Of a DNA stretch of 64,000 nucleotides, positions 1 through 64,000 are shown in pieces. Below the pieces are notes generated by a model. It ran no database searches and was not told the origin of the DNA. It saw nothing but the letters and a program-made list of their open reading frames with translations. A program made the position numbers and the translations under genes. This DNA is from Longimicrobiales bacterium. GTDB lineage: Bacteria > Gemmatimonadota > Gemmatimonadetes > Longimicrobiales > Gaopeijiaceae. Position 1 is the first letter of the stretch. Each line of letters starts with the position of its first letter. The stretch spans positions 3,520,001-3,584,000 of the forward strand of contig OZ250165.1 of assembly GCA_965238005.1 (NCBI GenBank), read 5' to 3'.

Positions 1-60
1 CCAAATCGCCCGATCCGGGCCGGATTCCAGGCCGTTCGGGCCCCCGGACCCCACGGTTCG

Positions 61-76
61 TGGCACGAGCCTTGCG
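61..76 (+). promoter_or_regulatory. sigma54 (-24/-12) promoter
   Basis: TGGCACGAGCCTTGCG matches TGGCAC-N5-TTGC with exact GG-N10-GC spacing, about 100 bp upstream of the gene at 177. Confidence 0.75.
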
Positions 77-176
77 ATCATTAGGTCCTAAGCTCTCCGA
101 GGGGTGTGCAAGAAAACGGCCTCCGAACGTCCCCTTCCGAGACAGCAGCAAGACGAATCATGACCTGGAGAAAACG

Positions 177-782
177 GTGCGTAAGATCTATCTACTCGGA
201 CTGCTTTACGTTGGCTTGAGCTTGGCGTACCTCATGAGGACCCGGGAGCCTGTGGCCATCCCCGACGATCCTCCCGTCACGGTCACCATCCAGGTCCAGC
301 CCGACGTCGATCCCGTCGTCGATCCCGATGACGCAGTGGCCTGGTTCCACTCCATGAAGGCCTACTGCAACCCGGTGGAGGTGGAGACCCGGCTCACCTG
401 GAGCCCCGCACCTCGATCCGCCGATGGCACCGCGTACGAGGCCGCGTGCCTCGCGCTGGCCGGACGCGTCGACACGGCACGGGAGCTGATTCTCGAGCTG
501 CCCGAGGAGCTACGGTGGCACGCGGCCGGAGTGGTCTTCAACGTCGGACATCCTGTCGCCGATGCCGGGGACGACCTGGCCGCCGGCCCCATCATGGAAC
601 TCGTGGTGGAGTTCTGGCCCAACCACTACATGGCTCTCTATCACGCCGGTGCCGCCCGCTACGAACTGGGCGATCATGGACCCGCCCATGAGTACCTGGT
701 GCGCTTCCTCGAGCACTACGATCCCGACGACGGCTGGCGTCGGAGCGCCCTGAGCATGATCGCGGAGATCGAGGCTCTATGA
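177..782 (+). CDS. membrane-anchored protein with C-terminal TPR-like repeat
   Basis: GTG at 177 after GGAG; N-terminal hydrophobic helix; ALYHAGAARYELGD..A..YL..FL TPR-like motif. Confidence 0.7.
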   Translation: MRKIYLLGLLYVGLSLAYLMRTREPVAIPDDPPVTVTIQVQPDVDPVVDPDDAVAWFHSMKAYCNPVEVETRLTWSPAPRSADGTAYEAACLALAGRVDTARELILELPEELRWHAAGVVFNVGHPVADAGDDLAAGPIMELVVEFWPNHYMALYHAGAARYELGDHGPAHEYLVRFLEHYDPDDGWRRSALSMIAEIEAL

Positions 783-1771
783 AGAAGTTGACGTTTCCGG
801 CAGGCGAGATCGGATCCTGCGTGCTCTGCAACGGCCCCGACCCCCTCGACCTTGCGGTCTGCCTGGATTGCGCGAGTCGCACGGGTGACGGTCTCGTGTT
901 CGTGCGCCAATCCATCCGGAAGGCCGAGCGCGCGAAGGTGGTCGAGCGTCTGCACGGAATCCTGCCTCCGGGGGTCGAGTGGGAGGCGTTCGATCTGGCA
1001 GCCAAGGGCTATTTGCCGCTGGCTTCGGTGCCTCTCACCGCCGCCGAGCAGGTTCTCGGGGCCTTCGCCCACGAGAACGTGCCCGCCCACGTGATTCCGA
1101 AGCACTGGGGAGTGGCTCCAATTCCGCCCGCCCTGGGTCTTCTGCTCGTGTCCATGCTGATAGCGGCCTCCCTGGTAGGTCTCCTTTCGGGTCACCTGTT
1201 CTTCCTCGGGAGCCCCCTCTACGCAGGCCTTCTCTGGATCCTGGCCCAACTCCATCTCCGGAGACCAGCCGCATGCGAGGGTAGGAGCGATCCTTGGCTC
1301 CCCCGCGACGTCGAGGAGCGGTTAGTGACCGCCCTCGTGAGCTTGCCGGTAGGGACCACGCGCACTCTCCTTTCGGATGCCGTCCGCCTCGGACGTCTCC
1401 TGTGGGAGAGAGCGGCGGTGACCGGAGACGTCGACATCGTAAAGGACACATCCCAGCTCCTGGCCCTCGCCGCCGACGCCGCGACGGATCTGGGGCGGGT
1501 CGAAGAGGCCGGCCGGGTGCTGGCGAGCCAGAGGGCCGAAGGCGCGGCGGCCCACGTCACCCGCACCGAGGCCCTGGACGCCATCGAAGTGTCTCGTCAG
1601 CGACTCCACGACCTCCTCCTCGACGCCGTTCGGGCCATGGGCGGCGCCAATCAACGGCTGCCCGAATCCGGAGGCCAGGGTGCCGAGCTGGCTCGCCTGG
1701 CCGACGCCATCGAGACCAGTCGAGTGGCCCAGGTCGGAGCCGTCGCCGAGGTGAAGCAGCTGCTGGCGTAG
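779..1771 (+). CDS. hypothetical membrane protein (N-terminal CxxC..CxxC Zn ribbon, 2 TM, helical C-terminus)
   Basis: ATGA overlap with upstream gene; CVLC...CLDC; hydrophobic hairpin. Confidence 0.7.
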   Translation: MKKLTFPAGEIGSCVLCNGPDPLDLAVCLDCASRTGDGLVFVRQSIRKAERAKVVERLHGILPPGVEWEAFDLAAKGYLPLASVPLTAAEQVLGAFAHENVPAHVIPKHWGVAPIPPALGLLLVSMLIAASLVGLLSGHLFFLGSPLYAGLLWILAQLHLRRPAACEGRSDPWLPRDVEERLVTALVSLPVGTTRTLLSDAVRLGRLLWERAAVTGDVDIVKDTSQLLALAADAATDLGRVEEAGRVLASQRAEGAAAHVTRTEALDAIEVSRQRLHDLLLDAVRAMGGANQRLPESGGQGAELARLADAIETSRVAQVGAVAEVKQLLA

Positions 1772-1990
1772 CCCCCTTACACCCCCGCCTCAGCCTTCCC
1801 GGGGGTGCAGGACTCCTCGATGCCCATCCGGGTTCGCCCTTCGTCGGACCCTGCAGCCCCTCAGATTCTTGCGGCGCCGGATAGCGCACAGCCACTCCAT
1901 GGCAGACTTGGGCCGGCCATCAGTTGACAATCTGGCGCGACCGCCCAACTCCTAGGACCATACGAGTGGGATCTTCGAGAGGAAGAGGGA

Positions 1991-2089
1991 ATGACACGCT
2001 TATCCACGGGCGACCTTCTCACGCGAGAGAACTTCCGCACTTGCTACACGGAGCTGCTCCGGCGTGCCATGGCGTACCGGGGTGGCTGA
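1991..2089 (+). other. 32-aa small ORF or gene remnant coupled to the transporter start
   Basis: GAGGGA RBS then ATG; MTRLSTGDLLTRENFRTCYTELLRRAMAYRGG; stop overlaps the GTG at 2082. Confidence 0.35.
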
Positions 2090-3374
2090 GTCGCCGCGGG
2101 AGGATGGCACGGGGGGGGGACACCCGAACCGCCCGGCAGGTCGCGACGAACCCCGCACGCTCTGGGCCCGCTATCGCGGGCTCTCCCTGGGCTCGAAGAT
2201 CCTGCTCTACATGGTGTTGGGTGGGATCGTGGGCATGGCGTTGGGCGAGCGAGCGGCCGTGGTGCAGCCCCTCGGAACCCTGTTCATCCGGCTGCTGATC
2301 ATGGCGGCCATCCCCCTGGTCTTCTTCAACCTCCTGGCCGGCATCACGAGCCTGGTCGATCTCAAGACGCTGGGGCGGCTGGCTACGAAGATCCTCTCAT
2401 ACTACGTCCTGACGACCATCCTGGCGCTCGTCTTCGGGCTCACGTCCATGCATCTGCTAAGGCCGGGGCTCGGGATGACGCTCACTGAAGAGCCCGATGC
2501 GTCGGTGGGAGCGGTGCCCGGTTTGGCCGACGTGATTCTGGATCTGTTCCCGGAGAACGCGTTCGAGGCCTTTGCCACCGGGAACGTCTCTCAGATCGTG
2601 GTCTTCGCCCTTTTCCTGGGAATCGCCACAGTCCTCCTTCCGGAGGAGCGCCGCGGACCACTGCGCTCGGGATTCAGCCTGCTGGCCGAGCTCCTCAGGA
2701 AGCTGGTAGACGTCATCATGTGGTTCGGGCCCATCGGCATCGGGGCTCTGGCCGCGGCGACGCTGGGCCAGTACGGATCACCGATTTTCGGTCCCCTGGC
2801 CGTCTTTATCGGCGGAATGTGGCTGGCCCATGTGGCCATGGTGGTGGTGTATATGACGCTCCTCACTGTGCTGACGCCCCATTCCCCGGTGGGCTTCCTG
2901 AAGCAGACCGGTACCTTGTGGGCCACGACCATCGCGACGTGCAGCAGCCTGGCCAGTCTCGCTGTGGCCTTCGAAGTGGCGGAAGATCACCTGAAGCTCC
3001 CTCGGCGGATCTACTCGTTCACCTTGCCGTTGGGGGCACAGCTCAACAAGGACGGCACCTCGATCATGCTGGCGGGCGTCCTCCTCTTTACCGCACAGGC
3101 GGCGGGAGTGGAGTTCGATCTCTCCTCGCAGATCAGCATCATCCTCGTCGGGCTGATCCTCTCGGAGGGCTCGGGTGGGATTCCGGCTGGGGGCTTGGTG
3201 ACCGCCCTCATCTTCGTCCAAGCGTTCGGCCTACCGCTGGAGATCGCCGCCATCGTGGCGGGCATCTACCGGCTCATCGACATGGGGAACACGACCGTCA
3301 ACGTCATGGGGGACATGGTGGGAACCGCAATCGTATCTCACTCCGAGCGACATCGTGCAGAGGCGCCGGCATGA
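2082..3374 (+). CDS. dicarboxylate/amino acid:cation symporter (DAACS, GltP-like)
   Basis: TCSSLASL, LPLGAQLNKDG, DMGNTTVNVMGD motifs; multiple TM; start uncertain (2064 or 2082). Confidence 0.92.
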   Translation: MAESPREDGTGGGHPNRPAGRDEPRTLWARYRGLSLGSKILLYMVLGGIVGMALGERAAVVQPLGTLFIRLLIMAAIPLVFFNLLAGITSLVDLKTLGRLATKILSYYVLTTILALVFGLTSMHLLRPGLGMTLTEEPDASVGAVPGLADVILDLFPENAFEAFATGNVSQIVVFALFLGIATVLLPEERRGPLRSGFSLLAELLRKLVDVIMWFGPIGIGALAAATLGQYGSPIFGPLAVFIGGMWLAHVAMVVVYMTLLTVLTPHSPVGFLKQTGTLWATTIATCSSLASLAVAFEVAEDHLKLPRRIYSFTLPLGAQLNKDGTSIMLAGVLLFTAQAAGVEFDLSSQISIILVGLILSEGSGGIPAGGLVTALIFVQAFGLPLEIAAIVAGIYRLIDMGNTTVNVMGDMVGTAIVSHSERHRAEAPA

Positions 3375-4556
3375 GCGACGATCTCTTCGCCGACTTCCGG
3401 TCCAACTTTCCGGGCACTGGGGACGGGGTCTTCACCAACGTGGCCCAGCGGGGGCTCATGCCTGTTCAGGTGCGGGACGCGATCACGGAGTATCTGGACA
3501 GGCGGACCGGACTGGACTGGAGCAAGGAGGAGTCCTTCGACCTCGTGGAGCGCACCCGCGTCACCTTCGCGAAGATGGTGAACGCCCACCCGGACGAGAT
3601 CGCGTTCGCCAAGAACGTCTCGGACGGGCTGAACATGATCGCCGGAGGCATGCGCTGGCAGACCGGAGACAACATGGTCCTGTGCCCCGAGCTCGAGCAT
3701 CCGGCCAACGTGTATCCCTGGTACAACGCGGCCCGACGACATGGTATCGAGGTGCGCGCGGTGCCTCCGGACGCCGGACGGGTGAACCTCGACACGCTCA
3801 TGGCGGCGGTGGATGAGCGCACGCGGCTGGTGTCCGTCTCGACGGTGACCTTCTCGCCCGGATTCGTGACGGACGTCCCTGCCCTGTCGGCGGCGTGCGC
3901 GGAGCGGGGTGTTCGAATCGTCGTGGACGCCGCCCAATCCATCGGCATCCTGCACACGGACGTGGAGCAGCTCGGCATCGACGCCCTCGCCGTGGCCACA
4001 CAGAAAGGACTGCTCTCGTGCTACGGGATGGGCTTTCTCTACTGCCGAAGGAAGTTCGCCGAAGAGCTGGAGCCCGCCGCCCTGGCCCGCTTCAGCGTGA
4101 CCTTCGACGAGGGCGCCCACGAAACAGCTCTCACGGGGGAGAACTTCACGTACGCCCTGGCTGCTAGGCGCTTCGACGGAGGCAACTACAACTACCTGGG
4201 GATCGCGGCGGTGAAAGCGGCCCTGGACCTGCTGAACCAGCTCGGCACCCCGGCCATCGATACGTATGTTCGCGAACTAGGTATACGTATGGCCGAGGGA
4301 TTCCTGGAGGTGGGGCTGCCCGTCTGCGGAGGGTCACCCGGGCCCCATCTCGGCAACATCGTAGCCCTGGGCGAGATTGGGGGGGGGCCGGCACTACACG
4401 GCGGACGACCCGGCCCTGAACACTCTTCACGACGTGCTGACGCGTGAGGGGGTCCACCTCTCCATCCGGAAGGGCGTGCTGCGGTTCTCCCTCCACGCAT
4501 ACAACAACGAGGAGGACGTCGACCGGATCCTGGAGATCGCGAGGATGGGGGGGTAG
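3371..4556 (+). CDS. class V PLP aminotransferase / cysteine desulfurase-like, frameshifted at G9 run 4379-4387
   Basis: EHPAN, VDAAQS, ATQKGLL; removing one G restores C-terminus ...GVLRFSLHAYNNEEDVDRIL, stop at 4554-4556. Confidence 0.85.
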
Positions 4557-4562
4557 GAGGAG

Positions 4563-5020
4563 CTACCTACCGAAGGCCACCTCGAAGCGCTCGATTAGCA
4601 CGATGGCCGCGGCATCTGTGCCGTCCTCTCCCTGATCGCCTGCCGCATTCGTGACGGTGAAGAGCCCGAAGTCTCTCCCCGGTGCCAGCCACAGTCGGGC
4701 GAACCACCTCCCGTTGCTCCCGTTGTGAGTCAGGGCCCCACCACCAATCCATGACTGTTCCACCAGGGCCCAACCCTGGGCGTACGCAGTGCCCGGAGCA
4801 GCTGTATCTGGCGCACCATCACGCCGGCGAGAGCCGGCAAACCGTGCGCCTCCCGCACGAACTCCAGAGCTTCGGCCAGTGTGCCGTCGCCGGCTCGTCC
4901 CGAATCGTCGGGAACGACAGGGTCACTTCCGCACGCCAGAAGGAGGGCACAGAGGAGGAGCGCCAGGAGGCGAGCCGGCCTTGGCAGCGTTGCTATTCCT
5001 CGTCGTCGCGCCTGACCCAC
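4563..5020 (-). pseudogene. serine hydrolase (beta-lactamase family) lipoprotein with large internal deletion
   Basis: lipobox LLAC and HGLPALAGVMV joined out of frame near 4810 to the C-terminal YAQGW...LTHNGSNG..W...TN; SxxK core missing. Confidence 0.75.
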
Positions 5021-5097
5021 GCCTAACGGCGCGGGTACCCCGGATCCGGCGCCTCGGCACTCTCGGTGGCTCGCGAACTTCTGTAACACCACACTAG

Positions 5098-6698
5098 GAG
5101 TCTGCGCCGCAGAACCCTGCGGCGGCTATCTTTGGTGGTAGCGAAGGCATTGGGAAGGCTTGCGGATCACCGAGGGGGGTGAATGGGAACGACATTTCGA
5201 CCGTACGATCCGGAGCAGATGTTGTTGCTGCCTCCGGATCTTCGGGAGTGGGTGTCGGAGGGTCATTTGGCGCACCATGTGAGCGACCTGGTGGACGCGG
5301 TGGAGCTGAGCGCGTTCTACGGGCGGTACCGGGGGGACGGGCGGCGCAACTCGCCGTACGACCCTCGGATGATGGTCAAGGTGCTGATCTACGCGTATGC
5401 GACGGGCACCTTCTCGTCGCGGAAGATGGCGAGGAAGCTGGAGGAGGATGTCGCGTTTCGGATGCTGGCGGCGGAGAACTTCCCGAAGCACCGGACGCTG
5501 TGCGAGTTCCGCAAGCGCCATCTCGGGGATTTCCGGGCGGTGTTTGTGGAGGTGGTGATGCTCGCGCGGGCCTTGGGGCTGGCGGGGCTTGGCAGGGTGT
5601 CGGTGGACGGGACGAAGGTTCGGGCGAACGCGAACAAGCGCAAGGCGATGAGCTACGGCCGGATGGTGACCGGGGAGCCTCGGCTGGAGGCGGAGATCCG
5701 GGGGCTGTTGGAGAGGGCCGAGGCGGTGGACGAAGCGGAAGACGAGCGCTACGGCGAGGAAGCATGCGGAGACGAGGTGCCGGAGGAGCTCAAGCGGCGC
5801 GAGGACCGGCTGGCGGCGATCCGGGAGGCGAAGGCGCGCCTGGAAGCCGAGCAGAGAGCGGCGGACGACGCACGGGGCCGCAAGCCGGGGCAGACGCGCA
5901 ACCCGAAGGGCGGCAGGCCCTACAAGCGGGAGTACGGAGAGCCGGACGAGGCGGCGCAGAGCAACTTCACGGACCCTGAGAGCCGGATCATGAAGACGAG
6001 TTCGGAGGGGTTCCAGCAGTGCTACAACGCACAGACGGTCGTGGAGGGGGAGAACCAGCTGGTGGTCGGGGCCGAGGTGACGGACAACGCGAGCGACCAG
6101 GGCCAGCTGGTGCCCATGGTCGACGCGGTGGCGCAAGCGTACGGCGAGACGCCGGCGCAGGTGCTGGCGGACACGGGCTATTGCAACGAGCGGGATCTCG
6201 AGGAACTGGAAGAGCGAGACATCGACGGGTATGTGGCGCTGGCCCGGGAGGGCAAGGCCGCCCCCACGGTTGACAAGGAGGAATATCCGGCGAAAGTCCG
6301 CATGGCGGAGAAGCTGGCGAGCGAAGATGGCCGCAGACGCTACGCACGGCGAAAGTCGCAGGCCGAGGCGCCCATCGGCTGGATCAAGGAAGTGATGGGC
6401 TTTCGACGATTCAGCTTCCGGGGCCTCGAGAAGGTCCGGGCCGAGTGGACCCTCGTGTGCCTGGCACTCAATGTGAAGCGGCTGCACACCCTTCAGGCGG
6501 CATGACTGCACGAGGGTTCACCCGCATCTGCCGGCGCGAGGGCTCTCGTAGCTCTCTTGCCCCCCCAACGCATCCATTCCGCTCTCCCGATCCGTCGCAG
6601 ACACAAGTCCTCAACCTCCCAATCACCCGGATCCGCCTCGCCGCGGACGGCTCGATGACCATTCGGCTCAGTCAGCTGTGCTTCTGCGGCGCAGACTC
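5098..6698 (+). mobile_element. IS1182-family insertion sequence, 1601 bp
   Basis: perfect 17-bp IRs GAGTCTGCGCCGCAGAA (5098-5114 and 6682-6698) flanked by CTAG at 5094-5097 and 6699-6702. Confidence 0.92.
5183..6505 (+). CDS. IS1182-family DDE transposase
   Basis: QMLLLPPDLREW, PYDPRMMVKVLIYAY..G..SSR, VDGTKV.ANA, NFTDPESRIM, YNAQ, LADTGY, FRRFSFRGL. Confidence 0.95.
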   Translation: MGTTFRPYDPEQMLLLPPDLREWVSEGHLAHHVSDLVDAVELSAFYGRYRGDGRRNSPYDPRMMVKVLIYAYATGTFSSRKMARKLEEDVAFRMLAAENFPKHRTLCEFRKRHLGDFRAVFVEVVMLARALGLAGLGRVSVDGTKVRANANKRKAMSYGRMVTGEPRLEAEIRGLLERAEAVDEAEDERYGEEACGDEVPEELKRREDRLAAIREAKARLEAEQRAADDARGRKPGQTRNPKGGRPYKREYGEPDEAAQSNFTDPESRIMKTSSEGFQQCYNAQTVVEGENQLVVGAEVTDNASDQGQLVPMVDAVAQAYGETPAQVLADTGYCNERDLEELEERDIDGYVALAREGKAAPTVDKEEYPAKVRMAEKLASEDGRRRYARRKSQAEAPIGWIKEVMGFRRFSFRGLEKVRAEWTLVCLALNVKRLHTLQAA

Positions 6699-8021
6699 CT
6701 AGCTGGCGTTCTCGATCTCGTGGGCGACGCGCTGGACTTCGTCCAGCACTCTGAGGATGTTGCCGCTCCAGAGCATGCCGATCTCCTCTTCCGTGTATCC
6801 TCTCCGGACCAGCTCGAGGGTCACGTTGAAGGTCTCCGCGGCAGAGTTCCAACCGGTGACCCCGCCGCCTCCGTCGAAGTCCGAGCTGATCCCCACATGC
6901 TCCAGGCCGATGAGCTCCACCAGGTAGTCGATGTGGTTGACGAAGTCCGCCACATCCACGGGCGGTGCAACGGCGTTGACCTCGGCCTCTTCTCTGGGGG
7001 TCGCCAGCTCACGAACCTCGGCCATCTTCGCCTCGTAGGCGTCCCTCTCCTCCGGGCTCATCCCTCGGCGCGCGCCCCGATCGAGGAGCTCGAAGCCCAG
7101 CCCTTCCGCGAGCTCGGCGTAGAGCGCGTCCTGCGCCTCGCGATGCGCGGCGTTCTTCTCCGGGTTGACGTAGCTGCGGAAAGCGACGGTCTGCACCACC
7201 CCGCCATTCTCTTTCAGCGCCAAGAGCTGCTCGTCGTCCAGGTTGCGGCTGACGTCACCGAGAGCCCGGGCAGCGGAGTGGGAAGCCATGACGGGGGCCC
7301 GGGACAGCTCGAGCATCTCCATGATGGCCGGCTTGGACGGGTGTGAGATATCGATCATGATGCCCCACCTGTTCATCTCCGCCACGGCCTGGCGACCGAG
7401 GTTACTCAGCCCGTTGTACAGCCAAACGCCGTCTCTCTCACCCGTGTTGGAGTCGGAGAACTGGCTGTGCCCATTGTGGGCCAGGGACATGTAGCGGCCA
7501 CCAAGCTCCTGGAACTTCCGGATGTTGTCGAGCTCCAGGCCGACCTGATACGCGTTCTCGATGGCTATCATGGCTACCTTCTTGCCGGAAGCCGCAATTC
7601 TCCGGACGTCGTCCGAGGTATACGCGATCTCGATGCGATCGGGAGCCTTTTCCTCGGCGAGCCAGTGGATGGCATTGAACTTGTCCATCGCCGCCTGGTG
7701 GGCCTGAGCATAACCCTCGTCGGTCAGCGGGCCCTGGCCCACGAACACCACGGGCCATGTCACGTCCAATCCGCCCTCCTCCATCTTGGGGAGGTTGACC
7801 TGCGTGGACAGGTCCATGGTGTAGTTTCGCTCCTCCGTGAAGTTGGCGAGGCTGATGTCGTTATGGGTGTCGAGGGTGATGACGCGGTCGTGGATGCCCC
7901 TGGCCCGCTCGATCAGCTCCGCCTCGGACTCCTGACTCGAGTCGGCCGTACCGCACGATACGAGCGCGAGCATCGAGCAAAGGAGCGCCAGCCTGGGGAG
8001 GTGCCTCTTCGTATTCATCAT
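6699..8021 (-). CDS. membrane dipeptidase (peptidase M19) lipoprotein
   Basis: lipobox LVSC; DTHND, IDISH, ASHS, ISSDFDGG, GNILRV. Confidence 0.92.
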   Translation of the reverse strand: MMNTKRHLPRLALLCSMLALVSCGTADSSQESEAELIERARGIHDRVITLDTHNDISLANFTEERNYTMDLSTQVNLPKMEEGGLDVTWPVVFVGQGPLTDEGYAQAHQAAMDKFNAIHWLAEEKAPDRIEIAYTSDDVRRIAASGKKVAMIAIENAYQVGLELDNIRKFQELGGRYMSLAHNGHSQFSDSNTGERDGVWLYNGLSNLGRQAVAEMNRWGIMIDISHPSKPAIMEMLELSRAPVMASHSAARALGDVSRNLDDEQLLALKENGGVVQTVAFRSYVNPEKNAAHREAQDALYAELAEGLGFELLDRGARRGMSPEERDAYEAKMAEVRELATPREEAEVNAVAPPVDVADFVNHIDYLVELIGLEHVGISSDFDGGGGVTGWNSAAETFNVTLELVRRGYTEEEIGMLWSGNILRVLDEVQRVAHEIENAS

Positions 8022-8179
8022 GGTTCCTGCCGGGTGTGGTCGTGGCGCACACCGGATGGCCCCACTCCCCTGACCGCCCCGTGACGTCGCTGGTACGGCG
8101 AGGAGTGCGTGCCGTGTCGGTTTTTCGAGATGAGATTGTACATGTTGATGATCACGGACGCGAGTCGGCTGGCCTACCC

Positions 8180-8776
8180 TCACACCTCCAGGACATGACC
8201 GTCCGGGCCTGCATTGAGGATGGGCGTGGATCCCAGGGTGGAACGTTGCCCCCAGCAGCCGTGGATGTGACCGCAGACGACCAGGCGGGGCGACACTCGC
8301 TCGATGGTGTCCAGGACCGCGTGGGTCCCGAGATGCGCTCCCCCGGTTTGATCCACGTGTCCGTAAGGCGGTGAATGGCTGACGAGAACGGCGTCCGCAG
8401 GGCAAGGCGCCAGCAGAATGTGCGCCTCTTGTTCGCTCAGATCGAAGCTCCAGGATCCGAAAGGCGTGATGGGGATGCCGGCGCCGATTCCGAAGAACTC
8501 GATGCCGTCGATGGTCACGAGGTCCCCGTGGAGCACGTTTGCCGTCTCCCATCCCCGGCACGCCGCACGGAGCTCGTCGTCGGACTCGCCGTTTCCGGGG
8601 ACCAGAACGGTGGGCCGGTCGATCTCCCTCAAGATGTCCATCACGTCCTCGATGCCCTCCCGCATTACGGCGAAATCCCCCGCTCCGACGACCACATCCA
8701 CGTCTTCGGCGCGGTCGACGATGGAGCGGGCCGCGGCCTTGCCGCGGTGGAGGTCACTGAAGACCAGAAGTCGCAT
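8180..8776 (-). CDS. metallophosphoesterase (calcineurin-like)
   Basis: FSDLH, GAGD, VPGNGE, SHSPP, CGHIH. Confidence 0.9.
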   Translation of the reverse strand: MRLLVFSDLHRGKAAARSIVDRAEDVDVVVGAGDFAVMREGIEDVMDILREIDRPTVLVPGNGESDDELRAACRGWETANVLHGDLVTIDGIEFFGIGAGIPITPFGSWSFDLSEQEAHILLAPCPADAVLVSHSPPYGHVDQTGGAHLGTHAVLDTIERVSPRLVVCGHIHGCWGQRSTLGSTPILNAGPDGHVLEV

Positions 8777-8804
8777 ATCTCTTGCCTTTGTTCGGTGTGC
8801 CTGC

Positions 8805-9300
8805 TCACCCACTGCGCAGGTAGTGATGAAACCAGTGCGCGAACGCCAGAAGAGGCCATGCCAGTTCCGTGCCTCTCGGGCTTTCCAACACGTGGCTCGT
8901 GAGCCTTGCCGGGTCGAACCACGCCTCGATGCCGGCTGGGAGCAAGGCCTCCTTCAACGCCGCGGCCGGCTGGGCCTGAACCCAACGGTGCTTTGGCACG
9001 GTGAAGCCCCGCTTCCGCCGATCTCCAAAGTTCTCACCCATGAGCTGCTCTGGCAGATAGGTCAAGATGCCGCTCAGGCGCGAGACGCAGCCCGGGCCCC
9101 ACCGCTCGTAGGCGGGCGGGAGCACCTCGGTGTCACTTCGCGTGTGGAACCGTCGTCCCTTCCCTTCCAGCTCGACCCGGAGCTCACGGAAGTTGTAGAT
9201 CTCGCCGTCGTAAACGAGGCGATAGCGACCGTCGCTCCCCACTATGGGCTGCTGCCCTCCCTCCAGGTCGATGACCTTGAGGCGCCGGTGGACACGATGA
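8805..9300 (-). pseudogene. asnB: asparagine synthase (glutamine-hydrolysing) remnant with internal deletions
   Basis: HRRLKVID..GGQQP, GEIYNFRELR, SDTEV joined in frame to TYLP and RKRGF..P C-terminal motifs; N-terminal Cys and most of the synthetase domain absent. Confidence 0.8.
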
Positions 9301-9502
9301 CGAGGAACCCGCACATGGACTCTGGAGCTTGAGACGTCTGGAGGAGTTGCCTCAAAACTATCGGACCTGGAGACGCGGTCCAGTTGGAGGCGACCCGTCA
9401 CCCCCGGGCGCCATTCTTCGGAACCCAGACGACCAGTACCTCGACGCGGTCATCCCGGACAGGCCTTCGGGCTCACCGTACGGAAGGGGAGATAGGTCGA
9501 GG

Positions 9503-10171
9503 TCAGCCGTGTGAGGGGCCCAGCGAATCGCCGTACCGGAGCGAGTTGGTCAGACGCCCCAGCTCGAACGCCTCGGACAGCGTGAGCATGAACGTTCCCT
9601 CTCCCCGGTTCGCCACCCATTCCTCTCCCACCTCCTGTGAGGCGAGGAAATGGATGTAGTTGCAGAAGCTGGAGATGACGCGGTTACCCTCGACGTCGCA
9701 GCTCTCGGGCTCCAGGAGCGACATGACGGTCTCTGCGGGTGAGACTTCCTCTACCCCTTCCGGACCAATTCTCAGGCGGATTTCTTCTCCCGTGGCTGGA
9801 CACGTCGAGACCACGTCGGCGGTCTTTCGCAGGATCCCCGGCAGGAAGAGCGCGTCCCAGGCGCACCAGGTGTATAGCTGTCGGTCTCCCAACCGGAACC
9901 GGTGAGGCATTTCGGAAATCGCCAGACCCCAGAACCCGATGAAGTCGCCGTCTTCGTTCCGATAGACGCCGGGCCAGTCACGGGTGAGGTCCTGGACTTC
10001 GTCGGAGGTCATGTCCAATTCGCGCCCCACATCTGAGTCGCTCACGGGAACGCCGTTCGCCAGGAGTCGATGAATGACGAGGGCCGCTCTCGTCTCGGTG
10101 GTGCTGAGGGCGCCGAAGCGACTGTGTATCCTCTCGGCTAGGCCCCGTAGATCGATGGTCGTTGTGCTGAT
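9503..10171 (-). CDS. merB: organomercurial (alkylmercury) lyase
   Basis: GL....PHRF, LYTWCAWDALF, STCPATGEEIRL, FCNYIHF; GGGAGA RBS precedes an ATC at 10171, so the start is uncertain. Confidence 0.85.
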   Translation of the reverse strand: MSTTTIDLRGLAERIHSRFGALSTTETRAALVIHRLLANGVPVSDSDVGRELDMTSDEVQDLTRDWPGVYRNEDGDFIGFWGLAISEMPHRFRLGDRQLYTWCAWDALFLPGILRKTADVVSTCPATGEEIRLRIGPEGVEEVSPAETVMSLLEPESCDVEGNRVISSFCNYIHFLASQEVGEEWVANRGEGTFMLTLSEAFELGRLTNSLRYGDSLGPSHG

Positions 10172-10238
10172 GTGGCTTCTCCCTTGCTCTCCAGCCTCCG
10201 TCGATGCCGAGGCACCGATGATGATCGATTGGTTGATG

Positions 10239-10264
10239 TATCCCCAACCCCCCCAGGGGGAGAT
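10239..10264. promoter_or_regulatory. possible CsoR-type operator (C-tract/G-tract pseudo-palindrome)
   Basis: TATCCCCAACCCCCCCAGGGGGAGAT between the csoR-like gene and merB. Confidence 0.4.
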
Positions 10265-10360
10265 TGGTTCCACCGAAGATCGTACAGATGTGAGGTCAAC
10301 GCAAGGAAGGGAGACCCCACCCCGGGAATGCCCGGTTGGCGCCGCGGGTGGGGTGCCGTG

Positions 10361-10672
10361 TCAGGTCTGCTTCAGCATGGTGGCGAGGACGCGGGTCAGC
10401 CGGTCGATTCTCTCCTCCTGCTCCTGGGGGTCCTCGCATTGGGAGAGACAGGCCTTGAGCTCATCCTCCACCAGAGTGGAAGCAAAGCGGTTGAGTGCAC
10501 CTTTTACGGCCGTCACCTGGAGCAGGATCTCGTCGGCCCAATCACGCTCGTCAACCATCTTGGAGATGGCTCGGACGTGGCCCTCGACTCGAGCCAGACG
10601 GGCCAGGAGAGCCTTCTTGGACTCGTCCGTCAGATAGGGACTGCCCACGTCCGCATTCGTGCTGTCGCTCAA
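10361..10672 (-). CDS. CsoR/RcnR family metal-sensitive transcriptional repressor
   Basis: TTG start after GGAGG; LLARLARVEGHVRAISKMV...ILLQVTAVKGAL. Confidence 0.88.
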   Translation of the reverse strand: MSDSTNADVGSPYLTDESKKALLARLARVEGHVRAISKMVDERDWADEILLQVTAVKGALNRFASTLVEDELKACLSQCEDPQEQEERIDRLTRVLATMLKQT

Positions 10673-11008
10673 GTCTCCGCCTCCGTTCGAATACGCCGCA
10701 CCGCACCGGCCGAGGTCACCCACGGGCCGACGAACGGCTCCGGAGGTTGTCCTCCGGGGCCGGGCGAGCGACGGCACCGGCGGGCCTCCCGTACCCGGGC
10801 CGGTCTTCCCGGAAGCGCCCTGGGCGGCTCCCGGCCTCGCGGGCCCGACAAGGTAGCACCCGGAGCACGGGTGGACACGGGTGCCGTCGGGCCACCGACC
10901 GTACCCCGACAGAAGGAATCCCCTCGTTCGTTTCGTCGGTGATGGACCGAGCGAGATGGGCTCAGATGACGGCCGGCCTCTCCTTCGCGGTCGGTGGATG
11001 ATGGGGAA

Positions 11009-11037
11009 GCGGGGTGGCGGAACGGCCGCCACCCCGC
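11009..11037 (-). terminator. GC hairpin after the lipoprotein gene
   Basis: GCGGGGTGGCGG-AACGG-CCGCCACCCCGC, perfect 12-bp stem 7 bp past the stop; weak U-tract. Confidence 0.55.
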
Positions 11038-11044
11038 GGTGCCC

Positions 11045-11959
11045 CTAACGGATGCTCGCGGCACCCGTGGGCAGTGAGCCGAGGTTGCTCCCCAGGGAAT
11101 ACGTCGTGTGGTCCACGGCGCTCGCCGGTATCATGCCCACCAGGGGCTTGAGGGTGAACGGCGTGCTGGCGTCGTCGGGATCCGGCTCGATGGAGATGAC
11201 CGCAGTGCCCCCCGCGAGATCCGTGGGGAAAGCAAGACCTGCCGGAGCGTTGACGAGGTAGTCCTCACCGGGGAACGGGGGACCATCCATCGTTCCGCTG
11301 AACGGGGCACCATCGTCGACCATGTCCACCGCGGTGAAGGTACCGGACGTCACCGGAGTACCACCCATCACCGCCCATCCCTCGTACTTCCACCCCGCTG
11401 GTAGCGTGGGAAGCGTCAGGCCCGCTGCCGGCGCTCCGGAAGCCAGACTCAGAAACCAGATCCCGCTGTTCTCGTCGTTGTCCGCCCCGTTGGTCGGGGT
11501 CGCGAGAATGTAGTCGCCGGCCGCGCCGGCGAAGTCGTTCCCGAGGGCCGCGGCATGTCCCACGGAGAGGGTCGCGAACTGGTTGGACACGCTTCCTGCC
11601 GCGATGTGGGTGTCCGCCGGGACGGCATCCGTGTCACCGGCGGGCTCGATAGTCAGGACGATGGCGGTGGCGGTGGACAGGTCCATCCCCGTCGAGAAGG
11701 TGCTGCCGGGGATGCTCGCGCCCGAAATGGTCACGAGTCCGCCGTCCGCATCGATGTTGAACTTCCCGGTAGAGACCGGCGCTCCCCCGATGATCGCCCA
11801 GCCCTCGTAGTGGAAGCCGTTCATCAACTGCTCGAATCCCGTCAACGTCAGCTGGAGGTTCTCCATCAACGGCACCATGGGATCGTCGTCGTCGTCGCTG
11901 CAGGCCGCGCCCATGAATACCGTAAGCGCCAGGGCGGCCACCAAGGTGGATCTCTTCAT
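11045..11959 (-). CDS. secreted lipoprotein with duplicated YEGW...(S)TIEP domain (often labelled anti-sigma-factor-like)
   Basis: lipobox GAAC followed by SDDDDD; two repeats YEGWA...STG.F...TIEP/SIEP. Confidence 0.75.
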   Translation of the reverse strand: MKRSTLVAALALTVFMGAACSDDDDDPMVPLMENLQLTLTGFEQLMNGFHYEGWAIIGGAPVSTGKFNIDADGGLVTISGASIPGSTFSTGMDLSTATAIVLTIEPAGDTDAVPADTHIAAGSVSNQFATLSVGHAAALGNDFAGAAGDYILATPTNGADNDENSGIWFLSLASGAPAAGLTLPTLPAGWKYEGWAVMGGTPVTSGTFTAVDMVDDGAPFSGTMDGPPFPGEDYLVNAPAGLAFPTDLAGGTAVISIEPDPDDASTPFTLKPLVGMIPASAVDHTTYSLGSNLGSLPTGAASIR

Positions 11960-12046
11960 TGCTTTCTCTCCTCGTTCGGATGTGAATCACCGGAATGACG
12001 GCCCCTTGGGTGTCCGTGGGCCGTCCGTCCACGGCAGATCCGGACT

Positions 12047-12062
12047 TGCATGAGGCGTGCGA
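12047..12062 (-). promoter_or_regulatory. degenerate sigma54 promoter for the lipoprotein gene
   Basis: minus strand TCGCACGCCTCATGCA (-24 GG reads CG); inverted repeats at about 12150-12200 could be enhancer sites. Confidence 0.35.
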
Positions 12063-12374
12063 GGGATCCTGGCGGACGCGGGTACGGCTCTTCGGGAAGG
12101 CAGGCGGCCGTTTTTCCGCGGGTCGCGCCTCTCGGGCGGATGCTGCCTCCACGTTCCACGGAACACCGGGGCCGCGTTTCATGCCCTGCCTTTGAAACGG
12201 ACGCCTCCCGCCCCAGGGCCCGGAAAAGCCCGCAATCCGGACCTTTGGACGGAGGGAACGGTTTGTGCATGAGGGGCACGACATCATTCGAAGCACCAAA
12301 GTGCGGCCTTGGCGGTACCTGGATCATCCATTAGCGTGAATCCGCGCCGGAGAGCCGGCCGAAGGAGTAGATTC

Positions 12375-14131
12375 GTGACGCTACAGCGCTCACTCATGGC
12401 CCTTGTGGCCATCGCCCTCTTCGCAGGACTCATGCCTCTGGCCGTGGTCCTCGACCAACGTCTCGAGACGGCGCTCGAGCAGAAGGCTCGCGACGATCTG
12501 GAGCTGGCTCCGCTCGTCCTGGAGAGCCGCGTCCGGGATCTGGCCGGAGGCCGGATGATGCACGCCAAGGAGCTGAGTGGAACGCCCGGCCTCGCCGCCG
12601 CCCTGGCGACCGGCGATCACGAGCGCGGCGAGAGCCTGCTCGCTGCCGCCCCGGGTTATCCGGGTGAGCGTCCCCTCTTGGTAGGTCCTGGGGGCGAATC
12701 CGTGATGGGGCCGCTGCCGCCGACCGCGCTCTTGGATCAGACGCGGGACGGGGGCATGCCCGTCCAGGTGATCCTCCTCGACGACAGCCTCCTCGCAACG
12801 GTTGCCATCGCCCCGATCATGTATGACGGCAGTTGGGTCGGCTCCGCCGGCATCTGGGCCCCCGTCGACATGGACGAGTCCGCCCACCTGGCCGCCCTGA
12901 CTCGGACCAACGTCCTGATCTCCTTCGGCGACGGAACGTTGGGCCCGTACTCGGGCCAGGGTGAAGCGGCCATGGGCCTCCAGGCCACGCTGATGGATCG
13001 AGGATCGCCGGAGGGTCAGGTCGTCGAGCTGGAGTGGGAGGGCGATCGGTACCTCCTGCGCACCGCCCTCATGGATGATGCCCGGGTGACGTTCGTGAGG
13101 AACCTGAACGACGAGATGGCCATCGTCCCCGAGCTTCGGCGGGCGGGCCTGATGTTGTTGATGGCCACCCTCGCGTTCGCCCTGGTAGTGGGTGGAGCGT
13201 TCGCCTCCCGGCTCGCGAGGCCCATCGGAGCCCTGGCGTCTGCCGCGGATCGGCTCGCTGCGGGCGACTTCGACACGCCGGTGCCCGGCTCCGCGATTCG
13301 GGAAGTCGAGCAGGTCCGAGAGGCCTTCAACGTCATGCGGATCGCCCTGGCGGAGCGCATGCAAAAGCTTCAAGAGGCGAACCGAGAGCTCGCCGACGGT
13401 CAGGCTCGGCTCGGCGCGCTCCAGGCCGAGCTGATCCAGCGGGACCGGCTGGCCGCAGCCGGACGGCTTCTCACGACGCTGGCCCACGAGATACGCAATC
13501 CGGTGGCGAACGTGCGCAACTGTCTGGAGATCCTCCGCCGCCGCGTCTACACCGATTCGGAGGCCCGGGAGTTCGCCGACATGGCCATCGACGAGCTTCT
13601 GCGCATGCACGAGCTGGCCGAGCAGATGCTGGACCTGCACCGGCCGCGCGATCCCACCGAGACCGAATGCGACGCCGGAACGGTGGCGCAGGAAGTAGCC
13701 TCACTGATGCGGGTCGGACTGAGAGACCAGGAGATAGCTGTGTCGGTGACGGCCGAGGGATCCGCCGAAGCGGCCCTGCCACCCGACACGCTAAAGCAGA
13801 TCCTCCTGAACGTGACACAGAACGCCTGCGAAGCGATCCGAGCAGCCGGTGACGTTCATCTGGACGTGCATCGCGAAGCCCAGGCGGTGGTGGTGGAGGT
13901 GCAGGATACCGGGCCCGGAATCCAGTCCGAGGTCCTGCCCCGCATCTTCGATCCGTTTTTCACTACCAAGGCGTCGGTGGACGGGGTTGGTCTCGGCCTG
14001 TTCACGGCGGAGGGCCTCCTGCGGGGCGGCGGCGGTCGCATGACCGCCCGCAACCGCGACGACGGCACGGGAGCGATCTTCCGGATCGAGCTTCCTGCGG
14101 CTCCCGTCGAGCAGGAAGAGGCAATGGCCTG

Positions 14132-14132
<1 letters not shown>
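12375..14132 (+). CDS. HAMP-domain sensor histidine kinase
   Basis: AGGAG RBS plus GTG; 2 TM; LAHEIRNP H-box; DTGPGI, FDPFFTTK, GVGLGL. Confidence 0.93.
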
Positions 14133-15496
<1,364 letters not shown>

Positions 15497-15566
15497 CCGG
15501 CGAGGAGTCCCACCGCCGAAATCGAGGAACGGGCGGAGGTGGCCGTGGCCTACGAGGAGGTCAGCC

Positions 15567-16364
15567 CTACCGCGGGAAGAGCCCCGACAGGCCCAACGTG
15601 AACCCGAAATCCGGGGCCTGGTCCGTGACGCCCACGGCAGCCGCCGCGTCCAGTTGCCATCGCGGGTTCAGCAGAAAGGTGCCCCCGAAGTCGACGAAAC
15701 CGACGTTGCCGCCGTACTGGTCTTCCGCGATCTGTTCGAAGGCGATTTCGACGAAGGCTCGGAGCGAGTCGGTGAGCCCCTTCCCGACCACCGCACCGAA
15801 GATGCCCGACACGAAGCGCCGGCCGTCATCGCGATCGTAGAGGATCCCAGGCATGATCCCGATCCCCCAATCGCGCTCCAGCGCCCATTCCGCCACGAAC
15901 CGAAGCGACGGCCGCGTTCCGTTGCCGCGGAAATCGTCGGACCCGGTGGGCAGGTCGGCGTGAACCAGGACGGCCATAGCAGGCGCGCTGCCCGTCTCAG
16001 GAGCGAAGAACGCCCACTTCACACCGACCGCGAAGTCGGAGACGCCTTTGGTCGTGAGCTCGGGGGATTCCTCCCCCTCCTCGAGTGTGCTTCGGATGAA
16101 CCAGTCCGACTCCAGGCGCAGCTCCCAGGCGTCGGCGATACCCACCCGGAAGAGGAAGGGAGTGGCCCAGTTCTCGACCTCCGTCCCGAGAATCTCCGTT
16201 TCGTCGAACGCGACGGAGCCTTCGACCTGGACGCTGCCCTTACCCACTGTCGAGCTGGACTCGACGAAGTCGGGCCGATCGGTCCCGATGGACTGGGAGA
16301 GGACCATCCCCGGGACAACCGCTGGTGTCAGTGTAATGAGAACGGTGGTGCGAAGGCGAAACAT
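15567..16364 (-). CDS. outer-membrane beta-barrel 'transporter' (Phenol_MetA_deg-like)
   Basis: signal peptide; TDRPDFVESS.TV..G..QVE; alternating beta strands; WQLD. Confidence 0.8.
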   Translation of the reverse strand: MFRLRTTVLITLTPAVVPGMVLSQSIGTDRPDFVESSSTVGKGSVQVEGSVAFDETEILGTEVENWATPFLFRVGIADAWELRLESDWFIRSTLEEGEESPELTTKGVSDFAVGVKWAFFAPETGSAPAMAVLVHADLPTGSDDFRGNGTRPSLRFVAEWALERDWGIGIMPGILYDRDDGRRFVSGIFGAVVGKGLTDSLRAFVEIAFEQIAEDQYGGNVGFVDFGGTFLLNPRWQLDAAAAVGVTDQAPDFGFTLGLSGLFPR

Positions 16365-16387
16365 GGCGACCCCAAGTGGCGAGTAAA

Positions 16388-16403
16388 TTTAGGCTAGCCT
16401 AAA
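16388..16403. promoter_or_regulatory. DtxR/MntR-family operator
   Basis: perfect 16-bp palindrome TTTAGGCTAGCCTAAA in an AT-rich patch 24 bp upstream of the barrel start. Confidence 0.7.
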
Positions 16404-16511
16404 AATACCTAGAATCACCGATTTGCCAAGGGCCGTGGGGTTAGCCGCCCGCCATCCGGGCGCTTCCAGGGTGGGCCCGCGCGCCCCCGGGGCTCGGCCC
16501 GAAGCGGATCG

Positions 16512-17366
16512 CTACTCCGAGACCTCGCCGCCCTCGGGCTCCGGTTCCCCACTGGCGGCTCGTCCCCCGTAGACCTCGGGCACCCAGTTCATGCTTTCGA
16601 GCAGTGGGCGACGGTAGTTGGGATCCCGTTGGAGGTCGGGAAGCTCGATGGGATCCTCCGGGAGATCCTGATACGGAATCGTTTCCAGGAGGTGGTGGAT
16701 GCAATTCAGCCGCGCGTGACGCTTCACATCGGCTTTCACCACGTACCAGGGGGCCACGTCGATATCCGTATAGGTGAACATGGCGTCCTTGGCTCGGGAG
16801 TAGTCCGTCCACCGGGCGCGTGAAGCCACGTCCACAGGGCCGATCTTCCAACGCTTCCGCGGATCGTCGATGCGACCGCGGAGCCGCCGCTCCTGCTCCT
16901 CGGCGCTGATGGCGAACCAGTACTTGATGAGAATCATCCCCGAATTCACGAGCATTCTCTCGAAGTCCGGACAGGACCGAAGAAACTCCCGGTACTCGTC
17001 GTCGGTGCAGAACCCCATCACGCGCTCCACCCCCACCCGGTTGTACCAGCTCCTATCGAACAGGACCATCTCTCCGGCGCCAGGCAGATGGGGCGCGTAC
17101 CGCTGGAAGTACCACTGGCTCTTCTCGCGCTCCGTGGGGATGCCCAGTGCCACGACCTTCACGACGCGAGCGTTCAGCCGCTGGGTGATCCGCTTGATGA
17201 CTCCGCCCTTACCGGCGGCGTCGCGGCCCTCGAAGATGATGGCCACCCTCATCCCCGTGTGCTTGATCCAGTCTTGAAGGCTCACGAGCTCTTCCTGCAG
17301 CCTGAGGAGCTCGTTCTCGTAGTACTTCTTTTCGACTCGCCCGTCCGGCCTGTATCGCTCCGTCAT
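16512..17366 (-). CDS. ppk2: polyphosphate kinase 2
   Basis: FEGRDAAGKGG, WYFQRY, FDRSWYNR.GVERVMGFC. Confidence 0.95.
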   Translation of the reverse strand: MTERYRPDGRVEKKYYENELLRLQEELVSLQDWIKHTGMRVAIIFEGRDAAGKGGVIKRITQRLNARVVKVVALGIPTEREKSQWYFQRYAPHLPGAGEMVLFDRSWYNRVGVERVMGFCTDDEYREFLRSCPDFERMLVNSGMILIKYWFAISAEEQERRLRGRIDDPRKRWKIGPVDVASRARWTDYSRAKDAMFTYTDIDVAPWYVVKADVKRHARLNCIHHLLETIPYQDLPEDPIELPDLQRDPNYRRPLLESMNWVPEVYGGRAASGEPEPEGGEVSE

Positions 17367-17483
17367 TGTGTGCCTCTCCGATGAGATCGCATCGGTAGGG
17401 AGACTCGCGCCTCAAATACGCGGACTACTACTTCGGAGGCAACCACGCGGATCGACCAGGTGGAGGAGCTGCGGCCGGAGTGG

Positions 17484-18635
17484 CTACCTCCTGGCGTGCC
17501 AGGCCGCCAGGACTTCCGCTTCCCGCTCGGCCGAGATGCCGGCCCGAAGTCGAGCCTGGCGCTCTGGTGGCCGGGAGAAGTGATAGTCGAGCGTGTCCCT
17601 GGCTGTGATCGCCAGGGGCCGGAACGTCAGCCCGGCCTCCACCTCAGCCGAGAGATCGAAACGGGCGAAGCCTTGTCGCCCCTCGATGGGAGGCATCCAA
17701 ACGGGCATGTGGGAGTAGGGGCGGATGCCGATCTCGGTGAGGAACTCGTAGTTCACCCACGTGAACGTCGTCTCGGCCGTTGTGACAGCGCGGATCCCGT
17801 AGAGAAGCTCCGAAATGGGACGAGGCGTGGCCGGGCCCACCCCGTTGAACACGCCGGTGTGGCCCGTCTCCGCCATGCGGATCATCCACTCGGTCAGGTC
17901 CCGGACGTCGATGATCTGCACGGGATCGGACGGATCGCCGGGTGAGAGCACCTGCCCGCCCCGATGGATGCGAACCGGCCAATAGGTGAACCGGTCGCTC
18001 TCGTCCCCGGGGCCGATGATGAGGCCGGGCCGCACGATGTTCGTACGCCCCAAGAAGATCCGTTGTGCCTCTCGCTCCGAGAGCGCCTTGGCGAGCCCGT
18101 ACGGCAGTCGTTCGGCGCCGCGGGCCACGCCGGCGGTCTCGTAGGTGAATGTCGGAGCAGCGGCCGTCATGGGGATCCGGCGCGTGTCGGCGTACGCGGA
18201 TCGAGACGAAACGTAGAAGTAGCGATCCACCGAATCCTTTAGCAGCTCGGCGGACATGCGCACCCAGCCGGGGTTGGACCGCGAGTTGTCGATCACCACG
18301 TCCCAGCTCCGCCCCCTGAGGGCATCCAACTGTCCGTTCCGGTCCCCGATGAGCTTCTCGACCTCCGGAAAGAGGTCCCGGTTGGTGCGACCGCGGTTGA
18401 AGAGCGTGACCGTATGGCCCCGCTCCAGCGCGTACCGGACCTGAAAGGGGCCGATGAACCCGGTGCCGCCGAGGATCAAGATCCGAAGGGCTGTCCGGGA
18501 GTCCCGCTGCGGCGGCAGCGGTTGGTGCAGCGGGGTAGCTGTCGTCGCCCCGATCAGGCTTGGTGTGATTCCCAGGCCAAAGGCCCCACCGGCCACTGCA
18601 GAGAGTCGCAGAAAATCTCTTCGATCGGTCGTCAT
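17484..18635 (-). CDS. Tat-exported NAD-dependent epimerase/dehydratase family protein
   Basis: DRRDFL Tat motif; ILGGTGFIG; YGLAK; RPGLI.GP. Confidence 0.88.
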   Translation of the reverse strand: MTTDRRDFLRLSAVAGGAFGLGITPSLIGATTATPLHQPLPPQRDSRTALRILILGGTGFIGPFQVRYALERGHTVTLFNRGRTNRDLFPEVEKLIGDRNGQLDALRGRSWDVVIDNSRSNPGWVRMSAELLKDSVDRYFYVSSRSAYADTRRIPMTAAAPTFTYETAGVARGAERLPYGLAKALSEREAQRIFLGRTNIVRPGLIIGPGDESDRFTYWPVRIHRGGQVLSPGDPSDPVQIIDVRDLTEWMIRMAETGHTGVFNGVGPATPRPISELLYGIRAVTTAETTFTWVNYEFLTEIGIRPYSHMPVWMPPIEGRQGFARFDLSAEVEAGLTFRPLAITARDTLDYHFSRPPERQARLRAGISAEREAEVLAAWHARR

Positions 18636-18819
18636 GGATTCCCTCCGGGTAGACGCTCGCTCGTCTCTGGTGCTCGCGACCTACAACCTGCGGCGGGCGG
18701 GACCTCCAATTCAAGCTCCGGCGGGTTGCGGCATCGTCCACCAACCCCCTAGCATCGGTCTGCACGTCACACCGAAGAGCGGGACATGCAGATGGCCTAC
18801 CACGATATGGGAGTAGATC

Positions 18820-19905
18820 ATGAGTAGTGAGCGATCGGGGATCGATCGGCGGGATTTCTTCCGCCACAGCGTGGGGATAGGGGCGGGGGCCATGGCTCTC
18901 GGCCGCCTGCCCGAGGGTCTCGCCCGCCCGAGGAGCGGGGCCGCCGGCACCCCCCTCATCATCACGAGCCACTCCAACGAGACGGGACAGGAAGCCATGC
19001 GTCAGGCATGGGAGATCTTGAACGGCGGCGGCACGGCCCTCGATGCCGTGGAGCGCGGCGCCAACGTCATCGAGGTGGATCCGGAGGACTCGAGCGTCGG
19101 CTATGGTGGTCTTCCGAACGAGGACGGAGTCGTCCAGCTCGACGCGTCCATCATGGATGGCAAGACCTACAGCGCCGGCTCCGTAGCTTCTCTGGAGAAC
19201 ATTAAGACGCCCGCCTCGGTGGCTCGCCTCGTCATGGAGCGCACAGACCACATCATGCTCGTCGGCGAAGGTGCTTTGGAGTTCGCCCGTTCATTCGGGT
19301 TCGAGGAGGTGGACCTCATGACCGAGAAGTCGCGGGAGCGGTGGCTCCGCTGGCGGGAGAACCACAGCGACCGGGACGACTGGGGACCGCCCGACCACCT
19401 CCGACGGCCCATCGGAGAGGAGATGGGGAGCTGGGAAGAGAAGGTCGACTTCCACTACGGCACGACCAACGTCCTGGCCGTGGACTCGAACGGAGACGTC
19501 TCCGGCATCACGACTACGAGCGGGCTGAGCTGGAAGGTCGATGGACGCATCGGCGACTCCCCCGTCATCGGGGCCGGTCTGTACGTCGACAATGACATCG
19601 GGGCCGCAGGCGCCACCGGTCGTGGCGAGGACGTCATCAAGTGCTGCGCTTCGTACTACATCGTCATGCGCATGGGCCAGGGATGCTCGCCCGAGCAGGC
19701 GTGCGAAGACGCGTGCGAGCTCATCGTACACAAATACCGGAACGTGAACCCGAGCTTCTTCCCGTCGGAGAAGTTCGTTGCCATCAACAGGGACGGGGAG
19801 TACGGCGCAGCCTCGATGGGCAATAACCGGGGCCGTCCCAAGATGACCGTGCGGCACCCGCAGGGGCAGGAGATCTACGAGGGCAGTACGCACTACACCG
19901 GGTGA
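18820..19905 (+). CDS. N(4)-(beta-N-acetylglucosaminyl)-L-asparaginase (Ntn hydrolase), Tat signal
   Basis: DRRDFF; SVGYGGLP, LDASIMDG, GTT nucleophile, GRIGDSP.IGAG, ATGRGE. Confidence 0.9.
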   Translation: MSSERSGIDRRDFFRHSVGIGAGAMALGRLPEGLARPRSGAAGTPLIITSHSNETGQEAMRQAWEILNGGGTALDAVERGANVIEVDPEDSSVGYGGLPNEDGVVQLDASIMDGKTYSAGSVASLENIKTPASVARLVMERTDHIMLVGEGALEFARSFGFEEVDLMTEKSRERWLRWRENHSDRDDWGPPDHLRRPIGEEMGSWEEKVDFHYGTTNVLAVDSNGDVSGITTTSGLSWKVDGRIGDSPVIGAGLYVDNDIGAAGATGRGEDVIKCCASYYIVMRMGQGCSPEQACEDACELIVHKYRNVNPSFFPSEKFVAINRDGEYGAASMGNNRGRPKMTVRHPQGQEIYEGSTHYTG

Positions 19906-19914
19906 CGGCACGCG

Positions 19915-20202
19915 TTGGAGATCGAGATCCTACCGGGTATCGCCAGGAAGGAGATCCCTGGCTACCGGGGAGCGGGAGCACACCTCGTGCGCCGCACGCT
20001 CGACCAGGAGGTCGAGTTCATCACCCTCCTCTGGTTCGACTCGCTCGACTCGGTACCGTCCTTCATGGGGGAGGACTACGAGGTTGCCCGCGTTCCGGAC
20101 GCGGCCAGGGCGGTCCTGGCCCGTTTCCGGTTCCGTTGTCGAAGTTCGCGAGCCACCAAGAGGGTCGGGGCACCGTGGGATCAAGGTCTCGGTGCCGTAT
20201 AG
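19915..20202 (+). pseudogene. ABM-like (antibiotic biosynthesis monooxygenase) fragment, truncated
   Basis: IPGYRG...RR....VEFITLLWFDSLD.V..F.GEDYEVA.VP..AR.VL.RF; N-terminal MIAR.W missing. Confidence 0.65.
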
Positions 20203-21023
20203 TCGAACTCCACCTCGGATGACTCCCCGGCGCCCAGCGTCAGGCTCTGCTCCCGGCTCCCCAGGAAGGGGTGCCAGATCTTGAGGGTGAATTCCCCCGG
20301 GGGAATGTCGTCGATCTCGAAGGTGCCGTCTTCCCCGGTGACAACGGCGTAGGGGCTGTCCGCCGCGAAGATCCACCCCTGCATGAAGTCGTGGGCATCA
20401 CACTCGAGCCTGATCTGATTCCCTCTCCGAGGCCGAACCGCCTGGGTGATAACCTCCTTTTCCGGGGGCTGGCCCAGGTTGAACAGTGTCCGGCCGCGAT
20501 CTCCGATCCGCTCCCAGGCGTGGATGTTGTGAAGCACTGGGTCGCTGTTCACGATGTCGATGTCGGCCCAACGGGGCATGACCAGCATGTTCGGCTGGAA
20601 AATACAGTCTCTTTGGTCCACCATGTGGCGCCGGTCGCTGTCGGGCCACGCCTTCCCCTCCGTGACTCCCTCGATGAAAACGACGGCGCCCTGAAGCTCT
20701 CCGGCCTCGCCGACGACCACGTCGTGGCGCTCGCGGTAGCCGAAGCCGCACACCTCTTCGTCCTTCGTGACCAGGAGCCTCCTGGCCGGCGGCACCTCCC
20801 CGTTGAATACGGCCCGACCGGAGAGGGTGGCCCCGTCGGTCACCGACACGACCTCGTAGTCGCTCTGGGCCGCCACAGCCCCGGGATCGTGGGCGACGGC
20901 CAACAGTGAGAGGGACAACCCACATGCGACCCCCCGGCTGCCGGCCAGGCTCACGAGATGTTTGATGACGCGCTTCGCAACCGCGCCGTCGTGGTGAATG
21001 GGCAATCTATCCATCGGCACCAT
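20181..21023 (-). CDS. exported cupredoxin-like protein with carboxypeptidase-regulatory-like domain
   Basis: DQRDC.FQP, NSDPVLHNIH, CDAHDFM (His/Cys/His/Met), G.F.IDDIPPG.FTL.IWH. Confidence 0.75.
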   Translation of the reverse strand: MVPMDRLPIHHDGAVAKRVIKHLVSLAGSRGVACGLSLSLLAVAHDPGAVAAQSDYEVVSVTDGATLSGRAVFNGEVPPARRLLVTKDEEVCGFGYRERHDVVVGEAGELQGAVVFIEGVTEGKAWPDSDRRHMVDQRDCIFQPNMLVMPRWADIDIVNSDPVLHNIHAWERIGDRGRTLFNLGQPPEKEVITQAVRPRRGNQIRLECDAHDFMQGWIFAADSPYAVVTGEDGTFEIDDIPPGEFTLKIWHPFLGSREQSLTLGAGESSEVEFDYTAPRP

Positions 21024-21237
21024 GGACTCTCTTCGTTCGGTCGGGTGATGCCGTCAGGGACCGAGGATCGCCGCACGCCAAATGGGTTCGGCACGACATG
21101 CTCCCCCGGCGCCACTCCGGTGTACACCAAGATATCGCTGATCTTGGACGGAAAGTTCCAAAACGATTGAGGTTCGTCGCGAGCGAGTCGGAAGGCGCCG
21201 TCCTCATGATTTCGCCCGTTTTCTCTGGAGAAGTGAA

Positions 21238-22689
21238 GTGAAGGCCAATACTGGTTTTCTGCTCTGCATATCAGGCCTGGGAGCCGCCCTGGTGGTCGCC
21301 GCAGCCGAACGGGCGCCGGTCGAGCCCGGGGTCGAATGGACTCCCCCGGAGGCCACGGTCCAGTACGACGGAGTCCGGAGGGTCTTCGAGGCCAAGTGCG
21401 TGAGCTGCCATACGGGATCGGACGCCGCCCGGGGCCTTCGTCTGGACTCGTGGGAGAGCACCATCGCCGGTTCGGACGAAGGTGAGGCCGTCATCGCGTA
21501 CGACGCCGCTCGCTCGCTACTCATCGAGCTGACGACCAAGCTGGTGGGTGGCCCCCACCCGGTCGAGCTCGACGCCGAAGGACTCACAGAGGACGAGGTG
21601 TCGCTCCTGAGCGCATGGATCGACGAGGGAGCCCCGTCGGAATCCGGAGAGATCCCGTATGCCGACGCGAACCAGCTCCTCTATGCCGCCAACCAGAGCG
21701 AGGCCACGGTCTCGGTCATCGATATGGAGACCAACCAGGTCATCCGGATCGTCGACCTACAGACGCTGGGCCTTCCGGAGAACGCCTGGCCTCATCACAT
21801 CGCCGTGGAGCCCGACGGATCGTACTGGTATCTGTCCGTTATCGCGGCGAACCAGATCCTCAAGTTCGATCGCCAAAACCAGCTCGTGGCAAGAATCGAC
21901 TTCGTCAGGCCGGGTCTGCTGGCGCTGGATCCCGAGGGTGAGAATCTCTACGCCGCCCGCTCCATGGCTGCCGTTTCCCCGCCCCAGGAGATCGGAGTGA
22001 TCCGCCGCTCGGACATGAGCTTCGAGGAGGTTGGCATCTTCATCCCGAGACCTCACGCCCTGGCCGTCCAGCCCGGTACCGGAACCGTCTATACCGCCAG
22101 CTTGGCCGCCAATCAGATCGCGTCCTTCTATCCGGAAGACGAGGCGCTGGAGCTCACTGACCTCGGGGGCGACCGGCCCCACACCCTCATCGGGTTCGCG
22201 ACGTCGCCAGACGGTCGGTGGATGGTGGGCACGACCGAGTTGACGGCAACGGTCTTCGTGTTCGATCTCGAGCGGGCACCCGACATGACTCCGGTGGACA
22301 CCATCGCCGTGAATGCCGCTCCCTGGCACCCGGTGTTCACGCCCGACGGCCGCTGGGTCTACGTGGGGAACAACTGGGACAACACGGCTAACGTCATCGA
22401 CATGGAGACACGGACTCTCGCGAAGGTCATCGAGGGTAACGGTCTGGCCCAGCCCCATGGGGCCGCGGTCTCGCCGGACGGACGCTTCGCGTACATCGCC
22501 AGCCGGAACCTCGAAATGCCCGAGGGCCACAGCAAGTACGGCCACATGTACACGCCACGCTACGACACGGGCGACAACGCGCGGGCGGGCACCGTGGTCG
22601 TGATCGACACCGAGACACGGGAGATCGTGAAGGTCATCGAGATCGAAGGGTACGGTGCCGGGCTGGGGACCGCGGCCCGGATGCCCTGA
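21238..22689 (+). CDS. planctomycete-type cytochrome c domain fused to YncE/YVTN beta-propeller
   Basis: signal peptide; CVSCH, GLRLD, WIDEGA; repeated TVSVID / SPDGR blades. Confidence 0.82.
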   Translation: MKANTGFLLCISGLGAALVVAAAERAPVEPGVEWTPPEATVQYDGVRRVFEAKCVSCHTGSDAARGLRLDSWESTIAGSDEGEAVIAYDAARSLLIELTTKLVGGPHPVELDAEGLTEDEVSLLSAWIDEGAPSESGEIPYADANQLLYAANQSEATVSVIDMETNQVIRIVDLQTLGLPENAWPHHIAVEPDGSYWYLSVIAANQILKFDRQNQLVARIDFVRPGLLALDPEGENLYAARSMAAVSPPQEIGVIRRSDMSFEEVGIFIPRPHALAVQPGTGTVYTASLAANQIASFYPEDEALELTDLGGDRPHTLIGFATSPDGRWMVGTTELTATVFVFDLERAPDMTPVDTIAVNAAPWHPVFTPDGRWVYVGNNWDNTANVIDMETRTLAKVIEGNGLAQPHGAAVSPDGRFAYIASRNLEMPEGHSKYGHMYTPRYDTGDNARAGTVVVIDTETREIVKVIEIEGYGAGLGTAARMP

Positions 22690-22744
22690 GCCGGGCGGCG
22701 CCGATCGCAGCCCCACCCCAGCGTGGCCGAGCCAGAAGGCTAGC

Positions 22745-24637
22745 CTACCGCATCACCCCCAATACCAAGTGGGACGGATTCGCAGCAGACCGGTAGACGG
22801 TCTGGGTGGCCATCTGATAGTCCTCTGGCTGGGCATGATAGATGTCCACAAAGGTCTGTGGGTTCCGGTCATATGCCGGGAACCACGAGCTCTGCACGTG
22901 CACCATGATGCGGTGCCCGGCCAGAAACGTGTGGTACTTGTCCTTCAGATCGATGTCGATCCGGGTAACCTCTCCGGGTACCATGGGCTCCGGATGCTCC
23001 ATGCTGTTCCGGAACTTCCCTCGCATGATCTCTCCGGCCACGTGCATCTGGAAGCCGCCCATAGGGACGTCACAGGACTCGCTCGTGGGTGCGTCCCCCG
23101 GATAGACGTCGACGAGCTTTACGATCCAGTCCGAGTCGGTGCCGGTGGTGGAGACGTAGATGTTGGCCAGGATGGGCCCGGCGATGGTCAGATCTTCGGT
23201 CAGGGGCTCCGAGACGTAGGTCAGGACGTCCGGCCGGCTCGACGCGAAGCGCTGATCCTCGACCTTCCACAGATGCCCAAGCGTAGTCCTAATCTCCGCC
23301 GAGAAGGGAACCGGGTGATTCGGATCGCTCACGTAGCTGTCGGACGCGGCGGCGCCTGTCTCGGTCGGCTCGTCGAAGGAAAGGGTGCCGTCCACACGCA
23401 GGTAGAGGTTCGTCTGGCTGATGCCCGGCGGGGGCCAACGGTCGAGGATCCTCCACTCGTTGCGTCCGGTCTCGAAGACGACAGCCTCGGGGGCGCTCCA
23501 GGTCCCCTCGCCCTTCAGGTGATAACTGAAGAACGGGTGCTGCACCTCGCTCTGGAAGTCCAGGGACGTGGGCGTGTCGAACTCGATGCACCCCAGGTAA
23601 TCGCCGTCCATGCTCCTCCATCCACCGTGGAGCCAGGGCCCCACGGCAAGGGTGTTCTGGCTGGCGGGGCTCATCTCCTCGATGGTCCGGTAGATCGACA
23701 TGGGGCCGTAGTAGTCCTCGGTGTCGAACCACCCCGCGACGTTCAGGACCGCGTGATCGATGCCGTCCAGGTGGAGCAAGGCATTCTGCCGCTGCCAGTA
23801 CTCGTCGTACGTCCCGTGCTCCATGAAGTCGTTCCAAGCGATCACGTCGCCGTGGAAGTACCTGTCATCGATGTTGGCCGCCGACCCCGCTTTCAGGAAG
23901 AACTCGTATCCCCAGGGGGTGCCGTAGTCGAAGCGTCCCGATCTCGACTCGGAGGGGCCCGTCCGTACCCGAGCGTTGGAGGAGAGCCAGCTGAAGGCGT
24001 ACATGATCCGGAAGGCTCCGTTGTGGTGCCAATCATCTCCTATGAACATGTCCGAAGGCGAGGCCTGTGGGGACGAGGCGACCAGTGCCGGGTGCCGGTC
24101 CACCATCCCCATGACGGTCTGCCACCCCGGGTAGGAGATGCCCCACTGCCCCACCTTGCCGTTGTCGTTGGGGAGATGATCGAGGGCCCACTCGATGGTG
24201 TCGTAGTTGTCCGTGCTCTCGTCCGCATCGCCGGACCCCGGCCGATCCCGGGCCAGCGGCTTGATCACCTCGAACTCCCCCTCTGAGCGGAACTTCCCGC
24301 GGACGTCCTGAAAGACGTAGATGTATCCCTCCCGGTCGAACTCGGCCGTGGGCCCGAGGGGCGATCGGAAGCGGTCCGGCTCGTACGGCCCGATGGAGTA
24401 CGGCGTCCGGAAGAGCATGACCGGGTATTCCTTGGTCTCGTCCTTGGGGGCGTACACGATGGTGTAGAGCCGAACGCCGTCCCGCATGGACACCATGTGC
24501 TCCGTCTTGGCGTAGCTCTCGCGGAGGTAGTCCTCGTGGCTCTGCTGGGGGGTCCGAGTGCTGTCGTCGGCGCTCCAGAGAACCGAGGCGGGAAGCAGCA
24601 GCACCGAGGCCGACAGGAGCGCGTGCGTGGTCTTCAT
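22745..24637 (-). CDS. CocE/NonD family hydrolase (alpha-amino acid ester hydrolase / glutaryl-7-ACA acylase-like)
   Basis: MRDGVRL, RTPY, QDVRG, WGISYPG, GWFD.ED, GPW.HG. Confidence 0.92.
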   Translation of the reverse strand: MKTTHALLSASVLLLPASVLWSADDSTRTPQQSHEDYLRESYAKTEHMVSMRDGVRLYTIVYAPKDETKEYPVMLFRTPYSIGPYEPDRFRSPLGPTAEFDREGYIYVFQDVRGKFRSEGEFEVIKPLARDRPGSGDADESTDNYDTIEWALDHLPNDNGKVGQWGISYPGWQTVMGMVDRHPALVASSPQASPSDMFIGDDWHHNGAFRIMYAFSWLSSNARVRTGPSESRSGRFDYGTPWGYEFFLKAGSAANIDDRYFHGDVIAWNDFMEHGTYDEYWQRQNALLHLDGIDHAVLNVAGWFDTEDYYGPMSIYRTIEEMSPASQNTLAVGPWLHGGWRSMDGDYLGCIEFDTPTSLDFQSEVQHPFFSYHLKGEGTWSAPEAVVFETGRNEWRILDRWPPPGISQTNLYLRVDGTLSFDEPTETGAAASDSYVSDPNHPVPFSAEIRTTLGHLWKVEDQRFASSRPDVLTYVSEPLTEDLTIAGPILANIYVSTTGTDSDWIVKLVDVYPGDAPTSESCDVPMGGFQMHVAGEIMRGKFRNSMEHPEPMVPGEVTRIDIDLKDKYHTFLAGHRIMVHVQSSWFPAYDRNPQTFVDIYHAQPEDYQMATQTVYRSAANPSHLVLGVMR

Positions 24638-24660
24638 GATGGGCCTGCTTCCGCTTGGCT
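24623..24660 (-). repeat. 38-bp start region of the CocE gene, duplicated at 28089-28126
   Basis: 34/38 identical; both copies encode MKTTH. Confidence 0.8.
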
Positions 24661-24809
24661 TGGTTTAAATATGATAGTGGGCAGCCACGAAGAGGGGAGC
24701 TTTCTAGAAATCTAAGCGACTGCTGCGCCGCCCAATCTGGTGATCGCAAGCGAAGCGCGCGACCTCGATGCTCATCCTGCTTCCAGCAATCGTTCGATGG
24801 GAAGCTTGC

Positions 24810-24863
24810 CGAGATGCTCTTCGGAGACGCGTACGTATCTTGATATCGTGAGTATACGTACGA
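24810..24863 (+). repeat. dispersed 54-bp AT-rich element, copy 1
   Basis: matches 45865-45917 with 5 differences; internal inverted TACGTAT...ATACGTA. Confidence 0.85.
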
Positions 24864-25233
24864 TAGCTAGGCCTGCCGAGCCATGTTCCCGCCACCGGAC
24901 CTTACGCACCGTCCGGGATGCATGCCACGTCGTGGGCCGGTGGCGGCTACGGAATATGGGCCGTCTTCATCGCCATGGCGCTGAATCGGCGCGAGGCACG
25001 CATCCGGAAGGAACTCGGCCTCTAAGCGTCACCCCGAGGACCCGGTCCGAGCCATTCGCGGGCCGCTTCTTCGTCCGCAAATAGGTTCACCTCGCCTCCT
25101 CTCGAGGTCTCGCCGGGTACCGCTGGCTTTGGTCGTGACGACCCCTCGATCGGGGTCGATGGAGTAGGAGAGAGGCATGGCGGGGTTTCGAGACAGAGGC
25201 GAAGAGGCCGGATCCAGGGTCGCACTCCGGCAC

Positions 25234-27693
25234 TCAGGTTATGGGCTGCTTTTTTTTCAAGATAAAGAGTCCCTCGTCATTACTCGTGAGTATGACGATT
25301 CCACTCTCGAAGAACGGATAGTTGCTCCACGAGCCGAATCCCATTCCCGCTGAGTTGTCCCCATAGGGAACGGTATCGAAGTATCCGACTTCGACCGGGT
25401 TCTCGCGATCGCTGATGTCGAGCACGCGCAGTCCGCTGCGGTAGTTGGACTGGTACATTAGGTCACCGCGGATATAGAGGTTGTGGTCGCTACCCGCTTG
25501 AGTACCGAAGTGCTCCTTGACCAGCTGTGGATCGTCCAGGTCGGTGAGATCCCAGATCAACGTGCGGGTCCTGGGGAGACCGGCGATTTCGTCCAGTTTG
25601 TCGTTCGTGTAGAAATACCGATGGTCCTCCGTGAGCCACCCCTGGTGGGTGAACCCGAGGTTGGGGTAGCTGACCCGTGAGATCGCTACCGCGTTGGCCG
25701 GGTCGGTCACGTCCGCGATGCTGAGGGCGGTCTGATTGGAGCCCAGGCAGATCTCCTTGCCACGGTAGTCCTGATCGGGTCCTCGGTAGGTAACGCATTG
25801 CGCGTCGTGGGTCGTCCCGGTGTTGGCCCGTCCGGTGAGCGGATCGGCGAAGCACCTGGCAAAGGTCGGTTTTGTGGGCTCCCTGATGTCGATGATATGG
25901 AGGCCGCCTCCGCAGGTTTCGCCGCCGGCCTTGTTCCCAACACTGTACGCGAAGCCCGACTCCTCGTTGATCACGATGTTGTGGGCACTGGCAATCCCGT
26001 CGTAGTGGGCGGTCTCCTGGAACGTGATCGGCTCGGTGACGTCGCGAAGCTGCGTCAGATCGAACACCTGGACGCCGTGCTCCCCGGCGCCGTCCGCGAC
26101 GATGAAGGCGTGGTCCGCGTAGACCTTGATGTCCCGGTGGACGCTCGGTGGGGATCCTTCGGTCCGGAGGAGTTGGCCTACATACCGGGGGTTGGCCGGA
26201 TCGCTGACGTCGACGAACGACGTTCCATCACGTCGGCCGGCGAGGGCGTACTCGCGTCCGGTCACGGGATCGGTCCACCCCCAGATGTCGTTCATCCTCA
26301 CGCCGCGAGGGCCACCAAGATCCTGGACGGGCATATAGGCGACCAGATCGTATTCGCTGCAATCCCAAGCCGCGACCGTACCGCCCGAGCAGTCGATCTG
26401 GCCACCACGGACAGCGTCGAATTGTTCGACGTTGCCGATGATGGTTTGAGCCTTCCGCCAGGCCCCTTCGTCGCGCTCGTATATGATCGCTCGCCCCATT
26501 CCGTAGTCGGCTCCCGTCATACCGACAACCGCGATTGGACCCTTCACGTGCACGCTCGAGCCGAAGGCGTCCCCGCCGAGCAGCTCGGGACTGACCCTCC
26601 TGGATTGACGCTCGTCGCCGGGTGTGGCGGAATAGACGTAGGCAGCCCCTCTCCGATCGTCGGCTCGAGGAGCTCCCGCCCAGATCTGACCGTCGTTGGC
26701 CGCCAGGGACGTGCCAAACCCATCGGAGGCTTCGCCCTGGATTGGGGAAAGCTCTTCGACCTGGCTCCAGGCACCGACCTCCTCATCCAAGGCGAACACG
26801 AACACGGAGCCCCTCGCACCGTCACGTCCGGGAGCCCCCACCAGCGCTCGGCCACCGTCGAGGCTGACGGAGGCTCCGAACGCATCATTCGGGTCGAGCC
26901 CGACCACCGTCAGCATACCCGCGTGCTCCCATCGACCTGCCGCACGCCGGAATTCGTGGACCACTCCGGATCGACCCTCTCGAGGAGCCCCGACCAGGAC
27001 ACGGTCTCCGTCGATGGCCACACTCGCCCCGAAGCCACTCGGACCTCCCCCGAAAACGAGGCGTTCCCCGGCCGACCAGCTGTCACCGTCGAGCTGGAAG
27101 ACGAAGACGGCCTCTTCACCGTCCTCCCCGGATCTCCCCCTGCTTGCCACAGCGCGCGGCGCACCGACCGCGGCGAAACCGTCTCGGATCGCCAGGCTGG
27201 CTCCGAAGCTCGGGAGAGGTGCCGCACTCCAGGCTGAGAGTCGGCCGGCCTCTCGCCAAGCTCCCCGCTCCGTCTGCCGGAAGACGTACACGATCCCGAC
27301 ACCCTCAGGCACGGCGCCCACCAGCATACTGGACTGATCCACGGCCAAAGTGGAGCCGAAGCCGTCCCCGGGGGAGCCGTCGGACGCTTCGAATCTGGCC
27401 GTCTCGGACCACTCGCCCAGGACCTTGTGGTAGACATACACGGCGCCCGGCCTCATGATGTTGCCCGCCTCGCCGACGAACACCGCCTGGGAGTCCACCG
27501 CCCGGGAACCGACCGCCCGGGAACCGACCGCCCGGGAACCGACGGCCTCGGAGCCCACCGCCACAGAGGTGCCGTAGCCGGCCAAGGGGCCACCCGTGGC
27601 CATGTCCTGACTGAGCGCCTGGGCACTCCGTGGGACCGATCCGAGGGGCGCCAGCACGAGCGTCAGCGAGAGAAGGAGACTGGAAGGATTCAT
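25234..27693 (-). CDS. choice-of-anchor B family protein with N-terminal FG-GAP repeats
   Basis: repeated FG.S.A.DG...LVGAP; NDIWGWTDP.TGREYA, RDIKVY, HNI.IN, HQGWLT, DHNLYI, WSNYPFF.SG. Confidence 0.9.
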   Translation of the reverse strand: MNPSSLLLSLTLVLAPLGSVPRSAQALSQDMATGGPLAGYGTSVAVGSEAVGSRAVGSRAVGSRAVDSQAVFVGEAGNIMRPGAVYVYHKVLGEWSETARFEASDGSPGDGFGSTLAVDQSSMLVGAVPEGVGIVYVFRQTERGAWREAGRLSAWSAAPLPSFGASLAIRDGFAAVGAPRAVASRGRSGEDGEEAVFVFQLDGDSWSAGERLVFGGGPSGFGASVAIDGDRVLVGAPREGRSGVVHEFRRAAGRWEHAGMLTVVGLDPNDAFGASVSLDGGRALVGAPGRDGARGSVFVFALDEEVGAWSQVEELSPIQGEASDGFGTSLAANDGQIWAGAPRADDRRGAAYVYSATPGDERQSRRVSPELLGGDAFGSSVHVKGPIAVVGMTGADYGMGRAIIYERDEGAWRKAQTIIGNVEQFDAVRGGQIDCSGGTVAAWDCSEYDLVAYMPVQDLGGPRGVRMNDIWGWTDPVTGREYALAGRRDGTSFVDVSDPANPRYVGQLLRTEGSPPSVHRDIKVYADHAFIVADGAGEHGVQVFDLTQLRDVTEPITFQETAHYDGIASAHNIVINEESGFAYSVGNKAGGETCGGGLHIIDIREPTKPTFARCFADPLTGRANTGTTHDAQCVTYRGPDQDYRGKEICLGSNQTALSIADVTDPANAVAISRVSYPNLGFTHQGWLTEDHRYFYTNDKLDEIAGLPRTRTLIWDLTDLDDPQLVKEHFGTQAGSDHNLYIRGDLMYQSNYRSGLRVLDISDRENPVEVGYFDTVPYGDNSAGMGFGSWSNYPFFESGIVILTSNDEGLFILKKKQPIT
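27481..27555 (-). repeat. five 15-bp in-frame tandem repeats (AVGSE/AVGSR x3/AVDSQ)
   Basis: ACCGCCCGGGAACC core repeated three times exactly, plus two degenerate units. Confidence 0.9.
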
Positions 27694-28088
27694 GAAGTGC
27701 TCAACGGGCGACGGAATCGATGGAGACTCCGATATCATAGAGGCACCCGGGACGCCACGCACGCGGGCCGACATCGGAGCAGTCGAAATACCGGCTCAGC
27801 CCGTCTCTCCATTACAACCCTGAGCGCGGCCTCGTGGGTTCTTCCATTATCTGCATGTACGTTCATGACTGGAGCATCGTGACTATACCGGGATGCGTGG
27901 ATGGGCGGCAGGAGTCAGGAGAACTCGTGATCGCGGGCGAGAGCCATCTTTGCGCTGGGGCGGGCCGTTCACCGATCCCGTTCCCGTATGCTCCATCCTC
28001 TCCCTTCTCGATCTTCCCACCCGACCCCCTCGCCTGTCTCCCGCTCGGGTGCCGGCCCAGGGCATCTTCTCTTGTTTCGCCTATCCTT

Positions 28089-28126
28089 GTGAGTGGTCTT
28101 CATGATGGGCCTGCCTCTACTTGGCT
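28089..28126 (-). repeat. orphan copy of the CocE start region
   Basis: matches 24623-24660; lies 9 bp after the ppsA stop. Confidence 0.8.
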
Positions 28127-28134
28127 GATGCCAC

Positions 28135-29259
28135 CTAGCTGATGTCACGAGTCTTGGTTGCGTCCAGCTCGGCTTCTTTCTTCGGGGCGGCGTCCAGCTC
28201 CGCTTCGGCCTCCGCCACGGCCATGCGCACCTTCAGGAGGGTGTCCGGCGTGACGGACATCGAGGTGATGCCGCTACGGACGAGGAAGGCCGGGACCTCA
28301 TCGGGGTGATCGGAGGGCGCCTGCCCGCAAATCCCTATGGACAGCCCCTTGGACGTGAACTCCTCGATGGCACGCTGGATCATGCGCTTCACCGCCGGCG
28401 AGCGCGCGTCCACCGGGTAGGCGTAGTCCTCAAGGTCGTCTCTCGACACGGCGTACACGGTCTGGACCAGGTCGTTGGACCCGATGGATCCGCCGGTGAG
28501 CTAAGTCCCCTGACGTTCAGGTACGAATCGTACTGGCCCGCGAACGAGGCCAGCTCCGAATCCTCGCGAGTGGCCGAGGAGCGCACGGCTGCGTCGACGT
28601 CACTACCGTATTCGAGGCACAGGGCCTCGTACCCTTCGGCGAGAGCGTCCTGAATGGCGCCCGGCACGGGCGTGGCCTTCACCAGGTCCCGCGCCAACTC
28701 GGCCCGGGCATGCATCTCCACGTCGTCGTCGAGGCGGGCATCTCGAAATAGCACCTCCAGTGCGGTCCGGAGCGCGGCCGACTGGAGCGCCTTCGAGGCC
28801 TCGCGGCCCAATGACTCGTGGCCGGTGACCTCGTCCCAGGACTCCGGGGAGACCGAAGCGCCGAGGAAGGACGCGTACGCATGGGCCGTGGTGGCGAATC
28901 CGTTGGGAACCCGGACCCCCTTGCCGTCCAGGTTTTGGTACATCTCCCCTAGAGAAGCCGCCTTGCCGCCGACGATCGGGCCGTCCTCGGCGGTGATCTC
29001 GCTGAACCAGCGCACCAGCACATCGGTGCCCCCCTCAGGCGGCGGATGCGGAGGCGGATCGTCCTCAGGAAGCCCGTCCTCTTCGGGGGGGGGCAGCGCC
29101 GGTGCCCGCTTCCGTGGTCTCCGCGATCGGGGTGGCGACACCGGCCGCGGCCAACTCTTCGGGCGGAATCGTGGATTCCGCCTCATGCGACTCTTGCTCG
29201 GACTCACTGCCGAACAAGTCGTAGTGGGAAGCTTCAGGGTCCAGAGGTCGGCGGCTCAC
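28135..29259 (-). pseudogene. ppsA: phosphoenolpyruvate synthase with large internal deletion
   Basis: VGGK.ASLGEM, VPNGFA, AVRSSAT.ED...SFAGQ..SYLNVRG joined out of frame near 28495 to SIGSNDL...GICGQAPSD...SVTPD; also a G9 frameshift at 29085-29093. Confidence 0.9.
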
Positions 29260-29464
29260 AGCTGTATGGAGGCTCGGCTCTCGGGGTGTGGCAAGGTGAG
29301 TGCGCGGGGCAAGTTGACGGCTGGGGGGGTGCCATCGCAACTCCCGGGTCAAGCCCAACCTCACCAGGCCCCACCAGTACGCTATGGAGGCCGCCCCCCC
29401 AGCTCGTGGGGAGCGGCCTCGCAGTGCCGCACCGAGGCCGCCGCCGCGGCGGACCTTCGGCAGA

Positions 29465-29797
29465 CTAGCTGAACAGCGCCTCCAGCTGGTTCAGGCAGCT
29501 CCCCTCGAGCTGGCTCTCCCAGTACCGTCGGTATCGCTCGACCCAGGCCGCCGCTTCCTGCATGGGAGCCGCATCCAGCTCACAGCGGCTGATCCGTCCG
29601 TGGGGCGTCCGGCTCACAAGGCCTGCCCTCTCCAGGACTCGCAGGTGCTTCGAGATGGCCGGTCGCGACACGTCGAAGGGCCGCGCCAGCTCTCCCACCG
29701 TCGCCTCGCCCTGGGCGAGGCGTGCGAGGATAGCCCGCCGTGTGGGATCCGACAGGGCACCGAACGTGAGGTCGAGCTTCCTATCATTGGTAATCAT
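29465..29797 (-). CDS. ArsR/SmtB family regulator (C-terminus apparently fused to an SRPBCC tail)
   Basis: FGALSDPTRRAIL, VSRPAISKHLRVLERAGLV. Confidence 0.88.
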   Translation of the reverse strand: MITNDRKLDLTFGALSDPTRRAILARLAQGEATVGELARPFDVSRPAISKHLRVLERAGLVSRTPHGRISRCELDAAPMQEAAAWVERYRRYWESQLEGSCLNQLEALFS

Positions 29798-29809
29798 ATG
29801 GTTACCAAT
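29786..29809. promoter_or_regulatory. ArsR autoregulatory palindrome overlapping the start codon
   Basis: ATTGGTAATCATATGGTTACCAAT, near-perfect 12-12 inverted repeat. Confidence 0.7.
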
Positions 29810-29864
29810 AGGCCCCTAGCACGACCTGGGTCAAGAGCGCGGTCGAGTCAGTATGCTCTCGGGG

Positions 29865-31454
29865 TCAGCCCCTCCCGTCTCTGAGGATCTCCCGGGCCGC
29901 GTTGTGTCCGGGGAATCCAGTAACTCCGCCTCCGGGGTGCGTACCCGCACCACAGAGGTAGAGACCCCCGATGGGCGTGCGATAGCGGGCGAACCCGGGA
30001 ACCGGGCGCATGAAGAACAGCTGATCCAGCGTGTGCTCTCCATGGTAGATGTTCCCTTCGGAGAGCCCGTAGGTCTCCTCCAGATCCAACGGAGTCAGCA
30101 CCTGTCGGTGGAGGATGGCCGACTCCAGGTTGGGCGCGTATTCAGACAGCGTCCCCACGACGGCGTCCCCGAGCCGCTCTCGGGCGGCGGCGTCCCACTC
30201 GCCCTCTTTGAGCCGGTAGGGCGCATACTGGGCCACGATGGACATGACGTGCTTCCCCGACTCGGCCACGTCCGGGTCGGTCACGGAAGGGATGGACACC
30301 TCCAGGTAGGGGCGTCGGGAAGCTGCTCCGTACTTCGCGTCATCGTACGCCCGCTCCAGGTACTCCAGGCTGGGACTGATGGAGATGACGCCATTCAGAT
30401 GCGGGCCGCCCTCCGGGACCCCGGCAAAGCGGGGCAGCTCCGCCAGCACCAGATGAACCTTGGCGCAGGCGCCCTTGAACCGGATGTTCTTCACCTTGCG
30501 AACGAGCTCCGGCTCGAGCTCCGTCGGCCCCACGAGGTCGAAGAACGTCCGGCGGGGATCGGCGTTGGAGACGACGCGGGCCGCCCGGAATTCCTCACCG
30601 CTGGAGAGAGCCACGCCCGTGGCCCGGCCGTCCTTCACGATCACGCGCTCGACGGGCTGGCTCGTCCTTATGTCGACGCCGTGTCCTCGGGCCGCTGCCG
30701 CCAGAGCTCTGGTCAGCTCGCCCACACCACCCCTCACCCGAGTGGTCGGCCGGAGAACGCCGTCCCCGGCCCCGACGTGGTGGTGCAGGAGCGCGTATAC
30801 CGTTCCAGCGGCCATGGGACCCTGGAACATCCCGGCTATGCCGGCGGCAGCCAGGGTCCCCTTGAGGACGTTGCTCTCGAACCAGTCCCCCAGGAGCTCG
30901 GACACGGCCATGGGGAGGATCCGCATGACCTCGACCATGTCCTTCTTGCCCAGCCGCCGAAGGCCGGCACCCAGCTTCAGAACGGACCAGAGATCCCGTA
31001 GGTCGTTGCCGGTCACATTGGGGGGCGTGGCGGACCAGGCGGCCTGGAGAACCGCTGCCGCCTTGCCGATCAGCTCACTGAAAGTGATCCAAGCCTCGGC
31101 GTCCGCCGGTGAGATCTCGCGCACGGCTTCCACGGTCCGCTTCGGGTCCCGCCAAAGCAGGAGATGTCGTCCGTCGGGGGCCGGAGCAAAGACGGTGGGA
31201 TCGGCCTGGACGACCTCCAGGCCGTGGCGCTTCAGATCAAGATCCCGGACCACCGCCGGATGGAGCCCACCGATTCGGTGCGCGGCCGTGTCGAACTTGA
31301 ATCCTGGAAACACCTGCTCGGTGACGGCGGCTCCGCCGATCACCTCCCACCGCTCCAGAACCAGCACCTTGAGGCCGGCCCTGCCCAGGTACGCGGCCGT
31401 CACGAGGCCGTTGTGGCCCGCGCCGATGACGATGGCGTCGTACGGGCCCGTCAT
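29865..31454 (-). CDS. phytoene dehydrogenase-like FAD oxidoreductase (paralog 2)
   Basis: IGAGHNGL, GNIYHGE, LYLCGAGTHPGGGV.G.PG. Confidence 0.9.
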   Translation of the reverse strand: MTGPYDAIVIGAGHNGLVTAAYLGRAGLKVLVLERWEVIGGAAVTEQVFPGFKFDTAAHRIGGLHPAVVRDLDLKRHGLEVVQADPTVFAPAPDGRHLLLWRDPKRTVEAVREISPADAEAWITFSELIGKAAAVLQAAWSATPPNVTGNDLRDLWSVLKLGAGLRRLGKKDMVEVMRILPMAVSELLGDWFESNVLKGTLAAAGIAGMFQGPMAAGTVYALLHHHVGAGDGVLRPTTRVRGGVGELTRALAAAARGHGVDIRTSQPVERVIVKDGRATGVALSSGEEFRAARVVSNADPRRTFFDLVGPTELEPELVRKVKNIRFKGACAKVHLVLAELPRFAGVPEGGPHLNGVISISPSLEYLERAYDDAKYGAASRRPYLEVSIPSVTDPDVAESGKHVMSIVAQYAPYRLKEGEWDAAARERLGDAVVGTLSEYAPNLESAILHRQVLTPLDLEETYGLSEGNIYHGEHTLDQLFFMRPVPGFARYRTPIGGLYLCGAGTHPGGGVTGFPGHNAAREILRDGRG

Positions 31455-33040
31455 CGCGGCCGATCCTGGAGGATCTTCAACGCGGCCAGCCTGCCGGACG
31501 CGCCCGTGATACCCCCGCCGGGATGGGTGCCCGACCCACACTGGTAGTAGTTCCTGACGGGTGTGGTGAAGTCGGCCCACCCCGCCGCGGGGCGCAGACA
31601 GAAGAGCTGATGGAGCGTCAGCTCCCCATGGAAGATGTTGCCCTCGGTCAGCCCCATCTCGCGGTCGATATCCCACGGGGTCAGCACCTGTCGATGCAGG
31701 ATCGCCCCGGGGAGGTTTGGCGCGTACTGGGCCAGCGTGTCGACGACGGCGTCCCCGAACGCCTCACGCTTGGTCGCGTCCCAGCCTCCGTCGAGATCCG
31801 ACGGAGCGTACTGGACGAAGATGGACATGACGTGCTTCCCCGGAGGTGCCATGCCCGGATCGATCATGGAGGGCAGGATGATGTCCATGTAGGGCCGCCT
31901 CGAGAACCCTCCGTACTTGGCGTCGTCGTACGCCCGCTCCAGGTAATCCACGCTGGGGCTGATGGAGATGGCGCCGCGCAGGTGGGGCCCAACGCCGGGG
32001 AGGCACGTGAAGTCGGGGAGCTCGCTCAGGGACAGGTTCACCTTGCCCGAAGACCCCCGGATCTTGAAGCGCCGGATGGCGTCGACGAAATCGTCGGGAA
32101 GATCCTTGGGCCCGACCATCTGGAGGAAGGTCCGTTTGGGATCCAGGGCCGAGACCACAACGGGCGCTCGGATCTCGTCCCCGTTGTCGAGGGCCACACC
32201 CACCGCCTCGCCGTTCTTGACGATGACCTGCGCGACGCCGGCCTCGGTGTGGATATCGGCGCCGAAGCGCCTCGCGGCCCCCGCGATCGACTCGCTTACG
32301 CCGCCGGTCCCGCCCCGGGCGAACCCCCAGGCGCGCATGGCACCGTCGATCTCCCCCAAATAGTGGTGCAACAGCACGTACGCTGTGCCGGGGGATCGGG
32401 GGCCGAGGAACGTGCCGATGATCCCGCTGGCTGACATGGTGGCCTTCAAGGGCTCCGTCTCGAACCACTCGTCGAGGTAGTCGGCGGAGCTCATGGTCAT
32501 GAGCTTGAAGAGGGCGTGGAACTGCTCCTCCCCCAATCCACGAAGATGCTTGGCCAGCCGGGCGAACCCGAGGAGGTCCTTGGGACTCAAGGACGTCGGG
32601 TCGGGCGGTACCATTGCCAGGATCGGTTTCACCGCCACCGCCAGCTGGTACATGAGCTTGCCGAAGTCGTCGTACGCGTCGGCGTCCCGGGGCGAGTGCC
32701 GGTAGAGCTCTCGGCGCGTTTGATCGTGGTCCGCCCAGCGCACCAGATGGTCGCCATCCGGAAGCGGCGTGAACGTGCTCTCGAGCGGGAGGATCTCCAG
32801 GCCGTGGCGCGGCAGGTCCAGATCCCGGATGATCTCCGGGCGGAGCAGGCTCACCACATAGGAGCACACGGAGTACTTGAAGCCCGGGTAGATCTCCTCC
32901 GTAACGGCAGCGCCCCCGAGCACGTGCCGCTTCTCCAGCACCACGACGCGCTTGCCGGCCCGGGCCAGGTATGCGGCATTGACGAGGCCATTGTGGCCCC
33001 CGCCGATGACGATGGCGTCGTAGCGGTGGTCGGCCGTCAC
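31451..33040 (-). CDS. phytoene dehydrogenase-like FAD oxidoreductase (paralog 1)
   Basis: IGGGHNGL, CSYVVSLLRPEI, GNIFHGE, CGSGTHPGGG. Confidence 0.9.
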   Translation of the reverse strand: MTADHRYDAIVIGGGHNGLVNAAYLARAGKRVVVLEKRHVLGGAAVTEEIYPGFKYSVCSYVVSLLRPEIIRDLDLPRHGLEILPLESTFTPLPDGDHLVRWADHDQTRRELYRHSPRDADAYDDFGKLMYQLAVAVKPILAMVPPDPTSLSPKDLLGFARLAKHLRGLGEEQFHALFKLMTMSSADYLDEWFETEPLKATMSASGIIGTFLGPRSPGTAYVLLHHYLGEIDGAMRAWGFARGGTGGVSESIAGAARRFGADIHTEAGVAQVIVKNGEAVGVALDNGDEIRAPVVVSALDPKRTFLQMVGPKDLPDDFVDAIRRFKIRGSSGKVNLSLSELPDFTCLPGVGPHLRGAISISPSVDYLERAYDDAKYGGFSRRPYMDIILPSMIDPGMAPPGKHVMSIFVQYAPSDLDGGWDATKREAFGDAVVDTLAQYAPNLPGAILHRQVLTPWDIDREMGLTEGNIFHGELTLHQLFCLRPAAGWADFTTPVRNYYQCGSGTHPGGGITGASGRLAALKILQDRPR

Positions 33041-34230
33041 TTCGTAGCCCTCTTTCTCTCGGGGTTGAAGAAGGGCGTCTCGACGACTTGGGCCTTGGCG
33101 TTCCGTCGCTGGTGCTCCACGGTGACCTCCATGTGGACGGCGGTCCCGGGCCGAGAGTGGCTGGCGTGGAGGTGGGCCAGGGCGATGTACTTCTTGAGGA
33201 TGGGCGACCAGCACCCGCTGGTGGCGTATCCGACCTGCTTGCCCTGGCTGTACACCGGCAGGCTGGTCCGCCAGGCCACGGACGGCAGCTGAGGGGGCAC
33301 CCCGACCTTGGCGTAGACCTCCTCCAGTGATTCCCAGCCCACCTCGAGACCCCGGAGCTCCCATTCCGGCCCGCGGCGCTTTTCGTCGACTAGTGCGCTC
33401 CGCCCCACGAAGGTCTCCTTGTCCAGCTTCACCGTCCAACCGAGACCGATCTCATAGGGCGAGGACTTCCGGTCTTCGATAATGGCCCGGTGCGCCGGCA
33501 CGTAGTCCACGTCGATGAGGACGAGCCCGGCCTCGATCCGAGCCACGTCCAAGGCCAGGATCCCGGCCGGCGTGAGCCCGTAGGGCCCTCCTGCGTCCAT
33601 CAGGGCATCCCAGAGGCGGGGGGCGTCGGGAGGGTCCATCCAGATCTCGTATCCCAGATCCCCGGTGTAGCCCGTCCGAGTGACGGTGACAGGGACATCC
33701 CTTACCCGTGCCGTGGTGAGCCGGAAGAACCCCAGCCCGTCCACGGCCCCATCGGAGACGCTTCCGAGAATGGCGCGGGCGTTGGGCCCCTGGAGGGAAA
33801 GGGCCGCGAGCGAATCGGAGACGTCCGTGATCTCCACGTCCAGACCCAGGGCGTTGTCCAGGAGCCAGCGCAGATTCGGCTCCGCGGCCGTGAGCCGGAA
33901 GGTGTCGTCTTCCAGGCGGGACAGCGTGCCGTCGTCCATGACCTTCCCAGCCTCGTCACACCAGGGCGTGTAAAGGACCTGACCGGGTGCGCACCTGGAC
34001 ACGTCGCGCGTCACCACCCGGTCGAGGACGCGCGCGGCATCGCGGCCCCGAATCTCGTACTTGAAGAGGGGCGACACGTCGAACAGGGCAGCCGAGCTCC
34101 GGATGGCGTAGTACTCGCGATCGTGTGTGAGCTCGTACGATCCGGCGGTTATGTATCCGGCCCACCGGCGCCAGTTCTGGGCCTGGCAGAGGGGAGCCGT
34201 TCTCGAATGGAAGGGGGTGGTCCTCAGCAT
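33037..34230 (-). CDS. aminomethyltransferase family protein (GcvT-like, folate-binding)
   Basis: LFDVSPL, DDGT, LQGP, RTGYTGDLGYE, ARIEAG, PFFNP. Confidence 0.9.
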   Translation of the reverse strand: MLRTTPFHSRTAPLCQAQNWRRWAGYITAGSYELTHDREYYAIRSSAALFDVSPLFKYEIRGRDAARVLDRVVTRDVSRCAPGQVLYTPWCDEAGKVMDDGTLSRLEDDTFRLTAAEPNLRWLLDNALGLDVEITDVSDSLAALSLQGPNARAILGSVSDGAVDGLGFFRLTTARVRDVPVTVTRTGYTGDLGYEIWMDPPDAPRLWDALMDAGGPYGLTPAGILALDVARIEAGLVLIDVDYVPAHRAIIEDRKSSPYEIGLGWTVKLDKETFVGRSALVDEKRRGPEWELRGLEVGWESLEEVYAKVGVPPQLPSVAWRTSLPVYSQGKQVGYATSGCWSPILKKYIALAHLHASHSRPGTAVHMEVTVEHQRRNAKAQVVETPFFNPERKRATK

Positions 34231-34626
34231 GCCGATCCAAGGTGTGGGCGTCGGGGCGTGGCGGGATCTTACCGGAGGACCGACAGGGGGGCAATCGGAA
34301 CTCAAACACCCCAGGCTCGCCCCGGTGATGACCCGAGCCTGCGGAGGATGCTAGACGCGCGCCTCCACCCGATCGAGACACCGATTGGTGGCGGTAAGGA
34401 CCTCCGCCACCGCCCTCACATCGTCCCGCAGGGACTCGAGGCCCACCTCGACGGCGGTGACACCCGCGACTCCAACGCGTCGAAGCGCCGGTCGATGGCG
34501 GGCCATGTGGTGTTTGCGACGGCAACACTTCACCAGAGATCGAGGAGCCCTCGCGGGGGCGGCGCCGGGAGCCCATCTTCCCGGACCGGAACCGCACCAA
34601 CAGGGAGGTCCCCATGCTTATCCAGG

Positions 34627-35451
34627 ATGACGCATTCGGCGGGGTTGCCTCGGGAATCGGACTTCCCGTACTGGACGGCTCCCTTCGACGCTCCGACCCA
34701 TGACCAGATCGTGACCCGGATCAGCAGTCAGGAGACGCTGTACCCTGCCTGGAAGTACTACCAGTACTCCAATCTGGGCCTGACGCTGGTAGGCGAGATC
34801 GTGGGCGAGCTCTCGGGTCAGCCCTACGACGAGTACGTCCGGGAGAACATCCTGGACCCCTTGGGCATGACCTCCACCACCCCCGAGATCGGCGAGGTCC
34901 AGGGCACGGAGAAGCTGGCCACGGGCTACAGCGCACCCCGCCGGCATGGGAACCGGGAGAGGCTGGAGCCGTTCGAGGGCCGCGGGATTGCCCCGGCCAT
35001 GGGCTTCGCCTCCACGGTGGAGGATCTGGCCAAGTTCGCGTCGTGGCAGTTCCGGCTACTCGAGACGGGCCGGCATGAGATCCTGGAAGCCAACACGCTT
35101 CGGGAGATGCAGCGGGTTCACTACGTGGATCCCGGCTGGGAGACGAGCCGTGGCCTGGGCTTCAGCGTGTCGCGTCGAGACGAAAAGACGTTCGTGGGAC
35201 ACGGCGGGAGCTGCCCGGGGCACCGGTCCAACTTGCAGATGCAGATGGACGAGAAGATCGCCACCATCGCCATGTCCAATGCCATGATCAACACGGGGAT
35301 CTTCACGCGGCGCGCCTACGAGATCATGGCTCCGGCGATCGAGGCCGCCAGGGAGAGCCCAACTTCTCGGACAGGATCCGGTAGGGGATCTGGCGTCCAT
35401 GTTCGACGACACATCGCTCACCCCATTCCAGCCATGGAGCACACTCGATGA
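34627..35451 (+). pseudogene. serine hydrolase (beta-lactamase family) internal fragment
   Basis: MTHSAGLP, YSNLG, PLGM..T, GHGGS; no SxxK N-terminus or normal C-terminus. Confidence 0.8.
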
Positions 35452-35460
35452 GAACGCCGC
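35391..35460 (+). repeat. orphan copy of the upstream/start region of the CehA-like gene (36691-36761)
   Basis: 63/71 aligned positions identical, including GGAG and ATG AGA ACG CCG. Confidence 0.85.
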
Positions 35461-35543
35461 TGACAGACGGCATTGACCGCTAGGTTCTCCAGTGGTATTA
35501 CCAACAGCGGCGAGGTCTTTCGTCCTTCACAGGAGGAGGCTTT

Positions 35544-36094
35544 ATGAAACACACAGTCTAGTAGGATGCGTTATGGTGCTCACTACCTTGGGCTTGATCG
35601 CCGCCTGCTCGGGCGATGACGGACCCGTAGGACCAGCGGGAACAGCGGGAGCAGCAGGATCGGCGGGACCAGCGGGACCGGCGGGACCGGCGGCAATCGA
35701 GAACTTCACCTCGGCACTGGCTGGTACGAATGAGGTGCCCGCCAACGCGAGTACCGCAGCCGGCACCGCCACCATCTCCGTCGTCGGGCCAATCCTCGTG
35801 TATAGAATCGATGTCACGGACATCACAGACGTGACGGGCGCCCATATTCACGGCCCGGCCGCCGCGGGGACCAATACGGGTATCTTTGTGAACCTCTGTG
35901 GTAGGGGCAGCGCTCCAGCGTGCGCAACCGGCACGGTTAACGGAGTCCTCGTGAGTGGCACGGCGACGCCGGAGTCGAACATTTCGGTCGATTCCATGCT
36001 GGTTTTGTTCCGGAACGAGAACTCCTACGTCAACGTGCACACGACCGCAATCCCCGGAGGTGAACTCCGAGGGCAGATCACGACGATGCAGTAG
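35544..36094 (+). CDS. CHRD-domain lipoprotein with short collagen-like (GxY) linker; frameshift just after the ATG
   Basis: AGGAGG RBS plus ATG at 35544 out of frame (ACACAC run); IAAC lipobox; GPAG repeats; L.GTNEVP, AHIH, YVNVHT...PGGELRGQI. Confidence 0.8.
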
Positions 36095-36099
36095 ACTCC

Positions 36100-36614
36100 C
36101 CGGGCTGGACCTCTGCACGTCGATGAATGAGCGGCGAGCGAGGTATCGGCGGCATGGTCGAACAGCAACTCTCGGGGTCGGGGTCGATGGCGGCGGAGTA
36201 AGGAGAACGTCATCTTCCTCGGCCCTCCCAGCGTCGGGAGGACCATTTAGCCATCAGTCTGGCTATCGCCGCCGCGCAGAGTGGCCGCCGCGTCTACTAC
36301 GGTGGCCCTGGCCGACCTCATCACCTCGCTGGAAGAAGCCAAGGCCGTGGGCCGGCTAGGACACCGCCTCAAGACCCTGACCTACCCCTCGCTCCTGGTC
36401 GTCGACGAGATCGGCTACCTACCGGTCAGTCAGACCGGTGCCATGCTCTTCTTCCAGCTGATCACCGGCGCTACGAGCACGCATCCACCGGGCCCACGTC
36501 CAACAAGGGCTTCAAGGAGTGGGGAGAAAACGACGAACTAGAGGCTCGTCACCTCCCCCCGAAGTGTGATATTTTCAACCGCCACATCTGTGACATTTTC
36601 AACCGGCGTTGACA
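36100..36614 (+). mobile_element. istB: IS21-family remnant: degenerate istB and right end
   Basis: ENVIFLGP..VG, LLVVDEIGYLP, LFFQLI, RYE, TSNKGF.EWG across frameshifts; repeated TGTGA(T/C)ATTTTCAACCG motifs ending ...GGCGTTGACA at 36614; left boundary approximate. Confidence 0.85.
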
Positions 36615-36748
36615 TCATGCCCCGAGGGGGAGCGGGCAACGGGTCTCGGACACCCCATTCCCTATCAGTCCCGAAGCCCGATTCGCATCTTGGCGTCCAT
36701 GCGCGACGAGCACATCGTTCACCCCATTCCGGCGTTGGAGCACGCTCG

Positions 36749-39391
36749 ATGAGAACGCCGCACAGAGCCCCGTTCGCTCCGCTCCTCTGCGCAGGGCTCC
36801 TGGCCTGCGCAGAGGATGCCACTCCGCCTGACGCTGGGGGGCGCTCCGGCGTGTTGGACACCCCGCCGCCCGCACGGGTCGCGGGCTACGAGTGGGCGCG
36901 CCACGGCGGCAACTACATGTACAACTACTACCTCCCCCCCGCCCCTAGCTCCACACCTTGGGCTCCCGCCTGGTCCCCCGACGGTGAGGCCATCGCGGTG
37001 GGCATGAGCGGATCCATCTGGGCGGTGGACATCGAGTCTGGCGTGGACACCGAGCCGGGCGTAGCCACCGAGCTCACGCGAGGCCCCGGGTACCACTCCT
37101 CGCCGGCGTGGTCACCCGACGGACGGTGGATCGTCTACACGGCAGACAACGGCGCGTCGGCCGGTGACGGCGCCCACACGATCCAATTGGAGGTCCTGGA
37201 CCTGGAATCGGGCGAGACCCATGCCCTCACCGACGATGAGTTCGTCTACGCAGACCCGGTATTCTCGCCGGACGGGACTCGGCTGGCCTACGTCTCCACC
37301 CAGCCGAACGGGTACTTCAACGTCTACGTACGCACCGTCGAAGACGGGCACTGGAGTGGGGAGGCGGCGGCGGTCACGTCGGACAACGACTTCGGGCGCC
37401 CCCGCCTCTACTTCGGCTCCCTTGACATGCACCTCTCGCCGACGTGGATGCCGAACGGTGAGGAGCTCCTCCTGGTCTCCAATCGGGACGTGGCACTGGG
37501 GTCGGGCAACGTGATCCGGGTACCGGCCGAGGCGGGCGGCATCGAGCGCGGCCGCACCGTCCTCGCCGAGCAGACCCTCTACCGGGCTCGGCCCGACGTG
37601 TCGCTGGACGGCAAGCGGTTCGTGTACTCGTCGACGTCCGGCTCCGCGGACCAGTACAACAACCTCTACGTGCAGCCTACCGTGGGCGGCGAGCCGTACA
37701 AGCTCACTTTCTTCGAGCACGACGCCTTCCATCCCCGCTGGTCCCCGAACGGCGAGTGGATCGCCTTCATATCCAACGAGGACGGCCTCCCCCAGCTCGA
37801 GCTCCTGGAGACGTACGGTGGGACTCGCCGCTTCCTCGACATCACCGAGCGGCGCTGGAAGGAGCCCATGGGCACGCTCCAGGTGACGGTCCGAGCCGAG
37901 GGTGTCTCTGGGCCCACCGCGGCGCGCGTGACCCTGACAGCGGCCGACGGGAAGGTCTGGGCGCCCCATGACGCCTACGCGCGCATCGGCGGGCTGGGCG
38001 GCTTCCCCGCCTTCCACACCACGGGGAGCTTCTCCCTGGAACTCCCTCCGGGCCCGGCGGACCTCACGGTCATGAAAGGCTTCGAGCTCTACCCGGAACG
38101 GCGGAGGGTCGAGATCCAAGCCGGTGAGGTGACCGAGGTGGACGTCACCCTCCGGCGTCTGGCCGACCTCTCGGCGGAGGGCTGGCACAACGGATCCACC
38201 CACGTCCACATGAACTACGCCGGGAATCTCCACAACACGCTGGAGAACATGATGATGATGTCCGACGCCGAGGATCAGGACGTCGTCAACCAGCAGATCG
38301 CCAACAAGGACAATCGGATTCTCGATCACCAGTTCTTCGTCCCCGGGGGCGGGGCCCACCCGCTCTCCACCCCGGAGCGCGTCCTGGTGGTGGGACAGGA
38401 GTATCGGCCGCCCTTCTACGGCCACGTCTTCATGCTGGGCCTGGAGAATCACCTCATCTCGCCCTTTACGACGGGCTACGAGGGTACGGCCATCGAGAGC
38501 CTCTACCCCTCGAATACGGACATGCTCAGGAAGGCCAAGCTCCAGGGTGCCACCACGGGATACGTGCATGCATTCTCGGGAGATGGAGACCCCTTGGAGG
38601 GCGATCTGGGCGGGGGCAAGGGTTTCATCGTGGACGCTGTCCTGGAGGCCCTGGACGCCCTGGAGTGGTCCACCGCGAGCCGAGCCGGCTTCTATCCCCT
38701 GTACGCGGTCTGGAACAACGACCTCAGGATCACGGCAGTGGGGGGCGAGGACGCCATCAGCAACCTCCACTGGACGCCTCTAGTGGGTGCCATGCGGACC
38801 TACGTTCGCACACCGGACGGCGGGCGGACCATGGAAGGCTGGTTCCAGGGGCTCCGGGACGGCCGTGCCTTCGTCACCAACGGGCCACTCGTCGAGCTCA
38901 TCGTGAACGACAGCATTCCCGGCTCCGAGATCGAGCTGCCCGCCGGAGCCACGAGCGTCGCGGTCTGGGCCCGGGTCCGCTCCATCACACCCCTCACGCG
39001 GGTATGGCTCGTCCACAACGGTCGGGATGTTCAGGAGATCACGCTGTCCGAGGATCGTACGCGCGCCGAGTTCCAGGGTGAGGTGGCGATCCGCGGCAGC
39101 GGTTGGATCCACCTGAGAGCGGAGGGAGTACCTGAGGAGCGCTACCCCCTGGACGCCCGCTTCGCCCAGGCGTTCACCAACCCGGCGTGGTTCACGGTGG
39201 ACGGGGCACCCATCCGGGATCCAGCGTCGGCAGAGTACGGGATCCGGTGGATCGAGAAGCTCACGGCCATGGCGGAAGCGTCGCCCGGCTGGCGCTCCGA
39301 GCACGAGTGGCGTGAGGTCCTGTACCAGTTCCAGCAGGCGGATGGGGTATACGAGCGGCTGAAGGCCGAGGCGGGAGGATTGAACCCGTGA
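36749..39391 (+). CDS. CehA/McbA-like PHP metallohydrolase with TolB-like PD40 repeats, lipoprotein
   Basis: LLAC; PAWSPDG repeats; THVHMNY, GQEYR, YVH, GGED, AFVTNGP, AFTNP. Confidence 0.82.
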   Translation: MRTPHRAPFAPLLCAGLLACAEDATPPDAGGRSGVLDTPPPARVAGYEWARHGGNYMYNYYLPPAPSSTPWAPAWSPDGEAIAVGMSGSIWAVDIESGVDTEPGVATELTRGPGYHSSPAWSPDGRWIVYTADNGASAGDGAHTIQLEVLDLESGETHALTDDEFVYADPVFSPDGTRLAYVSTQPNGYFNVYVRTVEDGHWSGEAAAVTSDNDFGRPRLYFGSLDMHLSPTWMPNGEELLLVSNRDVALGSGNVIRVPAEAGGIERGRTVLAEQTLYRARPDVSLDGKRFVYSSTSGSADQYNNLYVQPTVGGEPYKLTFFEHDAFHPRWSPNGEWIAFISNEDGLPQLELLETYGGTRRFLDITERRWKEPMGTLQVTVRAEGVSGPTAARVTLTAADGKVWAPHDAYARIGGLGGFPAFHTTGSFSLELPPGPADLTVMKGFELYPERRRVEIQAGEVTEVDVTLRRLADLSAEGWHNGSTHVHMNYAGNLHNTLENMMMMSDAEDQDVVNQQIANKDNRILDHQFFVPGGGAHPLSTPERVLVVGQEYRPPFYGHVFMLGLENHLISPFTTGYEGTAIESLYPSNTDMLRKAKLQGATTGYVHAFSGDGDPLEGDLGGGKGFIVDAVLEALDALEWSTASRAGFYPLYAVWNNDLRITAVGGEDAISNLHWTPLVGAMRTYVRTPDGGRTMEGWFQGLRDGRAFVTNGPLVELIVNDSIPGSEIELPAGATSVAVWARVRSITPLTRVWLVHNGRDVQEITLSEDRTRAEFQGEVAIRGSGWIHLRAEGVPEERYPLDARFAQAFTNPAWFTVDGAPIRDPASAEYGIRWIEKLTAMAEASPGWRSEHEWREVLYQFQQADGVYERLKAEAGGLNP

Positions 39392-40401
39392 GGGTGACCC
39401 GACGGTGCGCTCTTCCTCGCAGCGGTCTCGGTCCATACCCGGGCCGCGGAGTGGCTTTGATCCTGGGGGCGCTCGGCCTGGCCGGGTTAGGAGAAGGGAG
39501 CTGGGTCGCGGGCCTGGGAGGGCAAAGCCGGCTCGCGCCCCTCCCGGGCCGGACCCTGGCAGCGGCTCTCGCTGGACAGACCCCGGCAATGGAGCCGTCC
39601 TCCCAAGAGGCGAGTGCTCTGGCCCGATACTCGCTCGACGAAGATCATCGCGTGCAGTGGAGGCTCCCCAATCGGCTGCGGGAGATCTCGGGCCTCGCAG
39701 TAGCTTCGACGGATCGAGTGTTCACCCACGACGACGAAAGGGCGGTCATCTACGAGATCGACGTCCGGGAGCAGCGTATCGCAAAGAGGTTTGCCCTGGG
39801 TGACCCACCGGTCCGGGACGACTTCGAGGGCTTGTTCGTCCTCGAGGACCGGTTCTTCCTCGTGACGAGCGACGGTGTGCTCTTCGAGAGCCTCGAGGGC
39901 GACGACGGCGAGCGACTCGACTACAACATGTATGTGACCGGGGCCGGTCGCCTCTGCGAGGTGGAGGGTCTCGCCGCCAATCTCCCCCGTACTCACCTTC
40001 TCCTGGCCTGCAAGACTCCCAGAACCCGTGAGCTGCGACCGTGGGTTACCCTGCTGCCCTGGTCCATCGAAGAGCGCCGGCTGGAGCCGGACCGGATGAT
40101 CCGGTTCCCCCTGAACGCGTTCATCGGAGAGGTGAAGGGCGACGAGTTCAGTCCCTCCGGCCTGTCTCAGGTTCCGGGGGACGATCACTTCTTCCTGGTC
40201 GCCGCTGCGCAGAACGCGATTGCGGAAATCTCACTGGACAGCCGCTTCTGGGGGATCGCGTCACTCGACAGAGGGCGGCACCAACAAACGGAGGGGATCG
40301 CTTTCCTCTCGGACGGTACCATGATCCTGGCCGACGAGGGGAGCGGGCGCCGTGGCCGGCTGACCTTCTACCGCATCGATGCCGGCACTCCCGGGAACTG
40401 A
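39388..40401 (+). CDS. SdiA-regulated (YjiK-like) beta-propeller protein
   Basis: LREISGLA, HDDE, DFEG, EVEGL, SPSGL, QTEGIAF, ADEG. Confidence 0.75.
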   Translation: MRVTRRCALPRSGLGPYPGRGVALILGALGLAGLGEGSWVAGLGGQSRLAPLPGRTLAAALAGQTPAMEPSSQEASALARYSLDEDHRVQWRLPNRLREISGLAVASTDRVFTHDDERAVIYEIDVREQRIAKRFALGDPPVRDDFEGLFVLEDRFFLVTSDGVLFESLEGDDGERLDYNMYVTGAGRLCEVEGLAANLPRTHLLLACKTPRTRELRPWVTLLPWSIEERRLEPDRMIRFPLNAFIGEVKGDEFSPSGLSQVPGDDHFFLVAAAQNAIAEISLDSRFWGIASLDRGRHQQTEGIAFLSDGTMILADEGSGRRGRLTFYRIDAGTPGN

Positions 40402-40474
40402 CGGTCCGCGGGCCGCTGCCTCCCTCGGCATGTTAGATTCCCCCTTCCAGAATCCACGCATCGAGAGGACATGC

Positions 40475-40975
40475 ATGGCCAAGAAGAGCTCCTTCGACGT
40501 ATCCACGGGCGTCGATCTCCAGGAGGTGGACAACGCGGCGAACCAGGCGCGTAAGGAGATCGCTACCCGCTACGACTTCAAGGGCACCGACTGCACGATC
40601 GACTTCGACCGGGCTGCGGGCGAGGTCAAGCTCGAGGCCGACGACGGGTACCGGCTCACGGCAGTTCTGCAGATCCTCCGGGAGAAGCTCGCCCGCAGGA
40701 ACGTCCCGTTGAAGAACCTCGATCAGGGCAAAGCCGAGATCGGTTCCCTCGGTCGGGCGCGCCAGACCATCGGGCTCAAGCAGGGCATCGACCAGGAGAC
40801 CGGCAAGAAGATGGTGAAGGCAATCAAGGACCACGGCTTCAAGAAGGTCCAGGTCCAGGTTCAGGGGGATGAGCTACGGGTCACGAGCCCCTCGAAGGAC
40901 GAGCTCCAGTCCGTCATGGCCTTCCTCAAAGGCCAGGACTGGGGGGTGGAGCTCAAGTTCGGGAACTATCGGTAG
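40475..40975 (+). CDS. yajQ: YajQ family cyclic-di-GMP-binding protein
   Basis: SFDV...DLQEVDNA.NQ..KEI..RYDFKG, QGDELRV, FGNYR. Confidence 0.95.
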   Translation: MAKKSSFDVSTGVDLQEVDNAANQARKEIATRYDFKGTDCTIDFDRAAGEVKLEADDGYRLTAVLQILREKLARRNVPLKNLDQGKAEIGSLGRARQTIGLKQGIDQETGKKMVKAIKDHGFKKVQVQVQGDELRVTSPSKDELQSVMAFLKGQDWGVELKFGNYR

Positions 40976-40976
40976 G

Positions 40977-42491
40977 ATGCAGAAGGTCGGCCTGATCCTT
41001 GGTCCGGCTCTGTTCCTCGTCACGACCCTGTTCGATCTCGACCCGGGGAATCCGGCGGTCACGCGCATGGCTGGCGTGGCCCTCCTCATGGCCACCTGGT
41101 GGATCACGGAGGCGATCCCGCTCTTCGCGACCGCGCTTCTTCCCCTGGTGCTTTTTCCCCTCCTGGGGATCGAACGGGGAGGTGTGACCGCGCCCATCTA
41201 CTTCAACAGCATCATCGTGTTGTTCTTGGGCGGTTTCATGATCGCCTTGACCATGGAGAAGTGGAATCTGCACCGCCGGATCGCCCTCAAGATCATCCGG
41301 ACGATCGGGGGAGGCCCGGCCCGGATCGTACTGGGCTTCATGGTGGCGGCGGCGTTCCTGTCGATGTGGATCTCCAATACCGCCACGGCGATCATGATGG
41401 TGCCCATCGGGCTCGCCATCATCCTGGAGCTGGAAGAGGACTTCGGGGCCGAGGACACGCACGCCTTCTCGGTGGGGGTCATGCTCGGCATTGGGTACGC
41501 GTGCTCAGTCGGCGGCATCGCGACCCTTGTGGGGACGCCGCCCAACCTGTCCTTCGCGCGGATCTACCAGATCACCTTCCCCGACGCGCCGGCCATCTCG
41601 TTCGGCCGGTGGATCCTTCTGGGCTTCCCTATCTCGGTGACGATGCTGGCGATCGCCTGGCTCCTCATCACGAAGGTCTTCTTCCGGGTGCCCGAACACG
41701 TCACGGTGGATCGGGTGGTGGTGGACAATCAGGCTGCAGCGCTGGGACCCGTGACCTACGAGGAGAAGGCGGTTCTCGTGGTGTTCGCGCTCACTGCGTT
41801 CCTCTGGGTGTTCAGGCTTCCCATCCAGCTCGGGTTCATCACGATACCGGGATGGTCCCAGCTACTTCCCTTCCCGAGTCTCATCGACGACGGGACTGTA
41901 GCCATCACCATGGCGACCGTCCTGTTTCTGATCCCGAGCCGGACTCCTAGCGCCGCCTACCCGACCCTCGCTGGCAAGGACCTCATCCCCCGGCTGCCCT
42001 GGAACGTCGTGCTCCTCTTGGGGGGAGGCTTCGCCCTGGCCTACGGGTTTCAGGCCACGGGCCTCTCGACGCTCATCGGGAGCCAGTTTGCCGGGCTCGC
42101 CGGGGTGTCACCGTTCGTTCTGATTGTCGTCGTCTGCTTGACCCTGACGTTCTTGACGGAGCTGACCTCCAATACGGCCACCACCGAGATGATCCTCCCC
42201 ATCCTGGCCTCGGTAGCCGTCGCCACGAACGTCCACCCTTTGATGCTGATGATCCCTGCCACCCTGTCGGCGTCCTGCGCGTTCATGATGCCCGTGGCGA
42301 CTCCGCCCAACGCCATCATCTTCGGGAGTAATCGGGTACGGATCCCCGAGATGGCGCGCATCGGACTGGTGCTGAACCTCATCGGCGTCCTGGTGATCTC
42401 ACTGGTGTTCCTCCTCCTGGGGACCGCGGTCTTCGGGATCGACTTCGGGGTCATGCCCGAGTGGGCCACGTTCGAGGGGACGGGGCAGTAG
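40977..42491 (+). CDS. SLC13/DASS sodium:dicarboxylate/sulfate symporter
   Basis: WITEAIP, SMWISNTAT, GTPPN, TELTSNTAT, MPVATPPNAI. Confidence 0.93.
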   Translation: MQKVGLILGPALFLVTTLFDLDPGNPAVTRMAGVALLMATWWITEAIPLFATALLPLVLFPLLGIERGGVTAPIYFNSIIVLFLGGFMIALTMEKWNLHRRIALKIIRTIGGGPARIVLGFMVAAAFLSMWISNTATAIMMVPIGLAIILELEEDFGAEDTHAFSVGVMLGIGYACSVGGIATLVGTPPNLSFARIYQITFPDAPAISFGRWILLGFPISVTMLAIAWLLITKVFFRVPEHVTVDRVVVDNQAAALGPVTYEEKAVLVVFALTAFLWVFRLPIQLGFITIPGWSQLLPFPSLIDDGTVAITMATVLFLIPSRTPSAAYPTLAGKDLIPRLPWNVVLLLGGGFALAYGFQATGLSTLIGSQFAGLAGVSPFVLIVVVCLTLTFLTELTSNTATTEMILPILASVAVATNVHPLMLMIPATLSASCAFMMPVATPPNAIIFGSNRVRIPEMARIGLVLNLIGVLVISLVFLLLGTAVFGIDFGVMPEWATFEGTGQ

Positions 42492-42713
42492 GAAGTCCTG
42501 GGGCTCCACCGCCCGAACCCACTCCGGTGCTGCACGGGCTGAAGTGGGATGCGTCCCACCGATACCACACCCACCATCATCCCGAGTGCCAGCGGCATGC
42601 GCTTCATAATATCCTCCAAGGCAGCGTGACCGTCTGCCTGAAGGGTGCGCCTCAGGGCGTACGGCCCTGATCGGGAAAGTTACGTAACGGAGCGTGGGGA
42701 GTACGTAACAGGG

Positions 42714-44996
42714 CTACCGTGGCCAGCCCGGCACCATCACGGGTGCCGTCACCGGCCCCCCCGCCGCCACCCCCACCTGGCCCGACGCGTTGAGCCCCCA
42801 GCAATAGATCTCGCCGAGACCGTTGAGGCCGCAGGTGTGATCTCCGATGCCGGGCAGGAGAAGCGAGATGCCGAACTGGGTGGGAAGCAGGAACGGGATG
42901 GACTGGTTGACCATGGAGCCGATCCCCAGCTCGCCGGAGGCGTTAAGGCCCCAGCAGTATGTAAGCCCTCCTACGACGCCACATGTGTGCCCGCCCCCAG
43001 CGGTGATGCTCGTGAAGGTGTGGCCGCCCAGGACGAGCGTCGGCGTCGGATTGGCTTGAGGCACTGCGCCCCCCGCCCCGAGGGATCCGCTGACGTCCTC
43101 GCCCCAGCAGTAGCCCGCGCCGGCCTGGGTGACTCCGCAGCTGTAGCCGGCCCCTGCGGAAACGTGGGAGAAAAGGAGCCCACCCGCGACCGCAACAGGC
43201 ACCGTGCGGGTGACCTGAGTTCCGATTCCGAGCTGTCCCTGGTCGTTGAGGCCCCAGCAGTACGCGATTCCGGCGAGGGTCACAGCACACGTGTGGTCCC
43301 TGCCAGCGCTGACCTCCTGGAACGGCAGACCCACCACCGTCGAAGGCGTCACGGCGTCGGTCGAGGTGGCGTTGCCCAGCTGGCCACTGCTCCCCTCACC
43401 CCAGCAATATGCTGCACCGGTTCCGTCCAGCGCACACGTATGAGACGCTCCGGTACTGATCTGGACGAAGTGGAGGTTGCCGCTCACCTTCGTCGGCGTT
43501 GATCGGCTGACGTTGGTACCGTCGCCGAGCTGACCACTGCTGTTAAGGCCCCAACAGTAGGCTTCCCCATTGATGGTGACACCACAAGCGTGCCCGCCAC
43601 CGGCAGAGACCCGGAGAAGGGTGACCCCGCCAAGGAGCACCGGCGTCGGGCCGGGGGGGACCAGTGCGTTGAGGCTGTTCCCCCAGCAATACCAGAACCC
43701 GTCGGAGGTGGCACGGGCACAGTTGTAGTCATCGCCCACCGTGAGCGCCGCGCCCAGGCCGACCTGAATGAACGCTTCGGCCGTGAAGGTCACGCTCGCC
43801 ACCCCCGTCGTCGATACGGTAACGGTCGTCGTGCCGGCCGCGGCGGGCAGGGTGAGAACGACGCTGGCCAGCCCTTGACTGTCCGTCCCAACCGATATCG
43901 GGCTGACGGAGCCGGAGCTCGCCGCGAACGTCACCAGGACAGCCGGCACCGGGTTGCCTGAAGCATCCTCGACTTTAGCGACGAACGGCACCGGCAGAGC
44001 CGAAGCGGCGACCCCCACCTGTCCATCGCCCGATACCTTCTGGAGGACCGCCGGAGCGCCAGCGAGTGACGTGGCGGTAAACGTCTCGCTCAGCCCCAGA
44101 TCTGGGACCGAGGCCGTGACCGTGACCGGCCCTACGGTGGCTGGAAACGTGAGGGCCGTACTCGCGAGCCCATCTTCGTCGGTGACGGAGGCCGCCGGGC
44201 TCACGGATCCGACGCTCGTGGAGAACTCCACGGTCACACCCAGGGACGGATTCTCCAACGCGTCCACCAGCTTGACGACGAGCGGGAGCGCCAGAGTGGT
44301 GAGAACGACCCCGGCTTGCCCATCACCCGCGATCTTAATGATGCTGACCGCCGGCCCGGCAACCCCCGTCGCGGAGAACTCCACCGAGAACTGCGCAAAG
44401 GCCACCCTCATGCGTTGGGACCCCAAGAGAACGCCAAGAGTCCATTGCGCGCTGGCACGCCCGTCCTGCCCGGTCGAGGAGCCACCTTCGACCGAGCCTC
44501 CTCCCCCCGTAACGGAGAACTGAATCATCCGGTTCCGCACCGGGCCGCCCATGGCGTCCGTCAGTAAGACCTCGGGCCGCACCGGAAGCGCTTGACCCAC
44601 GACACCGGTCTGGCTGTCGCCCCCCACCTTCTCGAGGGCAGCGGGTTGCTGCTGCACCTGGAGTAGGGCGGCTCCACTCGCCGAGCCGGCCGTCGCTGTG
44701 ATCACACTGGTCCCCTCGCCTCGGGCCGTGATGAGGCCGGAGCTGCTCACCTCGGCCACGGGGAGGTTACTCGAGGACCAGGTGACGGACTGTCCGGCGA
44801 GTACGTTCCCGTTCTGGTCGCGCACCTCTGCGAGGGCTTGGGTCGTCTCGCCCACTGAGGCGAGGATGACCTTGGACAAGATGACAATCAGAGACGTGGG
44901 AACCAGGGGATCCACTCCCCCACCTCCGCCGTCTCCCTTGCAGCCCGTCATCAGCAGGAGAAGCCCTATTGCGACGGCCTTGTTGGTACGTGTCAT
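42714..44996 (-). CDS. lipoprotein with bacterial Ig-like domains and C-terminal RCC1 repeats
   Basis: MTGC lipobox; VTWSSSN..VA.V (Big_2); GDGQ.G repeats; multiple H.C......AYCWG.N..GQLG. Confidence 0.88.
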   Translation of the reverse strand: MTRTNKAVAIGLLLLMTGCKGDGGGGGVDPLVPTSLIVILSKVILASVGETTQALAEVRDQNGNVLAGQSVTWSSSNLPVAEVSSSGLITARGEGTSVITATAGSASGAALLQVQQQPAALEKVGGDSQTGVVGQALPVRPEVLLTDAMGGPVRNRMIQFSVTGGGGSVEGGSSTGQDGRASAQWTLGVLLGSQRMRVAFAQFSVEFSATGVAGPAVSIIKIAGDGQAGVVLTTLALPLVVKLVDALENPSLGVTVEFSTSVGSVSPAASVTDEDGLASTALTFPATVGPVTVTASVPDLGLSETFTATSLAGAPAVLQKVSGDGQVGVAASALPVPFVAKVEDASGNPVPAVLVTFAASSGSVSPISVGTDSQGLASVVLTLPAAAGTTTVTVSTTGVASVTFTAEAFIQVGLGAALTVGDDYNCARATSDGFWYCWGNSLNALVPPGPTPVLLGGVTLLRVSAGGGHACGVTINGEAYCWGLNSSGQLGDGTNVSRSTPTKVSGNLHFVQISTGASHTCALDGTGAAYCWGEGSSGQLGNATSTDAVTPSTVVGLPFQEVSAGRDHTCAVTLAGIAYCWGLNDQGQLGIGTQVTRTVPVAVAGGLLFSHVSAGAGYSCGVTQAGAGYCWGEDVSGSLGAGGAVPQANPTPTLVLGGHTFTSITAGGGHTCGVVGGLTYCWGLNASGELGIGSMVNQSIPFLLPTQFGISLLLPGIGDHTCGLNGLGEIYCWGLNASGQVGVAAGGPVTAPVMVPGWPR

Positions 44997-45121
44997 CCGC
45001 TGACCTCGTTGCAGGATCGTGCGGCGAGCCCAGGCCAAGCTACCTTCGTTCTAGTGGCGGTCGAAAGCGTTTCGTCGCATGTCCACCCGTATCGACATCA
45101 AGTCGAGGGGGCAAATCATCC

Positions 45122-45850
45122 ATGAGACGTGTCATCCGCCTCTCCATACTGGCGGTCGGGATCGCTGGAGTGGGACTCTACATCCTGACCCGCGACGGCT
45201 GTGGCCGGAGCGGCGCCACGGCCTGTCCGGACGCCCATCTGATGAACGGTCTCGGGACGGTGGTGGCCCGGAGCGACGCGTGCGCCGGTGCGGGCTATCT
45301 CTGCGTCGGTGACGAGAGGGCCGAATTCCAGGTCATGCGCTGGGCTCTGTCCAAGGGACACCTGAGGGTGCGCGTGCCCTTACCCGACATCCCGTCCAAG
45401 GCCGACGCCCGCCGCCTCCGTGCTGCCGCCGTGGTGGGGATCCGCATGTGGGATGGTCATCCCTTCCCCCTCTCGATCGACACCAGTCCCATCCCTTGGA
45501 GGCTATGGGACATCGAGCTCTTCTGGGTTCGTCTACCGGAGTTCAGAGGCGGCTCCGTCGGTCTCGCCCGGGCCGAGTGGCGCGTGAGGAACGGTAAACC
45601 ACAGTTCTCCGTCGAGAACATCTCGGCGGTCACGCAGGACTACCGGAATCCGGGGCAGCACGCCCCTTCGGAGGTCGTCGCGGCCGTGGCGGCTCACGAG
45701 ATGGGACACGCACTGGGCATCCTTCACCACAGCGACCGCGCCTCGGACATCCTCTATCCCTCGGACGAAGGGTCCCAGCGGGTCTCAGCCAGGGACATCG
45801 ATACCGTGGAGGCGCTCTACCGGCTGCCGAACGGAGCCCTGGTCCGGTGA
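45122..45850 (+). CDS. matrixin-like zinc metalloprotease
   Basis: HEMGHALGILHHS..SDILYP...S.RD..T...LY; N-terminal anchor. Confidence 0.85.
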   Translation: MRRVIRLSILAVGIAGVGLYILTRDGCGRSGATACPDAHLMNGLGTVVARSDACAGAGYLCVGDERAEFQVMRWALSKGHLRVRVPLPDIPSKADARRLRAAAVVGIRMWDGHPFPLSIDTSPIPWRLWDIELFWVRLPEFRGGSVGLARAEWRVRNGKPQFSVENISAVTQDYRNPGQHAPSEVVAAVAAHEMGHALGILHHSDRASDILYPSDEGSQRVSARDIDTVEALYRLPNGALVR

Positions 45851-45864
45851 CGGGCGTCACCATA

Positions 45865-45917
45865 CGAGTTGCTCTTCAGAGAGCATACGTATCTTTATAT
45901 CGTGAGTATACGTACGA
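45865..45917 (+). repeat. dispersed 54-bp AT-rich element, copy 2
   Basis: matches 24810-24863. Confidence 0.85.
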
Positions 45918-45998
45918 GGCCGTGCAGGGGGCGTTAACAGCAGACCCCCCAGCGCCCTCTGAGCGGCGGGGGGGGCCGTCTCGGTCGGCCCGACGGGA

Positions 45999-47255
45999 TC
46001 AGCGATGCAAGCGCAACTCCCGGAAGTCGTCCCACTCCACGCGATGTGTGCTTCCATCCTCAGAGCGGATGGTGATGCCCCGGTTCCCCGGATTCACGTC
46101 GTTGGTGCCGGACAGTTGGAAGGTGCGACCGTCCACAAGCTCCACAGCGGCGCTGTAGCCCCGCTTCGCGATGGAAGCGATCTGGCTGAACTCGACGGTG
46201 AAATCGATGCCTTTGTAGTCGCCGTCCAACATCTCCCAGGTGTATTCCTCATCGTTGTCCCACCGGATGTCACCCATAAGCTCCTCACCCGACTCGGTGA
46301 CCACGGTGCCACGGATGGGGCGGCCACCGTCGAACTCCTCGTACGTGGTCTGGACCGGAGCCTTGCGGAAGTGCACCTCGGAGAAGTCCTTCCAGCCGAC
46401 CTTGACCTGACCCAGCGTCGGGTCGGAAACTGAGATTCCGCGGTTCGTCCGTCCGACGTCGTTTGTCCCCCTGAGGACCATCTCCTCGCCACTCTCCACG
46501 ACCACACGGGCCGCTCGGGAGCTCTCGCGCCGGATGGAGATGACGTCGCTGAAGGCGATCTCCCGGTCGACCCCGTCTTGATCCTCACCGTCGAGGATGT
46601 CGGTGGTGAAGATCTCGTCCACGTCCCAGGTCACGTAGCCGGTGAACTCGAGTCCGGCCCGTGTGACCAGGGTCCCGTAGAGCCGCTCGCCCCACGGGAT
46701 GATCCCGTCGGGGGCGGCCATGAACTCCACGGCCTCTAAGTCGCGCCACTTCAGCTCGGCAACGCCCTGCCGCGGATCGTCAACGACGAGGGCACGCAGT
46801 CCCCGGCCCAGATCCGTGCGTCGGCCTCCAAGCTCCTGCTGCTGCCCCGACTTGAGCGTGAACAGGGCCTCGTGCGAGTTCAGAACGTCGATGCGCCGGA
46901 CGTGACCGAAGCGGATTCCCGAAAGCGTAGAGCGACGGCCCTTCCAGTCGACGTCCAGCAGATCGGCCCAACTCCCCTCGTTCCGATCCCAGCGGATGTA
47001 GCCCTCGAATTCGTCCCCCGACCTGGTGACGACGTTTCCGTAGAGACGGCCGTCGAGGGCCGGTCCCTCCGACCGCTCGACCAGCGGGGCCGGAGCCACC
47101 GTGGGCACGTCGACCGGAAGGGTGACGGTGTAGGTCCGGTGCTGGTGGGGCGCAGCATTGTCCAAGAGAGCCATGGTGCAGGCAAGGCTGAGAACTCCTG
47201 CGCCGGCGACGACCGACAGATTCTTGGCGTCTTCTTTGCGCGTCGGCTCTTTCAT
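45999..47255 (-). CDS. hypothetical exported protein with three ~110-aa internal repeats
   Basis: three copies of G.V.T.SG....G.I.WD..E.....LD....GT.D.....RG. Confidence 0.75.
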   Translation of the reverse strand: MKEPTRKEDAKNLSVVAGAGVLSLACTMALLDNAAPHQHRTYTVTLPVDVPTVAPAPLVERSEGPALDGRLYGNVVTRSGDEFEGYIRWDRNEGSWADLLDVDWKGRRSTLSGIRFGHVRRIDVLNSHEALFTLKSGQQQELGGRRTDLGRGLRALVVDDPRQGVAELKWRDLEAVEFMAAPDGIIPWGERLYGTLVTRAGLEFTGYVTWDVDEIFTTDILDGEDQDGVDREIAFSDVISIRRESSRAARVVVESGEEMVLRGTNDVGRTNRGISVSDPTLGQVKVGWKDFSEVHFRKAPVQTTYEEFDGGRPIRGTVVTESGEELMGDIRWDNDEEYTWEMLDGDYKGIDFTVEFSQIASIAKRGYSAAVELVDGRTFQLSGTNDVNPGNRGITIRSEDGSTHRVEWDDFRELRLHR

Positions 47256-47395
47256 CTTGTCCCCCCATCCAGGACCTCGAGACTCTACTGCAGATCAATA
47301 TCGTACTGGCCCACGGCGAGCGAGTTCCCCGACCGTCTTGCCCCGACCCCACCCAGGCGGCACCGGCTCACGGTCGCCCTTCGCCAGTCCGGGAG

Positions 47396-47435
47396 TCGGG
47401 AGATTCCCTACACCGGTTTCGGGACATCCCCTGCA
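47396..47435 (+). promoter_or_regulatory. tandem operator-like repeats
   Basis: TCGGGAGATTCCCTACA and TCGGGACATCCCCTGCA, 23 bp apart, each quasi-palindromic. Confidence 0.5.
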
Positions 47436-47514
47436 TCATAGAAGCAGAGTGGAAGCCGTCGTAAGAGACAAGCCTGTGTTCGCGGACCCCCGAAGCCGGG
47501 AGGCGAGCCTCGAC

Positions 47515-47688
47515 ATGACTCCCATGGCCACAACGATCTTCTGTCCCGAGTGGAAGACCAGCGCGGAGGTGATTCTCGGGCTGACACGCACGGAAAGGGG
47601 CAATCGACTCGAGGCCCTCTCCTGTGACATGCTGCCGGACGGAGAGACCTGCGACGGCCTCTGCATGCGACCCGTGGTGGAAGCCTAG
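47515..47688 (+). CDS. 57-aa four-cysteine small protein
   Basis: GGGAGG RBS; CPE....A.V...C........C...C. Confidence 0.6.
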   Translation: MTPMATTIFCPEWKTSAEVILGLTRTERGNRLEALSCDMLPDGETCDGLCMRPVVEA

Positions 47689-47708
47689 CCGCCTTTGGAC
47701 CCGTCGGG

Positions 47709-48197
47709 TCAGGCGGGCGGCACGTCTCCAGGCTCCGGCATATTCGCCAGGTGCAGGTATCCGACCAGGAGGATCGCGGCAAAGAGGTTCACCGCCACCA
47801 CCGTACCCGGTCCCACGGACTCCAGCGCAACGACCGAGCTTGACACGGCAACGGTTCCGTAGAACGCTGCGGTGCATAAGGCCGCCACGGCGAGAAGTCG
47901 CTTGAGGCCGGCCAGGTGCTTCCAGTCGAAGAGAAGGCTCGCCAGGACCCCCACCAGGGCGAAGGCCAGGAAGTGCAGGACGGTGAAGGTCGCGATCCGG
48001 TAAGCCGTCGACAGGCCGGCGACGAGACCCGACATGCTGGTGAGATCCAGCTCGAAGCCGGCGGGGCCCAAGACGGCTCCCGGCGTCGCCAGGGGCTGGA
48101 ACCGTATCAGATCGAGAACGAAGAAGGAGAGGGCTATCCCTCCGGCGGCGATGGCCCCGGCCTGGGCCCCCCTGACTGCACGGTCGTATTTGCCCAT
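47709..48197 (-). CDS. hypothetical membrane protein (4 TM)
   Basis: AGGGAG RBS; four hydrophobic segments; FTVLHF motif. Confidence 0.7.
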   Translation of the reverse strand: MGKYDRAVRGAQAGAIAAGGIALSFFVLDLIRFQPLATPGAVLGPAGFELDLTSMSGLVAGLSTAYRIATFTVLHFLAFALVGVLASLLFDWKHLAGLKRLLAVAALCTAAFYGTVAVSSSVVALESVGPGTVVAVNLFAAILLVGYLHLANMPEPGDVPPA

Positions 48198-48352
48198 GGT
48201 TCGGCTCCCTGGAGCGTGTCGATCACCCCTGCCCCACCGATCCGTTACCCAACGTGGGCCTATCTGCTCTCCATCGCAACCACGGACCTCGTATCACGTC
48301 GTGGAGAAGCATCACCGTGGTCCGCACGCCGTCGTGAGAGCTGTCAGGCAGT

Positions 48353-48655
48353 CTAGAACACGACGACTTGGTGATGCTCCACGTGCGGGGGTCGGTCGAT
48401 GAGGTAGCGATCGTCCTCGGGGTAGTAGACCGCCACTTCGGGCTCGTCCCCGGCAAACCGGCGGATGGCCTCCAGGTCGTCCCAAAGGGATATGACGGTC
48501 ACCTCCACGCCCCCGTCCACCGGGCGTTGCAGGACCATGGATCCGAGATTCCCGGCGGTGCTACGCTGCGTCGCGACTCCGGTTGCCCTTACATACTCCG
48601 CTTACGTGTCGGAGTCCGAAGCGCGGGTCGTTCCCCGCCAAACACGAGCGATCAT
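48353..48655 (-). pseudogene. ABM-like protein with premature TAA
   Basis: MIARVWRG...DT*AEYV..TG...WDDLEAIRRFAG.EPE.AVYYPED; stop at 48602-48604. Confidence 0.8.
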
Positions 48656-48698
48656 TCCACCCTCCTTGTCATTCACGCCGAGGGGATCCAACTAGACG

Positions 48699-49910
48699 TT
48701 AGACCCACCCACCGGTCACCTCGAGCAGCCGGTCGATCTCTTCATCGGTGTTGAAGAGCGCGATCCCCGCTCGAAGTTGGGCGCCCTCCTCCCTCACGCT
48801 CACCGTGATCGCGGCCTCCCGTAGCGTTCGGCGGACCATATCAAGGTCGCGTCCATGCTCGAAAGTGACGATGGCCGACCGGTTGCCGGACGGCGTCAAG
48901 ACGTCGTGGCCCTGGGCCCGGAGTCCCTCGTTCAGACGGTTGGCCAGCGCCACGGTGTGCCGCTCGATGTTGTGGACGCCCACCCGGAGCAGGTAGTCAA
49001 GGGCAGCGCTCAATTGGAAGACGGCCCCGAAGGACATGGTGGCGTACCCGTATTTCTTCGCGTCTTGGTGGAGCCGGTAGCGGTGTTCCCCGAGATCCTC
49101 GGCGGTCTGGAGCGAGCCGAAGCGATCGACCGTCACCACGTCCAGGAGCTCTTCCCGAACGTAGAAGGGTGCCACACCGAAGCCCCCGAGTAGCCACTTG
49201 TAGGTGCCCGTAGCGAAGAAGTCGATGCCGGTGTCCCTCACGTCCAGATCCAGCATGCCGACCCCCTGGATGGCGTCCGCGTAGAGATACGCGCCCTGGT
49301 CGTGGGCGATCCGGGCGAGGGCGGTGAGGTCGTGGCGGTATCCGTTTTGGTGAGAGATCCACGAGACCGATACGAGCTTCGTGCGTCCGTCCACCTGCTC
49401 CGCGAACGCCTCCGGTGGAGCGGCCCCACCACGATTCCGCACCGTCCGGACCTCGATTCCCTGGGTTTCCTGGAGGTGCTGGTACAGGATGTACGTCGTG
49501 TCGTAGTGGAGATCGTCGATGACGACATTGTCGCCGGGGCGCAGGTCGAGGGCGCGGGTCACGATGTTCTCTCCATCGCTGGTCGCGAACAGGACGCCGA
49601 TCTCCGGCTCCGTGGCGCCGACGAGCTCGGCGAACTTCCGCCGCATGGCGTTGGTCTCCAGGAGCATGCCCCCGAGGCTCACCGGATCGCGGGCCTTCCG
49701 ATCCGCGAAGGCCTGGGCGGCTTCCACCGCCTGGCGCGGAGATGGCGTGATGTAGGCCGAGTTCAGGTAGATCCCCTCCTCCACGACGGGGAAGTCCTCC
49801 CGCACGCCCAAGGGGTCCTGCTGTAGAGCTGCGACGGTGCCGGGCTTGAGCCCGCTGACCGCGGCGGCGGCGGAAACGCTACCGATGAAGTCGCGACGCG
49901 TGAGATCCAC
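48699..49910 (-). CDS. class V PLP aminotransferase, Tat signal
   Basis: TRRDFI; YLNSA; ADAIQ; GTYKWLLG. Confidence 0.88.
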   Translation of the reverse strand: MDLTRRDFIGSVSAAAAVSGLKPGTVAALQQDPLGVREDFPVVEEGIYLNSAYITPSPRQAVEAAQAFADRKARDPVSLGGMLLETNAMRRKFAELVGATEPEIGVLFATSDGENIVTRALDLRPGDNVVIDDLHYDTTYILYQHLQETQGIEVRTVRNRGGAAPPEAFAEQVDGRTKLVSVSWISHQNGYRHDLTALARIAHDQGAYLYADAIQGVGMLDLDVRDTGIDFFATGTYKWLLGGFGVAPFYVREELLDVVTVDRFGSLQTAEDLGEHRYRLHQDAKKYGYATMSFGAVFQLSAALDYLLRVGVHNIERHTVALANRLNEGLRAQGHDVLTPSGNRSAIVTFEHGRDLDMVRRTLREAAITVSVREEGAQLRAGIALFNTDEEIDRLLEVTGGWV

Positions 49911-50001
49911 TTTGCTCCCTCCAGGATGTGGCCGAATACGGTGATCATAGTGCGGCGCGGCCCGGGGGCAACGTGAGCGGGACGCGTTCACCCGCCGAAG
50001 A

Positions 50002-50230
50002 TCAGAGGACCCTGAGCCGCCTCGAGTACTTCACGATGAACGAGCGCGTCATGGGTCCGGTGAGACTCGCCAGCCCATGAGACTCCTGGGTCTCGTTGTA
50101 GACGACGTACAGGCCCGTGCCCGCCGTATCCAACACGCCGAAGCGGGCGTTGACCAACCAGACGTCGGCCTGATCCGAGTATTGGAGCAGGGTCTGGAGG
50201 AAGATCCGTATTGCCGGGCAGGGGCGAACC
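50002..50230 (-). pseudogene. 3' fragment of an outer-membrane DUF5916-like gene
   Basis: LQY......NARF....AGTGLYVVYNE....RSFIVKYS C-terminal barrel motif only. Confidence 0.55.
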
Positions 50231-50291
50231 CGGAGCTGGACGGCGGCCCGGCGCCCGGGCCGCGGCCCACAGTCCATCAGGAGAGGATGGA

Positions 50292-52292
50292 TCAAGGCAA
50301 GCTCAGGGCATCGAGTCCGATCTCGTCGAAGATCTCCTGGAAACGGGGGTCCTCGCGGGCCTTACCCCACCCCCGCACAGACCTCTTCATAAAGAGCATG
50401 GATGGGTCTTTTTGATCCAGGGCATCTCGGAGGTGCCGGAACGTCTCGTCGAGCTCTCCGAGGCCGCCGTGCACCAAGGCCATCTCGAAGCTCTTTGGAG
50501 CGCCGTGCCCTTTCTGGTCCCACTGCCGAAGCGTCTCGAGACACTCCCGCGCTTCGTCCACCCGGCCGGCCAAGCCGCACGCGAACCCGAGGGCTCCGAT
50601 GCTCTTGTCACGCGCCGGGTCCATGGCACGCAAGGATTTGAACCTCTCGACGGCACCCTCGACGTCGCCTTTGTGGAACTGCAACCACCCCCTACCCTCG
50701 AGCCCCGCTTCGAAGCCGGGGTCGATCTCGAGCGTCTGCTCAAACTGTGCCTCTGCATCCTCGTAGCGGCCGGCCGCCGTATAGGCGTTGGCGAGGGCGT
50801 TGTTGTACGGCAGGGAAAGGGGGTCGAGCTCCACCGCCTCCTCCAGCTCCCCGATGGCCTCGTCGAGCCTGCCCAGTATCCGGAGCACGAGAGCGTGCTC
50901 GTGGTAGACCTGGGCGAAGCCGGTGTTGGCGGCCGCAGCCTTGTCGAAGACGGCCGCCGCACCCTTGAAGTCCCAGTCGATGAAGAGCAGGATGTCGGCC
51001 ATGGCCAGGTTGCCCTCGATCCCGTCCGGATCGAGCTCGAGCGACCTCTCCGCTGCTTCACGAGCCAGAACGATGCCGGCCTTCCGTTTCCAGCGCCCGA
51101 CCGCCACCAGGAACGTGTAGGCGTAGGCGAGTCCCCCGTAGGCCGCCGGGAACTCCGGATCGAGCCGGATGGCTTGCTCGAAGTACTCGACGGCCCGCCG
51201 CGCTCCCTGCGGTGTCCACTGGCCCAGGAAGAAGCGTCCGCGCAGGTAGAGGCTGTATGCCTGGGGATCCTTGGTGCGGAATGGCGCCAGAGCTTCCGCA
51301 TCGACGTCTCCGGGCAGTGACGCACGGAGCTTCTCCGTGATCTTCAGGGCGATCTCGTCCTGGGTCTCGAAGATGTCCTCGAGGACCCGGTCGTAGACGT
51401 CGGAGAAGACGTGGTATCCACTCTGCGTGTCCACGAGCTGGGCCGTGATCCGCACCCGGTCCCCGGACTTCCGCACGCTTCCCTCGAGGACGTGCACAAC
51501 GTTCAGCTTGGACCCCACCTTCCGGACGTCGACCTCCTTGCCCTTGAACGCGAAAGAGGACGTCCGAGCCGTGACCCGCAGTCCGGAAACGCGAGTCAGC
51601 GCGTTGATGATCTCCTCGGTGATACCGTCGCTGAAGAACTCGTTGTCCGGGTCGGTGCTCATGTTGACGAACGGCAGCACTGCGATGCTCTTCTGCTCGG
51701 GAGGCGCCCCGGCCGCCTTGGCGCTCTCGCCGGTGGGGAGGGGGCTCTGCTCGAGGACGGGCACTGGCCGGTCCTCGTCGGCCACGACGAAAATCTCCAC
51801 GGGCCTGGTCACGTTCTTCAGCTCGAAACGTCCGAGGGAGCGGACGAACATGCCTGGCTGATTCTTGAGGTCGTCGTAGACCCGTTCGGAGACGAGCACC
51901 TCACCGGGCGGACAGAGACCCTGGATGCGAGAGGCGACGTTGACACCGTCTCCGTAGACGCCCTGAGCCTCACGCACGATGTCACCAGTGTGGATGCCGA
52001 TCCGGAGTGGGACTCCCGGCTCGTCCGCCAGATTCCGCTGAATCTCGAGTGCGCAGGCCACGGCCTCGATGGCGCTGCCGAAGATGCTCAGGCTGCCGTC
52101 GCCATAGTGCTCGAGCAGATCGCCCCCGCGCCGCGGTACGGCCTCCTCCAACACCCTGCGATGCCGATCACGGTAAGAGCGCGCGGTCTCCTCGTCCCGC
52201 TGCATGAGGGCCGTGTAGCCCGCCACGTCGGTGAAGATGATGGCGGCTAGATGTCGTGTCTGCGTTCCGGTCATCGCTTGTGTCAGCCTCAC
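50292..52292 (-). CDS. class III adenylate/guanylate cyclase + TolB-like N domain + TPR repeats
   Basis: FTDVAGYT, GDG, RIGIH.GD, GDGVNVASR; SIAVLPF.N.S, LEGSVR; TPRs. Confidence 0.92.
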   Translation of the reverse strand: MRLTQAMTGTQTRHLAAIIFTDVAGYTALMQRDEETARSYRDRHRRVLEEAVPRRGGDLLEHYGDGSLSIFGSAIEAVACALEIQRNLADEPGVPLRIGIHTGDIVREAQGVYGDGVNVASRIQGLCPPGEVLVSERVYDDLKNQPGMFVRSLGRFELKNVTRPVEIFVVADEDRPVPVLEQSPLPTGESAKAAGAPPEQKSIAVLPFVNMSTDPDNEFFSDGITEEIINALTRVSGLRVTARTSSFAFKGKEVDVRKVGSKLNVVHVLEGSVRKSGDRVRITAQLVDTQSGYHVFSDVYDRVLEDIFETQDEIALKITEKLRASLPGDVDAEALAPFRTKDPQAYSLYLRGRFFLGQWTPQGARRAVEYFEQAIRLDPEFPAAYGGLAYAYTFLVAVGRWKRKAGIVLAREAAERSLELDPDGIEGNLAMADILLFIDWDFKGAAAVFDKAAAANTGFAQVYHEHALVLRILGRLDEAIGELEEAVELDPLSLPYNNALANAYTAAGRYEDAEAQFEQTLEIDPGFEAGLEGRGWLQFHKGDVEGAVERFKSLRAMDPARDKSIGALGFACGLAGRVDEARECLETLRQWDQKGHGAPKSFEMALVHGGLGELDETFRHLRDALDQKDPSMLFMKRSVRGWGKAREDPRFQEIFDEIGLDALSLP

Positions 52293-52506
52293 CTCGCGTC
52301 TGATCCCGCCTCAATCCTCGTCGGCGCGTGAAGTGTACTGTGGTCGGGGGTAGACCGGCCAGCAAGGAGGAATTGCTTGTAGGCAACGCGACTCGCTCCA
52401 ATCTTTAAACTAAGGGTGCGGAGGTCCGCGGTGCGGTATTCGCGATCCGTGTTGGGAGATAATCGAGGACCCACTCGACTGGCACGGCACCTGGACAGAA
52501 CGGAGC

Positions 52507-53544
52507 GTGACAGTGTGCATCTTCTCGCAACCGGTCGAGCTGGTCTCCGATACCCACATCTTCGCCCGGGTCGCAAACGGGACGCAGTTCCTCGCCTACG
52601 AGATGAAGCTCTCCACACCCATGGAGAACGCCATGATCCTCCCCGTGCCCATAGCCCACGGGGCGGAGGAGGACGCCCTCGAGTTCATCAGCCTGGAGAA
52701 CTATCCCGACTTCTTCGATGACCTCCACGCCTTGTTCCCGGCCGAGAAGCTCGTCTCCGCCAGCCTGGACCTCGCCCTAGCCGCCTCGGCGACGTTGGCC
52801 GTCCACCGTGTCGGCTCGTTCGAGGCATCGTTCGTCCCCAGCATCTCGGACTTCAGCCGTCTCGACCCGCGCTTCAATCTCAGCCCCGAGGCCTGGGAGG
52901 CCCTGCCTCAGGTCCACGACTATGGATTCGCCGTGTTCCAGCTCGTGGCCGGTGAGGCCAGGTACGTCCATCCCATGGCTTTCAGCTTCCCCGCCCGCTC
53001 ACCGGATCGGATCGTGTTCCCGACCATCCATGTGCACGATGGAGAGGTCCACTCACAGGCCGACTTCGACCACAGACTCTTCTGCCAGCACGACGAGTTA
53101 CGGGAGATCCCGAGGGGCCAGGCACTTCCGAGCCTTCAGGGCTGGGGGGAGTCGTACGACCTTCCCGAGTCCTCCGTGGACATCTCCCGGACGGGAGGCC
53201 TCGTCGCCGAGGGCGAACGCTGCTACCGCATGACCATGTGGGGGACCTACGACAACGAGGACGTCACGGTGGACCTCAGCGCCATCCGCGCCGACGTGGC
53301 CAGCTTCTGGGAGAAACGAACGCAGGAGGAGAAGGAGATCGACGAGAGCAACCAGGCGATGACCGGGCTGCTCCAGGCTCTGGCTGCGGACGGGCTCACC
53401 TGTCCCAAGTGCGGACTGCACTCCCAGGGCTACAAGTTCCGCAGTCCAGAGCGTCCCGCAAAGGCCTATCTGATCTGCCAATCCTGCGGCCGGTCGTCGC
53501 TTCCACGCGACTTCGGCGGTTCCGACGCCAGCGGTTCGGCCTGA
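52507..53544 (+). CDS. hypothetical protein (DUF2330-like N-terminus) with C-terminal Zn ribbon
   Basis: NAMILPVP, VGSFEASFVP, GFAVFQL, HPMA, FPT.H.HDG; CPKC...CQSC. Confidence 0.65.
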   Translation: MTVCIFSQPVELVSDTHIFARVANGTQFLAYEMKLSTPMENAMILPVPIAHGAEEDALEFISLENYPDFFDDLHALFPAEKLVSASLDLALAASATLAVHRVGSFEASFVPSISDFSRLDPRFNLSPEAWEALPQVHDYGFAVFQLVAGEARYVHPMAFSFPARSPDRIVFPTIHVHDGEVHSQADFDHRLFCQHDELREIPRGQALPSLQGWGESYDLPESSVDISRTGGLVAEGERCYRMTMWGTYDNEDVTVDLSAIRADVASFWEKRTQEEKEIDESNQAMTGLLQALAADGLTCPKCGLHSQGYKFRSPERPAKAYLICQSCGRSSLPRDFGGSDASGSA

Positions 53545-53733
53545 GGTAGGCGGTGGAGGATCGGTGGGTTAGAGAAGCCTCAAGCCCGACAGAAGCCTCA
53601 AGCTCGGAGCAGGAACTACATCACCGTAGCGCCCCAAAATGCGTCGGGCCCCATTTGGGACTTCATGGCCTCGGCGAGCTCCGGCTGACCCCGCCGCCAG
53701 GTGATCCCAGCACGAAGGTTATTCCACCAGCCC

Positions 53734-53762
53734 TTGACTCTTCTCGGTTGATTCGGTTTACT
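53734..53762 (+). promoter_or_regulatory. putative sigma70 promoter of the his leader
   Basis: TTGACT-N17-TTTACT, 9 bp before the leader ATG. Confidence 0.5.
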
Positions 53763-53771
53763 CAGAGCGTC

Positions 53772-53843
53772 ATGAAAACCTCGACTCGACATCATCGGCA
53801 TCATCATCCGCTCACGGGCGGTTGGCTGGAGATGTGCACCTGA
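53772..53843 (+). CDS. hisL: his operon leader peptide MKTSTRHHRHHHPLTGGWLEMCT
   Basis: five CAT His codons within six codons, directly upstream of a terminator and hisG. Confidence 0.85.
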   Translation: MKTSTRHHRHHHPLTGGWLEMCT

Positions 53844-53875
53844 GTTGAGGATCACCTGACGATCTGAGCGCATCT

Positions 53876-53907
53876 GACGCCGGCCCTCCGAGGTCGGCGT
53901 TTTTTTG
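53876..53907 (+). terminator. attenuator terminator
   Basis: GACGCCGGCC...GGTCGGCGTT stem followed by a T7 run, about 45 bp before hisG. Confidence 0.85.
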
Positions 53908-53950
53908 TTCGCCCACCTCGGAGCTCCGGCACCGTCCAACGGAGCTCCAC

Positions 53951-54832
53951 ATGAGCCAAGACAACAGCGACAACGGCGACAGGCTCCGCCTCGGCCTCCC
54001 CAAGGGTCGCATGCAGGAAGCGGTCATGACGCTGCTGGCTGACGCCGGCATCAGAGTGACACCGAGCGCACGCGGGTACCGGCCCACGGTCTCGCTGCGT
54101 GCGTGCGAGGCAAAGATCCTCAAGCCGCAAAACATCGTCGAGATGATCGAGCTCGGCAGTCGTGACGTCGGATTCGCCGGCGCCGACTGGGTCGAGGAAA
54201 TGCGGGCCGACGTGGTCGAGCTCCTCGACACCGAGCTGGATCCCGTCCAGGTGGTTGCGGCGGCACCGAGGGTGCTCCTCGACTCCAACGAGCTCCCGGC
54301 TCGGCGCCTCGTGATCGCGTCGGAGTACGAACGACTCACCCAAGAATGGATTACGAGCCGCGGTGTCGACGCGGAGTTCGTCCGCTCGTACGGGGCCACC
54401 GAGGTGTTCCCGCCCGAGGACGCCGACGTCATCGTCGACAACACGGCCACCGGAAGTACCTTACGTGCCAACGATCTCGTCGTCGTGGACACCCTGCTCT
54501 CCTCGTCCACCCGCCTCTACGCAAGCCCTACGGCCATGGCCGATCCGGCGAAGAAAGGCCGTATCGAGGATCTCCGGCTGCTCCTGCAGAGCGTCCTCGA
54601 TGCGAGAATGCGAGTCATGATCGAGGTGAACGCCCCGGCGGACCGCCTCGACGCCGTGGTCTCGCTCCTTCCCTGCATGCGGGAAGCCACCGTGGCTCCG
54701 CTCTTCGGTAACAGTGGCTACGCGGTGAAGGCGGCGGTCCCGAAGGACCGGCTGCCCGAGATCATCCCTGCCGTGAAGGCGGCCGGCGGGTCCGACGTGG
54801 TCGTCACCTCGCTGTCCCAGATCGTCCCATGA
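53951..54832 (+). CDS. hisG: ATP phosphoribosyltransferase, long form
   Basis: LPKGR, D.G..G.D...E, ASEY, GATE..P, D.IVD...TG.TL..N.L; C-terminal regulatory domain. Confidence 0.95.
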   Translation: MSQDNSDNGDRLRLGLPKGRMQEAVMTLLADAGIRVTPSARGYRPTVSLRACEAKILKPQNIVEMIELGSRDVGFAGADWVEEMRADVVELLDTELDPVQVVAAAPRVLLDSNELPARRLVIASEYERLTQEWITSRGVDAEFVRSYGATEVFPPEDADVIVDNTATGSTLRANDLVVVDTLLSSSTRLYASPTAMADPAKKGRIEDLRLLLQSVLDARMRVMIEVNAPADRLDAVVSLLPCMREATVAPLFGNSGYAVKAAVPKDRLPEIIPAVKAAGGSDVVVTSLSQIVP

Positions 54833-56547
54833 GCGGCCGGCCCTCACTTCCGTCGACCTGGATTCCCAAGGATCCGTATCGGGGCCCCGGGCCTCGTGAC
54901 CCCGGCGTTATCAAGCTGGACGGCAACGAAGGAGCTGCGCCGTCTCCGAGCGTCCTGGCAGGGCTGGCCCAGGAGGACGTATCCGTTTTGCGGGATTACC
55001 CCGACCCACGGGGGCTCGAAGCAGATATCGCCGCTTGGCTCGGTGTGGATCCGGGACGTGTGGTGGTCACGGCCGGCGCAGACGACGCTCTCGACCGAGT
55101 CTGCCGCGCGTACCTGAGGCCCGGACGACGCATAGTCCTTCCTGTCCCGGCCTTCGAGATGATGTACCGCTTCGCCCAAGCCGCCGGAGGCGAAACGAAG
55201 ACGGTGCCGTGGGAGGGCGACTTCCCCACGGACGCGGTCATCGCGGCCCTGGACGACGGCGTCTCCGTCGTCGCAGTGATCTCACCCAACAACCCCACGG
55301 GCCGCGTGGCGACGGCAGACGACCTGAAGCGAGTGGCCGACGCCGCCTCCGGGGCCATCGTTCTCTTGGACCACGTCTACGTCGACTACGCCGATGAGGA
55401 TCTCACGGAGTTGGCCACAGGGTTCGGCAACGTGGTTACGGTTCGCACGTTTTCGAAGGCCTGGGGCCTGGCGGGATGCCGGGTGGGGTACGCCATCGCC
55501 TCAGAAGAGGTCGCCAACGTGCTCCGGAACGCGGGCACCCCTTTCCCCGTGGCCGGGCTCTCGATCGCCGCCGTGCGGGCGCAGCTCCAAGGAGGCCGAA
55601 CGCTGCTGGATGAGCACGTGAGTCGGATCCGTGGGGAGCGAGACGCGCTCGTGGACACCCTCGCCCGCCTCGGCGCCTCGCCTGCCCCGTCTCAGGCGAA
55701 CTTCGTCTTCGCCGACTTCGGCGAGCGCTCCGATCTCGTCTACGACGGGCTGGCGTCGCTGGGGATACGCGTCCGGCGCTTTCCGCATCGGCCCGAGATC
55801 AGAACCGGGATACGCATGACGGTACCGCAGGGCGTAGAGGAGATGGAGAGGCTTCGAGCCGGCCTGGACACGGTCCTGGCTCCCGAGGCGTTGCTCTTCG
55901 ACCTGGACGGGGTGCTGGCCGACGTCGAGGACTCGTATCGACGCTGCGTCCTGGAGACGGCCGGAAGCTTCGGGGTCCCGATCACCCGGGCGGACCTGGA
56001 GACGGCCGTGCTGGCGGGCGACGCGAACAACGATTGGGTGCTGACCCAGCGCATTCTGGAGGCTCGGGGCGTCGAGGTTCCCCTGGACGAGGTGACCGAG
56101 CGCTTTCAGGCGATCTACCTGGGCACGCCGCAGAAGCCTGGGCTCCGTGAGTCCGAGCGACTTCTCGTCGGTCGAGACGTGCTGGCGCGGCTGACGGCCC
56201 GCCTACCCCTGGGCATCGTCACCGGCCGCCCGAGGGACGAGGCCGTCTGGTTCCTGGAGAAGACCGGGATATCGGACCTCTTCGGAGCGGTCGCGTGCCT
56301 GGAGGATGCTCCCCTCAAGCCCGATCCTGAACCCGTGCGCGTTGCCCTCGCACGGTTGGGCGTCGAGCGAGCGTGGATGGTGGGTGACACGCCTGATGAC
56401 CTCCGGGCCGCCAAGGCCGCAGGAGTCCTTCCGGTGGGGATCGTGGCTCCCGAGGACGACCCCACCAACGCCGTTTCGGCCCTCCGCGACGCCGGAGCGG
56501 CCACCGTACTGGACGACGTCACCAATCTCGAGGAGCTACTCCCATGA
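54829..56547 (+). CDS. hisC: histidinol-phosphate aminotransferase fused to a HAD phosphatase
   Basis: LDGNE, YPD, SPNNPTG, RTFSKAWGLAG.RVGY, SQANF; then FDLDGVL, VTGRP, KPDP, VGDTPDD. Confidence 0.92.
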   Translation: MSGRPSLPSTWIPKDPYRGPGPRDPGVIKLDGNEGAAPSPSVLAGLAQEDVSVLRDYPDPRGLEADIAAWLGVDPGRVVVTAGADDALDRVCRAYLRPGRRIVLPVPAFEMMYRFAQAAGGETKTVPWEGDFPTDAVIAALDDGVSVVAVISPNNPTGRVATADDLKRVADAASGAIVLLDHVYVDYADEDLTELATGFGNVVTVRTFSKAWGLAGCRVGYAIASEEVANVLRNAGTPFPVAGLSIAAVRAQLQGGRTLLDEHVSRIRGERDALVDTLARLGASPAPSQANFVFADFGERSDLVYDGLASLGIRVRRFPHRPEIRTGIRMTVPQGVEEMERLRAGLDTVLAPEALLFDLDGVLADVEDSYRRCVLETAGSFGVPITRADLETAVLAGDANNDWVLTQRILEARGVEVPLDEVTERFQAIYLGTPQKPGLRESERLLVGRDVLARLTARLPLGIVTGRPRDEAVWFLEKTGISDLFGAVACLEDAPLKPDPEPVRVALARLGVERAWMVGDTPDDLRAAKAAGVLPVGIVAPEDDPTNAVSALRDAGAATVLDDVTNLEELLP

Positions 56548-57146
56548 CCCCGCGACAGGCCGTAATCGACCGCCGCACCAAAGAGACCGAGATCAGCGTT
56601 CGGCTGAATCTGGACGGAACCGGAGCCGCCGAGGTCGCCACGGGCATCGGGTTCCTGGATCACCTCCTGGACGCACTGGCGAAGCACGCCCGCTTCGACC
56701 TCGAGCTGAGCTGCAAGGGGGATCTCCTCATCGACGATCACCACACGGCGGAGGACTGTGGACTCACGCTCGGCACGGCGCTGCAGCAGGCTCTCGGCCC
56801 GCGAGTGGGCATCCGTCGCTTCGGCTACGCCTACGCCCCGCTGGACGAGGCCCTGGCACGGGCGGTGGTGGACATCTCGGGACGCCCGTTCGCGGACGTG
56901 AACCTGGGCCTTACCCGGGAGCGGCTGGGTGAGTTCTCGTGCGAGAACATCCCTCATGTCCTCAGCTCCCTTGCGTCCACGGCGGGTCTGACTCTCCACG
57001 TCGACGTGCTCAAGGGCGAGAACGACCACCACCGGGCGGAGGCGGCCTTCAAGGCGGTGGCGTTAGCCCTCCGGGCAGCCGTGGAAGCTTCGGGCTTCGA
57101 CGATGTGCCCTCCACCAAGGGGAGCCTGGGAGGCGTGGAGCCGTGA
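56544..57146 (+). CDS. hisB: imidazoleglycerol-phosphate dehydratase
   Basis: [41 protein letters not shown]. Confidence 0.96.
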
Positions 57147-58546
57147 GCCGGGTCGCCATCGTCGACTCCGGGGTCGCCAACCTCGCGTCGGTGAGGAGCG
57201 CCCTCGCCGCCGTGGGGGCGGACGGCGTCGTGACCCGGGAGCCCGACATCGTGCGCGAGGCGAGCCACGTCGTGCTGCCCGGCGTGGGCCGGTTCGAGGC
57301 CGGAATCGAGAGCCTGCGCGCGGACGCGCTGGATCGGGCGCTTCTGGACGTCCAGGAGGCAGGCACCCCCCTCCTCGCCATCTGCCTGGGAATGCAGATG
57401 CTGGGAGAGGGCAGCGACGAGAGCCCCGGCGTAGCCGGCTTGGGCATCTTTCCGGGGCGATTCGTCCGCCTGCCCTCCTCGGTGCGGGTCCCCCATCTGG
57501 GCTGGAACCGCGTCGAGGCGGACCCTTCGTCAATCCTGCCACCCGGCATGGCGGCCTTCGCGAACTCGTACTGCCTCACCGACGCCCCGGAGGGGTGGAG
57601 CGCGGCCTGGACGACGCACGGGGTGCGCTTCGTATCGGCCCTCACCAGAGGCCGGATCCTGGCCTGCCAGTTCCACCCGGAGCTGTCGGGTGACTTCGGC
57701 ATGGGGCTCCTTCTGGCGTGGCTCTCGGGGGAGTCGCCGGGCCGCGAGGTCCAGGAGGCAGCCACCCCAGGTACGGCACGGCCGACTCTCAACCAAGTGG
57801 CACGCCGCATCGTCCCTTGTCTCGACGTGAAGGACGGCCGTGTGGTGAAGGGCGTGCGCTTCCAGAACCTCCGCGACTCCGGGGACCCGGCCGAACAGGC
57901 CGGCCTCTACGAGCAACAGGGAGCCGACGAGATCGTCGTCCTCGACGTGGCGGCCTCACCCGAAGCGCAGGGGACCCAGCTCGACACGGTCCGTTCCGTG
58001 CGAGCGTGCCTCCACATCCCGCTTACCGTCGGCGGAGGGGTTCGCACGGTCGACGACGCGCGCAAGCTCCTGTCGGCCGGTGCCGACAAGGTGAGCGTCA
58101 ACACTGCCGCTGTCCGGGACCCGTCCCTCATCGAGCGGCTGGCCCAGGCGTTCGGGTCGCAATGCATCGTCCTGGCCATCGACGCTCGCCGGGACGGGGA
58201 CAGCTGGGACACGCTCGTGATGGGCGGTCGCGAGCCCACCGGGATGGACGCCATCGAGTGGGCCCGGGAGGGGACCCGCCTCGGCGCAGGCGAGATCCTG
58301 CTGACGAGCTGGGATCGGGACGGGACCAGGAGCGGCTGCGACCTCGAGCTGCTCCGGACCATGCACGATGCCGTGACCGTGCCAGTAATCGCGTCGGGCG
58401 GCATCGGCACGAGGAGCGACGTGGCAGCCGCCTTCCACTCCGGAGCGGACGCCGTCCTCGCGGCGTCCGTCTTCCACGACGGTGACCTCACCGTGGCGAG
58501 TATCAAGGAGTTCCTGAGCAGAGAAGGGGTGGTGGTACGGACATGA
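57143..58546 (+). CDS. hisF: fused HisH-HisF imidazole glycerol phosphate synthase
   Basis: LPGVG, ICLGMQ, PHLGWN, QFHPE; in-frame linker; [34 protein letters not shown]. Confidence 0.93.
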
Positions 58547-59880
58547 TCATTCCGAGTATCGACCTCATGGACGGACGGGCGGTCCAACTCCGCCGCGGGC
58601 GGGAGCTCGTCTTGGAGGGAGGCGACCCCTTCGAGCGTCTCGAGGAGTTCACGGTCGCCGGTGAGGTGGCTGTCGTGGACCTCGACGCGGCGCTTGGCAA
58701 GGGATCCAACGCCGGCGTGATGCGGGAGATGGTGCGGCGCGCACCCTGCCGGGTCGGTGGCGGCATCCGCGATCTCCAGACGGCCCTCGATTGGCTGGAC
58801 GCCGGAGCCACTCGTGTCGTCATCGGCACGGCGGCGTCCGTGGACTTCTGCTCGCAGCTTCCCCGGGAGCGCGTGGTGGCGGCTGTGGACGCGGAGGAGG
58901 GCACGGTGGTAGTGGAGGGATGGAGGACCGAGACGACGTTCCAGGTCATCGATCGCATGAGGGAGCTCGCCCCGGTCGTGGGCGGGTTTCTCCTCACGCA
59001 GGTGGAGCACGAAGGAGGGATGTCCGGCTTCAGCATGGAGCTCGTGGAGGAAGCAGTGGAGGCAGCGGGAGACGCCCGCGTGACCGCGGCGGGCGGCATC
59101 ACCACCGCGGAAGAGGTGGCAGCTCTCGACCGACTGGGCGTCGAGGCTCAGGTGGGGATGGCGCTGTACTCGGGCCACCTGACCCTCGGCGCCGCCGTGG
59201 CCGCCCCTCTGACCACGGGCATCGAGAGCCGACTCTGGCCCACCGTCGTGTGCGAGGAGTCCGGCGCAGCCCTAGGTCTGGTGTGGAGCACGCGAGAGAG
59301 CCTGGAAGCCGCAGTGTCACGGAGGCGGGGCATCTATTGGTCCCGCTCCCGCGGCGAGCTCTGGATCAAGGGCGAGACGTCAGGGGCCACCCAGGAGCTC
59401 CTTCGGGTGGACCTGGACTGCGACCGGGACGCCCTGCGCTTCACGGTCCGCCAACACGGCTCCGGATTCTGTCACACCGGAGAGTGGGCGTGTTGGCCGA
59501 CGGCGTTCACACTGTCCACCCTCGGAAGGGTGATAGAGGGGCGTCGGGGGGAGATCGGCTTCGGCGAGGGACCACTGGTGACAGGCGGCGGCTCCGTGGG
59601 TGGTGGGGAGTCGTCGGACAGGCGCGGCTCGGGTACGGCGCGCGTGTTGGCCGACCCCGAGCTGCTAAGGGCCAAGCTCCTCGAGGAGGCGGCGGAGCTG
59701 GCCGATGCCACGGACACCTCGAGCGCCACCCATGAGGCCGCCGACCTCATCTACTTCGCTCTCGTCGGTGCGGCCCGCCACGGCGTGGGCATGGAGGACG
59801 TACGCCGTGAGCTTGAGCGCCGGCATCGACGGGTCCGACGCCGTCCCATGGCGGCCAAGCCGGAAGGAGGAACGTCATGA
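58543..59880 (+). CDS. hisIE: fused HisA-HisI-HisE
   Basis: IIPSIDL, VDLDAA, VGGGIR; SRSR.ELW.KGETSG, DCDRD, FCH..C; K..EEA.E, EAADL.Y. Confidence 0.92.
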
Positions 59881-61136
59881 CCAAGAGCCTTCTTCCCCGT
59901 CGAGACCCCGAGGAATTCACGGCGGGCACCCCGGGCGCTATCTCCCTTGAGATCCAACGCGAAGCCGAGGTCATCGTAGAGCGGGTCCGAGCCGTCGGTG
60001 AAGCCGCCATCCGGGAGTACGCGACCAGGTTCGACGAGCGCAGCCCCGAGCAGTCCCTGTACATCACCCGTGACGAGCTGGGGCCCCAGCTAGAAGCGAT
60101 GGCGCCATCCGACCGCGAGCGCCTGAAGCGCATCGGAGGGCGCATCCGCGAGTTCGCCACCGCCCAGCGCAAAGCTCTCACCCCCCTCGAGGTGGACATC
60201 TCCGGGGGTACCGTGGGACACCGCATCGATCCGGTGGAGGCAGCGGGATGCTACGCCCCCGGCGGGCGCTATCCCCTTCCCTCCTCGGTGCTCATGACCG
60301 CCGTCACCGCCCGGGCCGCCGGAGTGGAGTCGGTTTGGGTCGCGAGTCCCCGACCCACGCCCATCACCCTCGCGGCCGCCGCCGTAGCCGATGTGGACGG
60401 AGTCCTAGCGGTGGGAGGAGCCCACGCCATCGCGGCTCTGGCCTTCGGGGTCGGGCCGGTGCCTCCAAGCGATGTGGTCGTCGGTCCGGGGAACCTGTAC
60501 GTGAACGCGGCCAAGCAGCTCTTGGCCGGCGCCGTGGCCATCGACATGCTGGCCGGCCCGTCGGAGCTCGTGATCATCGCGGACGGATCGGCAGATCCGG
60601 CCTGGATCGCCGCAGACCTCCTCGCCCAGGCGGAGCACGATCCCGAAGCCGTGCCGATCCTGATCGCGATGGACCCGGCTCTTATTACCGCGGTCGAAGC
60701 GGAGCTGAGCACCCAGCTCGGCGACCTCCCCACCGCCGATACCGCTCGTACCGCGATATCGAAAGGGGGCGTCATCGCCTGTCCCAACGTCGAGGAGGCG
60801 GCCCGGGTGAGCGACGCCATCGCGCCCGAGCACCTGCAGCTGTCCGTGGCCGATGCCCGTGACTTGGTGCCTCGCCTCAACCACTACGGCGCCCTCTTCA
60901 TCGGGGAAAGGAGCGCCGAGGTGTTTGGCGACTACGGAGTCGGTCCAAACCATGTGCTCCCAACGTCGGGGACGGCCCGGGCTCGGGGAGGTCTTTCGGT
61001 CATGGACTTCCTGCGAGTGCGTACCTGGATTCGCCTGGACCAACCCGGTCCATCTCGCGAGTTGGTGGAAGATTCGGCGTGGCTGGCCAGGCAGGAGGGG
61101 CTGGAGGCCCACGCGCGAGCCGCGGAGCTTCGGTAA
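59877..61136 (+). CDS. hisD: histidinol dehydrogenase
   Basis: Y.PGG...PSSVLM, GPGN.YV, IDM.AGPSE, DLLAQAEH, APEHL, GDY..GPNHVLPT. Confidence 0.96.
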   Translation: MTKSLLPRRDPEEFTAGTPGAISLEIQREAEVIVERVRAVGEAAIREYATRFDERSPEQSLYITRDELGPQLEAMAPSDRERLKRIGGRIREFATAQRKALTPLEVDISGGTVGHRIDPVEAAGCYAPGGRYPLPSSVLMTAVTARAAGVESVWVASPRPTPITLAAAAVADVDGVLAVGGAHAIAALAFGVGPVPPSDVVVGPGNLYVNAAKQLLAGAVAIDMLAGPSELVIIADGSADPAWIAADLLAQAEHDPEAVPILIAMDPALITAVEAELSTQLGDLPTADTARTAISKGGVIACPNVEEAARVSDAIAPEHLQLSVADARDLVPRLNHYGALFIGERSAEVFGDYGVGPNHVLPTSGTARARGGLSVMDFLRVRTWIRLDQPGPSRELVEDSAWLARQEGLEAHARAAELR

Positions 61137-61182
61137 GGCTCGCCCGGTACGCTATAATTGATGGATCCTCAAAGGAGACTTC

Positions 61183-62241
61183 ATGAAGCGATCGGTGGTG
61201 GCGCTGGGCTCTATCCTCCTCGGCTCCATAGAGCCTCCGTCAGCAGCCCGGGCTCAAGAAGGCCCGTGGGGCCTTACGGCGGTCGAGGGGATCGCGGTCG
61301 GACATCACACCCTGAGCGAGAGGCCCACCGGCTGCACCGTGATCCTGACCGGAGAGGGTGCGGTCGGAGGAGTGGACGTCCGCGGCGGCGCGCCTGGCAC
61401 GGTCGAGACCGATCTCTTGGATCCGGTGAATTCCGTGCAGGAAGTCCACGGCATCATCCTCTCCGGCGGCAGCGCCTTCGGGTTGGCTGCCCGAGACGGA
61501 GTCATGCGCTACCTGGACGAGAAGGGCATCGGATACCGCATGGGGTCCATCGTGGTACCCATTGTGGTCGGTGCTATCCTCTACGATCTCCCTGTGGGGG
61601 ACGACCCCGGTGTTCGTCCGGGCGCCGAATGCGGATACCAAGCGGCCACCCGGGCCACCGCGGACACGCCCGCCGAGGGGAATGTGGGAGCCGGTGCCGG
61701 AGCGACGGTAGGGAAGCTGAGGGGCATGCGGCGTGCCATGAAGGGTGGGATTGGGACCGCGTCGATTACACTGCCCAGTGGCCTCACGATCGGAGCAATC
61801 GTGGCGGTCAACGCGGTGGGCGACGTCATCGACCCGTCGACGGGTGCGGTGATCGCCGGAGTCCGTACAGCCGACGGCCGGGGCCTCGCCGACGCCCGGG
61901 TGCTGATGCGGGAGGGCCGTCCGTCGAACGAGCCCCAGAGCGGGGCCAACACCACCATCGGGGTCGTCGCCACCAACGCCGTGCTCACCCAGGCCCAGGC
62001 AACGAAGGTGGCGCAGATGGCGCAGGACGGCTTCGCCCGGGCGATCTATCCCGCGCACACGACGGGCGACGGGGACACGGTCTTCTCCCTGGCCACCGGC
62101 ACCTTCAACGGCGCGGCGGCCGTCTCCACCGTCGGAGCCCTGGCGGCGGACATGGTCGCCGAAGCCATCTTACGGGCCGTGAGGGCGGCCACCGGCATCG
62201 AGGGGATTCCCTCCGCCTCGGACCTCAACGCCGGCCGGTGA
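61183..62241 (+). CDS. P1/S58 (DmpA-like) aminopeptidase
   Basis: DVRGGAPGT.ET, LSGGSAFGL, GNVGAG.GA, NTTIGV.ATNA, HT..DGD..F. Confidence 0.9.
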   Translation: MKRSVVALGSILLGSIEPPSAARAQEGPWGLTAVEGIAVGHHTLSERPTGCTVILTGEGAVGGVDVRGGAPGTVETDLLDPVNSVQEVHGIILSGGSAFGLAARDGVMRYLDEKGIGYRMGSIVVPIVVGAILYDLPVGDDPGVRPGAECGYQAATRATADTPAEGNVGAGAGATVGKLRGMRRAMKGGIGTASITLPSGLTIGAIVAVNAVGDVIDPSTGAVIAGVRTADGRGLADARVLMREGRPSNEPQSGANTTIGVVATNAVLTQAQATKVAQMAQDGFARAIYPAHTTGDGDTVFSLATGTFNGAAAVSTVGALAADMVAEAILRAVRAATGIEGIPSASDLNAGR

Positions 62242-62358
62242 CGTGGGCGCTCCCGCGCCTCCAGGTGATGCACGGTGCGCGCCGCCCTAAGAGTCCAAGC
62301 CGCCCCGTGACGCACACCGGTCGTCTCGCCCCATGACCCCCGAGACCTCGGCCCGCCC

Positions 62359-63747
62359 GTGAACCTCGAGCTGGTAGTCCTAGTGGTCTACTCGGCCATC
62401 CTCATCGGGCTCGGCCTGTGGATTGGCCGGCGGGTGGAGAGCAGCGGGGGCTTTTTCGTGGCGAACCGCAAGCTCGGTGCAACGCTCATCTTCTCCACCG
62501 TGCTCGCGGCCAACATCGGTGCGGGCAGCACCGTGGGGGCCGCTGGGCTCGGCTACCGGGACGGCTTGGCCGGGTGGTGGTGGGTGGGCTCGGCCGCCGT
62601 CGGCACGCTGATCCTGGCCCTTTGGATCGGACCGCGAATCTGGCGGATCGCCGCGGAGCACGGCCTCTACACCATGGGGGACTACCTGGAGCTCCGATAT
62701 GGCCGGTCCGTTCGCGCGGCCATCACCGGCCTCCTGTGGCTCGGCACCCCAGCGCTCCTGGCGGCCCAGCTCATCGCCATGGCCAAGATCCTGGAGTTCG
62801 TGGCGGGGGCGCCCGAGTGGGCCGGCGTCCTCATCGGCGGGGTGGTCATGACGGCCTACTTCACGGCCGGCGGGCTCCTTACGTCCGCGTGGGTCAACAT
62901 GGTCCAGCTCGTGGTCCTGGTGCTCGGCTTCGCGGTAGCCCTGCCGTGGGCCTGGGGAGCGGTGGGCGGTTGGGGGGGCGTGGTGGCCGCCGCGCCCCCA
63001 TCCGGAGATTATTTGGACTTCTGGCAGGGAGGTCGCTCCGGCTGGATCTACCTGGCGCTCCTCGGGCCGAACTTCATGGTCTCGCCGGGACTCGTCCAGA
63101 AGGTATACGGAGCCGTAGACGAACGCGCCATCCGCCTGGGCCTCGGAGCCGCGGCCCTTGCGTTGCTGGTCTTCGCAGTGGTCCCGCCCCTCTTAGGAAT
63201 GATCGCCCGGGTCTACGACCCGGCCCTAGTGGACCGGGAGCATGCCCTGATGCTGGTCCTGACTGCCGGCCTTCCCACGCTTCTCGGGAGCGTGGGCCTG
63301 GCGGCGGTCTTCTCCGCCGAGATCAGCTCGGCCGACGCCATCCTCTTCATGCTGTCCACTTCCCTGTCCAAGGACCTCTACAAGCGCTTCCTCAGGGCCG
63401 ACGCCGATGACGGACAGGTTCTAAACGTCGCCCGTGGTGCGGCTCTCGCTGGAGGGAGCATCGGCATGCTTCTGGCGCTGGTGCTGCCGTCGATCATCGA
63501 CGCCCTCACCATCTTCTACTCCCTGATGGCCGTCTGCCTCTTCATCCCGGTGGTGGCGGGGCTCTACGCGCGCCGGCCCGGAACGCCGGAGGCCCTGGCG
63601 GCCAGCGGGGTGGGCGTTGCAGCCCTGATCACCGTGGAGCTGGCGGACTTCACGGACCCATTCCCGTGGCTGAACTCCACCTTCCTCGGGATCGTGGCGT
63701 CGGCGCTGGCCTTTGGCTTGGTCTTCCTGGTGCGCCGCCCTTCCTAG
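62359..63747 (+). CDS. sodium:solute symporter (SSS)
   Basis: FFVANR.LG, AANIGAGS, Y...GGL....W, A..SSAD; about 13 TM. Confidence 0.92.
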   Translation: MNLELVVLVVYSAILIGLGLWIGRRVESSGGFFVANRKLGATLIFSTVLAANIGAGSTVGAAGLGYRDGLAGWWWVGSAAVGTLILALWIGPRIWRIAAEHGLYTMGDYLELRYGRSVRAAITGLLWLGTPALLAAQLIAMAKILEFVAGAPEWAGVLIGGVVMTAYFTAGGLLTSAWVNMVQLVVLVLGFAVALPWAWGAVGGWGGVVAAAPPSGDYLDFWQGGRSGWIYLALLGPNFMVSPGLVQKVYGAVDERAIRLGLGAAALALLVFAVVPPLLGMIARVYDPALVDREHALMLVLTAGLPTLLGSVGLAAVFSAEISSADAILFMLSTSLSKDLYKRFLRADADDGQVLNVARGAALAGGSIGMLLALVLPSIIDALTIFYSLMAVCLFIPVVAGLYARRPGTPEALAASGVGVAALITVELADFTDPFPWLNSTFLGIVASALAFGLVFLVRRPS

Positions 63748-64000
63748 TGCCCGGCGTAGTTGCGGACTACCTCCCCGCCCTTCATGACCAGCCGGATCGA
63801 TCGGAGGGCCACGATGTTCCGGGTCGGGTCCTCCTGCACGGCGATGATGTCGGCCAGCTTACCCGGCGCGATGCTCCCGAGCTCATCAGACACACCCAGC
63901 ATCGTGGCGGGCTCGATGGTGGCGGACCGGAGCGCCTGGAGATGGGTCATCCCGCCCTCGGCGTAGTACTCGGCTCGATGCGGTCCACACCGGCCTGGAC
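63744..64000 (-). pseudogene. amidohydrolase 3' part, runs off the window; frameshifted deletion junction
   Basis: GMT..QAL..AT..PA..LG....GSIAPGKLADII...VMKGG; upstream AGVDRIE motif joins out of frame near 63972. Confidence 0.7.

Follow-up and report, generated by a model that had tools for sequence, protein, structure and literature searches.

Fungal HIS4 carries an N-terminal domain, HisI, HisE and HisD on one chain. In the part of Fani et al. 2007 (PMC1963479) drawn on here, its N-terminal region of 160–220 residues was left "of unknown function", CDD and PSI-BLAST having found nothing, and a HIS4-like protein was not found in prokaryotes. Fusions of HisA with HisIE, as well as amoebal mega-fusions, are already in print. 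In the part of Witek et al. 2021 (PMC8102479) drawn on here, bacterial fusions of PRA-PH with both PRA-CH and ProFAR isomerase, identical in domain content to the gene described below, are assigned to Gammaproteobacteria and Spirochaetia, whereas the crown group found in this study includes other phyla; there, fungal HIS4 and plant HISN2 lie near HisIE of the Myxococcales type in a similarity network, and no link between the fungal N-terminal region and HisA is made. The same HisA-HisI-HisE core is shared by the heptafunctional His protein of Acanthamoeba (1682 aa; Rice et al. 2018, PMC6029752), compared by its description in part of that paper, and by a Protostelium protein (P0342), an intact HisA-I-E-D-HisC-HAD chain, although both chains are eukaryotic and far larger than the one described here. 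A literature search returned no paper naming the His4 N-domain a dead HisA, while domain databases may already list the fold.

In the window, meaning the whole 64,000-nt stretch of DNA analyzed, nt 58543–59880 of the plus strand form one ORF of 445 aa that encodes HisA, HisI and HisE in a single polypeptide. Pfam assigned His_biosynth to residues 1–213 (PF00977, 146 bits, well above the cut-off of 23.6), PRA-CH to residues 246–318 (PF01502, 91.2 bits) and PRA-PH to residues 363–428 (PF01503, 46.0 bits), the latter two both above cut-off and in the I-then-E order of bifunctional HisIE. The domains correspond to nt 58543–59217 (HisA, ProFAR isomerase, residues 1–225), 59278–59496 (HisI, PR-AMP cyclohydrolase) and 59629–59826 (HisE, PR-ATP pyrophosphohydrolase), and are followed by a His4-type tail at residues 430–440. 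The next gene, hisD (nt 59877–61136, plus strand; Histidinol_dh, PF00815, 434 bits), is separate and overlaps the end of the fusion by 4 bases at the junction TCATGA, its ATG start sharing these bases with the TGA stop in a different frame. The original prediction regarded HisA-I-E followed by hisD as a mirror of His4; as an exact mirror this fails, the four parts not lying on one chain in the window. Its further remark that a single HisA-I-E-D chain was only one frameshift away was borne out by the close relatives P0121–P0123, in which such a chain exists, with IE 64% to 68% identical to that of the window and a linker of 20–30 residues in place of the stop/start overlap.

The his operon at this locus is compact and translationally coupled, with ten activities on six genes, all on the plus strand. 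It begins with a long-form hisG (nt 53951–54832; HisG 115.6 bits and HisG_C 66.9 bits; TIGR00070, 140 bits), followed by a hisC-HAD fusion whose HAD hydrolase, of the TIGR01548 type, is a candidate histidinol-phosphate phosphatase (nt 54829–56547; Aminotran_1_2 at residues 33–335, HAD at 353–533; TIGR01548 135.7 bits, below the cut-off of 140.2). This HisC-HAD pair also closes the mega-fusions in Protostelium and P0279, and the hisC-HAD gene of the window is the counterpart of the tail of the Protostelium chain. Next are hisB, encoding imidazoleglycerol-phosphate dehydratase only (nt 56544–57146; IGPD 202.5 bits, NF002111 248 bits), and a hisH-hisF fusion (nt 57143–58546, the start being approximate, near 57143–57149; GATase at ORF residues 74–250 and His_biosynth at 290–517; TIGR00735 320 bits, TIGR01855 159 bits). 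A special kinship of the latter with eukaryotic HIS7 was considered and rejected, bacterial HisF scoring 313 bits versus 194 bits for yeast 1jvn. Upstream of hisG, a His-rich leader peptide ORF was read at nt 53772–53843 (plus strand; MKTSTRHHRHHHPLTGGWLEMCT, with five CAT codons among six), and similar peptides precede hisG in G011 and G001. Between leader and hisG, nt 53876–53908 (plus strand) form a terminator-like hairpin with a T run (10-pair stem, 7 GC pairs) that is part of the minimum-energy fold of nt 53770–53915 (z -2.4). Leader and hairpin together are likely an attenuator. Rfam gave no match at gathering score anywhere in the window, leader included, and no sigma-70-like promoter was found within nt 53300–62400.

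The fused HisA retains D7, GGGIR at residues 72–76, D116 and G184-G185, which align to D, GGGVR, D and GG in E. coli HisA. Among 111 fused bacterial HisA domains, D7 was present in 108, and GGGIR, D116 and G184-G185 in every one. We take D7 and D129 (Salmonella numbering) to be the two catalytic Asp of HisA, and the two Gly loops to bind phosphate. Across 15 fusions, C293, C310, H311, C317, D292 and D296 of HisI, as well as E381, E382, E385, E398 and D401 of HisE, were invariant or at least 90% kept; the Cys and His residues of HisI are presumably metal-binding and the acidic residues of HisE of the EExxE type. The single polypeptide would thus perform the HisE (PR-ATP to PR-AMP), HisI (PR-AMP to ProFAR) and HisA (ProFAR to PRFAR) steps, and may channel substrates between them. 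Both halves appear divergent, since the fused HisA (148.8 bits) missed the TIGR00007 equivalog cut-off of 229 and the fused HisIE (112.9 bits) the NF002747 cut-off of 187. As ordinary HisA of relatives score 183–246 bits with the former model, one might suppose that the HisA domain of the window is inactive or in another role, ProFAR being isomerized by a separate enzyme. This is very improbable: a PF00977 search of the complete 4.84-Mb genome, which holds the whole his pathway, returned the fused protein as the only HisA, HisF as the sole other match above cut-off and two further weak matches (21 bits), and all catalytic and phosphate-binding columns examined are kept in 108 to 111 of the 111 fused domains. 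An active HisA domain is the reading adopted here.

The HisIE part was predicted to be of the His4 type and unlike typical bacterial HisIE, and both identities and trees agree with this. All six motifs named in that prediction were located, namely LGLVWS (244), GIYWSRSR (263), DCDRDALRF (292), GFCH (308), EAADLIYF (398) and the tail (430–440). The yeast strings given in the earlier work were here compared with fungi other than S. cerevisiae: among 33 named fungal His4 proteins, GFCH was found in 32, EAADLxYF in 28, the GxYxSRxR form in 20, the DCDxD..F form in 15 and LGL[VA][WY]S in 14, while a consensus built from 24 fungal His4 proteins has LGLVYSS ... GVYQSRKRGLWYKG ... GFCH ... RRPGNAKP. 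Ordinary HisIE (E. coli hisI and those of 12 Gemmatimonadota relatives) share with the fusion both catalytic domains and their order but have no HisA ahead; none of these 13 proteins had the His4-type motifs, and they lack the C-terminal tail after HisE that is common to the window, fungi and Protostelium. Judged from these sequences, the sharing of motifs with fungal His4 is not due to chance. The window IE is 44% to 52% identical to fungal His4, compared with 32% to 42% to ordinary HisIE of the same family or order and 32% to E. coli. In the careful IE tree of 92 rows, the window falls with fungal His4 and apart from ordinary bacterial HisIE, inside a His4-type clade of 79 rows (support 100/99) made up of bacterial HisA-IE and HisA-IE-D fusions and eukaryotic His4-type proteins; within it, a clade of 34 rows holds the eukaryotes (99/95). 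The ordinary HisIE of G004 (L007) was excluded from the trees, its IE match being split.

On these comparisons, the window gene appears to belong to a distinct and widespread bacterial HisA-HisIE lineage, of which many members are further fused to HisD. At least nine bacterial phyla have the fusion inside a his operon, and the crown group includes Gemmatimonadota, Planctomycetota, Myxococcota, Bdellovibrionota, Acidobacteriota and others. The best 150 representatives out of 1.84 billion proteins were all of the His4-type IE; 46 of them showed IE alone, those looked up being fragments or non-fungal eukaryotes. A search for shorter HisIE gave 120 matches (45% to 64% identity), most of them on contigs of about 1–3 kb and likely fragments, while about ten on contigs of 26–284 kb look truly unfused.

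Fungal HIS4 resembles the window gene also in having a barrel of about 200 residues ahead of HisI, and the suggestion that this N-domain is a relic HisA barrel was upheld. With hhalign, fungal N-domains matched the fused-type HisA profile, from which P0174 and P0204 had been excluded, at a probability of 97.8% to 98.2% (E 6e-14 to 1e-12), colinearly (1–225 against 1–191), and the match persisted with the last 25 residues removed (E 1e-10), versus E 0.03–0.9 for controls; the HisD control profile included truncated proteins, which makes that control conservative. The match was specific, with E about 1e-13 for fused-type HisA versus 3–6e-5 for ordinary HisA and 4–5e-4 for HisF, and the fused-HisA HMM alone gave 30 bits on basidiomycete N-domains. 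In 33 named fungi, IE begins at residue 171–252, the same offset as behind a 225-residue HisA. AlphaFold2, run on 18 fungal N-domains only, predicted eight strands alternating with helices (pLDDT 91, pTM 0.88). A HisA-like fold was thus recovered in the structure comparison proposed earlier, as VIA-align ranked only HisA or PriA at positions 1–19 (Z 18.2–17.4, rmsd 2.4–2.6, about 183 of 211 residues), but in Foldseek, the program named for it, the first match was an HpcH aldolase. HisF and ribulose-phosphate epimerase also came within 1 Z of HisA in VIA-align, so that an identification as HisA cannot rest on the fold alone.

The likeness could accordingly be convergent or generic, some other TIM-barrel domain standing ahead of HisIE; the aldolase match, the many barrel families at Z of about 17 and the Pfam result, in which PF00977 matched none of the 18 fungal N-domains at E up to 1 and only nine single-member chance matches appeared, would be in keeping with this. 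Such an origin is nevertheless extremely improbable, given the specificity of the profile match to the fused type, the clean controls and a position and length equal to those of HisA. In addition, L85, G88 and R110 were present without exception in the 33 fungi and the 111 bacteria, although the R110 column is Ala in E. coli HisA, and intermediates are known. Homology to the HisA domain of the window is therefore the reading that profile and model comparisons support. In the fungal N-domain, D7 was kept in 12 and D116 in 4 of 33 fungi, and GGG was lost. Bacteria and Protostelium have an intact barrel; it is half-decayed, as an intermediate state, in Salpingoeca, and decayed in a choanoflagellate and all fungi examined, a distribution from which the region "of unknown function" would be a catalytically dead HisA barrel, devoid of catalytic and phosphate-binding residues.

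The HisD part has a different history, and here the supposed correspondence with His4 broke down. The window HisD grouped with the D domain of fused P0121 (support 100) in the HisD tree. A clade of 44 rows (100) comprised ordinary HisD of relatives and a fused-type D clade of 31 rows (100) containing the window HisD together with every fused bacterial D domain; fungal D fell outside. Uniting fungal D with the D of Arcella, Protostelium, Hartaetosiga and P0204 was rejected (AU p 7e-73), and the best PDB match of fungal D was plant HDH (497 bits, versus 262 for the window type). Because the fungal HisD domain belongs to a different type that resembles plant HisD, fungal His4 would be a chimera, in which a relic HisA and a HisIE of the fusion lineage were joined to a plant-like HisD; the window instead has an intact HisA barrel and a separate hisD. 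Owing to this different history of their D, 18 fungal rows were kept out of the concatenated A+IE+D tree.

The eukaryotic HisIE of this lineage come from fungi, amoebae, choanoflagellates and a diplonemid; the eukaryote clade also takes in rows P0204, P0318 and P0359, and for Protostelium and Arcella both IE and D lie within the clades of the window. The operon type had been proposed as the source or sister of fungal His4. This was not sustained, the window being placed in a Gemmatimonadota subclade (99) of the named-genome IE tree, several nodes from the eukaryote clade; by its placement, it would be a cousin of fungal His4. The direction of transfer is weakly resolved. Four maximum-likelihood trees (two IE, one D, one A+IE+D) nest eukaryotes inside bacterial fusions, with moderate SH-aLRT of 81–92, and below the eukaryote-containing crown of the named-genome tree, bacterial HisA-IE fusions split off as a ladder (Aminicenantes, Eubacteriales, Treponema, Lysobacterales, Gastranaerophilales). 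The opposite course, a fusion born in eukaryotes and then acquired by bacteria, would make the window gene a descendant of a eukaryotic His4-like gene; in the part of Fani et al. 2007 (PMC1963479) drawn on here, that direction was proposed for the HisHF fusion of HIS7. It agrees with the fact that forcing all 47 bacterial HisA-IE rows to be monophyletic was not rejected on IE alone (delta lnL 8.1, AU p 0.41; the clades of both AU tests were chosen after the trees had been seen), with the backbone of the careful IE tree, a polytomy, the concatenated A+IE+D backbone likewise being without firm branching, and with the patchy occurrence of the fused type in the family of the window (4 of 17 relatives with a HisI match), a pattern that fits transfer. 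Against it are the nesting and the ladder, the presence of the fusion in so many bacterial phyla and a barrel that is decayed in opisthokonts yet intact in every one of the 111 bacteria, and we regard this course as unlikely. Reception of the fusion by eukaryotes from bacteria is what we infer from these trees.

It is thus highly probable that the window gene is a member of the HisA-HisIE lineage translationally coupled to hisD, that the fungal N-domain is a dead HisA and that fungal His4 is chimeric. A fuller history, which we favor slightly, would derive fungal HIS4 from a bacterial HisA-HisIE(-HisD) fusion passed from a Myxococcota- or Planctomycetota-like donor to an early amorphean, with the opisthokont HisA dying but persisting as a structural pseudoenzyme for about a billion years, and the fungal HisD being swapped for a plant-like one. 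The barrel would have died because HIS6, which we take to be the separate eukaryotic HisA, did the work. If this history is true, the joining of non-consecutive steps in His4 goes back to an ancestral fusion of three consecutive ones, steps 2, 3 and 4.

Taken by itself, the window gene is unexceptional within its family of fused histidine enzymes, which is common though poorly annotated, and its value lies in comparison. The bacterial fusions supply the profile that identifies the N-terminal region of HIS4 as a probable dead HisA barrel; they may account for the union of non-adjacent pathway steps in HIS4 and point to its chimeric nature. The fungal N-domain would then be a further case of a pseudoenzyme domain retained over very long times.

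The histidine genes of the window formed an operon of six genes on the + strand, with stop/start overlaps of 4 bases between genes. As identified by Pfam and NCBIfam, they encoded HisG (nt 53951-54832), a HisC joined to a TIGR01548-type HAD hydrolase (54829-56547; 135.7 bits, slightly below the cut-off), the dehydratase part only of HisB (56544-57146), HisH and HisF in one gene (57143-58546), a HisA-HisI-HisE fusion (58543-59880) and HisD (59877-61136), the sequence at the junction of the last two genes being TCATGA. The HisC-HAD pair also terminates mega-fusions of Protostelium (1501 aa) and of the homologous protein P0279 (1586 aa), which suggests that the HAD domain supplies the missing histidinol-phosphate phosphatase. 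The hisH-hisF gene was arranged as in eukaryotic HIS7; by PDB scores, its product resembled ordinary bacterial HisF more than yeast His7. The leader region (53772-53908, + strand) contained an ORF of 23 codons with 5 His codons in 6 (MKTSTRHHRHHHPLTGGWLEMCT) and, after it, a GC-rich hairpin and then a T run, 43 bases upstream of hisG; it resembles a leader-peptide attenuator for the his genes, here in a Gemmatimonadota-like genome. An Rfam search of this region gave no match; similar His-rich peptides occurred upstream of hisG in two related genomes, G011 and G001. Directly upstream of the leader lay a 345-aa ORF (52507-53544, + strand) without a Pfam match at E 0.001.

In the 445-aa fusion, Pfam placed His_biosynth (HisA) at residues 1-213, PRA-CH (HisI) at 246-318 and PRA-PH (HisE) at 363-428. 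The coordinates, domain order and six quoted motifs of the original prediction were all correct. A glycine-rich low-complexity insert separated HisI from HisE (residues 325-362; nt 59515-59628), and the IE part exceeded that of the homologue P0121 by about 18 residues. Two proteins exceeded the PF00977 cut-off in the single-contig 4.84 Mb genome, the other being the HisF part of HisHF; thus the fused barrel is the only HisA of this genome. The catalytic and phosphate-binding columns examined were well conserved: D7 was kept in 108 of 111 fused bacterial HisA domains, and GGGIR, D116 and G184-G185 in 111 each, all aligning with their counterparts in E. coli HisA; D7 and D116 are the catalytic pair. 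The HisI metal-binding Cys/His and the HisE acidic residues were invariant or nearly so among 15 fusions. Both halves of the protein were divergent (TIGR00007, 148.8 bits versus a cut-off of 229; NF002747, 112.9 versus 187).

The HisA-I-E gene type is common: PF00977 and PF01502 were found in all of the best 120 homologues of similar length, and PF01503 in 118. Among 21 related genomes, 17 had a HisI match, 13 of these with ordinary unfused HisIE and the fused type only in the window's genus (G000-G002) and G011. Curated-model scores in these four were 147-157 bits for HisA and 400-434 for HisD, versus 183-246 and 459-550 in relatives. The fused type is a distinct lineage, patchily spread among close kin. 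Close loci (49-66% identity), named by the labels on species-representative genomes, came from Gemmatimonadota, Myxococcota, Planctomycetota/Phycisphaerae, Bradymonadales, Bdellovibrionota, Acidobacteriota, Alphaproteobacteria and Bacteroidetes, and remoter HisA-IE fusions from Treponema/Spirochaetia, Eubacteriales, Aminicenantes, Lysobacterales and Gastranaerophilales.

The HisIE part proved to be of the His4 type rather than the ordinary bacterial one, as had been predicted. In the careful IE tree (92 rows, 202 columns), a His4-type clade of 79 rows was split from 13 ordinary HisIE with support 100/99, and the window IE shared 44-52% identity with fungi, versus 32-42% with the ordinary HisIE found in the same family or order and 32% with that of E. 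coli. The best 150 representatives among 1.84 billion proteins were all of the His4 type. A search among longer proteins, with the IE part as query, matched 33 named fungal His4 (40-49% identity, with about 95% of the query covered) as well as bacterial HisA-I-E-D chains some 850 aa long, a HisA domain being present in 82 of the 120 matches listed. A 34-row clade (99/95) held all 18 fungi, Arcella, Protostelium, two choanoflagellates and one diplonemid, and no row known as bacterial. In P0339, P0343 and P0359 (853-911 aa; choanoflagellate, diplonemid and a relative), about 450 residues without a Pfam match preceded the HisA-IE module.

The single chain from which hisD was said to be one frameshift away does exist, since the close relatives P0121-P0123 join the two genes through a linker of 20-30 residues and the D of P0121 grouped with the window HisD (100). 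The supposed mirroring of His4 by hisD failed in the D tree (63 rows). All bacterial fused-type D domains, that of the window included, fell with those of Arcella, Protostelium, Hartaetosiga and P0204 in a 31-row clade (100), itself within a 44-row clade (100) that added the HisD of ordinary relatives; the 18 fungal D domains (99) lay outside both. Forcing fungal D together with other eukaryotic D, a group named after the tree had been seen, cost 137 log-likelihood units (AU p 7e-73). Among solved structures, fungal D matched plant HDH best (497 bits versus 262 for the best window-type match), and Protostelium and window D showed the reverse preference. Fungal His4 is therefore a chimera.

The suggestion that the His4 N-domain is a relic HisA barrel was borne out. 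In 33 named fungi, the IE part starts at residue 171-252, which is where a HisA of 225 residues would place it. Profiles of 111 fused bacterial HisA domains and 33 fungal N-domains matched colinearly from the first strand to the linker (probability 97.8-98.2%, E 6e-14 to 1e-12), also without the last 25 residues (E 1e-10), while controls gave 0.03 (HisD), 0.19 (IE), 0.54 (reversed) and 0.44-0.88 (five column shuffles). At equal depth, the match was specific to the fused type (E 3e-13 to 2e-12, versus 3-6e-5 for ordinary HisA and 4-5e-4 for HisF). With the HMM alone, basidiomycete N-domains reached at most 30 bits; with the Protostelium barrel alone, scores reached at most 24 bits. Pfam matched none of 18 fungal N-domains, in agreement with the HIS4 passages of Fani et al. 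2007 (PMC1963479), in which no homologue was found, the N-region is unexplained and no HIS4-like protein is recorded in prokaryotes. Our search of the literature found no paper equating this domain with HisA.

AlphaFold2, given the Podila N-domain and an alignment restricted to 18 fungal N-domains, predicted eight strands alternating with helices (pLDDT 91, pTM 0.88). Foldseek matched this model to HisF, HisA and HpcH aldolase (E about 1e-6). By VIA-align, places 1-19 were all HisA or PriA (Z 18.2-17.4; about 183 of 211 residues superposed at rmsd 2.4-2.6), with HisF no more than 1 Z behind; fold by itself therefore does not decide for HisA. D7 remained in 12 and D116 in 4 of the 33 fungi, and the GGG loop and W127 were gone: the fungal barrel is dead. 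L85, G88 and R110 persisted in all 33 fungi and all 111 fused bacterial domains (the residue aligned with R110 in E. coli is Ala), a hint that a structural contact may have been preserved. There are also transitional forms: in Protostelium the HisA-I-E-D-HisC-HAD chain (1501 aa) is intact (PF00977, 144 bits), and the Salpingoeca barrel is half-decayed. P0134 (822 aa), with IE and D parts among bacterial fused-type rows and an N-domain of about 180 residues in which an HMM search found no HisA match, may be a second, independent barrel decay.

In a quick IE tree that also took in named genomes (87 rows), HisA-IE fusions were all on one side (SH-aLRT 94), with bacterial fusions diverging successively below a 56-row crown (98). 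Within this crown lay the eukaryote clade (20 rows, 92), adjoining Myxococcota, Planctomycetota and Acidobacteriota rows (81-89). The window fell elsewhere, in a Gemmatimonadota subclade (99), and the proposal of its operon type as source or sister of His4 was wrong. Non-fungal eukaryotes were also nested among bacteria in the D tree and the concatenated A+IE+D tree (42 rows, 850 columns; supports 83-91). The IE data did not reject a topology uniting all 47 bacterial rows (delta lnL 8.1, AU p 0.41), and movement of the fusion from bacteria to eukaryotes is rated as fairly probable. Witek et al. 2021 (PMC8102479), in the part concerned, describe fusions that unite the three activities and locate HIS4 and HISN2 close to Myxococcales, and the corresponding part of Rice et al. 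2018 (PMC6029752) describes a heptafunctional Acanthamoeba chain that includes HisA-I-E-D. The window fusion is a real, ordinary member of an already known kind of fused enzyme, and would be trifunctional, covering pathway steps 2, 3 and 4, with presumed activity and channelling.
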